Shown piece after piece: positions 1 through 64,000 of a stretch of 64,000 nucleotides of DNA. This DNA is from Octopus vulgaris (taxonomy: Eukaryota). Position 1 is the stretch's first letter. Each line of letters begins with the position of its first letter. The notes under the pieces are model-generated. The model did not search any database, was not told where the DNA came from, and saw only the letters and a list, made by a program, of their open reading frames with translations. Position numbers and translations under genes: made by a program. The stretch lies in contig OX597817.1 of the NCBI GenBank assembly GCA_951406725.2, positions 17,980,001-18,044,000 of the forward strand. The letters are read 5' to 3'.

Positions 1-352
1 AGATACATACATACATCATACATACATACATGCATGCATACATACATACACACACATACATACATACATACATACACACATACATACATACATGCATGCA
101 TGCATGCATACATACATACATACATACATACATACATACATACATACATACATACATACATACATACATACATACATACATACATACATACATACATACA
201 TACATACATACATACATGCATGCATACATACATACATACATACATACATACATACATACATACATACATACTACATACATACATACATACATACATACAT
301 CATACATACATACATCATACATACACACACACGCACACACACACACACACAC
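1..352. repeat. (TACA)n/(CATG)n/(CA)n compound microsatellite
   Basis: Directly visible tetranucleotide repeat; explains the HTYI/MYVC pseudo-ORFs. Confidence 0.98.
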
Positions 353-1183
353 ATGTGTGTGTGTATTTATACCCTGGGCTTCCTACTGTTTCTATTTACC
401 AATTCCACTCACAAGGAATTATTGAGATTATTAGAAGACATCATCCCATTGTAACTTCACAATGGGGAACAGACCCAAAACCATGCAATCTTAAAACAAA
501 CTTCTCAAACTAATGGGTATGTCTGCACTTGTCACTTAATTTAAAATCTTTTCTTTTGCTTTTATGTATAAAATTAATCTACTTACTGCACTTGGAGATT
601 GAAGTTCTGTTTTGGTAAGAGAAAAAAGCATGTTAATACTTTCATTCTCCATTCTTCATAGTGACAAGTACGAGTATACCAACAGTAAACATATTTGTTT
701 TAAACACTTGTAAGCAAATATAAATAAACATACACAGTGGGTAACAACAATTCAAATAGACATGCCAAACACTGCAGAACATTTTTTACTGCATATTCTG
801 CTAATTCATAATGTATTAATGTCAGAAATCCAAATGATAGGAATACAGTCATACTGTGAAGAGAAACAATGTAAAACACACTAATTCCAGCTGTCAAAAT
901 GAAAATAAAAAAGCAAATTGGAGAAAAAAAAATAGGAACTAGATTAAATACCATCCTAACTACCTTGAAACCTGACTTAACTTCCTGCTATAAATTCATT
1001 GTAGTTACAATGCATGGCATTCCAAGTCAGCTACAAGTTCTTTACAGCCTCTGATAACTATATCTCTCTCAGCTTGGCAGATGGGTTGTTGAATTAATGG
1101 GTCATGTCACACAGAATGTTTCTGGAAGAAAATTATACATCCCTGGAGAGTTCAAGAGTAACTTGAACTTCAAAAAATATGCA

Positions 1184-1348
1184 GGTGCAGGAGTGGCTGT
1201 GTGGTAAGTAGCTTGCTAACCAACCACATGGTTCCGGGTTCAGTCCCACTGCGTGGCATCTTGGGCAAGTGTCTTCTACTATAGCCCCAGGCCGACCAAT
1301 GCCTTGTGAGTGGATTTGGTAGACGGAAATTGAAAGAAGCCTGTCGGA

Positions 1349-1428
<80 letters not shown>

Positions 1429-1645
1429 TGTGTGTGTGTGTTTGTGTGTCTGTGTTTGTCCGCCTAGCATTTCTTGACAACCGATACTGGTGTGTTTACG
1501 TCCCCGTCACTTAGCGGTTCGGCAAAAGAGACCGATAGAATAAGTACTAGGCTTACAAAGAATAAGACCCGGGGTCGATTTGCTCGACTAAAGGCGGTGC
1601 TCCAGCATGGCCGCAGTCAAATGACTGAAACAAGTAAAAAGAGAA
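1184..1645 (+). mobile_element. tRNA-derived SINE, family A (octopus-type), with internal (TA)n(TG)n microsatellite
   Basis: Head GGxGCAGGAGTGGCTGTGTGGTAAG (A box) ... GGTTCAGTCCC (B box); conserved body; 3' end GACTGAAACAAGTAAAAGAG. Near-identical copies occur throughout the window. Confidence 0.9.
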
Positions 1646-2589
1646 AAAGAGAAAGAGAGAGGCAAATGGTACTATCTGTCATTGATGAGTATAATTTTAA
1701 CTCATTTAGGTTAGATTGGACAGAAATTTTTACATGCTCAATGTTTTCTTCAATCATGTTAATTCTCAAGTAAATATATCATCTTCAACTTCTGAGCTAA
1801 ATCAAGTACGTTTTAAGTTAGTAAGCCAACTTTTTTTTCACATTATGCAGAAAACTATAGGGTTCTGGAAAAACCACAGCTGTATTATTATGAGCAGAAG
1901 CTAACTAAATCTTACCAATAATGAAACCAATATTATATGCTGTTCTACACGCTGCAAGGAATTTATGTTATGCTGTGTTCATTTGCAGAAACACTTTATC
2001 TGTTTAGTCATTCTAAAATCTTGCTGTATTTATTTGATTATGCTTATTTAAGTTGGCAAGCTGGTAGAATCGTTAGCACATCAGGCAAAATGCTAAGTGG
2101 TATTCCGTCTGTTCTTACATTCTTAATTAAAATTCTGCTGAAGTCAACTTTGCTTTTCATCTTTTTGGAGGTTGATAAAATAAGTACCAGTTGAGCACTG
2201 GGGCTGATGTAATTGACTTAGCTACTCCTGGGTAAGAGTATAAAACTGTACCCTTCTACCAAGCCATGTCAAGCCTGTATGACAGAGTAGGGTCAACAGA
2301 CCAGTATGATCTCTTGGTTGAGAGAACATGCTTAGGCCTTTGTCCTGCAGTGGACTGAATATAGGTAATCCAGTTTTTATTTTACTAGAATATATGAAAA
2401 ATTATAATGGAATTTAAGTAAGTATATCTATTCATCTCTTCTTTGGGTCCCCTCACTTCCATCAGGAGTTGTAAGGGCATAGTCAAAACATATGGTATCT
2501 CTTGGGTATTTTAAAACTTGATAGCGCCAATCCCTCTCCAAGTATATATACTCTCCCTTTCGCTTGTCACCTATTGAAAGAGAGAGATG

Positions 2590-2975
2590 CCTTTCAGTCA
2601 TGAATGACCATGAGATTGCACTCAGAGAGTTCCCCTCCAAGGCATAAGTCCAGGCAAGGTTGTTTGTGGAAAACCAGCAGTTGCCCATGCATTCCGGCCT
2701 CCCCTCTCTACACCACTGATATTATCCAAGGGAAATGCAAAGGCCAATACAGCTTGGCACCAGTGATGTCGCAATTAATTTCTACAGATGAGTGAATTGG
2801 AACAATGTAAAATAATGTGTCTTGCTCAAGAATAGCCTGGTCTGGGAATCAAACTCATTACTCCATGCTCAGCCTGGGACTCAAACTCACTACCCCATGT
2901 CCAGTCTAGGAATCAAACTCACTACCACATGATTGTGAGCCGATTGCTCTAACCACTGAGCCATGTACCTTCACA
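2590..2975 (-). mobile_element. tRNA-derived SINE, family B-related, with triplicated ~30-bp B-box segment
   Basis: Similar to 50470-50800; three tandem copies of GGGAATCAAACTCACTACCCCATG at about 2836-2931. Confidence 0.7.
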
Positions 2976-3091
2976 TGCTTTCATATATCACATGGCACCT
3001 ATCACAGCCTTCATATATCACATTGCTTCTTTCACCAACCACCTCTCTAAAAGAATGCAATATTTATTACCTTCAACTTCAGTGAGCACAG

Positions 3092-3122
<31 letters not shown>

Positions 3123-3254
3123 GAAAGAAAGAGAGAGTGTCCTGGTGTAACTCTGTCTCCCTCCAGCTGTTACATCTCCTTGATGTTCTGCTGGTTCAAG
3201 GATGGGAAAAATCTATCCCTGTTCATGACTACATAGACACCTAACAACTGACAC

Positions 3255-3530
3255 TGCTGGTTACAACGTTGAGTGTTCCAGTTGATCCAATCAACGGAAC
3301 AGCCTGCTCGTGAAACAAACATGTATGTGGCTGAGCACTCCACAGACATATGTACCCTTAACGTAGTTCTCAGGAAGATTCCGCATGACACAGAGTGTGA
3401 CAAGGCTGGCCCTTTGAAATACAGGTACTACTCATTTTTGCCAGCTGAGTGAACAGGAGCAATGTGAAATAAAGTGTCTTGCTCAAGGACACAATACGTT
3501 GCCAGGAATTGAACTCACGACCTTATGAAT
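3255..3530 (-). mobile_element. SINE family B fragment
   Basis: Reverse-complement match to the 3' part of 18829-19205 (GGAACAGCCTGCTCGTGAAA...CCCTTAACGTAGTTCTC). Confidence 0.7.
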
Positions 3531-3888
3531 TAGGAAAAGCAAGGTACCAGCTACAAGTTGTACTCACTTGTGAGTGATGATTATAAAATAATCATTGCGA
3601 AGTAGTGAGGGTTGATCTCAAGATGCTGGGGTTCATGGAGGAGATGACAATGAACCGAGATATCTTGTGAGTGGTTATGGTTGATGGAAGCTTTGTGTTT
3701 GCGTTTGTCCTCCACCACTGATTGACAACCTGTGTTGGTTTGTTTATGTTTCTGTAATGTAGTAGTTTGGCAAAAAAGACCAGGTTTAAAAAGAAAATAA
3801 GTCAAATTGGACTAAATTCCCTTCAAGGTGGTGTGGTATCCCACATGGCTTCAGTCTAATGACTGAAACAAACGAAAAATAAACGATA

Positions 3889-4304
3889 GGCACAGGAGTG
3901 GCTGTGTGGTAAGTAGCTTGCTAACCAACCACATGGTTCCGGGTTCAGTCCCACTGCGTGGCATCTTGGGCAAGTGTCTTCTACTATAGCCCCGGGCCAA
4001 CCAATGCCTTGTGAGTAGATTTGGTAGACAGAAACTGAAAGAAGCCTGTCATATATATGTATATATATATATGTATGTGTGTGTGTGTTTGTGTGTCTGT
4101 GTTTGTCCCCCTACCATTGCTTGATAACCGATGCTGGTGTGTTTATGTCCCTGTTACTTAGCGGTTCGGCAAAAGAGACCGATAGAATAAGTACTGGGCT
4201 TACAAAGAATAAGTCCCGGGGTTGATTTGCTCAACTAAAAGGCGGTGCTCCAGCATGGCTGCAGTCAAATGACTGAAACAAGTAAAAGAGTAAAAGAGTA
4301 AAAG
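3889..4304 (+). mobile_element. SINE family A
   Basis: Full-length match to 1184-1645. Confidence 0.9.
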
Positions 4305-4946
4305 ACATATTTATACTTCTCCTATATTTTATCAAGCCAACAAGGTTGTCTTTATACAATTGCTCTATCTGAGAAAAATAGCAGTCAAATCTCCCTCGAC
4401 TGCATCCAATTTTCTTTTAAAAGAAATAGATTATAGATAATGTGAATCTAGACATACTATGTTTGAAAAGGAAAGGCAGGAAGGTCATTGCTGGAATAAC
4501 TTTGATTATAGATCTGCTAACATGAGACTAAACAATAATCTACATATATTTACATATCTATCTACTTAGTTTATCACTGTAACTACCTATAACTTTGTGG
4601 TGCACTTAGATATCTATCTTTGTATATATTTGTGTAATGTTTGAAGTACACTTGTACAACTTCACTGGACATTCCTCTCTTTTCTTGTAAAATTTTCATT
4701 TGATTTTCTTCTAATATCCATTGATATTTGTGATAGCAGTTTCCACTTTGTAAATAGAAGTTGAAAAGTTATCATCAACAAACTTTCAGATATTTTACGC
4801 AAATAGCAGTAAAGCTAAAAATGTATCAATATATTATATTTATTGATATATATATATGTCTTTGATGTTTTGGAGCTTAATAGAATATCATAAACAAAAT
4901 ATATAAATAAATGAATATTGCTTGTATTTTTGTGTATTTCTCACAG

Positions 4947-5015
4947 TTGCCAGGTAACATTTTATCCACAACTTGTGAATCAGGAGGCTTATGTATTGGA
5001 CGGTTGCTTCCGAAA
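4947..5015 (+). CDS. BPI/LBP-family protein, internal exon (LPGNILSTTCESGGLCIGRLLPK)
   Basis: Acceptor tttctcacag, donor gtaagt, 69 nt, phase 0/0. The peptide corresponds to the short BPI2-domain exon (human BPI [20 protein letters not shown]) and has the two-Cys pattern recalled for invertebrate LBP/BPIs. Confidence 0.72.
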
Positions 5016-5352
5016 GTAAGTACAATAATATTGCTTCCTTTTATTTTTCTGTATTGCATATGAGAAAGGATAATGCTATTACTTCGACTTCTAAACTATT
5101 TATCAAAGCTGATCAGAATGCTTTGCAGAGTTTCTTTAATATGGGACTAGATAAAATCATCATAATTATCATCGTCATCATCATCGTCATCATCATTATC
5201 ATCGTCATCATCATTTAACATTCATTTTCCATTCTGGCATGGATTGGGTAGTTTGACAAGAGCTGACAAGCTAGAAGATTGCACCAAGCTCTACTTCATG
5301 CTTTGGTATGGTTTCTATTGCTCAGGATGCACTTCTTAATGCCAACCATTTT

Positions 5353-5610
5353 AAGTACATGCAGTAATGTAGAAATGTCTGGAAAGTGAACATGCTTGTG
5401 TGTGTATGGAGGGGAGAAAATCAAGTGTAGTGTTGGCGAATCTCAGGAAGCATGGAAGTCTTGAAGGATGCAGTGCTCCGACAACTAACAACCGATGCCG
5501 GCAGTTTGTTCCACGCTTCAGCAACTCTCAGCGTGAAAAAATGTTTCCTGAAGTCATGGGAGCTGTGCTGTTTTCTTACTTTGTAAATATGTCCACGGGT
5601 GTTAGATGGG
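5353..5610 (-). mobile_element. CR1-type LINE 3' fragment
   Basis: Encodes SNTRGHIYKVRKQHSSHDFRKHFFTLRVAEAWNKLP, matching the C-terminus of the 14432-15679 ORF. Confidence 0.9.
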
Positions 5611-5901
5611 TGGAGTTGGTTTCTATGGCTGGATGCTCTTCTTAATGCCAACCATTTTACAGAATGCACTGGGTGCTTTGTATATGCATTTAGTGAAAAA
5701 GAGAAAATACTGTTCTGTCCTGTCTTGAATTCTTGTGACTAAGCACTAGATCCATGTCTCCCAATCTGGGACGCTGGGAATGTAAAAGAAACAGATTCAA
5801 ATTAAACATCCATCTGCATTTGAATATCTCTAAGAAAGGTTGAGTTGATTTGTCATCAAAGGAATACTTGGTTAATAGTTGGTAAACACTAGACTGGATT
5901 A

Positions 5902-6316
5902 CCGTATTTGACGGCATATTAGACGTACTGGCATATTAGACGCACCCTCATTTCAGCAGGTCAAATTCAGGAAAAAAAGTTTGGTATTAGTAAACGTGTG
6001 TCATGGATCGCAGCCTAACAATTTACGGTAGATTTTTTTGATTTTTACGATAATTCGTATTTTAAAGTAATAATACTGGTAATAATAATAATAATACTAG
6101 CAATAAAATAATGATGCATGAGTACGGAAAATATCATTAAGGCGTTAGCGTAGGTAGAAATACTTATCGTAAGAAATACTTATCACTAGGTTAGTGAGCG
6201 TCTGGGAGAAGATTACCCTATGGGAGTGTCTTGACTTCGCATATTAGACGCAGGGCGATTTTTTTGAGCCAAATTTTTTGGAAAAAAAAGTGCGTTCTAT
6301 ATGCCGTCAAATACGG
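5902..6316. mobile_element. pogo/Tc2-like MITE
   Basis: TIRs CCGTATTTGACGGCATA / TATGCCGTCAAATACGG flanked by TA on both sides. Confidence 0.85.
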
Positions 6317-6960
6317 TAACTGTTTTTCGGGAAAGTGGAAGATTTGATTGCAAATCAACCCTGGTAATGTTACTGATCTTTATAGTATCGATTACTAAGA
6401 AATGGGAAGGTAAAGATAATTATAGCAGAATTTAAACTAAGAGCTTTGAGGTACCAAACCAATCATGGTTAAGCAGTAATGGATATTATGTTTTGGAAAA
6501 TACAATTTAAGTTTAAGCGATTTGTGATCTTATATTTGTAAAGAAATGCACTGCCTATGTATTTTTATTAGTTTTCAAAATCATCAACGATTTAATTGCA
6601 TTTAATAAAATAACCTTTTCATTAATTTTTGTAAGTAATGTTTGTAATATAAATTAACAAAATTTGGGTCAGGAAGATTTAATTAAAAATTGGTGCAGTA
6701 GCTTGGTGTCAAAATGGTTAAGTAGTAAAGCATCATATTACAAAGTTAAAAATAGGTGAAATTTATGAATAGTTTCTTTTTAAAATATATCTAGATAGGA
6801 GAAAAGAAAAAAAAATGCTTTAGATGAACCCCAGGAAGCAGAGGTAAAATATACATAAAGTATATTAAAAATACAATCTTTTGAATGTACATTAGAATCT
6901 AAAGATTTAAATCTTTACTTTTTATAACAATTTTTTTTTTCTATGTTGACATAGACATTA

Positions 6961-7120
6961 GGCGTAGGAGTGGCTGTGTGGTAAGTAGCTTGCTTACCAA
7001 CCACATGGTTCCGGGTTCAGTCCCACTGCATGGCACCTTGGGTACGTGTCTTCTACTATAGCCTCGGGCCAACCAAAGCCTTGTGAGTGGATTTGGTAGA
7101 CGGAAACTGAAAGAAACCCG

Positions 7121-7184
<64 letters not shown>

Positions 7185-7390
7185 GTGTTTGTGTGTTTGT
7201 GTTTGTCCCTCCAACATCGCTTGATAACTGATGCTGGTGTGTTTATGTCCCCGTAACTTAGTGGTTTGGCAAAAGAGACCGATAGAATAAGTACAAGGCT
7301 TACAAAGAATAAGTCCTGGGGTCAGTTTGCTCGACTAAAGGCGGTGCTCCAGCATGGCCACAGTCAAATGACTGAAACAAGTAAAAGAGT
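6961..7390 (+). mobile_element. SINE family A
   Basis: Full-length match to the other copies. Confidence 0.9.
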
Positions 7391-7709
7391 ATATGAATAA
7401 GTTTTCTACAGAGTTAAAATAAATGCAAGAAATATGAAGAACCAGTATTTTATGGTTGGATACCATTCCTATAATGGCTGTAAGTTAACTGAAGTTAATC
7501 AAGTAATGTATTATATGTATTCAGTTAGTTGATGAGGAAAATTACAAAAGTCACTGGAAAACTTGCAAATTAATTAATTCTGCATTTGAATGAAAATTTA
7601 AACTAAGAACATGGTTCATTGGGAAGCAATAAATATGTAATTCCTTGTGTATAAAATTGGTGTTCACAATGTCTAATATGACAGGTGGTGAATTGGTAGA
7701 TACAATAGT

Positions 7710-8015
7710 ATCCGACTCGTGGCCGATGCCAGCGCCACCTCGACTGGCTTCCGTGCCGGTGGCACGTAAAATACACCAATCCGACCGTGGCCGTTGCCAG
7801 CCTCGCCTGGCACCTGTGCAGGTGGCACGTAAAAAGCACCCACTACACTCACGGAGTGGTTGGCGTTAGGAAGGGCATCCAGCTGTAGAAACTTGCCAGA
7901 TAAGACTGGAGCCTTGTGCAGCCTTCTGGCTTCCCAGATCCCCGGTCGAACTGTCCAACCCATGCTAGCATGGAGAATGGACGTTAAACGATGATGATGA
8001 TGATGATGATGATGA
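7710..8015 (+). mobile_element. RTE-LINE 3'-UTR-type repeat with (GAT)n tail
   Basis: GTGCCGGTGGCACGTAAAA sub-repeats, then ...CGTTAAACG(ATG)n. The same sequence type follows an RTE ORF end at 38640-39205. Confidence 0.8.
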
Positions 8016-8286
8016 ATAGAAGAAGGGACAAAATACTTTACAGTTTAGTTTTGTGTAATTACATTTTGAGTTCAAATCCTGATAAGTTCTTCTTTGTTGC
8101 CATTCCTGCTGGGGTCAATAAAATAAGTTTCAGTCAAGTACTGGGATCAATATAATCAACTAAAAAAAAAAACTCTCCACAAAATTGATGGTCTTCTGCC
8201 AATGTTAGAAATCTCTAATGTTAAATATCAAGAAATATATAAGTTTGCTCTAAAATATATTTGAATTTGTGATGCTTAGGTAAAAC

Positions 8287-8597
8287 ATCATCATCATCAT
8301 CATTTAGCGTCCGCTTTCCATGCTAGCATGGGTTGGACGGTTCAACTGGGGTCTGGGAAGCCAGAAGGCTACACCAGGCTCCAGTCTGATCTGGCAGTGT
8401 TTCTACGGCTGGATGCCCTTCCTAACGCCAACCACTCCGTGAGTGTAGTGGGTGCTTTTTACGTGCCACCCGCACAGGTGCCAGACGGGGCTGGCAAACG
8501 GCCACGGACGGATGGTGCTTTTTACGTGCTACCGGCACGGGGGCCAGGCGAGGCTGGCAACGGCCACGATCAAATGGTGCTTTTTACGTGCCACCAG
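8287..8597 (-). mobile_element. RTE-LINE 3'-UTR-type repeat with (GAT)n tail
   Basis: Reverse complement of 7710-8015; the two form a nearby inverted pair. Confidence 0.8.
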
Positions 8598-9091
8598 GAT
8601 ATAGGTAGAAAGAAACCCTGTTCAAATAATGTTAATTTTCATTTCACTTCAGTAATGTAGTAAGTAGTCATTTTATTTGCTTCTTGCTGCTCATTCTAGC
8701 CACCAGATACTTTATTCTGGGTATTGACTGGCATATATTCATATACATATACATATCTATATCTATATGTATCTATAATTATATATGAGTAAAGGTAAAA
8801 TTCAAGGATCCAAGGATATAAATTTGATGCCAAAAGTGTTATTGTTGTTAGACCTTATCTTGGTCTTGACTGAGCAGACATATGATGAGAAGCATTCCAA
8901 ATGTGACCAGCCTGTCTTTAATTCAAATACAGCACGCTGCTCTGTCTACATTGTCCAATATGTGCTTTAGCTAAGAGGAAAAGAAAAATGGAATTGTGTG
9001 ATTTAATGGTGCGTACACACGCCCATACGCACATGCATAATATATATAAGTGTATATATTATATATGTGTGTGTGTGTATAGGTATAAAAA

Positions 9092-9125
<34 letters not shown>

Positions 9126-9558
9126 TCTGATACAAAATTATGTTATTCAGTTGGTTGGTCGACTAACACTTTAATAACCGTCCACCAGACAATGCAATTA
9201 CTTCTCACTGAGTTGAAAATAGAATTTATTGCTGAAATACTTGAAACACTCTTCTCAGACACTTCTAGTCAGTTTCAGATATTTGTAGAAACAGCCATTT
9301 CTATTCAAAGTGATTTATTGGACTTTTTAAATAATTTAGCATTTCATTAAAAATGATTTGCAATGCTAATAATTCAAAAAGGTAAAAATAATTTACTAAT
9401 TCTATTTTTTTTTTTTTTTATTGATTGAAAGCGAACACATCGTTTTAAAGTAATGTTCGGGCTATTTTTCATGTATAGTCAAGATTGCAATTTACTAACG
9501 CTAATGCATAATGCAATTTCACATCAGCCTGCTGATTATTTTATCTGAATGTATACTT

Positions 9559-9630
<72 letters not shown>

Positions 9631-10339
9631 GTATATATGTATATGTTCTGGGTTACATGTTACCAGAAGAGCACTCGAAAGTGACCTGCCATACAAAAAA
9701 TTACAGTTACATGTACAATCAAAAGATGTAAGGATACAATGGTTGGTAGAAGGAAGAAAGTATGATTTAAACTCGCTTTGTGTATATATTCGTGTGTGCG
9801 GTGCGTGCTGATATATAAAACTGTGTGTATGGGTTTTCTAGAAAAAACTGTGTGTATGATTTTTCTAGAATTCGGGATGTACTTACATATATCTTTACGA
9901 AGTAGAATGTCGTGTTTTCGATCGTGTTGCTACACATGGTAACACAGATTTACAAGAAGACACAGTTATTTTCTTTTTGTAGAATCATTAAAGGTACTGT
10001 TCCAATATCCAAGGAATGTATATATATACAGATACTTATCTAGTTTTTCCAAAGAGATGGGTATTTCCAAGGCAGTGGAAGACTTTGAACTTCTTTTCAA
10101 GTTAAAGTGATACCATGTGCTGTATACGTCTGTGTATATATTTTCTGTTTTTCCCTTCTTTGTATTTCAGATGGTTTTTCTTTTTTCTTTTAAATATGTC
10201 TTGTTACGCTTTCCATTCAAAAGTTATTCCAGATAATATTTTATTTTATTTTATTTTATTCTTTTGTTCAGATCAAAAATCGCAGTTAATTTTCAAATTT
10301 CGTAAAATCCATTATTTGCAATGTTAAGACCTTAAGTGT

Positions 10340-11460
10340 AAGCACAAACATGTGTGTGCACTAGCAGTGATAGCATGTCTGCACCATTTGCTGAAGACAT
10401 TTTAGCCCTTGGAGAAGGCAAGGTACCAAGGAATGATAGGGGCGACATATCCATCTCTGAACTGTGCAACACCGTGGACAACCCTTCCGATCTTTTGGAA
10501 ACAGTGTTCCCCAATCTGGAAAGTAATATGTACGAGACATCAATAGGCTCAGTGAAAGAACCATCCTGCTCCCCCATAAACATAGCTGTCAGTGCTATCA
10601 ACAACCAACTCATAAGCCGAATTCCAGGTGGGGAGCACATCTACAAATCGATTGACCAGACCTCTGACCTCAAAGATATCATTGTCAATTACCCTATCGA
10701 GTTTCTCAACTCATTGGAGCCAGCAGGGCTTCCACCTCACATTCTTAGGCTAAGGGTTGGATGTCCAATTGATGCTAATCACCGGAAACTTGCTTCTGCC
10801 TAAACCAGTGCAACGGGACCCGCTTAGTAATCAAGTCTCTGACGCCCCCCACTTGATTGAGGCCACTATTGTTACAGGGTGCGGGAGGGTATGCAAAATG
10901 TTTTCATTTCAAGGATGCAGCTTTATCCCTCAGGGTCAGATGTGCTGTTTGACTTCCTGTAAAGATTGCAGTTCCCAGTGAGACCATGCTTAGCAATGTC
11001 TATCAACAAATCCCAAGGCCAAACACTATCGGTGGTAGGCATCCATTTGGGGTTTTCCATTCAATCAGGATAAAAAATTGATAAACCAATTCCTTATAGG
11101 ATTTCCCACTAAAATTGGCTACACCTCATTTTCTAACCATAACTTTTACAAATTTTGACATATATTTTACTCAAACTTGATGCCAGCATTACTTAGGACT
11201 CATGGTATCGTTGAATGCTTTAAGTTCTCAAAAAAAAAAAAGACAGTCGATGAGTGGAAATAATTGATAAACCAATTCCTTATGGGATTTCTCAATCAAA
11301 ATTGCCTGCAACTCATTTTCAGCCAAACGTTTACCAATTTCAATGGAATCTGCTCAAATTTGATTGATGTTGGTGACACTTTATTTTGGTTTGAAATATA
11401 AGCGCTGGATGCTTAATAATCCTAGCTTAACTCCCTGGCAACACCGAGCTACTACTGCTA

Positions 11461-11461
<1 letters not shown>
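10340..11461 (+). mobile_element. Helitron remnant: frameshifted PIF1-type helicase C-terminus plus 3' terminus
   Basis: YPIEFLNSLEPAGLPPHILRLRVGCPI, then CNGTRL-like, HLIEATIVTG and RLQFPVRPCLAMSINKSQGQTL across frames; 3' hairpin-like segment and CTAG end at 11458-11461 followed by T. Confidence 0.88.
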
Positions 11462-11494
<33 letters not shown>

Positions 11495-11880
11495 GCATGT
11501 ATATTTATGTATATATATATGTATGTATATGTATATTTAAGACCGATGATAAAAGTTCTATTTCTTACAAAATATTTTGTTACTAACACCATACAAATTA
11601 TTTTTATCTTTTACACCTTTATGCAGAATTTTATCTCTCTTTCAAATGATGCTGACAATAGCTATTTTTATACAACTTGAAGAATTCTAATGCTAAATTA
11701 ATATAAACATTTCAAATTTACCGGCAAAAATTAGTTTAAGGCCATGTAATATGTAAGCAAATTCTCTTTTGCTATTTAGCCCTAGGAAGCATTGACACTT
11801 CCTGTCAGCTTTGACACATTTCCTTGTGTTCTTTATATTTGCAAAGGGGAGACAAGCACCCCAACCAGCATAGACCTGCA

Positions 11881-11927
11881 CCTAGAGACATGCATGTTTC
11901 TGAGTCTTGCTCGTCATCAGTCTTAGG
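11881..11927 (-). ncRNA. Minimal type I hammerhead ribozyme motif (Penelope-like)
   Basis: Minus strand reads cctaAGA-CTGATGA-CGAG caaga CTCA-GAAAC ATGCAT GTC-TCTagg. Both conserved core boxes, a GUC triplet and a palindromic stem III are present; the first pair of stem II is a C/A mismatch. Confidence 0.62.
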
Positions 11928-12129
11928 GTAGTAAGGCTTGCTAGTTGAAGATGCTTTTCCAAGCCCTTGCAAATATATATATGTTTTCAGTGAAATTCTA
12001 TTCACTGGTCACCAAAATTAGAAGTATTAAATTTCTAAATATTCTCAGAGATATGAACAGTGGTAGAATGATAGAGCAGTTGTATACTGTCAACTTAACG
12101 TGATTGATCCCGTAAAGGAATCCTGCCAC

Positions 12130-12490
12130 CGCTATTAGCCTTAGGAAGTAAGTGTAAGTACTTTGAGAGAAAAGTTGGACCTAAGAAGCATCAGATGTGG
12201 TGTACAAGAGAGATGACTGCACTGGTATGGTCATGTGGCAAGAATGGATGAGGATAGCTGTGTGAAAAAGTGCCACACCCTAGCTGTTGAGGGAACCTGT
12301 AGAAGAGGTAGAACCAGGAAGACCTGGGATGAAGTGGTGAAAGCATAACCTTCGAACATTAGGGGCCCTGCCACCGAGGCAAATGACTAGTATTTGAGAC
12401 GTTTGGAAATATGCTGTGCTTGAGAAGACCCGGCAAGCCAAATGAGACCATGACTTCGTGGCCTCTGCCAGGGATGTAACCAGCCCACTT
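12130..12490 (+). mobile_element. RTE-clade LINE RT C-terminal fragment
   Basis: LHWYGHVARMDEDSCVKKCHTLAVEGTCRRGRTRKTWDEVVK is a typical RTE ORF end. Confidence 0.85.
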
Positions 12491-12961
12491 TATGGATGTA
12501 TAAATGCAACTCTTTTTGGCAAGCTGCATTGTACAGTGCTAAGTACACTCATACAAGCATCAGTGAAAATGTGAGCATATGCACTCCGTGAGGTTTGGTG
12601 CAACTCACGATCTAGAAACTGAAAAGTTAACTAGTCTACTTGGTGTTTATAATAATGGGGAGGTTAGAAGAAAACTTTAAATTCATTCATACCTTAAAGT
12701 AACTTATGTTAACAGTTATTCTAAAATTCATTCCAACTGCATTGTGTGGAAGTACATATATATGCATATCAAAGTCTTTCAGAAATTCAATAAAATTATT
12801 TTCTAACCTTCCCATTATTATAAACACCAAGTAGATAGTTAACTCAGCTTGTGATCATGAGTGCACCAAACCTCACGAGTGTGTATGCTCACATCTTCAC
12901 TGATGCTTGTATGAGTGTACTTGCACAATGCAGCTTGCCCAAGGGCATTTATACATCCATA
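12491..12961. repeat. Long imperfect inverted repeat (arms about 12491-12675 and 12795-12961)
   Basis: TATGGATGTATAAATGC ... GCATTTATACATCCATA ends, with internal matches such as CTACTTGGTGTTTATAATAATGGG / CCCATTATTATAAACACCAAGTAG. Confidence 0.9.
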
Positions 12962-13321
12962 TTTGTTAACGGTTATTTTTAATACTTTTCTTGCTGTATT
13001 GTGTATTCCATTTCTTTTTTTCCATCTCTGATTTTATTTTTGATCTTCTATGTAAATGAATATCCATTTTCCTCTGTCTGGCTGCTTTTCTTTTCTACAA
13101 AATGCGAAGTTACATTGTGGAACTGTTACTTGCCCAACAAGTTGTTTCTATTTATCACATGATGATATACATCTGCACCACTGGATACTCCTGAACCAGA
13201 TGTTGGAGTGTCCCACCTTGAGGCATGAATGCTAGATGTGTCGAAACAATTGTTGTGATTGGCAGTAATAAATTCTCATATATTCCATCTTCCGTCTTTC
13301 ATTTCCATATATATATGGGTG

Positions 13322-14270
13322 TCATTCTCTTTCAATTCCCAGACATGCTTTGCAAGACTAGTTGCTGTCCTGTTCTCGGTGTATTGGAAAGAATTTTGGT
13401 GGGAATAAAACCAAGTCTTGGAATGAATTTTCCAAAGCCCTTTGTGTAAATCTTATATTCTTGTGAGCCATCTACTTGCACTTCGGTAGCTCTATAAATG
13501 ATTCCTGTTTCAAGACATTTACCTTCCAGCAGACAGCAAATCTTGCAGTTGAATTTCTTCAGATTAGATTTAGCACTGTGGTTGTTTGTAATAATTTTTG
13601 TATTATGCTGATTAGTAAAAGGAATTGAAGTTTTCATAAGAATAGCTAACCTTCAGTGTTCTCCTCTTAAAAATCTCTATAGAACTTATGGCTATATGAA
13701 AATGTTTATAGACTAATTTTAAGAATTCCCTTACCCATATTAGTTTTTACGGCAATATTAAATGTGAGGTTAAACCACAAAACTTTTTCCTAGTTCTAGT
13801 TCGTTCTATTATTGTTAGAATTAGGCTTGTCTATACTGGATTCTCCCCTCTGAGAATCCACTTTTCCTTACATATTTTCAAATGCTGTCTCATCTGAAGG
13901 AATTGATCATATTCTGCCTTTTCTACATTACTAACTAGGTTCTTAAGAATGATGTGGATGATGTGATTCTTTGCTGATATAACATAGCTTCTCCTTTGGG
14001 CTTACTTTAAGGGTTTAATTTTATCTAATTGAAAAATCTAAGTTGATATCTAAAAAAATCTATGTTGTTAAGGTTACTTTCTATCTGTAATCCGTAAGCC
14101 CATATCTTTTGGGAAAAAAATTATCAGATTCCTCCTCCTAAGTTTATCTAATTTATGGCATGCATTGTAAATTATGGGTGGCTATAGGACTGTCATCCTA
14201 TATATACATGTACGTACCTCTAAACAGAATTGGTAGTTATAATAGCCGACTAAGGGATAAATTATTCATA
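13322..14270 (-). mobile_element. Penelope-like retroelement remnant (RT end plus GIY-YIG endonuclease), frameshifted
   Basis: NCKICCLLEGKCLETGIIYRATEV...YKIY matches the PLE CxC..CPLxGxC..GIIYxA..Y-G pattern; a YRDD-like RT motif lies near 14190-14205. Confidence 0.75.
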
Positions 14271-14360
14271 TAGGCTGCTGGGAGTGGCTGTGTGGTAAGT
14301 AGCTTTGCTAACTAACCACATGGTTCCAGGTTCAGTCCCACTGGCATGGCATCTTGGGCA

Positions 14361-17300
14361 TAATAATAATAATAATAATAATTGTGTACAGTGCTCAGGT
14401 GCACTACAACTCATCTAAAGTGTATATATAATCAGGTGTAGTTTCGGCGGATTTCGGAAAGCATGAGGGCCTTAAAAGATGCAGTGTTATGGCAGTCAAC
14501 AACTGACGCAGGCAGTTTATTCCATGCTTCAGCAACTCTGAGCGTGAAGAAATGTTTCCGAAAGTCATGGGAGCTGTGTTGTTTTCTGACTTTGTAGGCA
14601 TGTCCACGTGTGTTAGACACATGGAGATCAAAAAGGTGTTCAGTGTTGTTGTTGGTGAGGTGGTTGATAACTTTGTGGGTGTTTACCAAGTCCGTCGCCA
14701 AACGCCGGAGCTTCAGTGAATCCATGCCCAGGGAAACAAGGCGCTCAGAATATGGTAGGTGTCTGATGGAGGGTATGCGTTTGGTTGCACGTCTCTGGAC
14801 AGATTCCAGGAGGTCAATGTTCTGTGCAAGATAGGGGTTCCAAACTGATGATGCGAATTCCAAGTGTGGTCGTACCATAGCTGTATACAGTTTTAAATAG
14901 ATGGCTGGAGAGCGGCTAACAAAAGACCTGCTGAGTGATGCCAAGACACCCTCGGCCTTCCTGACAATCTTAGAGATATGCTTTGACCAACGCAAATCAC
15001 TGCTGACAGTGATGCCTAGGTCACGCTCGCAAGAGGATTTCTTGATATCAGTGTTGTGGAGGGAGTATGTGAACGCAGGGTTTTTTCTCCCAAAATGCAT
15101 GGTGGTACACTTGTCCACAGCCAGTTTCAGTTGCCAGTCTGTGATCCATTGCTGCATTGTGTCTAGGTCTGATTGCAGGAAAGAGTTGTAGACATCAGGA
15201 TCTGTCCTCTTGATTTCAAGGTACAGCTTGATGTCGTCTGCATATTTCAATACTGTGGCATTCTTTAAATTGGCATCTATGTCGTTAATGTATGCCACAA
15301 ACAAGAGGGGGCCAAGGACAGATCCCTGTGGTACACCCGATGACATCTCATATGGTGTAGAGTGCTGTCCTAGAACTGTGACTACCTCCTTTCGGCTGAG
15401 GATGAAGGATTTCAACCAGTTAAAAAGGTCATCCCCCACACCCATTGCAGAGAGTTTCACCATAAGCCTTTTGTGTGGCACAGAGTTGAAAGCCTTAGCA
15501 AAGTCAAGGTAGACAACATCCACCCATGAGCCACTGTCAGTAATCTGAGTAATGTCCTCAAGGAACTCGACAAGCTGGTCACTGCAGCTGGAGTTAGGGA
15601 CAAATCCATATTGTGAGGGTCGGATGAGACTGTGAGAGCTCCAGAAGTTCCAGAGTGTTTCTCTGACACACGATTCCATCAGTTTTGCAATACAGCTAGT
15701 GAGACTGACTGGGCGATAGTTGACAGGTGATGTGCGGTCGCCCTTTTTGAACAGAGGAATGACACTGGCAGTTTTCCACTGCTCCGGAGTAGCACCATTG
15801 TTGAGACAGTACTGGAAGAAAATAGAAAGCTGGTGTAAAGGAAGTGCCTGCCACGTTTGAGAAGCAGGTATGTAACTCCATCGAGACCAGGGGAGGCATA
15901 GTTGCGCTTATTTTGAAGGTGACGTCGCAGCATTGCAGGTGTAAATTCCATAGTTGTTATGGAGTTTGCTGTTAGTGATGGTGAAGATGGTACATTTTGA
16001 CTTTCAACAGTGAATATGTTTGCATAGCACTCGGCAATGAGTTCTGCGCATTCCTTGGGGTCGTCAGTGATCTGGTTTGTGTGAGGGTTGCGAAGAGGGC
16101 CCACTGGAGAGTGAGGTCTCTGCTTTGAGTGCACATATTTCCAGAAAACCTTGCTGTCAGGATTGGCTGCTATGCACTGTTCAAATTCAAGCACTGCTTT
16201 TTTTGTCACTTGCTTGAGATGGTTGGAGGATTTATTCCGCTTCTTCCTGTTGGTGTCTGATTTATGCAACCTGTATTCCCGTTCAGCAGTCCGACGTTCC
16301 CTCCTGGCAAGTCGGACCGCTGAAGTTTCCCAAATTGCCCTTTTGGGGCGGTTCTTCTTTTTTTGTTTACGTGGCACTGATGCTGCACATGCTGCCCATA
16401 TTGAGTCCAGGATACTCTGGAGTATAGTATTCACATCTCCAGAGTTGTAGAATTCACGCCAGTTTGGGTGCTGTAGTTCAGTGTGGTACAGGTTCCAATC
16501 TGCTCTCTTCCAATCGAAGGAAGCAGATTGGAGATGGTTCAGGTTTTTGTTGCCCGCAAGAGCCAGATTGGCGATGATCATAGCATGATCAGAGTCACCT
16601 AGAGGTTCCTCCGTAGTGCAATTGATAACCGCTTCAGGAGTTGTGGTGAAGAGCAGGTCCAAGGTGTTGTCGCCTCTTGTTGGAGAGGTGACTACTTGTG
16701 ACCAGTTTGAGTCCAGCACAAGCTCAACAAAATCGTTTGCACTCTGTGGCCAATGGAAGGTCTCCCAATCGATCTCAGGATGATTGAAATCGCCTGCAAT
16801 AAACACATAAGTGGCTGTTTTCCTGGCAGCAGCTCGGAGGACATTGCAAAGCTGTGTGTCCCGATGGTAACTTGGGGGACGATAAACAACGCCAAGCAGG
16901 AGTGTTGACATGGTCATACGCACGTCACAGAAAAAAACTTCTTCTTGTGATTCGTTCAAATCGGCACAAGGAATTACCAAAAAATTTGAACGAACGTAGA
17001 CCATCACACCACCACCACGGCGGTTAGTGCGGTCCTTACGGAAGAGGTTGTACCCCGTAATGTTGAAAACCCCATCACAGAGTAAGGAATGCGCCCATGT
17101 TTCCGTGACAGTGATGAAGTCAGGGTCAACACTTCTGACGTAGGCGTTGAACAAATGTATTTTGTTGCATAAACTGCGAGCATTTAAGGACAACAATTTG
17201 TACCCTGCTCGCAGTTTATGATGGTGTGTAGAGGATGGCAGGTTGTTCTGGCTTAGTTTCCCTGAGTTGCTGTAGTTTTTTTAGTTATTGTGGGTAGAGA
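14361..17300 (-). mobile_element. CR1-type non-LTR retrotransposon: APE+RT ORF2 with one frameshift, 3' UTR and (TTA)n tail
   Basis: APE motifs LNARSL, ETW, GGGV, YRPP, GDFN, SDH (15679-17196). RT motifs YLDFAKAF, GVPQGSVLGP, YADD (14432-15679). The frames join with one indel near 15838. The tail at 14361-14382 truncates a SINE A head (14277-14360). Confidence 0.95.
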
Positions 17301-17384
17301 GCACTCAGACCAGCTGGTATCTCTCTTCCACGTTTCAGCAGTCTTGACAAATCTCCAGATTTGTCCATCTCCAGATTTGTCCAT

Positions 17385-17435
17385 TATATAGTTATTTCCC
17401 TTACAAACCCGAGCAACGCCGGGCGATACTGCTAG
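17385..17435 (+). mobile_element. Non-autonomous Helitron 3' end
   Basis: CCCGAGCAACGCCGGG hairpin plus CTAG|T, matching the ends of 20192-20692 and 28053-28351. Confidence 0.8.
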
Positions 17436-18069
17436 TTTTATTATAACAACATTAGAGAGATTATTTACGTTCTCAACAAGACTAAAGGGTCTTTTAGACT
17501 TAATATAGTCTTCACTAATTTACCAAGTACTTTTATAAAGTGTACTGGGTACATTTTGATTGGTAGTAATATTTATTTTAATGAGTTGCTGCACTTTGAT
17601 AGTAATGATAAATAATTTTTTTTTTTCCTTTTCCACTGTATTTATTAATTTTCTAGTTATATGAAAAATATCGAAATACAATTACAATAATGACATCTTT
17701 GATCTTGAAATTGACTGAAACTAAGTTCAAACCAATTCTCTTGTTTCAGTGCTACATTATTTGGTTCAAAGGAACCTTCGACACCTTACACTCTAGCAAT
17801 TAAAATTTGAGTAGTCACAAACTATTGTAGCTTTTCATATTCTGCTTGCTTTTTTGGATATAAATTTTGTTCTAGCTTTTCTTTCTCTTATTAGCTTCCT
17901 CTCACATTCTCTTATTTTAAATATTTTTCTTCAGTGATGAAATCTAGAAAAATAACTTGTTCTATTATATTTTTGTAATTTCATTCATTTCAAATGCAAA
18001 ATAATAAAATATGTTGCCTCCTATCCTTCTTTCTCTCTTGTTAATAACTTCTAAACACTTTATCTCTCA

Positions 18070-18426
18070 CTAGCAGTATCGCCCGGCGTTGCTCGGGTTT
18101 GTAAGGGAAATAACTATATAAGCATTTTTAGAGAGTTATAGCCAAAAAATAGCAAAAAAATGCATTAAAAATGGAAAAAAATGATGGTAAATTTTTAAAA
18201 AAATCGTTGACTCATCATAGACATTTTTAGAGAGTTACTTCCCTTATATAATAGCGAAAAAATGCATTAAAATGGAAAAAAATGATGGTAAATTTTTTTT
18301 AAATCGTAGACTCATCATAGATGCGCGCTAATACCCAGAAGGGCTCGATATGAATCACGACTATAAGATACCCGGTTTTGGTTAAACTGCACCGTAAAAT
18401 GTTGGAGTAGTTAGGAATCTAAATTG
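18070..18426 (-). mobile_element. Non-autonomous Helitron, 5'-truncated
   Basis: Reverse complement of the 20192-20692 family; begins with CTAG and the hairpin. Confidence 0.85.
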
Positions 18427-18828
18427 TAGAAAAATAACTTGTTCTATTATATTTTTGTAATTTCATTCACTTCTATGCAAAATAATAAAATATGTTGCCT
18501 CCTATCCTTCTTTCTCTCTTGTTAATAACTTCTAAACACTTTATCTCTCATTAGATGTATGTTCTTCCTCTTTTAGAATAGCTTCGTTCTCTATTACTAA
18601 TTACCTGGTATCAAATGATATGCACATGGATTCATACTAATATGACTGACAGTGTAATGTTTTAAAGAATGAATTACTAAGAAATATCACTCAAAGATGT
18701 AATCTACAAGAAAAATCATTACTTAATTTAGTGTTATTTGATTTAGTGTTTAGCATCAAAAGGATAATCTGAAATGGTTATGTTATGAGGATAAAACAAC
18801 ATCAGCCAATGATTAATATTATTGTGTG

Positions 18829-19205
18829 GAGGCGCAATGGCCCAGTGGTTAGGGCAGCGGACTTGCGGTCATAGGATCGCGGTTTCGATTCCCAGACCGG
18901 ACGTTGTGAGTGTTTATTGAGCGAAAACACCTAAAAGCTCCACGAGTCTCCGGCAGGGGATGGTGGTGATCCCTGCTGTACTCTTTCACCAAAACTTTCT
19001 CTCACTCTTTCTTCCTGTTTCTGTTGTACCTGTATTTCAAGGGGCCGGCCTTGTCACTCACGCTGAATATCCCCGAGAACTACGTTAAGGGTGCACGTGT
19101 CTGTGGAGTGCTCAGCCACTTACATGTTAATTTCATGAGCAGGCTGTTCCGTTGATTCGGATCAACCGGAACCCTCATCGTCGTAACTGACGGAGTGCTT
19201 CCATC
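18829..19205 (+). mobile_element. tRNA-derived SINE family B
   Basis: tRNA-like head GGCGCAATGGCCCAGTGGTTAGGGCAGCGGAC...GGTTTCGATTCC followed by a non-tRNA body shared with 3255-3530. Confidence 0.8.
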
Positions 19206-19688
19206 CAATATTATTTTAATTACAAGAAATAACTCCAGACATGTTTCAGTCTAGTTAAACTTCTTCAGCATAGTACAGACTATACCGTACTTGCCAAAGT
19301 AATGTTAAGAGATTCATTGTACATAAGTAGATGTGAAAATTTGCATATTACTGAGAGAAGTTATGTTATCTTCAAATTTACTTTTCCATACAAAAAGCAT
19401 TTATATTAGTTAGTTTAGGGGTAGTGGTTCTTCCCTTGGGTGATAGCATCTCCTTGGGAGCATCAACGACCCATAAGTGGGTGGCATATCTCAAAAGGGG
19501 TTACTATGGAGCTGTTGGATGTTTTCTTTAGAAATCAAATATTTTAACCAGATACAACACTTGCATTTTAAGCACATTTTTTTTTAAAAAAAAGCTTAAT
19601 TGCAGTTAAAATTTAAATAGGACATTGTATTATCAGTGAGCAGAAACACGACTGATTGCACACCAAGGTTCAATATAATTTCATTATA

Positions 19689-19859
19689 GGTGTAGGAGTG
19701 GCTATGTGGTAAGTAGCTTGCTTATCAACCACATGGTTCCGGGTTCAGTCCCACTGCATAGCACCTTGGGCAAGTGTCTTCTGCTATAGCCTCGGGCTGA
19801 CCAAAGCCTTGTGATTGGATATGGTAGACGGAAACTGAAAGAAGCCTGTCGTATATATG

Positions 19860-19890
<31 letters not shown>

Positions 19891-20078
19891 ATGTTTGTGT
19901 GTCTGTGTTTGTCACCCCAACATCGCTTGACAACTAATGCTGGTGTGTTTACGTCCCTGTAACTTAGCTTACAGAGAATAAGTCCTGGGGTCAATTTGCT
20001 CGACTAAAGGCGGTGCTCCAGCATGGCTGCAGTCAAAATGACTGAAACAGGCAAAAGAGTAAAGAGAGAGTAAAGAGT
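19689..20078 (+). mobile_element. SINE family A
   Basis: Match to the other copies with a small internal deletion. Confidence 0.88.
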
Positions 20079-20191
20079 ATATAGCGCCCTTGTAAGGCAG
20101 CAAGCTGACAGCAACTGATTTGGGGCCAATTATTGATCTCATAATTTATTATTGGAAAAACTTTACAATAATTTCATTTGTTGTTTGTAAA

Positions 20192-20692
20192 TCTTTATAT
20201 ATAAAAGTGAAGTTGTGTGTCTGTCTCCTACGATTTAGATTCCTAACTACTCCCACATTTTGCTATGCAGTTTAACCAAAACCGGGTATCTTATAGTCAT
20301 GATTCATATCGAGCCCTTCTGGGTATTAGCGCACGTCTACGATGAGTCTACGATTTAAAAAAAATTTTACCATCATTTTTTTCCATTTTAATGCATTTTT
20401 GTTGCTATTATATAAGGGATGTAACTCTCTAAAAATGTCTACGATGAGTCAACGATTTTTAAAAAGATTTACCATCATTTTTTTCCATTTTAATGCATTT
20501 TTTCGCTATTATATAAGGGAAGTAACTCTCTAAAAATGTCTACGATGAGTCAACGATTTAAAAAAAAATTTACCATAATTTTTTTTTTCCATTTTTAATG
20601 CATTTTTTGCTATTTTTTGGCTATAACTATCTAAAAATGCTTATATAGTTATTTCCCTTACAAACCCGAGCAACGCCGGGCGATACTGCCAG
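20192..20692 (+). mobile_element. Non-autonomous Helitron with internal ~100-bp tandem repeats
   Basis: A|TC 5' end, subterminal hairpin CCCGAGCAACGCCGGG, CCAG|T 3' end, no TSD. Confidence 0.85.
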
Positions 20693-20768
20693 TTATTAAT
20701 GAAACATTTGTTTATATCAAAACTAAGGTTTATCCAACTTCTTATTTTCATTTCATTCTTTGTTACAG

Positions 20769-20836
20769 GATTTAAAAGCACACATGAGTGCGTTCATTAA
20801 GGATAGTAGACTTTATTCACAAATTGTCAAATTTAC
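20769..20836 (+). CDS. BPI/LBP-family exon (DLKAHMSAFIKDSRLYSQIVKFT)
   Basis: ttgttacag / gtaagt, 68 nt, phase 0/2; aligns by position to BPI [23 protein letters not shown]. Confidence 0.82.
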
Positions 20837-21245
20837 GTAAGTTTAACATTAACTCTTTCCTTATCATATTTTTGTTGAAACACTCTGCTGTTTTTTCAGC
20901 TACTTTTGAAAATAATGAATTTAGTAAAAACAACCTCCTCATTATTAAGCTAGTGTCTGGAACATAAATCAGTTTTAAATTTTGATGGAAGATTTTAATT
21001 TTGATGGGAGGTTTTAATTAAATTTTGATGGGAGGTTTTAATTAAAATCACTTTAAATCAGGGACTGTTTGAGATGGGTTGATATGAAAAGAGTTAAAGA
21101 AAATGCTACAAAAAAAAAAAGCAAAGCGGGTTTATTTTATTATTTCTTTTATTTTTTTTAATTTTTATTTTTTAGAATGCAGTATTATTGAAATATACTT
21201 CATGAAAATTCATTATGAATGATAGAAATATTGGTTGAAATAATT

Positions 21246-21823
21246 TAACTCTTTAGCATCCAAACTGACCATATCTGGCCCACCCAAATATTCAACTTGC
21301 TTTATGCTCAAACTGGTCAAATCTGGTTTCTCACACCTACTCCATAATAATATTAAAAAAACCAAGCAACTACATCATTGAAATCTTGGGGCTACAAAAT
21401 AATGATGGTTAAGTCAAACTCCATCTGTCTAACACCCGTGGACATGTTTACAAAGTCAGAAAACCGCACAGCTCCCATGACTTTCGGAAACATTTTTTCA
21501 TGCTAAGAGTTGCTGAAGTGTGGAACAAACTGCCAGCATCAGTTGTTAGTTGTCGGAGCACTGCATCCTTCAAAACTTCCATGCTTCCTGAGATTCGCCA
21601 ACACTACACCTGATTTTCTCCCCTCCATACACACGCAAGCATGTAGTTGACTCATACATTGTTCGCTTTCCAGACATTTGTACATTACTGCATGTACTTT
21701 ATATGCACTTTCTGACAAGTTGTGGTGCACCTGAGCACTGTATACAATTATTTCATTATTATTATATAATGTGAATAAATAAGCATTACATTTGACAGAG
21801 TAATCTGAATGCTAAAGGGTTAA
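21246..21823. mobile_element. TTAA-flanked (piggyBac-like) MITE interrupted by a CR1 3' fragment (about 21420-21767, +)
   Basis: TTAA-CTCTTTAGCAT ... ATGCTAAAGGG-TTAA; uninterrupted relative at 36337-36564. Confidence 0.8.
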
Positions 21824-22125
21824 AGTTGATGTAGTTAATCTATTTTCTTGCAAGCAATTTGTGGTTGTATGGAAATGTAATTCTATAGAGTAATATATCT
21901 GCGAAATTCTACTTTGTATCATAGTTCAGTGATGTGAGAGAAGATATTTAAAAATAGAATAAAGCAATTATATATATGAATAAATATATTTTTTGCTCAG
22001 GTACTTAATATAGACAATTGAATTAACTATAGTGTATTATTGATATTAGGGTGATGAATTGGCTGAATCATTAGTGCAAGATAGACTGCATTGTGGTATC
22101 TTATATCTGTTCCAATTCTCTATGC

Positions 22126-22362
22126 CAGTGGTTTTCAACCAGGGTTCCGCGGAACCTTAGGGTTCCGCGGAACCTTAGGGTTCCGCCAGTACAGTCCAGG
22201 GGTTCTGCAAGAAGTTACAAAAATGTTAAAATCAACAGCAATTTTTAATTCTCCTGTGCAGATATGTCTGCATAAGACAATTAAATTATTGCACAGGGGT
22301 TCCTCGAGCCAGTGGAATGTTTCCTTGGTGTTCCTCTTCAGCAAAAAGTTTGAAAAGCACTG
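22126..22362. mobile_element. hAT (Charlie-like) MITE
   Basis: TIRs CAGTGGTTTTCAAC / TTTGAAAAGCACTG with a perfect 8-bp TSD CTCTATGC (22118-22125, 22363-22370). Confidence 0.9.
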
Positions 22363-22660
22363 CTCTATGCTCTGAGTTCAAATCCTGCTGATTTTGTCTT
22401 TTTTTCCGAAGTACCAATTCAGAGCAATGGATTTTCAGAATTGTTATTGCATTGGATGGCCTTTCTTGCAGTATCTGTTCCATCCCTGTGCCTCCTGGGT
22501 TTAAATGGTACTCTGTCAGCTGAAAGATGGTGATGCTTCTGTCAGGTGTTGCAAGTGACAGATAGTATCAGCAGTTTGAAACATGGTTTCCTTTGATTAT
22601 TTAAAAAATTAATCAAGTTTTGTCATTGCTTTAGACTCCTTCTTTTGGAAACATCTACAC

Positions 22661-23061
22661 AGCGCAGGAGTGGCTGTGTGGTAAGTAGCTTGCTAACCAA
22701 CCACAGGGTTCAGTCCCACTGCGTGGCACCTTGGGCAAGTGTCTTCTGCTATAGCCCCGGGCCGACCAATGCCTTGTGAGTGGATTTGGTAGACGGAAAC
22801 TGAAAGAAGCCTGTCGTATATATGTATATATATATATATGCATGTGTGTGTTTGTGTGTCTGTGTTTGTCCCTCTAGCATTGCTTGACAACCGATGCTGG
22901 TGTGTTTACGTCCCCGTCACTTAGCGGTTCGGCAAAAGAGACCGATAGAATAAGTACTGGGCTTACAAAGAATAAGTCCTGAGGTTGATTTGCTCGACTA
23001 AAGGCGGTGCTCCAGCATGGCTGGAGTCAAATGACTGAAACAAGTAAAAGAGTAAAAGAGT
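22661..23061 (+). mobile_element. SINE family A
   Basis: Match to the other copies. Confidence 0.88.
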
Positions 23062-23682
23062 ATAGTATCTAATCAAAAGAATGTGGAAGCCAGTACATGG
23101 TCACTCTGCTTGCCAGAAATAGCAGCTCAAGTTCCTATAATCTTAAAAAAAGAAGAACATTTGGATAGTATAGTTCTGGATATACTGTATGAAAATAATA
23201 TGGAATGGTCATGATTAGTATACTTTGATTATAGGTTTGCTTGATTGTAGCTGACATGGGCTAAACAATAGTAATTGAATATTATACATAACAAAATAGT
23301 GGTTCATTGACAGAAATAGTAGAAAGCATGCTAGACTGAGTACTATCAGTCATCGTTCACTAATTGTTTTAGAGAACTATGTTGTCAATAATAAAAGACA
23401 TAGGATACACCCTAATCCTCTCACCCATGACCCAGTGAAACATCAAAGATGTGACCGCTAAGAGAGAGAGAGTGGGGCTGCACCAGTGCCTGGCTGGTAC
23501 TCATTACAGCTGAGTAGACTGGAGCAGTGTAAGACGAAATGCCTTGCTTAGGGACACAATGTGTTGCCTGATCCAGGAATTGAACCTGCAACATGATGAT
23601 CATAGGCCAAACACCCTAACCACTAGGCCATGTCCCTTCACAATGCTAGACTAAATAGAATATTTATTCAATATCCCTATAT

Positions 23683-23905
23683 ATTTCTTTACTACCCACA
23701 AGGAGCTAAACACAAAGGGGACAAACAAGGACAGACAAAGGGATTAAGTCGATTACATCGACCCCAGTGCGAAACTGGTACTTAATTTATCGACCCCGGA
23801 AGGATGAAAGGCAAAGTCGACCTCGGCGGAATTTGAACTTGGAACGTAACGACAGACGAAATACGGCTACGCATTTCGCCTGGCGTGCTAACGTTTCTGC
23901 CAGCT
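23683..23905 (-). mobile_element. tRNA-derived SINE family C
   Basis: Reverse strand AGCTGGCAGAAACGTTAGCACGCC...GTTCAAATTCCGCCGAGGTCGACTTTGCCTTTCATCC...GTAAAGAAAT; same family as 24982-25211 and 56131-56918. Confidence 0.85.
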
Positions 23906-23966
23906 CTGAATTTAGATGCTAATGAAGTCAATTTTACTTTTCATCCCTTTAGGTGTAGTAAGATAA

Positions 23967-24260
23967 TCATCATCATCGTTTAACGTCCGTTCTCCATGCT
24001 AGCATGGGTTGGACGGTTCGACCGGGGTTCTGGGAAGCCAGAAGGCTGCACCAGGCTCCGGTCTTATCTGGCAATGTTTCTACAGCTGGATGCCCTTCCT
24101 AACGCCAACCACTCCGTGAGTGTAGTGGGTGCTTTTTATGTGCCACCTGCCCAGGTGCCAGGCGAGGCTGGCAACGGCCACGGTCGGACTGGTGTATTTT
24201 ATGTGCCACCGGCACGGAAGCCAGTCGAGGCGGTGCTGGCATCGGCCACGAGTCGGATCC
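23967..24260 (-). mobile_element. RTE-LINE 3'-UTR-type repeat
   Basis: Same family as 7710-8015. Confidence 0.8.
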
Positions 24261-24583
24261 TTAAATATGAGTAAAATACTGGAATCAATACAATAAATTA
24301 TTGGTTTTGGACTTTATCCCCCCAAAAAATCAGTTTATATATAAATTGATCAGATGTGAAGGTTCATGCTTTCATTTCTCACACTAGAAACTTCCCAGAC
24401 ATTTTAGTTTTTTTGAAAATTGATGTTTACACACAATCTGTTAATGTCTATAATCTCCAGTTTTTCCAAGATTAGTTTGTGACAGGGGACAGGATATAAA
24501 TCTGATAAAGCACAAATTTATCTGATGTCTGTATTTCCTATCATTTGCAAATTTCATTTTCTTTTTTTTTTTTCTTTTTCCAG

Positions 24584-24632
24584 TTTCAAAACAATTAATA
24601 GGAAAAATAGTTTATTTGGTGAAAATTTCAAT
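24584..24632 (+). CDS. BPI/LBP-family exon (FKTINRKNSLFGENFN)
   Basis: Long polypyrimidine tract plus cag, donor gtgagt, 49 nt, phase 2/0, in frame with both neighbours. Confidence 0.82.
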
Positions 24633-24981
24633 GTGAGTTTATTTAATTTATAAGATGTCTACATTTCTGATATGAATTATTGGTGTGATAATTTAAATTT
24701 CCTGAACTATTAACCTCATCTGTTTTTATATTTTCATTTGGCCAATCGTTGCTTAATCTCAGATGTCATATTTCAGCACACATCTGCTCTCTGATGGTGG
24801 TGAAGTGGCTGAGTTATTAGATACTAGATAAAATACATCCTGAATTTGTTTTGGCTCTCTGTAGCGTGAGTTCAAATCTTGCTGTGGTCAACTTTGCATT
24901 TTATCCTTTAAGGGTCAGTAAAAAAGTATTGATTCAGGGTAGTAGATTGATGAATCTTTTAAAGAGTCAGGCAAAATACCT

Positions 24982-25211
24982 ATTTCTTTATTACCCACAA
25001 GGGGCTAAACACAGAGGGGACAAACAAGGACAGACATAGGTATTAAGTCGATTACATCGACCCCAGTGCGTAACTGGTACTTAATTTATCGACCCCAAAA
25101 GGATGAAAGGCAAAGTCGATCTCGGTGGAATTTGAACTCACAACGTAACGCAGACGAAATACCGCTAAGCATTTCGCCCGGCGTGCTAACGTTTTTGCCA
25201 ACTCACCGCCT
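24982..25211 (-). mobile_element. SINE family C with 15-bp TSD
   Basis: TCAGGCAAAATACCT occurs on both sides of the element. Confidence 0.85.
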
Positions 25212-25315
25212 CAGGCAAAATACCTTATGGTGTCTCCTACAATCCTCTCTGTTCTGACAGCCACACCTGCAGTGACACTAATGCTAAGTTGTATTAGCCT
25301 TAGTATGTGGCCTTT

Positions 25316-25950
25316 CATCATCATCATTGTTCGACCGTGGTCGAGACAATGGAATTTACCATGCTACACCAGACTTCACGGTCCATCATGGCATTACGGA
25401 GGTCCTGTTGCTGGATGCCTGTATCCCTGGAGATTACATCAGGGTAGGAGAGTGTGCGCCCTCTGGTATTGTGAGTAGATGGCTTCTAGAGGAGAAGAGT
25501 AGAAATTACCTCTTTTTCAGCTCTACAACAATGTCCAGCAAACTGGACTCTCCTACCTTTCACAAGGGATGACACAGGTGGTAGTTTCCCATATATTTGC
25601 ATTTTGGTTGGATGACGCTTCCACTAGAGATTTTGAGCTCTCATAAGGAGGCGAGTGTAGGTTCCATCCAACCGCCTCTCAAGCTTCTTTGATAACATCC
25701 AGGTTTCTGAGCCATATGGTAGAATTGGTTCGACTGTGGCTTTGAATATTTCAAGTTTGAAGTCTCTACTTAGATTTGATGACCAGATCTTATGCATGTC
25801 ATTACATGTGGTCTTTGCCTTGAATAATATCAGTGCTATGCAGAGTGAAAACTTGAATGCATGGGCAACTTGTCAACTTTCCTTAATAAAATCTCATCCC
25901 TGCCTGCACATACATGTACAGACGTAGTATTAATTTTGGCTGACAGAAGC
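25316..25950 (-). mobile_element. RTE-clade LINE 3' fragment with (GAT)n tail
   Basis: RVQFAGHCCRAEKEVISTLLL...YPDVISRDTGIQQQDLRNAMMDREVWRSMV; second copy at 55868-56118. Confidence 0.82.
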
Positions 25951-26653
25951 CTCTCTACATTCTCTAACTCTTTGGTATTTAAACTAGCTATATCTGGCCC
26001 AAATATTCTACCTGTTTTGTGTTCAAACTGACCAGATCCAGCCACCCCCTATCCTACAATGTCATTCTAAAAGTAACAATCCCATCATTGAAATCTCAAG
26101 CCATGAGTTAATGCTTGATTAATTAAAAACACCTGATTTTCTCCCCTCGATATACATGCAAGCATGTATCTGACTCATACACTGTTCACTTTCCAGACAT
26201 TTGTACATTACTGCATATTCTTTATACGCACTTTTGACAAGTTGTGGTGCACCTGAGCACTGTATACAATAATTTCATTATTATTATTTAATAAATAAGC
26301 ATTAGATGTCTTTTTTTTCATTCACTTAGCTGATTCTTGGCTAGATTGGAACTAAGTATTGTATCTCTTCAGCCCACCTATCTCAGAAACATTTGCATTT
26401 GCATACTATGTTTGTTGGTCAATAAAGTGATGATCAAATGGTGATATGTTGTATTCTTCATCTCTAAATACATTGGAAAATACACTTAATATTGGCAAAT
26501 ACTCAGTGTTCATTCACACATTTTTAGATCATGTAGAGACTCTATCATTGGCTTATGTATATTGGCAAATACTGCGTTCATTCATGCATTTTTTCATAAC
26601 CATGGCTATCTTAATTCTTCAAACATTTTTTTCCTTTTTTGTCATCTTTTCAG

Positions 26654-26708
26654 TTCTATCCATTAACAAATATGGTTATCAAGAAGTACGTGATTCCTCG
26701 AATCAATG
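26654..26708 (+). CDS. BPI/LBP-family exon (FYPLTNMVIKKYVIPRIN)
   Basis: ttttcag / gtaagg, 55 nt, phase 0/1; matches BPI IMNYIVPILVLPRVN. Confidence 0.88.
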
Positions 26709-26836
26709 GTAAGGACTTAAATAAGTTTATAATTAATAAACACTTTCAGTATCTTTCATCTTTAATGCAGAAGAGTATTGATAGACTTAGTCTCTCAAGT
26801 ATTAAAGACACACATATTTTTGATTTTAATCTTCAG

Positions 26837-26913
26837 ATCAAGGAAGGCTCGGAATTCCTTTAGTTATGATGAGTGGCACTATGGTTATAAACACAGAATT
26901 AAAAATACAGAAG
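26837..26913 (+). CDS. BPI/LBP-family exon (DQGRLGIPLVMMSGTMVINTELKIQK)
   Basis: cttcag / gtgagt, 77 nt, phase 1/0; matches BPI [26 protein letters not shown]. Confidence 0.9.
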
Positions 26914-28052
26914 GTGAGTTTCATTTCTGCTGTGTTAATTCTGAAAATAATTTTTGGAATTAAATAATTTGTGTATGTGTGTGTGTGTGTGTGTGTAGAC
27001 ATACACTAATCTAAGATTGAATGCAAAACATATTTGTTCTTTAGCCCTAGGGGAGTTCTGAGAAGGGCTTTGACCAAAAACATTCTGGTCCATGACTATC
27101 TTATTCTTCTCTCAGAAATTGCACATCTAGGACTACATTTCCCAGTGTGACACCCTCCTCTTCCTGATGGCAGCATGTAATTTGGGTGGGTGGGTGATTT
27201 GACTGCTATTTCTTGCAGGTTAAGTGACCATGTGGTGATTCCATCATTGGCTTATGTATTTTGAAACTAAATCTAGATGCAAAGAGAAATGATATTTTGA
27301 AAGAAAACCACCATTTTCTCCTGTTTAACTATTTTTTAAATGAGATTTGTGTTTGCATCAACACTTTATTTTAAAAATACAATACAATATTTAAAACAGA
27401 TAGAAGAGAAGTTATCAGCAGGATTCTTCAGACATTTCTTAACTTTGTTTGGAGTTTGGAGAAAGGGCCAGTGCAGACCCTTCTTGACCAGTTGAGACTG
27501 ATGCCATTTAATGTTCCTCTTGAACGTTTGTAAGACAAAATCTGTGGGCAAGGAGAAATTTTTATAGGCTGATGTTCTGAGAAGAAAAGACCAAGTGTAG
27601 TGATGAATGTATGGCTTGAAGAAGTGGGGATAGTTGGTTTCAACAAAATGGTGAGAAGAGGAGAGATAAGAAATGTTTGAATAGAGAAGAGGAGAGATAA
27701 GAAGTATTTGAATAGAACCCAGCTAGTTCCAAGGTGCAGAGGATGTTATAGTATCAATAACAAAGGCCGAGAGAGAGAGAGGAGGCAGTGCTTGTAATCT
27801 TTGGTTTTTAAGTTGACTGACTTTGAGAGCCCCTCTTTGAGACAGACTCTCTAATGTTGATGCCACAATAAAATGCATGCAGTACACTCTGCAACGTGGT
27901 AGGTGTTAGCAGGAACAATGGCTGTTAAAACTAAGGTAAAAATGAAATATACAAATGAGATATGTTCCTCTGGCTTGTCTAAGAGGGCAGTACCTTCAAA
28001 TAAGAACTGACTTCTAATGTGAAGCTTTGTCCACTTAATACCAAGAGAGAAA

Positions 28053-28351
28053 TCTTTATATATAAAAGTGAAGTTGTGTGTCTGTCTCCTACGATTTAGA
28101 TTCCTAACTACTCCCACATTTTGCGGTGCAGTTTAACCAAAAGCAGGTATCTTATAGTCGTGATTCATATCGAGCCCTTCTGGGTATTACCGTGCGTCTA
28201 CGATGAGTCTGCGATTTAAAAAAAAATTTACCATAATTTTTTCCCCATTTTTAATGCATTTGTTGCTATTATATAAGGGAAGTAACTCTCTAAAAATGCT
28301 TATATAGTTATTTCCCTTACAAACCCGAGCAACGCTGGGCGATACTGCTAG
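28053..28351 (+). mobile_element. Non-autonomous Helitron
   Basis: A|TC ... hairpin ... CTAG|T; shorter variant of 20192-20692. Confidence 0.87.
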
Positions 28352-28532
28352 TTGGACATAAAATTATGGTAACAATGGTGGTGATTACACTATGTATTTA
28401 TATATGTATTCAAAGCTGACAATTCATTCTGTTGTTACTAAGAATTTCTCACTTTGATATACTTGTTCAGGCAACCAAAATATATTTTTGTTATTTGCTA
28501 GAATAATCAAAAATTTATAATTAAGTATATAT

Positions 28533-28812
28533 TGATAAAAACGGTAAGATAACAAAAGAAAGAAAGAGACCTCGATATCATGTAAATAGAGGAATTTATC
28601 TGTAAATGTAATATGTGACAATTATTCAGTAGCCAAGATAAACCTCCGAGTTTCGGATGTCGAGGCGGAAATCCACACCACCATCTCTATCTCTATTCAG
28701 TTATCTGATGGCTGGATAACTGAAGAGATGGTGGCATGGATTTCCACCTCGGCATCCGAAACTCGGAGTTTTATCTTGGCTCCCGAATAATTGTCACACA
28801 TTACATTTACAG
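28533..28812. mobile_element. Palindromic Penelope-like LTR insertion carrying a hammerhead motif, with 16-bp TSD
   Basis: ~105-bp inverted arms (28596-28816) with a ~9-nt loop; ATAATTAAGTATATAT at 28517-28532 and 28813-28828; GATAA-CTGAAGA...GAAAC TCGGA GTT-TTATC at 28715-28775. Confidence 0.7.
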
Positions 28813-28886
28813 ATAATTAAGTATATATGTATAATGTTTGTGAACAATATTAAACGTTATTATTCATTGTAATTTTTCTTCCACAG

Positions 28887-28931
28887 CATACACTGACTCT
28901 TGGTACAGATTTTGAGATCAAGCATCTATGA
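28887..28931 (+). CDS. BPI/LBP-family terminal exon (HTLTLGTDFEIKHL*)
   Basis: Acceptor tttcttccacag, phase 0, TGA at 28929-28931; matches the BPI terminus NFLLFGADVVYK; AATAAA at 29171. Confidence 0.88.
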   Translation, partial: HTLTLGTDFEIKHL

Positions 28932-29441
28932 GCTTTTTTTCCACATGAAGATCACCTCTACAACGGACAAGAATGCTTCTGTAGAAGTTGATTTTTACTT
29001 ATCATCCGAGATGATACAATTTTATTCTAGGCTCAACTTCAGAATGGTTCCTGATTATAAACGTATCTATATATGAGTGTGCGCGTATATACATATATAT
29101 ATATAACACAAACATATACACATGATGGATATCATACTGAAAAAGGTTGTGATGAATTTTTCCGGTTGCCAATAAAAGTTACCTCCCTTTAATGAACGCT
29201 TACCAAGTTTGAAACTTTAGTATAGTGAGGAAAGATGAATTAAAATAAAAAGAAAGAAAAAAAAAACCCAAAATGTTTTATTTCTCTTATTGAATGTATT
29301 TTAAAATGAACTTTCTTTCCATAGCTGAGAAAAAAATATCTTCCGTTCAAAAATAGTTTTAAATAATATAATAAAAAAAAAGAAAAATATGGAAAATATT
29401 TTTGTTAAATTTTCAAAATGATTTTGAAAGCTTTTTTTTAG

Positions 29442-29918
29442 TTAAGGAAATAATTTATAGCTAGGATTCCGGGCTGTTCTTATGGTCTTCACTTTCCTGA
29501 GCTGTTCTTCAGAAAGTGTGTTTAATTTTGACCGTTTAACACAGTTTGGTGGTGTTTTCAATATTATTTCATCATCACTGCTGTCATCTTCCAGCAAATA
29601 TAAACTGTTATCTAATTCAGATGGTGTAGATTGAGTATTACTGAGCATCCAGGAGTCAGGGTATGTGAAAATGCTCTCATCCTCCACATAGTTTTCATCG
29701 GAAACAGGAATCGTAAAAGAATCATCAAGGGTTTTAAAATGAAGAGCAACGTTCTTGTTAAATGATTTATTACGATTATTTTCCCAAAACGCGATATCGT
29801 TGTCATTAATCCTTTGACCTTCATTCCTCTCATTCAGTGTCTGACTGTTATTGGATTGTTCCTTAATTGCATGCCTGATTTTCATTCTTAGAGCACTTGG
29901 TAAATTTTCCTGCTGAGA
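29442..29918 (-). CDS. NIFK: NIFK alternative (distal) terminal exon, 158 aa
   Basis: Polypyrimidine plus cag acceptor in phase 0; open frame; its last 51 aa are 37/51 identical (manual count) to the proximal terminal exon and include the NIFK-like DDEIILKTPPNCVK motif. Confidence 0.72.
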   Translation of the reverse strand, partial: SQQENLPSALRMKIRHAIKEQSNNSQTLNERNEGQRINDNDIAFWENNRNKSFNKNVALHFKTLDDSFTIPVSDENYVEDESIFTYPDSWMLSNTQSTPSELDNSLYLLEDDSSDDEIILKTPPNCVKRSKLNTLSEEQLRKVKTIRTARNPSYKLFP

Positions 29919-30141
29919 CTGAAGAAATAAATAAAAAAAAAACAGAGTTAGTACAAAAAAAATGCACTTTGACATGTTTGTTGGTGGCTTGCAAATTAGA
30001 AATCAAAGGACATTTTTGATAACTTAAGAAATCTTGAAACCATCCAATTTACCATGTCATAATATTATAAAAGGCAAACAACCAAGCACTAACAAGTACT
30101 AAATAATACTGAAGTGAAGAAATTACATTTTTTTTTATTAA

Positions 30142-30499
30142 GGCGCAGGAGTGGCTGTGTGGCAAGTAGCTTGCTTACCAACCACATGGTTCCGGGTTCA
30201 GTCCCACTGTATGGCACCTTGGGCAAGTGTCTTCTACTATAGCCTCGGGCTGACCAAAGCCTTGTGAGTGGATTTTGTAGATGGAAACTGAAAGAAGCCC
30301 ATCGTATATATGTGGGTCTGTGTTTGTCACCCCAACATTGCTGGTGTGTTTATGTCCCCGTAACTTAGCAGTTTGGCAAAAGAGACTGATAGAATAAGTA
30401 CTAGGCTTACAAAGAATAAGTCCTGGGGTCGATTTGCTCAACTAAAAGGCGGTGCTCCAGCATGGCTGCAGTCAGATGACTGAAACAAGTAAAAGAGTA
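30142..30499 (+). mobile_element. SINE family A
   Basis: Match to the other copies. Confidence 0.88.
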
Positions 30500-30501
30500 A
30501 G

Positions 30502-30723
30502 TTAACCCTTTTGTTCCCAACCCAGCTGAAACCGGCTCTGAGTACAAATGTCTTGTTTTCATAAGTTTTGAATTAAAATCTTCCACCAAACCTTAGTCAC
30601 AATTTATGTTCCTCACACTAGCTGAATGATAACTAAGTTATTTTATTGAATTCTTTGTTATATTTAAAGTAATTGAAAGAAACACAGAGCATCTCAAAAT
30701 AAATACGGTAATGGAAGGGTTAA
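30502..30723. mobile_element. TTAA-flanked piggyBac-like MITE
   Basis: TTAA-CCCTT ... AAGGG-TTAA; reverse-orientation relatives at 41814-42033 and 20849-21096. Confidence 0.8.
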
Positions 30724-31899
30724 ACTATTTTTATTACAAATTTTCAAAATTATTCTTTAAATTTTTCTCACTGAGATTTTAGGCTGTTTTTATGATTTTA
30801 TCTTCTCTAAATTGCTTTTGAGTTTATACATGTTGACTCACTTTGATTTAATAGTAAAAACTAAAATAAAATCAAAATTGAGCTATAGGAAAGCTGTGGA
30901 TCAAAAGAATGATATTTAATAGGAGAAAAAGGAAAGTTTGTTGAGAGAAAGAGAGTTTAAAGTAGCTAGCTAGTTATCAATGTTATGTTCTAGTGATATA
31001 TATATAGTGTTGAGGGCTGTGGTCATTTATCTCCAGATCACTGACTGAGCAGTCATTGCTAACTCATCTTTTTGTGTAGTTAGGTACTACATTCACTAAT
31101 CTCCCCTCCACAGGGTTTTTTAATGGATCTCAGCTGGCCTGTGGCTAAACAACAAGAAGTACGTAAAACAAAATAAATATAACACCTAACAACAGAGATG
31201 GAACCATTCAAAAAGGAATGTACATTTTTTAAGAAAGAAAGACGCCTCCCATAAAACGGAGATAATGGAAAACAGAAAGGACAAAATATTAGTCAGTCTA
31301 ATTGTAAATGTAGAAAACAGTTATATTTTCGTTTGTATAAAGCAGAAGGGAAATGGAATTACACTGAAAAGTAGGTTCGGAGCTGTGAAACACTTCATCC
31401 ACTCAAAGCAAATTTACACACAAGAATTCCTTCGGTTTATAGAACATTTGCATGAACTTTCCGAGTTAAGGGAAGTGGTCTTACTTGGTCATGAGTTGAG
31501 TTCTGTTCCCTTCCATTTCATCCATATAAACATACACATGTAGTGGCTGTTGATTTAAGGAAACTATGTTTCCATTGGCTTTTAAAATTGCTGACACAAT
31601 CTTAATATCTGTTGATTTCAATCCTTAGCAGTGATATCACCTTTTTCTATGTTGGGTTGGTATTTGAACTCAGAATGAACTGAGCCAAAATAGATGCTGT
31701 GAGACATCCTGCCCATTGTTCTAAAAATGCTGCCAACTTAATAGTCTGGACTGCTGAAAGGCTGAAAAGCAAAGTTGACTTTGTCTGGATTTGAACTTAG
31801 AACCAATCCTGTAAGGTATTCTAGACACAAGACCACTTATAGATACGTTTGTGGCTTTGAAGAAGAGAGACTGTATGCATAATCATTTTTGCATGTCCT

Positions 31900-32250
31900 C
31901 TGAAACTGCTGTAGGAAGGAGAAAGAACCATCACTCCTGGGTTATTCACAACCCTGCTCTGAATGCTTACAACAGAGTGGATTCCATTAATGGCACCACC
32001 TGTTTCCTAAAAATGTGCTGTAATGGGACCTTTATGCTGTTGAAAAAGATTACATTGTTATGTCCTAATTGAAGGATGTACACAACATCTCGGCTTATAG
32101 ATTCTTCCAATCCACGAAATAGGAGATATGAAGACTCTAGCCACACATCTTAGCTAGAAGATTCCCATGTCAGACATGGTAGGTTTTCCTGATGTCAAGT
32201 GCAACATTATTACTTTCACTAAAGTTCTCCGCTGTGAGGGATCACTCGGA
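31900..32250 (-). mobile_element. Highly degraded LINE RT fragment
   Basis: Minus strand gives ..NVALDIRKT..V*HGNLLAK, resembling the RT motif VALDISKAFDRVWHxGLLxKL. Confidence 0.5.
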
Positions 32251-32562
32251 AGCGATATACAAGAACAAGAAAATAACTGAACAACATATTTTACAAGACT
32301 GAAATGAAACCTTTAGTTGTCTGACAAGAAGTACTTATACACTACCAGATTAGAAAAAGATAACTTTGTGACATTAGAGATAAATAATTGCTTTTACAGG
32401 TAATAAGTGATGTAGTGGTGACAGTGGCATTGATAGTAAAGACCGAAAACAAATAAATACTTTTTACATGGCTAAAGTTAATGCTTCATCAATTTGGGCT
32501 TAAAAGTATTTTTAGAATGATAATGTGAGGCTGGTGTCAAAAATAAAACAAACAAAAATAAT

Positions 32563-32945
32563 GGGAGTGGCTGTGTGGTAAGTAGCTTGCTAACCAACCA
32601 CATGGTTCCGGGTTCAGTCCCACTGCGTGGCATCTTGGGCAAGTGTCTTCTGCTATAGCCCCGGGCCGACCAATGCCTTGTGAGTGGATTTGGTAGACGG
32701 AAACTGAAAGAAGCCTGTCGTATATATGTATATATATATGTGTATGTGTGTATATGCTTGTCCCCCTAGCATTGCTTGACAACTGATGCTGGTGTGTTTA
32801 CGTCCCCGTCACTTAGCGGTTCGGCAAAAGGGACCGATAGAATAAGTACTGGGCTTACAAAGAATAAGTCCCGGGGTCGATTTGCTCGACTAAAGGCGGT
32901 GCTCCAGCATGGCCGCAGTCAAATGACTGAAACAAGTAAAAGAGT
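32563..32945 (+). mobile_element. SINE family A
   Basis: Match to the other copies. Confidence 0.9.
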
Positions 32946-34322
32946 AATGAGTAAGCTGCTTGGGTTGACTATATCACTTATAAACCATTCTCTAACAAAA
33001 ATGCCTATTGTCTGCCCTGATAAAGGTGGAAAAAAGAATTAGTACATCAGTTGATCAAAATATTTTGACATATCCAGTTATGTCCCTTTATGTTTTGAAT
33101 TGAAATCACAGCATGACTACAGCTGAAATGCATTTGATCAAGTCTGTTCAAAGTGTGTATGGTTACTATGAGTAGATGCATCTTTTTTTCAAGGAAGAAG
33201 ACACAGTATCAAGCTGGTATCCCACTCAAATGAAACACAATACTGCAAGACATCAAAGTAACATGCACTGTATGAAATACAGGAGCATTAATAGTATTCT
33301 TCTGTTGTACATTCACAGAGCACTAAGTATTTTTTTTTCCAACATTAAATAGATGAGGCACATTTTTCATTTCAGGTACAGAAATATTTATAATGACAAT
33401 AAACTTTTCTTATTAAGTCATATTAGTGTTTTAAAATGAAACTGAAAAAAAACAGAATTTAAAAAGTAGGTTAGATATAATTTCAAAAGTTGTTAATATT
33501 TCATTCCTCAATAGGAAAAAAATCACAAATGTTACTCAAAAATCTTTGAATTTGAAATACTTAACAGATTTTTCCTTATTTGTGAGAATGAAATCACACA
33601 CATGTACAAGCTGTTTTGGGTAAATTTGACAATATCCCATCCAAAAATAAAAGTATTTTAAGAAATCAAAAAAGAATTCCTAGATTATGGTTGGGAGATA
33701 ACAGTTAACTCAAAGTTGCCACCATCATGGCCTCAAGACAACTCTGGAATCTGGTGCATGCATTCCCCACTGCATCCTTGGGAAGACCTTTGAAAGCCTT
33801 CTCGATCTTGGCTTTGGGATTTCAGGCAGAGCAGTTGGTCTTTCGTAATCCATAAGATTAAAATCAGGGAAGTCAGGAGGTCAGAAATTATTTGATAATC
33901 ACTTCTGATTCTTTCTAGAGGTATGGCAAAGAGCTGAAACCTGCTGTCACACATATGTCCTTCCATCAGCAACCCTCTACAGCCAGGGATTGACTACAGT
34001 CTCCAGTAGCTTAACATAGCCATCTGAATTGAGTCTAAGGCTGTGTTCAAAGATGCGCGGAGAGTCAGAACACCTGCTAGCCACAGCTTTCCCTGTCACA
34101 TTTTACAGTGTTCACAGAGCATTAACTAGCAGTCATGATGTTGATATCTTGATACCTGGTGTGACTCATCATGATACAGGTAATTCTTTTCCAATATTCA
34201 GATGGTTTCTAGTCTCCTATTCAGTTAACTATTTTTCAATTGCAACTTTAATTTATGTTCTCCAATACATCGACCTTAAAAAATTAAACTGTCAAATTTA
34301 GCTCAAACACACACACTCTCTC

Positions 34323-34360
<38 letters not shown>

Positions 34361-35789
34361 CTGTAATGAAGGTAAGTTAGAAATGTTAAGTAGGAAAGAT
34401 ATAATTTGGTTAATCAGTGAGAGTAAATAAAATGATTGTTGGGATTCTACTTGCTCAAAAACAACTGCGTCAAGTTATGATCTTATTTCATGGTTGAACT
34501 TTGGTTTGTAGAAGGTAGATCCATCTGAGAAGACATATACTCCAACAGTATGAAAACATCTAAAACTTATAAAATTACTCTAGATGAGAAAGTATAAATG
34601 ATATATATATCTCTAAAAGAATCATAAAGATATGTGCTTAGTTAAAGTTTCACTGCCATTGAACAGATCAACTAATATTTCTTGACATAAAATCCATATA
34701 TAGGAGCTTGCTGTACAGCTAAGAGACATAAAATGGAACAGCTTCTAGACTTCTTGAAAGAAAGTGTTTTATACATATTAGCTCAGTAAGCTATTCTAAT
34801 TATGAATTGTTGTTCTAACCAAACTTTCTGCTAAATTACACTTTCTCTTAAGGCACAGTTTGAAGAATCTAAGGTTTGGACACTGTTAGGGATGCTTGAC
34901 CTCACAGTCTCTGATGAATTTTTGTGGCAATTATAAGCATAACATTACCAAAATTGATTTACAAATGTAAAGTTACCTCTTTGAAGGCAGTGGCCAGACA
35001 CGACCCTGTGGTTATGAAATTTGTTTCTCAATCACATGATCCCGAGTTCAACAACATTGAAGAGCATCACAACAAGAAATAGTATACCACAGCCTTACAG
35101 GTGAGATTGAAGAGATAAGAACTTTTGTCCATTGTACTTAGATGGGACACTAATCTGATTTAACATTACCTGGCCTTTCGGCACCTTCAGTGGAATTTAC
35201 TCTGATGCAGGCTTTGGTTTCTTCCTCCATTCTATACAAAAAGGTGTAGGCATTGCTATTCAAACACTGACTATGAGAACCATAAAAAAATAATTCCAAG
35301 CCAAGTGAAATCATAGTTGTGGGAGATACCAGTGTCACACAACTGGCACATAAATGCACCAATTACACTCTTGGAGTGGTTGGCATTAGGAAGGTCATAG
35401 AAACCATGCCAAATCAGACTGAGAGTCTGGTGCAGCCCCTCAGCTTACCAGCCCTTGTCAAACCGTCCAACCCATGCTGGCACAGACAACAGACGTCAAA
35501 TGAAGATGATGACTGCTATACTCTACACATCAAGAACAGTGTAGCTGCTACTAGATTCTAGATTCAAGTTTAAAAGAAAGCCCTCCTGTTCAGCAGTTCT
35601 TAGCTAACAAGCTACAATTACAAGCCTATCAATGTGATTAGTTTCCTCCCTCCTACTGCAGCTATGAATCCTGCTTACAACTTAGCCAAGTCGCATATTA
35701 AGCACTCTCTGCCTCTTGTAACTCCTCACGGAGCTCACTCTTCTCTGTACTGAATCTTCTTTCCACAGGTGTACCCCACTGAAACTTCC

Positions 35790-36022
35790 ATGTTTTCACC
35801 ATAGATATCTCAATTGAAGGAGAGAGGCTTTCTCCGTCCGGGTTGTGGTTCCGTGGAATAAGCTGCCGGATGAGATAGTGAAGATGCTGACGACTGCTCG
35901 GTTCAAAGTCTTCCTTGACCACAAATGGCCTGAACTCTTTACATGAACACCACCCTGTACATAACTCCATGTCCCCCTACATGGCCTTGCTTTTTGAGCC
36001 AAAAAATTAACTAACTAACTAA
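35790..36022 (+). mobile_element. CR1-type LINE 3' end (second family) with (TAAC)n tail
   Basis: RREAFSVRVVVPWNKLPDEIV...FK is a typical CR1/L2 ORF2 terminus; tail AACTAACTAACTAAC. Confidence 0.7.
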
Positions 36023-36336
36023 CATACCCACTAGAAGTTCAAGCTGAATATCAACTCCTTACAACTCACTAGTTGGGAAACGTCTAGATGAACTATGGAC
36101 ACAGTCTATAACTATCCATATAAAAAAACAACAAAACCCTCAATAAAATAAGTAAACTTAAATACAGTCAAATTAACTTTCAGAAAACCAAAAAATAGTA
36201 TAATTCAAGAACCCTAAACTTATGATAGAGACTGCAATGCCCCCTAGTTAAAATGAAAAAATTTAACAAAATCACAAGTCAGGTGCTACACCTTAAAACA
36301 TCAGCTTAACAGCAATCATCATACCAGAAGTTCATT

Positions 36337-36564
36337 TAACCCTTTAGCATTTAAACCGGCCATATCCAGCCAAAAGTATTCTGCCTGTTTTATGGTCAAA
36401 CTGGCCAGATCTGGTCTCTCACACCAACCCTACAATATTGTTTTAAAAATTAACAGCTACCTCATCAAAATCTCATAGCTACAAGATAATGCATGATTAA
36501 TTCAAAACAATTTAGATAAAAAAGGATTAATTTTGGCAGAATAATGCAAACACTAAAGGGTTAA
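36337..36564. mobile_element. TTAA-flanked piggyBac-like MITE
   Basis: TTAA-CCCTTTAG ... CTAAAGGG-TTAA. Confidence 0.82.
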
Positions 36565-36744
36565 ACAAATATAATCCATGTCAGCACATATTAGTATGAC
36601 CCAATAAATGTTGAGATTTGTAAAATTGCCCAAGTTTTTTTATACTAGTTTGACTTGGGCAATTTTGCAAAAAAAAAATAAGTTGTTAAAAAAGTTAAAG
36701 AGAAGAAATTAGTTTAGAAATTTTTTATTGTAAAACTTTTATAA

Positions 36745-37083
36745 TTATTCTTTAACCTTTTTTGGTTTTGGGAATAATTTAAAGCTGGGTGCTTTGGCTG
36801 TTTTTACGGTCTTAACTTTCCTGAGTTCTTTTTTGGAAAGCTGGTTTAATTTTGAGAGTTTGACACAGTTTGGTGGTGTTTTTATCTGTATTTCATCATC
36901 ACTGGGGTTATCTTCCAGTAATAATATGCTGCCACCGGTTGTGGAGTCACCTTCATTAGTCGAATGACTGGCATCAACTGCAGAGAGCGTCGACTCATCT
37001 GTCTTCATCTCTGAACTGTCATCAGTTTCTTTTTTAGCTACAGATTTGAGCTGCTTATCTAAACTGGTCATGATTGATTTCTC
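36745..37083 (-). CDS. NIFK: NIFK proximal terminal exon, 112 aa
   Basis: Acceptor tttatttttcag|GAG in phase 0, matching the upstream donor; DNPSDDEIQIKTPPNCVK resembles human NIFK DDKDDEIVFKQPISCVK; ends in TAA. Confidence 0.87.
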   Translation of the reverse strand, partial: EKSIMTSLDKQLKSVAKKETDDSSEMKTDESTLSAVDASHSTNEGDSTTGGSILLLEDNPSDDEIQIKTPPNCVKLSKLNQLSKKELRKVKTVKTAKAPSFKLFPKPKKVKE

Positions 37084-37380
37084 CTGAAAAATAAAAAGAA
37101 AAAAAGTTGAAAGAAATACCCCATCCATTATTGAAAATGCTCTAAAACCTGACTTATTCCTTCCACTACTACAAGCTCTTGACTGTTTGAGGTAACCAGA
37201 AAAAATGGATTGAATACAGTAAACATTTTTGCCTAACATCCTGAGTTTAAATCAAGCTAGCCTTGTTCTTGTCTTTTATGTCTTGGCTGGGAGAGGGAAG
37301 GTGTCAAACTACATGTAGCCTAAGCCCTAGGTTTCAGTGACATAAGTATGGAAAATAAGATTATATATACATATATACAG

Positions 37381-37763
37381 GGCGCAGGAGTGGCTGTGTG
37401 GTAAGAAGCTTGCTTACCAACCACATGGTTCCGGGTTCAGTCCCACTGCGTGGCATCTTGGGCAAGTGTCTTCTGCTATAGCCCCGGGCCGACCAATGCC
37501 TTGTGAGTGGATTTGGTAGACGGAAACTGAAAGAAGCCTGTCGTATATATGTATTTGTGTGTCTGTGTTTGTCCCCCTAGCATTGCTCGACAACCGATGC
37601 CGGTGTGTTTACGTCCCCGTCACTTAGCGGTTCGGCAAAAGAGACCGATAGAATAAGTACTGGGCTTACAAAGAATAAGTCCCGGGGTCGATTTGCTCGA
37701 CTAAAGGCGGTGCTCCAGCATGGCCGCAGTCAAATGACTGAAACAAGTAAAAGAGTAAAGAGT
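37381..37763 (+). mobile_element. SINE family A
   Basis: Match to the other copies. Confidence 0.9.
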
Positions 37764-38014
37764 ATATAAAAATAATTACTTTAAAATGTGCAACCAGCAA
37801 TATTTGAAGCAGCACAGTGCAATATTCGTTATAAAATACAGTTAAACTGATATGCTTCCAAATTTGACAAAGAGGTAAGTTGATTACACTGACTCCAGTG
37901 CTCAGCTGTTATTTTATCAACCCTGAAAAGATGAAAGGCAAAGTCAACCTCAATGGAATTTGAACTCAGAATGTAAAAATGGACGACATTCTGTCAACTT
38001 GCTGCCTTCATTAT

Positions 38015-38255
38015 TGTTTAACGTCCGTTCTCCATGCTAGCATGGGTTAGACGGTTCGACCGGGGATCTGGGAAGCCAGAAGGCTGCACCAGGCTCCGGT
38101 CTTATCTGGCAATGTTTCTACAGCTGGATGCCCTTCCTAACGCCAACCACTCCGTGAGTGTAGTGGGTGCTTTTTACGTGCCACCTGCACTGGTGCCAGG
38201 CAAGGCTGGCATCGGCCACGGTCGGATTGGTGCATTTTACGTGCCACCTGCACGG
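38015..38255 (-). mobile_element. RTE-LINE 3'-UTR-type repeat
   Basis: Same family as 7710-8015. Confidence 0.8.
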
Positions 38256-38639
38256 ACTCCACTGCAAATATTAGGGATATTTTTGTTTACATTGGGCAGG
38301 GAGTTGATTTGTTTGCAGACTTAGGCACCAGAATTGAGACACTTTGTTATGAATTTAGAAACTACAGTTATGTGGCTGATCTTCTCATTACCTTTTATAT
38401 TGCTTATACATCACCTGCAGGTGTCAATAAATTAAGAATCAGATTGACAAATGAAGAGAAAGAATTGTTTGGATGTCCAATATTAATTTAGTTTATCTCA
38501 TTAACACAAGCACAAATGTGTGTGTGTGTGTGTGTGTACTTGCAGGCATAGTTTTGTGGTTAAGAAGCTTGCTTTCTAACCACATGTTTCAAGTTCAGCC
38601 CTACACAGTACCTTGGGCAAGTCTTTTCTTCTATAGTCC

Positions 38640-39205
38640 TCACCGAGGCAATGGCTAGTGACTGAGACCATTGGAAATATGCTGTGCTTGAGAAGACCCA
38701 GCAAGCAAAGTGAGATCATAACCTCATGGCCTATGCCAGGGATGTAACCAGCTCATTTATGCATGCATACTGTTCCATCATTGGACACTAAACTCTGCTT
38801 GCAAAGACCTGTTGAGGCAAGTGAAATCGAAATCAAATTCAATGACTGGCATCTGTGCTAGTGGAGCGCTAAGAGCACCATCCAAGCGTGATTGTTGCCA
38901 GAGTAGCTAACTGGCTTCCGTGCCGGTGGTATGTAAAAAGCACCATTCGTGCGTGATTGTTACCAGCATCGCCTTACTGGCATGTGAAAAAAACATTCAA
39001 GCAAGGTCATTATCAGTGCAGGTGGCAAGTAAAAAACCATTTGAGCATGGCTGTTGCCAGTACTGCCTGACTGGCCCTTGTGCCGGTGGCACATAAAAGC
39101 ACCTGTTACACTCTCGGAGCCTGGTACAGCCATGTTTCACCAGTCCTCAGTCAAATCGTCCAACCCATGCCAGCATGGAAAGCGGACGTTAAACGATGAT
39201 GATGA
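38640..39205 (+). mobile_element. RTE LINE ORF end plus 3' UTR with (GAT)n tail
   Basis: Starts with the same CACCGAGGCAATG..GGAAATATGCTGTGCTTGAGAAGACC as 12372-12430 and runs into the GTGCCGGTGGCAC repeats and the tail. Confidence 0.75.
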
Positions 39206-39582
39206 GTCAGGGTAATAATCCTCAAGTCTAAGAACAATGAAAAGCCTAGAGATGGCTATGTGGAGAATCGAAAACACCACCATTCAAACAAGACTTTTGT
39301 TTACGAAAATCACATATGTCAAGTAATCTGGACATGCTTCCATGGGGATTTGCAAGCAAATGATACTGAGGTTGTTTACAGCCAGTGAACAAATATGAAG
39401 AGTGGAAATATGAACTCACAAAAACACAAACATGACTTGCCTCTTCAGTTTCTGTTCATCAATTTCGCTCACTGACTCACAGCATTATGGTACAGGTCAC
39501 TAGCCAATAATACCCATACAGTGGATATAGCCTTCAATCAAATGGTTTCAAAATAAACTTAATCACACAATCATCCTGTGCG

Positions 39583-40011
39583 CTATCCGAATCGTGGCCG
39601 ATGCCAGCGTCGCCTTGACTGGCTGCCATGCCGGTGGCACGTAAAAAGCACTATCCGAATCGTGGCCGATGCCAGCATCACCTTGACTGGCTGCCATGCC
39701 GGTGGCACGTAAAAAGCACTATCCGAATCGTGGCTGATGCCAGTGCCGCCTCGACTGGCTTCCGTGCCGGTGGCACGTAAAAGGCACCAATCCGATCATG
39801 GCCGTTGCCAGCCTCGCCTGGCACCTGTGCAGGTGGCACGTAAAAAGCACCCACTACACTAATGGAGTGGTTGGCGTTAGGAAGGGTATCCAGCTGTAGA
39901 AACACTGCCAGATCAGACTGGAGCCTGGTGCAGACTTCTGGCTTCCCAGATCCCCGGTCGAACCGTCCAACCCATGTTAGCATGGAGAATGGACGTTAAA
40001 TGATGATGATG
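39583..40011 (+). mobile_element. RTE-LINE 3'-UTR-type repeat with ~68-bp internal tandem units
   Basis: Three to four copies of CTATCCGAATCGTGGCCGATGCCAG...GGTGGCACGTAAAAAGCA, then the (GAT)n tail. Confidence 0.82.
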
Positions 40012-40219
40012 AACGACAGTGCATACGGCTATATTAATTTTTACATACTGCACGAAGCTGAGCTAAAATTACTGACATTTCCCTGTCAGCAAACCATCTA
40101 GTAGTTCTGCACTTTAGATGACAAGTAGCAGAAAAACTCCCTTGAAAAACAGGTTAGGGTTATGAGAAGAAGGATATCCAGCTGTAAAACAATGTCTCAT
40201 GCATGCATGTGTATATATA

Positions 40220-41091
40220 CGTGGTCTGATCAATGAGTACCTGGACTGTTGTCATAGTAATGAAGTTAAAGCATGCCGAGTGAAGCCACTTGGCAGATTG
40301 ACCTTGAACCTTGCTGTGCACGCGCACTAAGTTTTAACGCTCTAGCTCACTTCCACTGTTTACAGCAGTGCATGGAAGGAAGGTGTGTAGTGTGTGATCG
40401 TCGCATTGACCATGACAGAGAATCTGCATCAAATTTTGCCAAAAGTTTGGCAACATCTGCTCAGAGGCCTATGCAAAGTTTTCAAAAAGTTTCTATCGTT
40501 CTTGGCACAATCAGATTTCTTGTGCAACTGAAACCCAAGTGTCTTTTTGGTCAGCTGAAAGCAGTTTTGGAACAAACTTGACAGACACATGTCTCCTATC
40601 CAAATCTTCAGTGATAAGGGACTGAACTGAACTAATCTACACATCCACTGATAACTCACAGATGGTGATTCGACAGTTTCCCCATCACAGCTGCACACAC
40701 ATCTGTGATGTTTTTCTCAGTTCTGCTGGTTGCAGGTTTACCAGAACGTTCGTCAATATTGACATTTTTTCAGTCATCACGCAAACGTTTGAACCACTCG
40801 GACACCTGTGTGCAGCTCATACACTCCTCTCCATACACTTTCTGCAACTTTGCATAGGCCTCTGAGCAGGTATTGCCATGACAACTTTCTCTGTCATGGT
40901 CAATGCGATGATCACATGCTACACACCTTCCTTCCAAGCACTGCTGTAAACAGTGGAAATGAGCTAGAACGTTAAAACTTAGTGTGCATGCACAGCAGAG
41001 TTCAAGGTCAGTCTATGCCAAGCAGCTTCACTCTGTGTGCCTTAGCTTCGTTACTATGGCAACAGTACAGATACTTATCGATCAGACCTTG
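40220..41091 (-). mobile_element. Mariner-like deleted element with very long (about 250-270 bp) TIRs
   Basis: TA-flanked CGTGGTCTGATCAAT / ATCGATCAGACCTTG ends; mariner N-terminal HTH remnant CSEAYAKLQKVYGEECMSCTQVSEWFKR..DERSGKP on the minus strand. Confidence 0.82.
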
Positions 41092-41530
41092 TATATCACC
41101 ATCATCATTTAAATGTGCCGGTGGCACGTAAAAAGCACCCACTACACTCGCGGAGTGGTTGGCATTAGGAAGGGCATCCAGCCGTAGAAACTCTGCCAGA
41201 TCAGACTGGAGCCTGGAGCAGCCCCTGGCTTCCCAGACCTCGGTCAAACGATGATGATGATGATTCCAAGCTGGTATGGTTTCTATGATTGGATGCTCTT
41301 CCTAACGTCAACCACTTTACAGAGTGCATTAGGTGCTTTTATGCGGGCCACCCAGCACCTACGAGTCTGCAAGAGTAGGATCCCTCAGCTGAGAGACGGA
41401 TGTAGATAACATGCCTGTAAGTATGGAAGGCCAGGCATGTCCTCTACATCACACCCATGCTGGCATGGAAAAACAGATGTAAAATAATCAAAAAAAGTTG
41501 CTACATGTTCATCATGCTCCTGTTACTCAC

Positions 41531-41748
41531 CAAGTTGCTTGAATCAAATTCGATACCTATATCCTTAAGCTTTTCCACCCTTTTATTGAGCTTCTTCAGG
41601 GAACGAATGGTTTTATATCGAATCACTTTAGTAGATTTAGCTGAATTGTGTCGATCTCTGGAAATGATATGAGATTTTGGTGCTGAGAATTTTCTGTTAC
41701 ATCCTTTGAATAAATTGACTTTCACTTCTTCTGGTGGAATGAACCGAC
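41531..41748 (-). CDS. NIFK: NIFK exon 4 (CRFIPPEEVKVNLFKG...KLKDIGIEFDSSNL)
   Basis: ttcctccag / gtgagt, 218 nt, phase 1/0; matches human CHFMPPEKVHKELFK...KLAKKGIDYDF. Confidence 0.92.
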
Positions 41749-41813
41749 CTGGAGGAATTGAAAAAAAAAATAAAAGATTTCATTAGTATAAGCAAGGAAT
41801 ATTCACAATTTTA

Positions 41814-42033
41814 TTAACCCTTTCATTACTGTATTTATTTTGAGATGCTCTGTATTTCTTTCAATTATTTTAAATATAACAAAGAATTTAGTAAAATAAC
41901 TTAGTTATCATTAAGCTAGTGTTAGGAACATAAATTGTGACTAAGGTTTAGTGGTATATTTTAATGAAAATCTTATGAAAACAAGACATTAATACTATAG
42001 AGCCAGAGCCGGTTTTGGCAACGAAAGGGTTAA
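41814..42033. mobile_element. TTAA-flanked piggyBac-like MITE
   Basis: TTAA-CCCTTT ... GAAAGGG-TTAA; reverse complement of the 30502-30723 family. Confidence 0.8.
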
Positions 42034-42225
42034 ACAATGAATTTTAGCTTCATCTTACTTATGGAAGTTCTGATATAAAAGTTCAAGCAAGAAAGAGTCA
42101 CAAGTGATTGTTGGAGAATTTCTACATTTTTGGTCTCCCAACCCCAGTCATTGTAATACCACAAATTACAATGTATGGGATACAGTTGAGAAAGATGCCA
42201 GTTGTTTTACTTGCAACACCAAGGC

Positions 42226-42325
42226 NNNNNNNNNNNNNNNNNNNNNNNNNNNNNNNNNNNNNNNNNNNNNNNNNNNNNNNNNNNNNNNNNNNNNNNNNNN
42301 NNNNNNNNNNNNNNNNNNNNNNNNN
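42226..42325. other. Assembly gap (100 N)
   Basis: Run of n characters. Confidence 0.99.
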
Positions 42326-42637
42326 GCCTGAAGTTTGAAAGTGTTTAGTTACAAAAAATTAAATTAATTTCTCGATCCGTCGTTCAAAGGGTAAAGATCT
42401 GAGAGTACAAACACTGACTTGTTATATTTACTCCATTATATTTTAAGTGAAAGGACAAGTATGTAAACATAAATCTCTTTAGTGAAAGGCATGTTAATAC
42501 AAAAGTTGGTGCAATCCCTTTCAGTTAAATAAGTTAAACTTAATATTCTACCAAAGTTTTACATGCATTTAAGAAAAAACAAACAAACCTATGTTCTGAG
42601 TGTTTTGTCATGAAGACAATTTAAAAAAAAATTTGGA

Positions 42638-42910
42638 ATCATCATCATCGTTTAACGTCCGTTCTCCATGCTAGCATGGGTTGGACGGTTCGACCGGGGA
42701 TCTGGGAAGCCAGAAGGCTGCACCAGGCTCCAGTCTTATCTGGCAATGTTTCTACAGCTGGATGCTCTTCCTAACGCCAACCACTCCGTGAGTGTAGTGG
42801 GTGATTTTTACGTGCCACCCGCACAGGTGCCAGGCGAGGCTGGTAACGGCCACGGTCGGATTGGTGCATCTTACGTGCCACCGGCACGGAAGCCAGTCGA
42901 GGCGGCACTG
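42638..42910 (-). mobile_element. RTE-LINE 3'-UTR-type repeat
   Basis: Same family as 7710-8015. Confidence 0.8.
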
Positions 42911-43110
42911 TTCAATTTATTAAACTGAAAAGGATCAGATCACACTAATTTCTGGACTGACATGGGCTTCAGTACGGGAGTCTATATTTCACTTTGTTAT
43001 TTAATTTTAAAATATGAGGCCTACTGAAGGGACCTTGTTTAAAGAATTGAAATCTTAGACATAAAGAAAAAAAGCGAAACAAATTTAAAAACAAGAAGGA
43101 AAAAACTTAC

Positions 43111-43233
43111 TCTTTTACTTCGTGATAGTCTAAGGCGAGTCACTTTGCCAAATTGACTGAAATACGCTCTCATTTGGTTCTCAAAGAATCCATAGGGGAT
43201 ACGACCAAGATAAACAACACCACGCCCAGTTAC
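43111..43233 (-). CDS. NIFK: NIFK exon 2, first half of the RRM ([41 protein letters not shown])
   Basis: ctaaaag / gtaagt, 123 nt, phase 0/0; diagnostic NIFK/Nop15 GVVY..(H/R)IP.GF.E.....YFSQFG.VTR.RLSRSKR. Confidence 0.96.
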
Positions 43234-44139
43234 CTTTTAGAAAAGATATTATCAATAACATTTTGATAAAAAAAAAAGTATATACATGTACAGTTAAATG
43301 TAGAAATGTAGAAATGTAAAGTATAATTTGTTACATAATCTCTATAATAAGCATGACATTGAATGAAATAATTCCCTCGTTTGAGCTTTTTTAATTACAT
43401 ACGTGTGTAAACGCAGAAATTGAAACAAATATGGACTTGTTCCGAAACACCCCCGAGTGGGGAACAAAAACAGGTAAATTTTCATCCCCAAAAACAACCC
43501 CCAAAGAAGACTTTCATATCTCTGTCTCTTTATACACCAATCAATGTGCTTATTGAATTAAAAAGTTTAAAAACGTGGTTTCTTGCAATCTCCGGAATCT
43601 CCGAGGTCATCTAAAACATAGTGGGGGGGGGGGGGAGAAACAAATTTCGAAAAGTTTAAATGGGAGGGAGGAGTGGGTGTTAATCCTTTTTTTTTTTTTG
43701 CATATTCGTATCCGCCGACATCTAAAACGTAGAAATCTGAAAAAAAAAAACCTTTTCAAAAAATGCATCGGGATCCGAAAAATTTTGTTCATAAAAATGC
43801 ATTTTACAAGGAGAGGTGCGAAACTGCATTAGCCATATGTTCGTAGAAAATTTCATTAAAAAAATATCCATTTTTCTGAAAGTTATGATCATCCAAAGTC
43901 GTCGGTGGGGGTGACAGAAATCCGTAGTTATCCCCACCGAAGATCCTTAGTTGTTACATCGTTTATAATTTTCGCGAGGATAAGAAACTTCTTTAGGTTA
44001 AAACAACTATCAAAACACGACAATTGTAAAATTCCAGCCACTGATAATAAACAACTTGGTTATCACCAGTCGATAAAACTTGTTCCCCTTCGACAAGTAT
44101 TTTGCTTAAATGTTGATTTCAATCACAAACTCAGAAAAC

Positions 44140-44477
44140 TGGCGACGGACTTGGTAAACACCCACAAAGTTATCAACCACCTCACCAACAACAACACTGA
44201 ACACCTTTTTGACCTCCATGTGTCTAACACACGTGGACATGCCTACAAAGTCAGAAAACAACACAGCTCCCATGACTTTCGGAAACATTTCTTCACGCTC
44301 AGAGTTGCTGAAGCATGGAATAAACTGCCTGCGTCAGTTGTTGACTGCCATGACACTGCATCCTTTAAGGCCCTCATGCTTTCCGAAATCCGCCAAAACT
44401 ACACCTGATTATATATACACTTTAGATGAGTTGTAGTGCACCTGAGCACTGTACACAATGTTTTTATTATTATTATT
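44140..44477 (+). mobile_element. CR1-type LINE 3' fragment
   Basis: Nearly identical to the 3' end of 14361-17300, with a (TTA)n tail. Confidence 0.92.
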
Positions 44478-44479
44478 CT

Positions 44480-44903
44480 GGCGATCTTTCGTCTCTAGTA
44501 GACCTTTCCGTCGATTTCCGTAAAAAAATTTTTTTTTTTTACATATGGGCTTGCGGGAACTTTTGAAGTAATATACATACATATACACATACACCGAGTA
44601 AAAAATTTCAGTTATCTCTTTCTTTCACACATTACTCTGTCTCTTCACACACACTAACAGAAGCACTTCACTTACACAACATACTGTCTGTCTCCCACAC
44701 CCCATCAAACACACACACACACATGTACATCAATGCTTCCCATGCACGGTAACTTCAAAAGAACTTCCCTCGTCATACAATCGCTTTCTCTTAGTCTCTT
44801 TCGCTCTCATTACTTCAAAAGTTCCCGCAAGCCCATATGTAAAAAAAAAAAAAAATTTTTTTACGGAAATCGACGGAAAGGTCTACTAGAGACGAAAGAT
44901 CGC
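44480..44903. mobile_element. MITE with ~90-bp TIRs inserted in (TTA)n
   Basis: GGCGATCTTTCGTCTCTAGTAGACC...TTTTGAAGTAAT and its reverse complement at 44809-44903. Confidence 0.85.
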
Positions 44904-45169
44904 CCCATTATTATTATTATTATTATTATTATTTAAAACGCCGTCTTTTCCAGTAAAAGGAAAGGAAGCAAAATATTACGGAAACTTGTAAATTCTACTG
45001 GTTTTGAGTTCGAAGATTATGAAGCAAGTAAAACAGAAATAGATAATTGTTAGGAACAATTAATTAATTACACAATAATATGTTTATGTAAGGCAAGTGC
45101 CCCACGTGCTTGACAGTCAACATTCAAAAGATTTACGGCAAAATAATGATTTTAATTAAAGTGGCTTAC

Positions 45170-45280
45170 TTTAGTAGACTCGACGTTGGCAAATTTTTCG
45201 AATTCTTTCTGTTCTGACGGCAGTAATGCCAGATTTTCTGGTAATTTAGGAACCTTTCTTGAAGATTTGCCAGTTGCCAT
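45170..45280 (-). CDS. NIFK: NIFK exon 1 (MATGKSSRKVPKLPENLALLPSEQKEFEKFANVESTK)
   Basis: atcATGG start context, donor gtaagc, 111 nt, phase 0; LALLPSEQKEF resembles human LSLNPQEDVEF. Confidence 0.88.
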
Positions 45281-45890
45281 GATTAGCAAATTATTAAAAG
45301 AGGAAGACGCAAGAGCCCTCTAGCGGATTTCACTTGCTACTAAATTGACACGAATTTCCAAGGGAGGTAACAAATTTATGTAAGCTCGTTTTTTGACAAC
45401 TGTTCACGTGTTTATGCTTTGGCATATATAACTTATATGAGGTCTTTTCGGTTTTACATACCCGGTGCTATTGTTTTGAAAATTTTTTTTTTACACGGAT
45501 GTAGTTTTTAATGCTAATTATGAAAATCATAGATTTTGCCAGGTTATCTTTGGTTTTAGTTTTATCTTTGGCTGCGGGACTAACGAGTAAAACCAAACAA
45601 TCCGAGGATTGATACAAAAATAGACATGGGTATTCAGAGTAAGCGGAACGAATATATAAATATTTAAAAGTCACTTATTAAATAATCTGTTAGTATTTTA
45701 TTTTTAATTTTAATGATGATGTTTTAAAGTAACTTAATAAAATAATCTACAAAAAATAATTATCATATTGTCATACTTCTATAAAAATATTTCAAATTGG
45801 TTGGGTCTTAAGAAAGATTACTAGAAAAAATAACAAACGACAATAATGATATGAATGGGTGGGCGGGGGGGTGAAGCAAAATTACAGAAA

Positions 45891-46296
45891 TCATCATCAT
45901 CATCATCATCATCGTTTAGCGTCCGCTTTCCATGCTAGCATGGGTTGGTCGGTTCAACTGGGGTCTGGGAAGCCAGAAGGCTGCACCAGGCCCAGTCTAA
46001 TCTGGCAATGTTTCTTCGGCTGGATGCCCTTCCTAACGTCAACCACTCCATGAGTGTAGTGGGTGCTTTTTACGTGCCAACGGCACAGGTGCCAGACGAG
46101 TCTGGCAAACGGACACGATCGGATGGTGCTTTTTACGTGCCACCAGCACGAGGCCAGTCGGGGTGGCGCTGGCAACGGCCACGTTCGGATGGTGCTTTTT
46201 ACGTGCCACCGGCACGGGGGCCAGGCGAGGCTCGCAAATGGCCACAATTGGATGGTGCTTTTTACGTGCCACCGGCACGGGGGCCAGGTGAGGCTG
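45891..46296 (-). mobile_element. RTE-LINE 3'-UTR-type repeat
   Basis: Same family as 8287-8597, with four sub-repeats. Confidence 0.8.
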
Positions 46297-47194
46297 AACT
46301 ATCATGTCCATTTGATACTTAGGATTGTGAAGAAAGTAAGTGAACAGTGGAAAAAATACACCCCTTAAAATTTGAGATTCTGAAGATTTGGAACATGAAA
46401 TTTGTAGTAGTTGGTGCACCAGGGACTATGAATTTTGAAATAGTCATGTAGGGAAAGGAGATTGGAATGGAATCTCCTGTAGAACGAACTTCTACAGAAG
46501 GTTTGCTTCTAAAGAAAAAGAAAGGTAAGCAGAAGAGACTCGAGCGTTTGATGGCTTAGAGAAATAATGTGGATATCTAAGGTTATAGATTATAACCTGC
46601 GACCCATATATACTTTACCAGGAATAAGCCCAACCCTGAGGCAAGTCGAATAATTAATCTGGAAAGGTACCTAAGTAGTTATAAAAATATATTTCAAAAA
46701 TTTCACCGAAGAGAACATTAAATCAATATATTTTCAATTAATGATAGTTAATGAGTGACTTTTGAGCATTTACGTATTCGTTTCGCTTAGATAGAATATC
46801 CAAGTTTATTTTTGTATTTTCTCAGATTATTTTGGTTTCCTTAGCAATCCCGCAGATATAAGTATTTAAACGTAAAGATAGCAAACTTTTTGGAGAAATT
46901 AAGAATAAAGTAACTACCGAAACTTTAAGGATTGAAATATTTTTGAATTTCAGCCAATCAGATATAGCTCAGCATTGGCTGGGAAGACCAGAAATTGAAT
47001 GATTCCCCGGGTTTTACATAAGACTCTTATTGAAAGATACCTTCAAGAACCAGGGTCCCGCAAATAACAAGCTCGTCCATTACCTATTTATTTGTCCCTG
47101 TGCGCTACTGCTAGTTAGTTGTACACTTATGCAATGCAGACAGAAAACGAAAATAAAATAAAACAAAACGAAAAAAACTTCCATTTAAAATATG

Positions 47195-47602
47195 GGATCT
47201 TTTCGGTTTGAACGGCAGTTTTTTCTAGCGGTGTCATATGAAATTGTCACCCATAATTATGACCCTAGTATCGATCTATTGCATTTCAATCTATTTTAGG
47301 GTCAGGGAAGGGTATCTTTTTTTCTTCAGAAATGTAAATAAACCCAATCTGTTTCTTAAACGAGGGACATATTCATACGGCACAGAATGTTTTTTTTTTT
47401 ACCTCAATAGACGTCATTGATTAGTTGAAATTGCAGAATTTGAAGAAAAAAACAACAAATATCTTACAAACTATAGAATTTTCTCAATAAAGCCAAGAGA
47501 AAAAGATGTTTTTATAAACACATTCTACCAGTATACGAAGTTTAACATTTTTTAGTTACCTAGAAATTATGTTAAAAACTACCGTTCAAACCGAAAAGAT
47601 CC
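47195..47602. mobile_element. GG-terminal MITE with 8-bp TSD (Merlin/MULE-like)
   Basis: TIR GGATCTTTTCGGTTTGAACGG / CCGTTCAAACCGAAAAGATCC; TSD AAAATATG (47187-47194, 47603-47610). Confidence 0.9.
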
Positions 47603-48217
47603 AAAATATGTTCTAGAAATATGTTCTATAAAAAACCCCAAACAACGCACACACACACACGCGTGCGCGCACACACACACAGTCGATAAAGGCTAATACT
47701 TTATTTTATCGATGTCTGTAGGGCTGAAAAGTAAAGTTGATCTCTGTGGTAGAATTAAAGGGCCGTAACTGTGACCAACACACATTTGTGCCAGTTCACT
47801 ACCTACCATCTTTAAATTTGTCTGGAATTGATCACTAATATGCTAATATGCAGAGAATAGTCTATCCCACACTCCCTCTCTCTGCAAAGTTGGTTTAATA
47901 TAAATTCTCACGAAGTTCAAAACAATTCATAGTTGCTTACTCAACATAATACTTCTTTCAAGGGAGGCTACTTTAGCATTTTAAAAGTAGTCTCCCTTTA
48001 CTTCATCTTTGCTTATTTAAAAATCTAGTTACATAAAGTCAAAGAATAGGTTTTCTTTTCTGTATGTTCTATTCGTCTGTTCCAAATAGGATTCCTTCAT
48101 TATCTGCATTTACAACAGTTAAATAAACATACTAATCGGTTGTCAAATACACAGTTTATTTGGATACTTGAGAGTGGGAATTTATCTCATAACCACATTC
48201 GTTAATCTTCTGGTATA

Positions 48218-49360
48218 CAGTAATTCCTCGACTAACACGGGTGTTACTTTCCAAAACCCCACGTGATAGGTGAAAATCCGTAAAGTAGAAACAGTACTGT
48301 ACTGTGTATTTTTAAAAATTATTCTTATAATTTTTATATATTTAATTTATTATTTTTATATAGTACGTTTATATATTTGTTGTGCAAGATTTTTTATGTG
48401 AAGTCGTGTGTTGAAACAGATATTGTTATATTTTGGAATGGTCATTTTGCCAGTTTAGCCACTAAAAATTGATGCGGTCACAGGAGTGCGACGAAAGAAC
48501 TCTGGCCGAAATAAGATTAAGATTAATGTAAAAAATAAATAACACTAAATATACAGTGCGTGTGTTTTTATTGGCTAAGCTGGCAAAATGACTATTCCAA
48601 AATACAACAATATCTTTATATACTTAAGCTTTTATAAACATTCCCCACACTCTTAGGATTACCCGTGTCGTCTCCTTTTTTGCGGATAAGGAACATAGTA
48701 ATGGGCAGTTGCCAGCGCTGCCTTTTCTTCTGTGTGAGGAGGTTTTTATAAACTTCCATGGCTTCGTCGATTACATTTCTGAACTGTAACACACGAATCA
48801 TCTGAGTGTCCGAATCTTCCGCCATTGTCTGAAGTTCTTTTGGCGGCCTACATCCGCATACTTTCTCTCTTCCTTAAGCATGTCGAGGAGTCTCATCTTC
48901 TCTGCTATAGTAAGCGTCTTCCTCTGGCGCTTAGGTTCACTATCAGAAATCTTAGAAGGTGCAGAACGTTTGGGTGACATCGTAGGGGTTGAAATAGATT
49001 CACAATTTTGCACACTAATGCAAAGCAACACCACACACTCGCCTCCCGAGTTTCGTTTTCCATTCAGTATGTGCAACTCTTTGTTTACTCATCTACGGTA
49101 CTCTACGTATTTTCTTTTAATATATTTTAATTAATGTGTTATACAGTGCAGTACTGTACTGTATTTTTAGTTATTAATTTATTTATTTTTAGGCGTGAAA
49201 ATGCTTATTTTACCACAGAAATAATTAATATCTAAAAAAATCTGAAAACCTTTCGGCCACAGAAACCTACGATATACTGAGGAGAGCACGATTTGAATTT
49301 ACATATATTAGCTAGAAAAATCCGCGATGTACTGAGGCGCGATATGGCGAGTGATTACTG
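48218..49360 (-). mobile_element. Internally deleted Tigger/pogo DNA transposon
   Basis: TA-flanked TIRs CAGTAATTCCTCG / CGAGTGATTACTG; CENP-B-like N-terminus MSPKRS..KRQRKTLTIAEKMRLLDML joined to a Tigger C-terminus ..YKNLLTQKKRQRWQLPITMFL; a nested ~50-bp inverted repeat lies at about 48415-48616. Confidence 0.85.
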
Positions 49361-50469
49361 TATTTAGAAAACGCAGAGCGCCGGATTCTTTGTTTCATAG
49401 TTATAATATTTTGTCTTATAAGATCAAGTGCTGCCAGAGCTGCAATGCATTTCATAATTCCAAAGTCGATCTTCCATAACTTTACGACCAAATAAAATGT
49501 CTTGGACGTGCGCGTAGGTTGATATAGTTTTTAAAGAAATTATGATGGAAACTGATTTAAATGCCTTCGCTAATTCAATTTCTGCCTAGGATTTCTGACG
49601 AAATGTTATAGTATTTATTGCTTATTCCTGAATATCACACTTGGTTGAGTCGACCACGAAGTCAACACCATTCATTCATATTTTATTTATGGTGATATTT
49701 CAATGCCTTAGATACTTGATCGCTTTTGACTCACTTGACGAACCAGTTATTATATATAATATAAAAATCCCGGATCACAGCCCGAAGAAAAGGCAAGAGA
49801 GTGTATTTGGATTTGTGACCATTGAGTTCAAATCATTGTAGGAGAATAGCTTAGAGATATGTTGGTTTAGTCCAGGTAGCAAAGAATACAATTTGAATTG
49901 GTCGACTGGGGTGCTTTGAATCAATGACAAAAAAGAAAAAAAAACAAGAATTTGTTGGTTTGTTGGGAGGGGGGAAAATGAAATAAAATACCCGGAAAAT
50001 ATTTCCTGTATTTTTTTCACTCAAATTTATTTACATCAAATTAACTAAGAAATGAATGCTCTAAGTCAGCCAGAGAATATGAATATGTAAGGTCAAGGTC
50101 GCCTTAATATGATTATAAGCCTTCGGGTAAAGTATTGCACTGTGACCCCTACTTACCCTGTCACTGTAGACATACATTAACATTGGGAAAAAATTCAGTG
50201 TGCACATAGTTTAACGTGACACTAAGTAAGGTACAATTACAGAAGTAATTGGAGAATACTCAATTAGAAATATTGAGTAACTAAAAAAACAAAACAAAAC
50301 AAAAAGGAAAAAAAATCCCAAAACCCAAACAAAGAAGCAAAAGACAAAAAAGAAAAACAAAAACGAAAAACAAAAAAATTAAATAAAATGATGTTAAGAG
50401 ACTGGAAGGAGTCAACTATTTTTAGCTATTGAAGAAAATTGGCACTCATATGAGGAGGAGGAGGAGACC

Positions 50470-50800
50470 CCCTACGGTCATGAATGACCATGTGATTGCA
50501 CCTAGAAAGTTACCCTCCGAGGCACAAGTCCGGGCAAGGTTGTTTGTGGAAGCCCAGCAGTCGCCCATGCATACCGGCCTCCCCTCTTCATGCCACCAGT
50601 GTTATCCAAGGGAAAGGCAAAGACCGATACAGCTTGGCACCAGCGATGTCGCAACTCATTTCTACAGCTGTGTGAACTAGAACAGCATGAAATAAAGTGT
50701 CTTGCTCAAGAACACAACACACGGCCCGGTCCGGGAATCGAACTCACAACCTCACGATCGTAAGCTCTATGCTCTAACTACTGGGCCATGCGCCTTCACA
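50470..50800 (-). mobile_element. tRNA-derived SINE, family B-related, with long TSD
   Basis: Reverse strand TGAAGGCGCATGGCCCAGTAGTTAGAGC...GAGTTCGATTCCC; GAAGAAAATTGGCACTCATAT is duplicated at 50431 and 50801. Confidence 0.85.
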
Positions 50801-51360
50801 GAAGAAAATTGGCACTCATATATTGACTTAATAACATGGAAAACATAACTGAAGCGATTAGCTTTATGTCTAACCAAAAGACAAAATCTTAACCCAGTAC
50901 TCCAAAGAAATACGAGTCACATTTTACATTTCTTACGTACTCGAACTATCCCCCACCGGCGGTACCTATTTACATTTAATTCTGCTGGATTATTCAACAG
51001 CTAACCCTATTGAACCCAAACAAAATATAATGTCAGTTAAAGGGTCTGTCTGTCTGTCTCCCTCGGTTAGTGAGTGATTCGGTGCAATACTGATTCGTAT
51101 TTATATTCTTTTTGGGTTATGGAAAATTTAAAAAATAATATTAGTGACTACTTCCAGCCCCATTTAGACCCCTTTTCACATTTTGGTTAATATAACCCGA
51201 TTTCATTCGGGTCTACTGGGGCCACATTTTATAAGATGAGGAATTTTGTCCTAGAGGTCACGCCTTTCATTTGAGGAAAAAAATAGTTGTCATGCAAACT
51301 TGCCAGCACTTTTAACACAGGTCTGCATATTTTCAGCTCAACCGACCACATAATGCACAC

Positions 51361-51421
<61 letters not shown>

Positions 51422-51517
51422 GTGTGTGTGTGTGTGTGTTGGAGTCTCTCTCATACGTGAGCGTTGACGCTGAATTCGACTGGTAAGCAGGTAACCTTGT
51501 CTTTGTTGAAATAGTTG

Positions 51518-51903
51518 TAAGCAGATAACCCAGCGTTGCTCGGGTTTGTTTCGACCCTTTAGAATTGGAATTTTTTAAAAGTAAAAATTCTGCATTATGT
51601 AGCTTGTTATTCTCTTTAAATGAACATTTTTCTGGTTGAAATACACTGAAAAATGGCGACACAGCAGTCAAAAAATCGTAAAAAATAGGGATCTTCATAG
51701 CAAAAAAAGCACCTTTTTGATATAATTTTTGGTATTAACATGGTCCGATCTGAATTTTATCTTCTACGGAATGAAGAGCAAGCCTTCTTCTATCATACTC
51801 TCAATTTTGGTGAACTTGCGCTGCAGGGTCTCGGAGGAGATAGTGTTAGTTGAAGGCTACCAAACCTGCCATACACAGACAACTTCAGCTTTATATATAT
51901 AGA
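51518..51903 (-). mobile_element. Non-autonomous Helitron (second family)
   Basis: Minus-strand A|TCTATATATATAAAGCTGAAGTTGTC start and CCCGAGCAACGCTGGG subterminal hairpin. Confidence 0.75.
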
Positions 51904-54085
51904 TTAAGGATTAATAATTAGAGAGATAGGGGAGGGAGAAGGAGAGGGAGAAAGAGAGGAGTAAGAGGGTAAATTTAATTTTAATCGTCGCTCTGCATTC
52001 TTATGAATCATCAAGTTGATTAACGTCTGTAGCATTCTACTGATCTATGAGATGTGTAATGGTTGATTTCATCTTTAGATAAAAGATCTATTTAATAGGA
52101 AGGATAACGTCAACTGGGTCGATCTTAATATATTATTGGCACTTAAGGTTGCGAGCTGGCAGAATCGTTAGTGCTCTGCTTTTCATCCTTTCGGGGTCGA
52201 TAAAATAATTACCAGTTGAGCATTGGGGTCGTTGTAATCGACCTAACTCCCTCATCCGAAATTGTTGACCTTGTGCCTAACTTTGAAATCAGCTTATTAC
52301 TGGTACTTACGTTCATTTCAAATGTTCATCAGACCCAGCAAGTTCGGAGGAGGGATAACTCGATTACATCGAATCCCAGTGATCAACTGGTAGCTATTTT
52401 ATCGACCCCGAAAGGATAAAAGGCAAAGTCGACCTCGGCGGAATTTGAACTCAGTATGTAAAGACGGACGAAATGTTGCTAAGCATTTTACCTTACGTGC
52501 TGACGATTGTGCTCGCTCGCCGCCTTAGATTACTAGTATTTATATAACTATTATTCCTATGAAAAAATTTAATCTTTTCTGAAGGATAAGCATCCATAAG
52601 GCTAATATAGACCATTGCTTTCTGTTGTGTTTAAGGAGATGTAAAATGCTGATTTATCGGTAAATTATATTCGTATTCATTATTAAATCTCAGTTGACAA
52701 GGGACAAAAATCCCGAAACTAGTCCGAGCGTATCACTCAGGCTTGCGAGGAAGGGATGGCCTCCCTTTGCAAATACTTCAAGGGCACTGAAATGGTGTCT
52801 AAAGCCAGCTGGAGACGACGATCTCCTGGGGCTGTAGAGCTACAGTAACACCCCTCCCCTATGTGGTTAGCCATATTAAGATGGCTTCTATACTTTACAT
52901 TATATTCGTATTATTTTAAATGAAATTTGGTCTGTTTAGAGTTCGGTGCCTTGACTAAAGATAACATTAGCGTGGCGCTGGTCACAGAACATGCCCTACC
53001 GACCAATGACTTGTTCAATACTCGATCGCCGCCATCACTCGTAGCATTTGGGCAAATGGTGTCAGTTTTGTAATAATCGATTCTGTCTTTAGGCACAAGA
53101 GTTGCTTTAAGAGAATGATACAACTGACTGATTCGATACGAATATATTACTACTGCTTTTTGTCACCCTAGAAGAAATGACCAGCAAAACCGAAACTGGA
53201 AACGAAATTAAATGCTGCAAAACATTTCGGCCTCTGTTCTAACATTTTGTTATAAATACAGATTCGTTGTTGCTGTTGTTTTGCTCTAGAAGATTAGACA
53301 GATGTATGACTAAAAGCGTTCCAGCAACGACCACACCGTCATTTCGTATATCGACGACAATATTTTTTTCAATGTTTTCTTCCTTTTTGTTAAGAGTGTG
53401 ATTTGAGGGTATTCGGATACTATTTCTTGCTGGTTAAAAGTGCACTTAGAGGTTCCCTCTCTGGGTCCAGTAAAAAAATGATTTCATTTTTATGTACAAA
53501 GCCAATTGTTGTAGGCGAGGGATGTAGTTGACTGGTAACTGTTTATTATCTATTAAATTAATTTCACCGCCCATGTAACGCTGCCAAACTATGACAAAAA
53601 AAAGGTATATAATAACCCTTAAACTCTCTTTTACTTGTTTCAGTCATTTGACTGCGGCCATGCTGGAGCACCGCCTTTAATCGAGCAACCCGACCCCGGG
53701 ACTTATTCTTTTGTAAGCCCAGTACTTATTCTATCGGTCTCTTTTGCCGAACCGCTATGTGACGGGGACATAAACACACCAGCATCGGTTGTCAAGCAAT
53801 GCTAGGGGGACAAACAGAAACGTAGCGTTCCTGAAAATATTGCTGTAATGTGGATTTCCGTAACACGAAGTACATGTTCATTGTCTTCCGTGTTACGTAG
53901 AGGTTATGAGAAATATGTTCTAAAGAATTCCACATTACGGCTGTATTTTTACGAATGCAGCACTTTCGTAACGCAAGTGTTGGCGTTCTAGTATATAGAT
54001 CCTGGAGAAATGAATAGAAATATCAAACTCAGTGTAATTTGAAATCCTAACGTTAAGTAATATAATCCAGAGGAGCATATATTCG

Positions 54086-54412
54086 GGCGTTCCTTCGTTT
54101 TAACTCGACAAAACTATAACAAGGCCTTCGTTTGTTTCCGTGTCAACTCGACAATTCACTTCGGATATCTTCGTGACCTCTGTGACAGTGTGCGTATTCT
54201 GTTTTTATGTATTTGTGTGTTGTGGAATATAGATATAACGAAATTATGCCAGCAAAAAAGCCTTGCATATTTGTTCTTACCTGCTTCATGTGTGTATGTA
54301 AAATCCGCAAATTTTCGGAGGTCACGAAGATATCCGAAGTGAATTGTCGAGTTGTCACGGGAACAACCGAAGGTCTTGTTATGGTTTTGTCGAGTTAAAA
54401 CGAAGGAACGCC
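54086..54412. mobile_element. GG-terminal MITE with ~95-bp TIRs and 8-bp TSD (Merlin/MULE-like)
   Basis: GGCGTTCCTTCGTTTTAACTCGAC / GTCGAGTTAAAACGAAGGAACGCC; TSD TATATTCG (54078-54085, 54413-54420). Confidence 0.92.
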
Positions 54413-55102
54413 TATATTCGTGTTAAGTATTTCTAATTTTGATACCAAGTCAGCAATCTTGAGGATAAAGGGTCAGTTGATTGTATCGACTCTAATACTT
54501 GACTGGTATTGTTTCATCTACCCCAAAAAACATGAAAAGCAAAGTCGACCTCGGTAGAATTTGAACTCACAACGCAGAGAGCCGCAAGAAATGTCAGTAA
54601 GCATTTTCCTGACATGCTACCGAGTGTGCCAGCTCAACGGTTTATTCGTGTTGTGATATAAAAATGGAACGAAAGCAAAAGCGTGTAAGGGAAGTAACTC
54701 TACTTAAAATATTATTTTATAAGGTTCTTATGGACATTATTCACAAACCTCTTTTACTTGCTTCAGTCATTTGACTGCGGCCATGCTTGAGCACCGCCTT
54801 TCATCCTTTCGGGGTCGATAAATTAAGTACCAGTTACCAGAATCTTGATATCTTGGTATAACATTATAGGTATATAAGTATATTGATATTTTGGTATCAA
54901 GATATATAAGCATATTAAGTATATTTGTATATTGATATCTAAGTATGGAGGTATCTAGATTTCTTGGTATCTGAGGTACTTTGGTATTTACGTATCTCGG
55001 TATCTAGGTATGTTGATAACTAGATATCTTTATACTTAGACATTTTGGGTCCTTCATATTTTGATATATATAAGTAAATGTAAATACTGATATCTAGATA
55101 TA

Positions 55103-55500
55103 CTCTTTTACTTGTTTTAGTCATTTGACTGCGGCCATGCTGGAGCACCGCCTTTAATCGAGCAAATCGACCCCAGGACTTATTCTTTGTAAGCCTAGTA
55201 CTTATTCTATCGGTCTCTTTTGCCGAACCGCTAAGTGACAGGGACGTAAACACACCAGCATCGGTTGTCAAGCAATGCTAGGGGGACAAACACAGACACA
55301 CAAACATACACACACACACATATATATATATACATATATACGACGGGCTTCTTTCAGTTTCCGTCTACCAAATCCACTCACAAGGCTTTGGTTGGCCCGA
55401 GGCCATAGTAGAAGACACTTGCCCAAGGTGCCACGCAGTGGGACTGAACCCGGAACCATGTGGTTGGTAAACAAGCTACTTACCACACAGCCACTCCTGC
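55103..55500 (-). mobile_element. SINE family A
   Basis: Reverse-complement match; a further partial copy lies at 53625-53817. Confidence 0.9.
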
Positions 55501-55867
55501 TGTCGGTATTGATATTTAATTATATTGGTATATTATTAATATTGGAATCAGGTTATATTGATATGTAGCTAATATTGGTTTTTAAGTATATTGGTCTCTA
55601 GGTAAATGGTAGGTTGATATATACGTATCTTGCTGTATATAAGTATGTTCACATCCAGGTATATTAGTATATTTATATCTATGTATATAAGCATAACGGA
55701 ATCGAGATATATTAGTATCAAGGTATATAGCGAAATAGGTTAGTGAGGGCGCATGGCTTAGTGGTTATGGTGTTGTACTCACGATCGCAAGATCGTGGTT
55801 TCGGTTCCTAGAGAGGGTAGTGCGCTGTGTTCTTGAGCAAAACACTTCATCTCGCGTTGCTCTACGA

Positions 55868-56118
55868 TCATCATCATCATCATTGTTCGACCGTGGTCGA
55901 GACAATGGAATTTACCATGCTACGCCAGACTTCACGGTCCATCATGGCATTACGGAGGTCCTGTTGCTGGATGCCTGTATCCCTGGAGATTACATCAGGG
56001 TAGGAGAGTGTGCGCCCTCTGGTATTGCGAGTAGATGGCTTCCAGAGGAGAAGAGTAGAAATTACTTCTTTTTCAGCTCTACAACAATGTCCAGCAAACT
56101 GGACTCTCTTACCTTTCA
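55868..56118 (-). mobile_element. RTE-clade LINE 3' fragment
   Basis: Near-identical to 25316-25562. Confidence 0.85.
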
Positions 56119-56130
56119 CGATCACTTCGA

Positions 56131-56918
56131 TACCTATTTCTTTACTACCCACAAGGGGCTAAACTCAGAAGAGACAAACAAGGACAGACAAACGGATTAA
56201 GTCGATTATATCGACCCCAGTGCGTAACTGGTACTTATTTAATCGACCACGAATGGATGAAAGGCAAAGTCGACCTCGGCAGAATTTGAACTCAGAATGT
56301 AGCGGCTGACGAAATACCTATTTCTTTATTACCCACAAGGGGCTAAACACAGAAGGGACAAACAAGGACAGACAAACGGATTAAGTCGATTATATCGACC
56401 CCAGTGCGTAACTGGCACTTATTTAATCGACCACGAATGGATGAAAGGTAAAGTCGACCTCGGCAGAATTTGAACTCAGAATGTAGCGGCTGACGAAATA
56501 CCTATTTCTTTATTACCCACAAGGGGCTAAACACAGAAGGGACAAACAAGAACAGACAAACGGATTAAATCGATTATATCGACCTCACTGCGTAACTGGT
56601 ATTTATTTAATCGACCCCGAAAGGATGAAAGGCAAAGCCGACCTCGGCAGAATTTGAACACAGAATGTAGCGGCTGACGAAATACCTATTTCTTTATTAC
56701 ACACAAGGGGCTAAACACAGAAGGGACAAACAAGAACAGACAAACGGATTAAATCGATTATATCGACCCCAGTGCGTAACTGGTATTTATTTAATCGATC
56801 CCGAAAGGATGAAAGGCAAAGCCGACCTCAGCGGAATTTTAACTCAGAACGTAGCGACAGACGAAATACCGCAAAGCATTTCGCCCGGCGTGCTAACGTT
56901 TCTGTCAGCTCGCCGCCT
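56131..56918 (-). repeat. Head-to-tail array of four 184-bp SINE family C units behind a single head
   Basis: TACCTATTTC recurs at 56131, 56315, 56499 and 56683; the array is flanked by TCA(C/T)TTCGATACCT on both sides. Confidence 0.9.
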
Positions 56919-57241
56919 TTTCATTTCGATACCTGACGCGTGGCATATCGTGCATCTATTCAGGGTGAGCACGAATATTTGATCACTATAAACAAATCAT
57001 TTGTGTAGGTTGTTCGGTAAAAGCTGAACATTCACACTTCGTCTTCGACGAGAGAGTCCATCATCTATATTGATATCTAGAGAACCTGGTATATTTGTTG
57101 TGAGATACTCACCCAGTAGAGATGTCAGCAGTTCGTATCCTGCTTTGTAAAATGCCTCAGCCAATATCAACGACCGATTCAACCCAAACTGTATACAGGA
57201 CCGGCCGTATTCTAGATATTGGCAGGTGATGCATTCGTATT

Positions 57242-57649
57242 CTCTTTTACTCTTTTACTTATTTCAGTTATTTGACTGCGGCCATGCTGGAGCACCGCCT
57301 TTAGTCGAGAAAATCGACCCCGGGACTTATTCTTTGTAAGCCCAGTACTTATTCTATCGGTTTCTCAGTTTGCCGAACCGCTAAGTGAATAGGACGTAAA
57401 CACACCAGCATCGGTTGTCAAGCAATGCTAGGGGGACAAACACAGACACACAAGCACACACATATACATATATATACATATATACGACAAGGCTTCTTTC
57501 AGTTTCCGTCTACCAAATCCACTCACAAGGCATTGGTAGACGGCCCGGGGCCATAGCAGAAGACACTTGCCCAAGATGCCACGCAGTGTGTGTGACTGAA
57601 CCCGGAACCATGTGGTTGGTAAGCAAGCTACTTACCACACAGCCACTCC
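57242..57649 (-). mobile_element. SINE family A
   Basis: Reverse-complement match. Confidence 0.88.
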
Positions 57650-58014
57650 TAGAGAAAATTAATTTTCTGGGTCACTTAGCGGTTCGGCAAAAGAGACCGA
57701 TAGAATAAGTACTGGGCTTACAAAGAATAAGTCCGGGGTCGATATGCTTAACAACTAACTAAACGAACCAACAAAAGAGCTTCTGCACATTTACTGGACC
57801 TGCTAGAAATAGCAGCTAAAAGTTTCTTAAATCACATCCTACCGTTTAAAAAAAGAGGACACATTGGACAATGTGGTTCCTGAGCTATAAAATGACAGAA
57901 TAGTCACGACTAGCAGTAGTAGTAGTTTGTAGTGGAGTAGTGGTGGTGGCGGTAGCAGTGGAAATGATATGTTTGCCTCTGTGGCTAATAAAAAAAAATT
58001 ATTATTATTATTAA

Positions 58015-58796
58015 AGCGGTGAGCTGGCAGAATCATTAGCACCCTGGACGAAATGCGTAGACGTATTTCGTCTGCCGCTACGTTCTGAGTTCAAATTCCG
58101 CCGAGGTCGACTTAGCCTTTCATCCTTTCGGGGTCGATTAAATAAGTACCAGTTACGCACTGGTGTCGATATAATCGACTTAATCCGCTTGTCTGTCCCT
58201 GTTTGTCCTCCCTTGTGGGTAGTAAAGAAATAGGTATTTCGTCTGACGTTACGTTCTGAGTTCAAATTCCGCCGAGGTCGACTTTGCCTTTCATTCTTTC
58301 GGGGTCGATAAATTAAGTACCAGTTACGCACAGGGGTCGATATAATCGACTTAATCCGTCTGTATGTCCTTGTTTGTTTCCTCTGTGTTTAGCCTCTTGT
58401 GGGTTGTAAAGAAATAGGTATTTCGCCCGTCGCTACGTTCTGAGTTCAAATTCCACCGAGGTTAACTTTACATTTCGTCCTTTTGGAGTCGATAAATTAA
58501 GTACCAGTGAAACACCGGGATTGATGTAATCGACTAGTCCCCTCCCCCAAAATATCAGGCCTTGTGCCTATAGTAGAAAGGATTATTATTATTATTAGAT
58601 GGAGGCGAGTTGGCAGAATCATTAGCACGCTGAACGAAATGCTTAGCAGTATTTCGACCGTCGCTACCTTCTGAGTTCAAATTCCATCGCCGTCGACTTT
58701 GTCTTTCATCCTTTTGGGGTCGATAAATAAACACCAGTCAAGTATTGGGATTGTTGTGATCTACAAATTTCAGGCCTTGTACCCGTAGTAGAAAAG

Positions 58797-58830
<34 letters not shown>
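58015..58830 (+). mobile_element. SINE family C cluster (three-unit array plus one older copy)
   Basis: GTAAAGAAATAGGTATTTCG junctions near 58230 and 58415; (ATT)n tails. Confidence 0.85.
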
Positions 58831-58850
<20 letters not shown>

Positions 58851-59383
58851 GAGTGAGAGAGCAGTGCAAGCCATCAAAGTGACACTGGGGTAAAATATAC
58901 AAAGCCCAGTATACCCAAGGACACACCAGACACATGCATCACAACCATATGTGCGTGACATGGTGATCTCATATCAAGATTAACAGCGCATGACCTCGCA
59001 GGTGGGGCCCAATTAGAATTTTCTTTAGGTCGAGTAGCCCATCCCACTCAAAAGGTACCTGATTAAGGACTGTTTAAGGATGTTGAACGAATCATCCATG
59101 TTTCCGAAGGTGAATTATCCAAATCCCAAAGAATTCCTCTCAACACATGGCTATGATGTTCCTCAACTACTTCTGCTCGTGATCAGAGATGCTCATATCG
59201 TCAGCCACTAAGGGACATGCTCAACTGGTTAAGGTCAAACAACTGACAAGCAAATCTGTGGTATTGAGCAGAATAATTGCTGTAGCCCATCTTTTATATC
59301 AAGACAAAACAATGTACATGATAACACTTCCAATCAGTTAAGATCAGAAGCCACAAGAGCCACTGCCTGGTACTGCATCAGGG

Positions 59384-59445
<62 letters not shown>

Positions 59446-59454
59446 GAATGTGAA

Positions 59455-60380
59455 TACGTAAGAGAAGAATGATTATAAGATTAGAGCTTAAAGAAGAGGA
59501 ACAGAGAAAAGTAAAAGAAAAACAGAAACATAAAAGGAAGAGGGGGGGGAGCAGATTTGGTAAATAAAAAGAAGGGCCAAATGGAGTAAGAATGAAGCGA
59601 AGGAAAAAGATGGGAGACACGAAAATAAGAGATGGTGTAGGGGTAGAAAAAAGGAATGGTGGAAAAGAAGAAGGAAAAGGAAGGAAAGTAAGATGGGAAT
59701 GGAGAGCAGAAAAAGGAGAGGATTAAGGAAGATAGAAGAGGTGAAGGAGGAGGAGAGGGAAAAGAAGGAGAAGGAGGAGAAGAAAAAGAAAGATAAAGAA
59801 GATTAAGATGGAGGAGAAAGAGGAGGAAAAAGGAAGACGAGGAGAAGAACAAGGATGATGATGATGATGTGGAGGAAGAAGAGAAGAAAAGGAAGAGGAG
59901 GAGATAGAGGAAGAAGAGGACAAAAAGAAGGAGGAAGAGGAGAAGAAGAAAAAAACGAGAGAAAGAAACAAATGTAGAAGAGGAAGAAGAAAGAGGAAAA
60001 GAAGAAAAAAAGGAAGAGGAGGAAGAGAACAAAGATGATGATGATGATGATGGGGAGGAAGAAGAGAAGAAAAGGAAGAGGAGGAGATAGAGGAAGAAGA
60101 AGAAGATGACAAAAAGGAGGAGGAAGTGGAGAAGAAGAATGAAACGAGAGAAAGAAACAAATGCAGAAGAGGAAGGAGAAGGAGGAGTAAGAGGAAAAGA
60201 AGAAAAACAGAAAGTGAAGGAAGAGAACAAAGATGATGATGATGATGATGATGATGGGGAGGAGGAGGAAGAGGAAGAGAAGAAGTAAAAGAAGACAGTG
60301 GAAGAAGAGGAGCAAGGGAAAAGAAGAGAAGGAGAAGAAGAATAAAGACGAAGAAGAATGAAGAAGAACGAAGAAGAACG
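59455..60380. repeat. Purine-rich (GAA/GGA/GAT) low-complexity tract with an internal ~185-bp duplication
   Basis: Directly visible; produces the Ser/Phe/Leu pseudo-ORFs. Confidence 0.92.
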
Positions 60381-60662
60381 TTAGTTGTCTTTCTCGTAGT
60401 GCTTGCTGGTAATAAAAAAGCCTCGGTTTTCGGTTGTAGTAGATCTTAAAAACCAGCAGAAGTAGTCTTAGCAGCAGTTCTAGTAGAAACAGTACTAGGA
60501 AGAATAAGAAGTAATAAGAAAAAGCAGAAAAATAAAAGAAAAATGAAGGAAACAGCAAAAAACAAATAACAGTAAAAAGAGAATTTCAGTTATGCAAATA
60601 TATTTCGGAATATAATTTTTAGATACTAGTTCACCCCAAACTAAATGGATAGATAAATAAAT

Positions 60663-60818
60663 GGAGTGGCTGTGTGGTAAGTAGCTTGCTAACCAACCAC
60701 ATGGTTCCGGGTTCAGTCCCACTGCGTGGCACCTTGGGCAAGTGTCTTCTGCTATAGCCCCGGGCCGACCAATGCCTTGTGAGTGGATTTGGTAGACGGA
60801 AACTGAAAGAAGCCCGTC

Positions 60819-60877
<59 letters not shown>

Positions 60878-61125
60878 GGTGCCCCAGCATGGCCACAGCT
60901 CATGAGCTGAAACTAGAATCAATCAATCAATATATATATATATATATGTGTAGTGTGTGTTTGTCCCCTTAGCATTGCTTGACAACCGATGCTGGTGTGT
61001 TTACGTCCCCGTTACTTAGCGGTTCGGCAAAAAGAGACCGATAGAATAAGTACTGGGCTTACAAAGAATAAGTCCCGGGGTCGATTTGCTCGATTTGGCC
61101 GCAGTCAAATGACTGAAACAAATAA
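60663..61125 (+). mobile_element. SINE family A with a related SINE 3' end nested in its (TA)n
   Basis: GGCGGTGCCCCAGCATGGCCACAGC...GAAACTAG(AATC)n inserted at about 60875-60930. Confidence 0.82.
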
Positions 61126-61553
61126 AAAGAAAAAGAAAAGAAGAAAAAAGGAAAAGAAAAGAAGAAAAAAGAAAAGAGTCCTTAGGAATTCCAGAGTATT
61201 TCATATTCTTTTTCTTCTTATCCTCTTTGCTGAAGTACTTGTTTCAGTCATTGGGCAGCGGCCATGCTAGAGCACCGCTTTTGGAGGATTTTAGTCGGAC
61301 AAATCGAGTCTAGTAATTATTTTTCTTTTATAAATTGCATCCATCCCATGGCCGGACAGCTAAGTTACGAGTGTCGGAAACAAACTAACACCGGTTGATA
61401 AGCGGTGGTGTGTATGTATGTGTGTGTGCGTATGTGTGTGTGTGTGTGTATGTGTGTGGCAAACACAAAAATAGAGACGCACATATATACATGCATACAC
61501 ACACGCGCATACATACATACATACATACATACATACATACATACATACATACA

Positions 61554-61587
<34 letters not shown>

Positions 61588-61857
61588 CATACATACATAT
61601 ACATACATACATACACACACGCACACACACACATATATAAACACACACACACACACATATAAATTAAATATAAGGATAAAATCTATATAAGTATATAGCC
61701 AGCGTATAAAACCAATCAAGATAAAAAATTAATACTAAGTATATAATTTTTTAAAATACATTATTACATTAAGGATTTGGTTAAAAAGAGTCGATGAGCG
61801 ATGGCTAGAAGAATATTGAGCTTTATTTGATAACCAGTTGATCTAGCAAGCGGGGCT

Positions 61858-62043
61858 TCATATTAGTGAGGAAGACCGGTGCGCATTGATGCCGTCGAGA
61901 GGTAGGCCCCAAAACGGCGCGCATTCTCTCCTGATGACCCCATACACTTGCTGGCTTCCGGTATGCGGAGTTTTTGACTGGTTGCACTTGCATGTGCAAG
62001 TTGTTTGCAGGACATCAATAAAGCCATACGCCGGAAAGAGACG
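61858..62043 (-). CDS. Candidate terminal coding exon of an unidentified gene (RLFPAYGFIDVLQTTCTCKC...SSSLI*)
   Basis: GC/CpG-rich unique island; tttgattttag acceptor; 61 open codons to TGA; no upstream exon seen in the window. Confidence 0.4.
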   Translation of the reverse strand, partial: RLFPAYGFIDVLQTTCTCKCNQSKTPHTGSQQVYGVIRRECAPFWGLPLDGINAHRSSSLI

Positions 62044-62221
62044 CTAAAATCAAACTACTTTATCAAAATATACATACGCGCTGAAGTCGAGGAAATGAAC
62101 AAAGAAAAAGTTCTTTTAAAAAGGTTCAGTTGCATATCGAAACGATTTCATGTCAGCGCTGTAACACGCTGTCCACTCGTCAGTGCAAACATAACCAGAA
62201 ATATATAAATATGAACACTTA

Positions 62222-62432
62222 CTCTTTTTTACTTGTTTCAGTCATTTGACTGCGGCCTTGCTGGAGCACCGCCTTTAGTCGAGCAACTCGACCTCGGGAC
62301 TTATTCTTTATAAGCCCAGTACTTATTCTATCGGTCTCTTTTGCCAAACCGCAAAGTGACGGGGATATAAACACACCAGCATTGGTTGTCAAGCAATACT
62401 AGGGGGACAAACACAGACACACAAACACACAC

Positions 62433-62507
<75 letters not shown>

Positions 62508-62673
62508 TACGACGGGCTTCTTTCAGTTTCCGTCTACCAAATCCACTCATAAGGCTTTGGTCGGCCCGAGGCTATAGTAGAAGACACTTGCCCAAGATGC
62601 CACACAGTGGGACTGAACCCGGAACCATGTGGTTGGTAAGCAAGCTACTTACCACATAGCCACTCCTACGCCT
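62222..62673 (-). mobile_element. SINE family A
   Basis: Reverse-complement match. Confidence 0.9.
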
Positions 62674-62968
62674 ATATATTTTTTATTAATCTTTAGCAAA
62701 AGTAACTGAGTAACCCAAGGGCCGAGGGTTTCGTGCGTTGGCACTTATCAAACTAGTTTGATAACGCCTGAAACTCTTGACCATTGAGTCACTCTGCTGT
62801 TTTATTTTATTTATTTTTAAAAAATTTTTTATCTAGTTTCAGCTTACGTGCTGTGGCCATGCTGGGGCACCGCCATTTGGTGTTGCTACATGATTTTACT
62901 TCACGAATGCTTTTTAGCAATTGCCATTTGGTGCATGAGAGAGTTTCTGCTAAATATTAATATTACTT

Positions 62969-63401
62969 TGTATGTATGTATGTATGTCCGTATGTATGTA
63001 TGTATGTATGTATGTATGTATGTATGTATGTATGTATGTATGTATGTATGTATGTATGTATGCATGCATGCATACGTGTGTGTATGTATGTATGTATGTA
63101 TGTATGTATGTATGCATGCATGCATGCATGTATGTATGTATGTATGTATGTATGTATGTATGTATGTATGCATGCGTGCATGCATACGTGTGTGTATGTA
63201 TGTATGTATGTATGTATGTATGTATGTATGTATGTATGTATGTATGTATGTATGCATGCGTGCATGCATGCATACGTGTGTGTATGTATGTATGTATGTA
63301 TGCATGTATGTATGTATGTATGTATGTATGTATGTATGTATGTATGCATGAATGCATGCATGCATGCATGCATGTATGTATGTATGTACGTATGTATGTA
63401 T
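62969..63401. repeat. (TGTA)n/(TGCA)n compound microsatellite
   Basis: Directly visible; a similar tract lies at 61410-61660. Confidence 0.97.
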
Positions 63402-63705
63402 TTGAGGGGCTTCCACACAGTTTCTGTCTCCCTAATTCACTCATAAGGCAATGATCAACCCGGGGTTATAGTAGAAGACACCTGCTCAAGGTGCCGCACA
63501 GTGGGACTGAACCCGAAACAGCATGGTCGTAAACCGAGCTTATTAACCACGGAGGTATGCCTGCACCTATTTATAATTTTTATCCAAGGGACAAGTGGCT
63601 GGTTTAATTCCTTTGATGCACAACATATTGTTTGCTATTTATTACCGTTATTTGTTTCTTGTTTTTTGTTTTCTTTCTTCCAACTTAAAATCCATCGTAT
63701 CTGTT

Positions 63706-64000
63706 TCTTTATTACCAACAAGGGGCTAAACACAGAGGGGACAAACAAGGACAGGGGCAAACGGATTAAGTCGATTACATCGACCCCAGTGCGTAACTGT
63801 TACTTAATTTATCGACCCCGAAAGGATGAAAGGCAAAGTCGACCTCGGTGGAATTTGAACTCAGAACGTAACAGTAGACGAAATACCTATTTCTTTACTA
63901 CCTATTTCTTTACTACCCAGAAGGGGTATTACCAACAAGGGGCTAAACACAGAGGGGACAAACAAGGACAGACAAACGGATTAAGTCGATTACATCGACC
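63706..64000 (-). mobile_element. SINE family C tandem array (runs off the window)
   Basis: Same unit and GAAATACCTATTTC junction as 56131-56918. Confidence 0.85.

What the first reader, a model, noticed from the sequence alone, without database searches (positions are those of the whole stretch)
29442..37083. NIFK/Nop15 has two duplicated, diverged, still-open alternative terminal exons
Seen in sequence: downstream of NIFK exon 4 (phase-0 donor at 41531) are two phase-0 acceptors about 7 kb apart, each opening an uninterrupted frame (112 aa at 36745-37083; 158 aa at 29442-29918). They share a 51-aa block (LLED..SDDEI..KTPPNCVK.SKLN.LS...LRKVKT..TA..PS.KLFP) that is 37/51 identical by manual count, with many conservative swaps (K/R, I/L, V/I, F/Y), while the N-terminal linkers cannot be aligned. 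No second copy of exons 1-4 was found between them. Established: NIFK is a ribosome-biogenesis RRM protein whose human C-terminal region carries the phospho-Thr Ki-67 FHA-binding segment; that TPVCTP motif is not evident in either exon. Inference: an old exon duplication kept under selection yields two NIFK isoforms with swapped C-terminal tails and 3' UTRs. The distal form lacks the final KPKKVKE basic tail and might be tissue-specific.
Basis: partly seen in the sequence, partly recalled or inferred. Interest (0 to 1): 0.75.

Follow-up and report, generated by a model that had tools for sequence, protein, structure and literature searches.

The report
Octopus NIFK's duplicated Ki-67-binding last exon
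The octopus ribosome-assembly gene NIFK carries two diverged copies of its last exon, each with a segment predicted to grip the cell-division protein Ki-67; the near copy is spliced into mRNA, and the far copy, whose protein counterpart also appears in an argonaut gene model, is likely a rarely used alternative ending whose splicing has not yet been seen.

Summary
NIFK (minus strand, single copy in this Octopus genome) has a proximal last exon A (37083-36745, 112 aa) and a distal paralogue B (29918-29442, 158 aa). They share a 51-codon block (37/51 aa), and no copy of the upstream exons was found. The exon 4-to-A splice is bridged in 3 of 4 runs laid, and A is the tail in O. sinensis and O. 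bimaculoides models. Not shown: any splice into B. Contigs cover B unspliced, and two gene models reach B from donors inside A, one out of frame. A/B dN/dS (0.33-0.53) alone does not exclude a neutral B. Verdict: probably a minor alternative last exon, a known kind of event in a new gene.

The parts
45170..45280 (-). NIFK coding exon 1
   Evidence: tblastn of O. sinensis NIFK 97%; GTAAGC donor
43111..43233 (-). NIFK exon 2 (first half of RRM)
42226..42325 (.). 100-N assembly gap; exon 3 (about 37 aa of the RRM) is missing and most likely lies here
   Evidence: N run; exon 3 not found in window or genome
41531..41748 (-). NIFK exon 4, phase-0 donor GTGAGT
   Evidence: covered by spliced contigs
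36745..37083 (-). Proximal last exon A, 112 aa, ending in PKPKKVKE; the shown spliced form
   Evidence: joint 37082/41530 in runs X1, X5, X6; 100% identical to O. sinensis XP_029635386.1 188-299
36769..36921 (-). Shared block in A: acidic stretch, DDEIQIK strand, TPP, basic tail (predicted Ki-67 FHA-binding element)
   Evidence: O. bimaculoides orthologue aligns to human NIFK 252-274; motif role
36945..36950 (-). Phase-1 GT inside A used by O. vulgaris model CAI9720746.1 to reach B out of frame
   Evidence: model tail reproduced exactly
36811..36816 (-). Phase-0 GT inside A at the position where the Argonauta model leaves its A copy; would join B in frame
   Evidence: weak donor (AAA|GTTAAG), use not shown
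36724..36729 (-). AATAAA just after the stop of A
   Evidence: X1 spliced contig ends at 36722
29919..29953 (-). Acceptor of B: TACTAAC branch-site match (29953-29947), 22/26 pyrimidines, CAG; further in-frame AGs 6 and 9 nt in
29442..29918 (-). Distal paralogous last exon B, 158 aa: 107-codon N/S/D/E-rich linker plus block
   Evidence: unspliced contigs in 4 of 4 runs laid
29445..29597 (-). Shared block in B: DDEIILK strand, TPP
   Evidence: PF12196 weak match E 0.0075, below cut-off; 30/53 to Argonauta distal block
29277..29282 (-). AATAAA 160 nt after the stop of B

Best explanation
NIFK's last exon, which holds the predicted Ki-67 FHA-binding element, lies here in two tandem copies; the near copy A is spliced to exon 4, and the far copy B is likely a selected but rarely or tissue-restrictedly used alternative last exon that would give a 345-aa NIFK with the same RRM and a different tail. 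Shown: two copies, open frames, the exon 4-to-A splice, single-copy upstream exons, B's acceptor signals, a distal block in Argonauta. Inferred: the duplication predates the Octopus-Argonauta split; when the spliceosome skips A before its nearby poly(A) signal is used, exon 4 joins B in frame; the B protein would still do RRM-dependent rRNA processing but differ in the tail that docks on Ki-67 in mitosis (longer acidic linker, an extra Thr-Pro 17 residues before the strand, no terminal KPKKVKE), tuning that docking or its localisation.
For: Open 107-codon linker: 4 of 20000 base shuffles open. Of 24 minus-strand positions in the window with a YAG after at least 21/26 pyrimidines, only B's three AGs have TACTAAC, and between exon 4 and B only the A and B acceptors pass (thresholds set after seeing the site). 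Argonauta model GAB1599129.1 has A then a second block; B matches that distal part better (68.9 bits, 129 columns) than A does (55.5 bits, 59 columns); both distal copies share SLY; the anchored B-to-B linker score beats 1997 of 2000 shuffles, against 461 of 2000 reaching the A-to-distal score. Linker decay needs about 0.3 substitutions per site per branch, at which a neutral B keeps 37/51 identity in 0.8% and an open frame in 12 of 1000 runs (0 of 1000 with indels). C-terminal swaps are 77 of 236 human tandem-exon events (PMC9741552).
Against: No splice into B among 15 of 873 joints listed, and no listed B contig reaches its acceptor. No protein with B in frame after exon 4 in four searches. 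Both models that use B enter it from inside A. Conditioned on silent change in the block alone, a neutral B is not rejected (P 0.25-0.44); dN/dS upper bounds reach 1.03-1.15 at kappa 4. The B-with-B tree has weak support (SH-aLRT 63.6, bootstrap 56) and rival trees are not rejected (AU 0.39, 0.22). Argonauta's distal copy has lost the Thr-Pro. Unanchored B-to-B linker alignment is not significant (343 of 2000).
Confidence: 0.58

Rival explanations
1. B is entered from a donor inside A, not from exon 4: in frame from the phase-0 GT at 36816 (a tail with two FHA-binding strands in a row) or out of frame from 36950 (a truncated tail without the element).
For: The Argonauta model leaves A after QLRK and continues to a second block; the window has a phase-0 GT there. 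The O. vulgaris model uses the 36950 donor and B's acceptor.
Against: The two models use different donors. The O. vulgaris model also shifts the exon-2 donor to bridge the missing exon 3, so it is partly a prediction artefact; the Argonauta pipeline mixes ab initio, RNA and homology evidence (PMC12682272 section 23; that this record comes from that assembly is inferred). Spliced contigs read past both donors (X1, X5) or past 36950 (X6). The out-of-frame route would not explain B's open frame.
Confidence: 0.15
2. B is a relic: once functional or homogenised by gene conversion with A, now a pseudo-exon read only as run-on transcript.
For: No junction listed and only unspliced contigs, of the kind also seen on intron stretches; premature stop before KPKKVKE; block-only simulation does not reject neutrality.
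Against: Conversion of the block would not keep 107 linker codons open or a branch site and tract intact; a second lineage holds a long open distal copy.
Confidence: 0.15
3. B is a separate short gene or internal-promoter transcript, starting at Met12 and giving a 147-aa tail-only protein that would compete for Ki-67.
For: In-frame ATG at codon 12; contigs on B are unspliced.
Against: The strong acceptor just upstream is unexplained; no stand-alone protein record among 9 candidates of 86-277 aa.
Confidence: 0.08
4. Assembly artefact (haplotype duplication) or a retroposed mRNA fragment.
For: An assembly gap lies 5 kb upstream; BLASTP stretched B's linker onto the end of exon 4.
Against: 22% nucleotide divergence in the block; B is present with 1-5 differences in contigs of four runs; second block in Argonauta. 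The exon-4 likeness is chance level (98 of 500 shuffles) and B has an acceptor.
Confidence: 0.03

Closest known systems
Tandem duplicated exon substitution events with C-terminal swaps (PMC9741552; passages seen)
   Same: Two homologous 3' coding exons in tandem behind shared upstream exons, conservative changes in the core, unalignable disordered parts.
   Different: NIFK is not named in that paper's main text (0 hits; its supplements were not read); use of the second exon is not shown here.
Human NIFK / yeast Nop15 (PDB 8fkp_SH, 11aa_o; PMC4615200 passages)
   Same: RRM protein; the O. bimaculoides orthologue aligns to human 12-274 including the DDEIVFK region.
   Different: Lacks human Thr234/Thr238 TPVCTP; has Thr-Pro right after the strand; last exon in two copies.
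Ciona-type NIFK tail (bioRxiv 10.64898/2026.06.18.733134; abstract, passages and section 7 seen)
   Same: Conserved strand followed directly by Thr-Pro; the preprint lists an octopus Ki-67 homologue.
   Different: Binding there is an AlphaFold3 prediction; its Table 1 and supplements could not be seen, so any octopus NIFK result in them is unknown; no exon duplication in the passages read.
Argonauta hians GAB1599129.1
   Same: NIFK with A followed by a second, distal block.
   Different: Modelled as one fused 563-aa protein; distal copy has lost Thr-Pro and has a longer (225-aa) preceding stretch.

Membership tests
NIFK/Nop15 | RRM and similarity to human NIFK and yeast Nop15 | tested here: met
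   O. bimaculoides orthologue: PF00076 E 2.5e-13, human NIFK E 5e-43; window exons 83-93% identical to it
NIFK/Nop15 | Complete RRM in this assembly | tested here: inconclusive
   Exon 3 missing at a gap; spliced contigs carry extra sequence 5' of exon 4
NIFK Ki-67 FHA-binding segment (PF12196) | DDEIVFK-like beta-strand | tested here: met
   DDEIQIK in A, DDEIILK in B; alignment to human; PF12196 hit to B 109-123, 16.2 bits, below the 25-bit cut-off
NIFK Ki-67 FHA-binding segment (PF12196) | Human Thr234/Thr238 pair | tested here: not met
   A has only KTPP; B has KTPP and one TP at 98; fits the Ciona mode instead
NIFK Ki-67 FHA-binding segment (PF12196) | Binding to Ki-67 FHA | not tested
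   No octopus Ki-67 FHA sequence was obtained
Tandem duplicated terminal-exon substitution | Two homologous coding exons in tandem, same strand and phase, upstream exons single | tested here: met
Tandem duplicated terminal-exon substitution | Each copy has acceptor, stop and poly(A) signal | tested here: met
Tandem duplicated terminal-exon substitution | Both copies spliced to the same upstream exon | tested here: inconclusive
   A shown in 3 of 4 runs; B not among 15 of 873 joints listed
Tandem duplicated terminal-exon substitution | Conservation and purifying selection on both copies | tested here: inconclusive
   For: not decisive:
Tandem duplicated terminal-exon substitution | Both protein isoforms made; tissue bias | not testable with these tools
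   Needs proteomics or ribosome profiling

The most novel reading that the evidence does not exclude
Octopods have kept, for at least about 29 million years, a splicing switch on an essential single-copy ribosome-biogenesis gene that swaps, doubles or removes its Ki-67-docking module: exon 4-to-A, exon 4-to-B, and perhaps an A-into-B form with two strands, used in particular tissues or proliferative states.
Probability: 0.3. Interest if true: 0.62.

Novelty: new member of a known kind. Interest (0 to 1): 0.42.

Why it matters
The role of the NIFK-Ki-67 contact is stated as unknown in a 2026 preprint, and the human tail is largely dispensable for rRNA processing (PMC4615200). A lineage that keeps two versions of exactly this module, diverged in phosphosites, linker and basic end, is a natural experiment on what the contact does. 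It also explains two odd public gene models (O. vulgaris truncated, Argonauta fused). The mechanism itself is a known kind. No description was found in searches 'NIFK + octopus', 'MKI67 FHA domain-interacting + cephalopod', 'NIFK / alternative last exon / isoform', within an open-access library only.

Tried and rejected
Run search on B: no RNA holder on record; 14 holders were guessed RNA; 4 of 24 listed runs were laid. Contig depths on B (2.9-5.5) and on the exon 4-A contigs (360-633) are noted but cannot rank parts of a gene; bins without cover between A and B are not used. A closer look at reads around B's acceptor was not obtained, so the junction stays open. Retrocopy idea: rejected. A/B dN/dS as proof of selection on B: rejected as insufficient. 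Tree of five blocks: undecided. Metagenome scan: 595 pattern matches, 0 relatives. Protein atlas: no usable hit. Earlier scan findings: none. No structure or complex prediction was run: the tails are low-complexity and no octopus Ki-67 FHA sequence was at hand. In some searches exon 2 was entered 1-2 bases short; this affects only the printed exon-2 acceptor. PMC9635652 (passages) gave no divergence figure.
Full report
Setting. The window holds a minus-strand NIFK gene of an Octopus: exons 1 (45280-45170), 2 (43233-43111) and 4 (41748-41531) and tail A are 89-100% identical to O. sinensis XP_029635386.1 and 83-93% to O. bimaculoides XP_014783311.1 (the exon-4 figures include some intron). Exon 3 is absent from the window and was not found in the genome; a 100-N gap sits where it belongs. 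The gene is single copy: of 7 genome matches to the O. bimaculoides protein, 5 lie in this locus and 2 are weak RRM hits of 26-34% elsewhere.

Observation. A (37083-36745) gives 112 aa and B (29918-29442) 158 aa from phase-0 acceptors 7165 nt apart. They share 51 codons, 37/51 aa and 120/153 nt. DNA likeness runs 74% over 253 columns, from the block into the first 70-95 nt after the stops. Only two copies of the tail were found in the genome. B stops at a TAA where A has the Lys of its basic end.

What the block is. The O. bimaculoides orthologue aligns to human NIFK through residue 274, placing the block on human 252-274, and B 109-123 weakly matches the last third of Pfam PF12196, the Ki-67 FHA-binding domain (E 0.0075, below cut-off). 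A 2026 preprint (10.64898/2026.06.18.733134; abstract, passages and section 7 read) states that human DDEIVFK forms the strand that pairs with the FHA domain, that Ciona keeps the strand but moves the Thr-Pro to just after it, and lists an octopus Ki-67 homologue. Both octopus copies fit that pattern (DDEIQIK-TPP, DDEIILK-TPP). B has one more Thr-Pro, 17 residues before the strand, against 20 for human Thr238. Binding was not tested.

Which exon is used. Four of 24 listed runs were laid; their RNA nature is the tool's guess, but three of them (three studies) hold contigs bridging exon 4 to A with GT..AG ends. In all four, B is covered by short unspliced contigs with 1-5 differences; these runs were chosen for holding B, and similar short pieces lie on intron stretches, so DNA or unspliced RNA is not excluded. 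None of the 15 joints listed (858 hidden, mostly repeat noise) enters B. Protein searches found no record with B in frame behind exon 4: 1 of 229 longer candidates (an A form), 0 of 9 near-length, 3 of 170 with the tail region, 2 hits in the full HMMER scan. The O. vulgaris model CAI9720746.1 does use B's acceptor, but from a donor inside A and out of frame; it also lacks exon 3 and bends the exon-2 donor, so it is weak evidence.

Is B kept by selection? For: its 107-codon linker is open (4 of 20000 shuffles; 2.8% of such stretches are open on the window's minus strand, simple repeats and a reverse-transcriptase element included). Its acceptor is the only site of 24 tract-bearing YAG positions with TACTAAC (post hoc thresholds). 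The Argonauta hians model GAB1599129.1 holds NIFK exons, an A copy cut after QLRK, and 280 further residues ending in a second block; the fossil minimum for the Argonauta-Octopus split is given as about 29 Ma (PMC12682272, passages and section 23). B matches the distal Argonauta part better than A does, shares SLY with it, and the anchored linker test favours B-with-B (3 of 2000 shuffles; A-with-distal 461 of 2000). If the linkers are homologous, their decay needs about 0.3 substitutions per site per branch, at which a neutral B would rarely keep its identity (0.8%) or frame (12 of 1000). Against: dN/dS 0.33-0.57 with upper bounds up to 1.15; a block-only simulation leaves a neutral B possible (P 0.25-0.44); the five-sequence tree is undecided, so independent duplications are not excluded; the Argonauta distal copy has no Thr-Pro; O. 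bimaculoides and O. sinensis DNA for B could not be examined.

Mechanism. Most likely (0.58) B is a minor alternative last exon. A's poly(A) signal lies 16 nt after its stop, so B can be reached only by skipping A or leaving it through an inner donor before cleavage (inference). The product would be 187 + 158 = 345 aa with an unchanged RRM, which is the part needed for rRNA maturation in human cells, while the tail affects mitotic localisation and proliferation modestly (PMC4615200, passages). Rivals: entry from inside A (0.15), relic (0.15), stand-alone tail (0.08), artefact or retrocopy (0.03).

Comparison and verdict. It works like the tandem duplicated C-terminal exon swaps catalogued in human genes (77 of 236 events; PMC9741552, passages); membership is met for layout and signals, inconclusive for splicing of the second copy. 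Searches (listings only) found no description for NIFK or cephalopods; the preprint's Table 1 and supplements could not be seen. New member of a known kind; interest 0.42, held down by the missing junction and raised by the identity of the duplicated module and its presence in a second octopod lineage.

Noticed in passing
window 41291-41530 (-): In run X2 one contig runs from exon 4 on into intron 4 for 240 nt (12 differences). Read-through would end NIFK after 9 more residues, without any tail, like Nop15; no AATAAA in the first 430 nt, and a repeat begins nearby, so it may be a contig artefact.
   Followed up: partly
window 42226-42325: Assembly gap removes NIFK exon 3; the O. vulgaris model CAI9720746.1 lacks the same exon and has a broken RRM.
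   Followed up: yes
window 36817: Run X1 shows a variant at the base just before the phase-0 GT inside exon A, which would make that donor closer to consensus; its contig still reads through.
   Followed up: no
window 14432-17280 (-): Two overlapping long frames (491 and 533 aa) that look like the endonuclease and reverse transcriptase of a LINE element, in different frames (recognised from recall, not searched); fragments of its 3' end also near 5421-5738 and 43860-44408.
   Followed up: no
window 10342-10803 (+): 153-aa frame resembling a PIF1/Helitron helicase fragment (recognised from recall, not searched).
   Followed up: no
window 44480-44910: A roughly 100-nt inverted repeat pair flanks a short insert in NIFK intron 1 (seen), like a small DNA transposon.
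   Followed up: no
P0006 residues 400-440: The Argonauta distal stretch holds a near-exact tandem repeat of about 17 aa, suggesting that the B linker grows by internal duplication.
   Followed up: no
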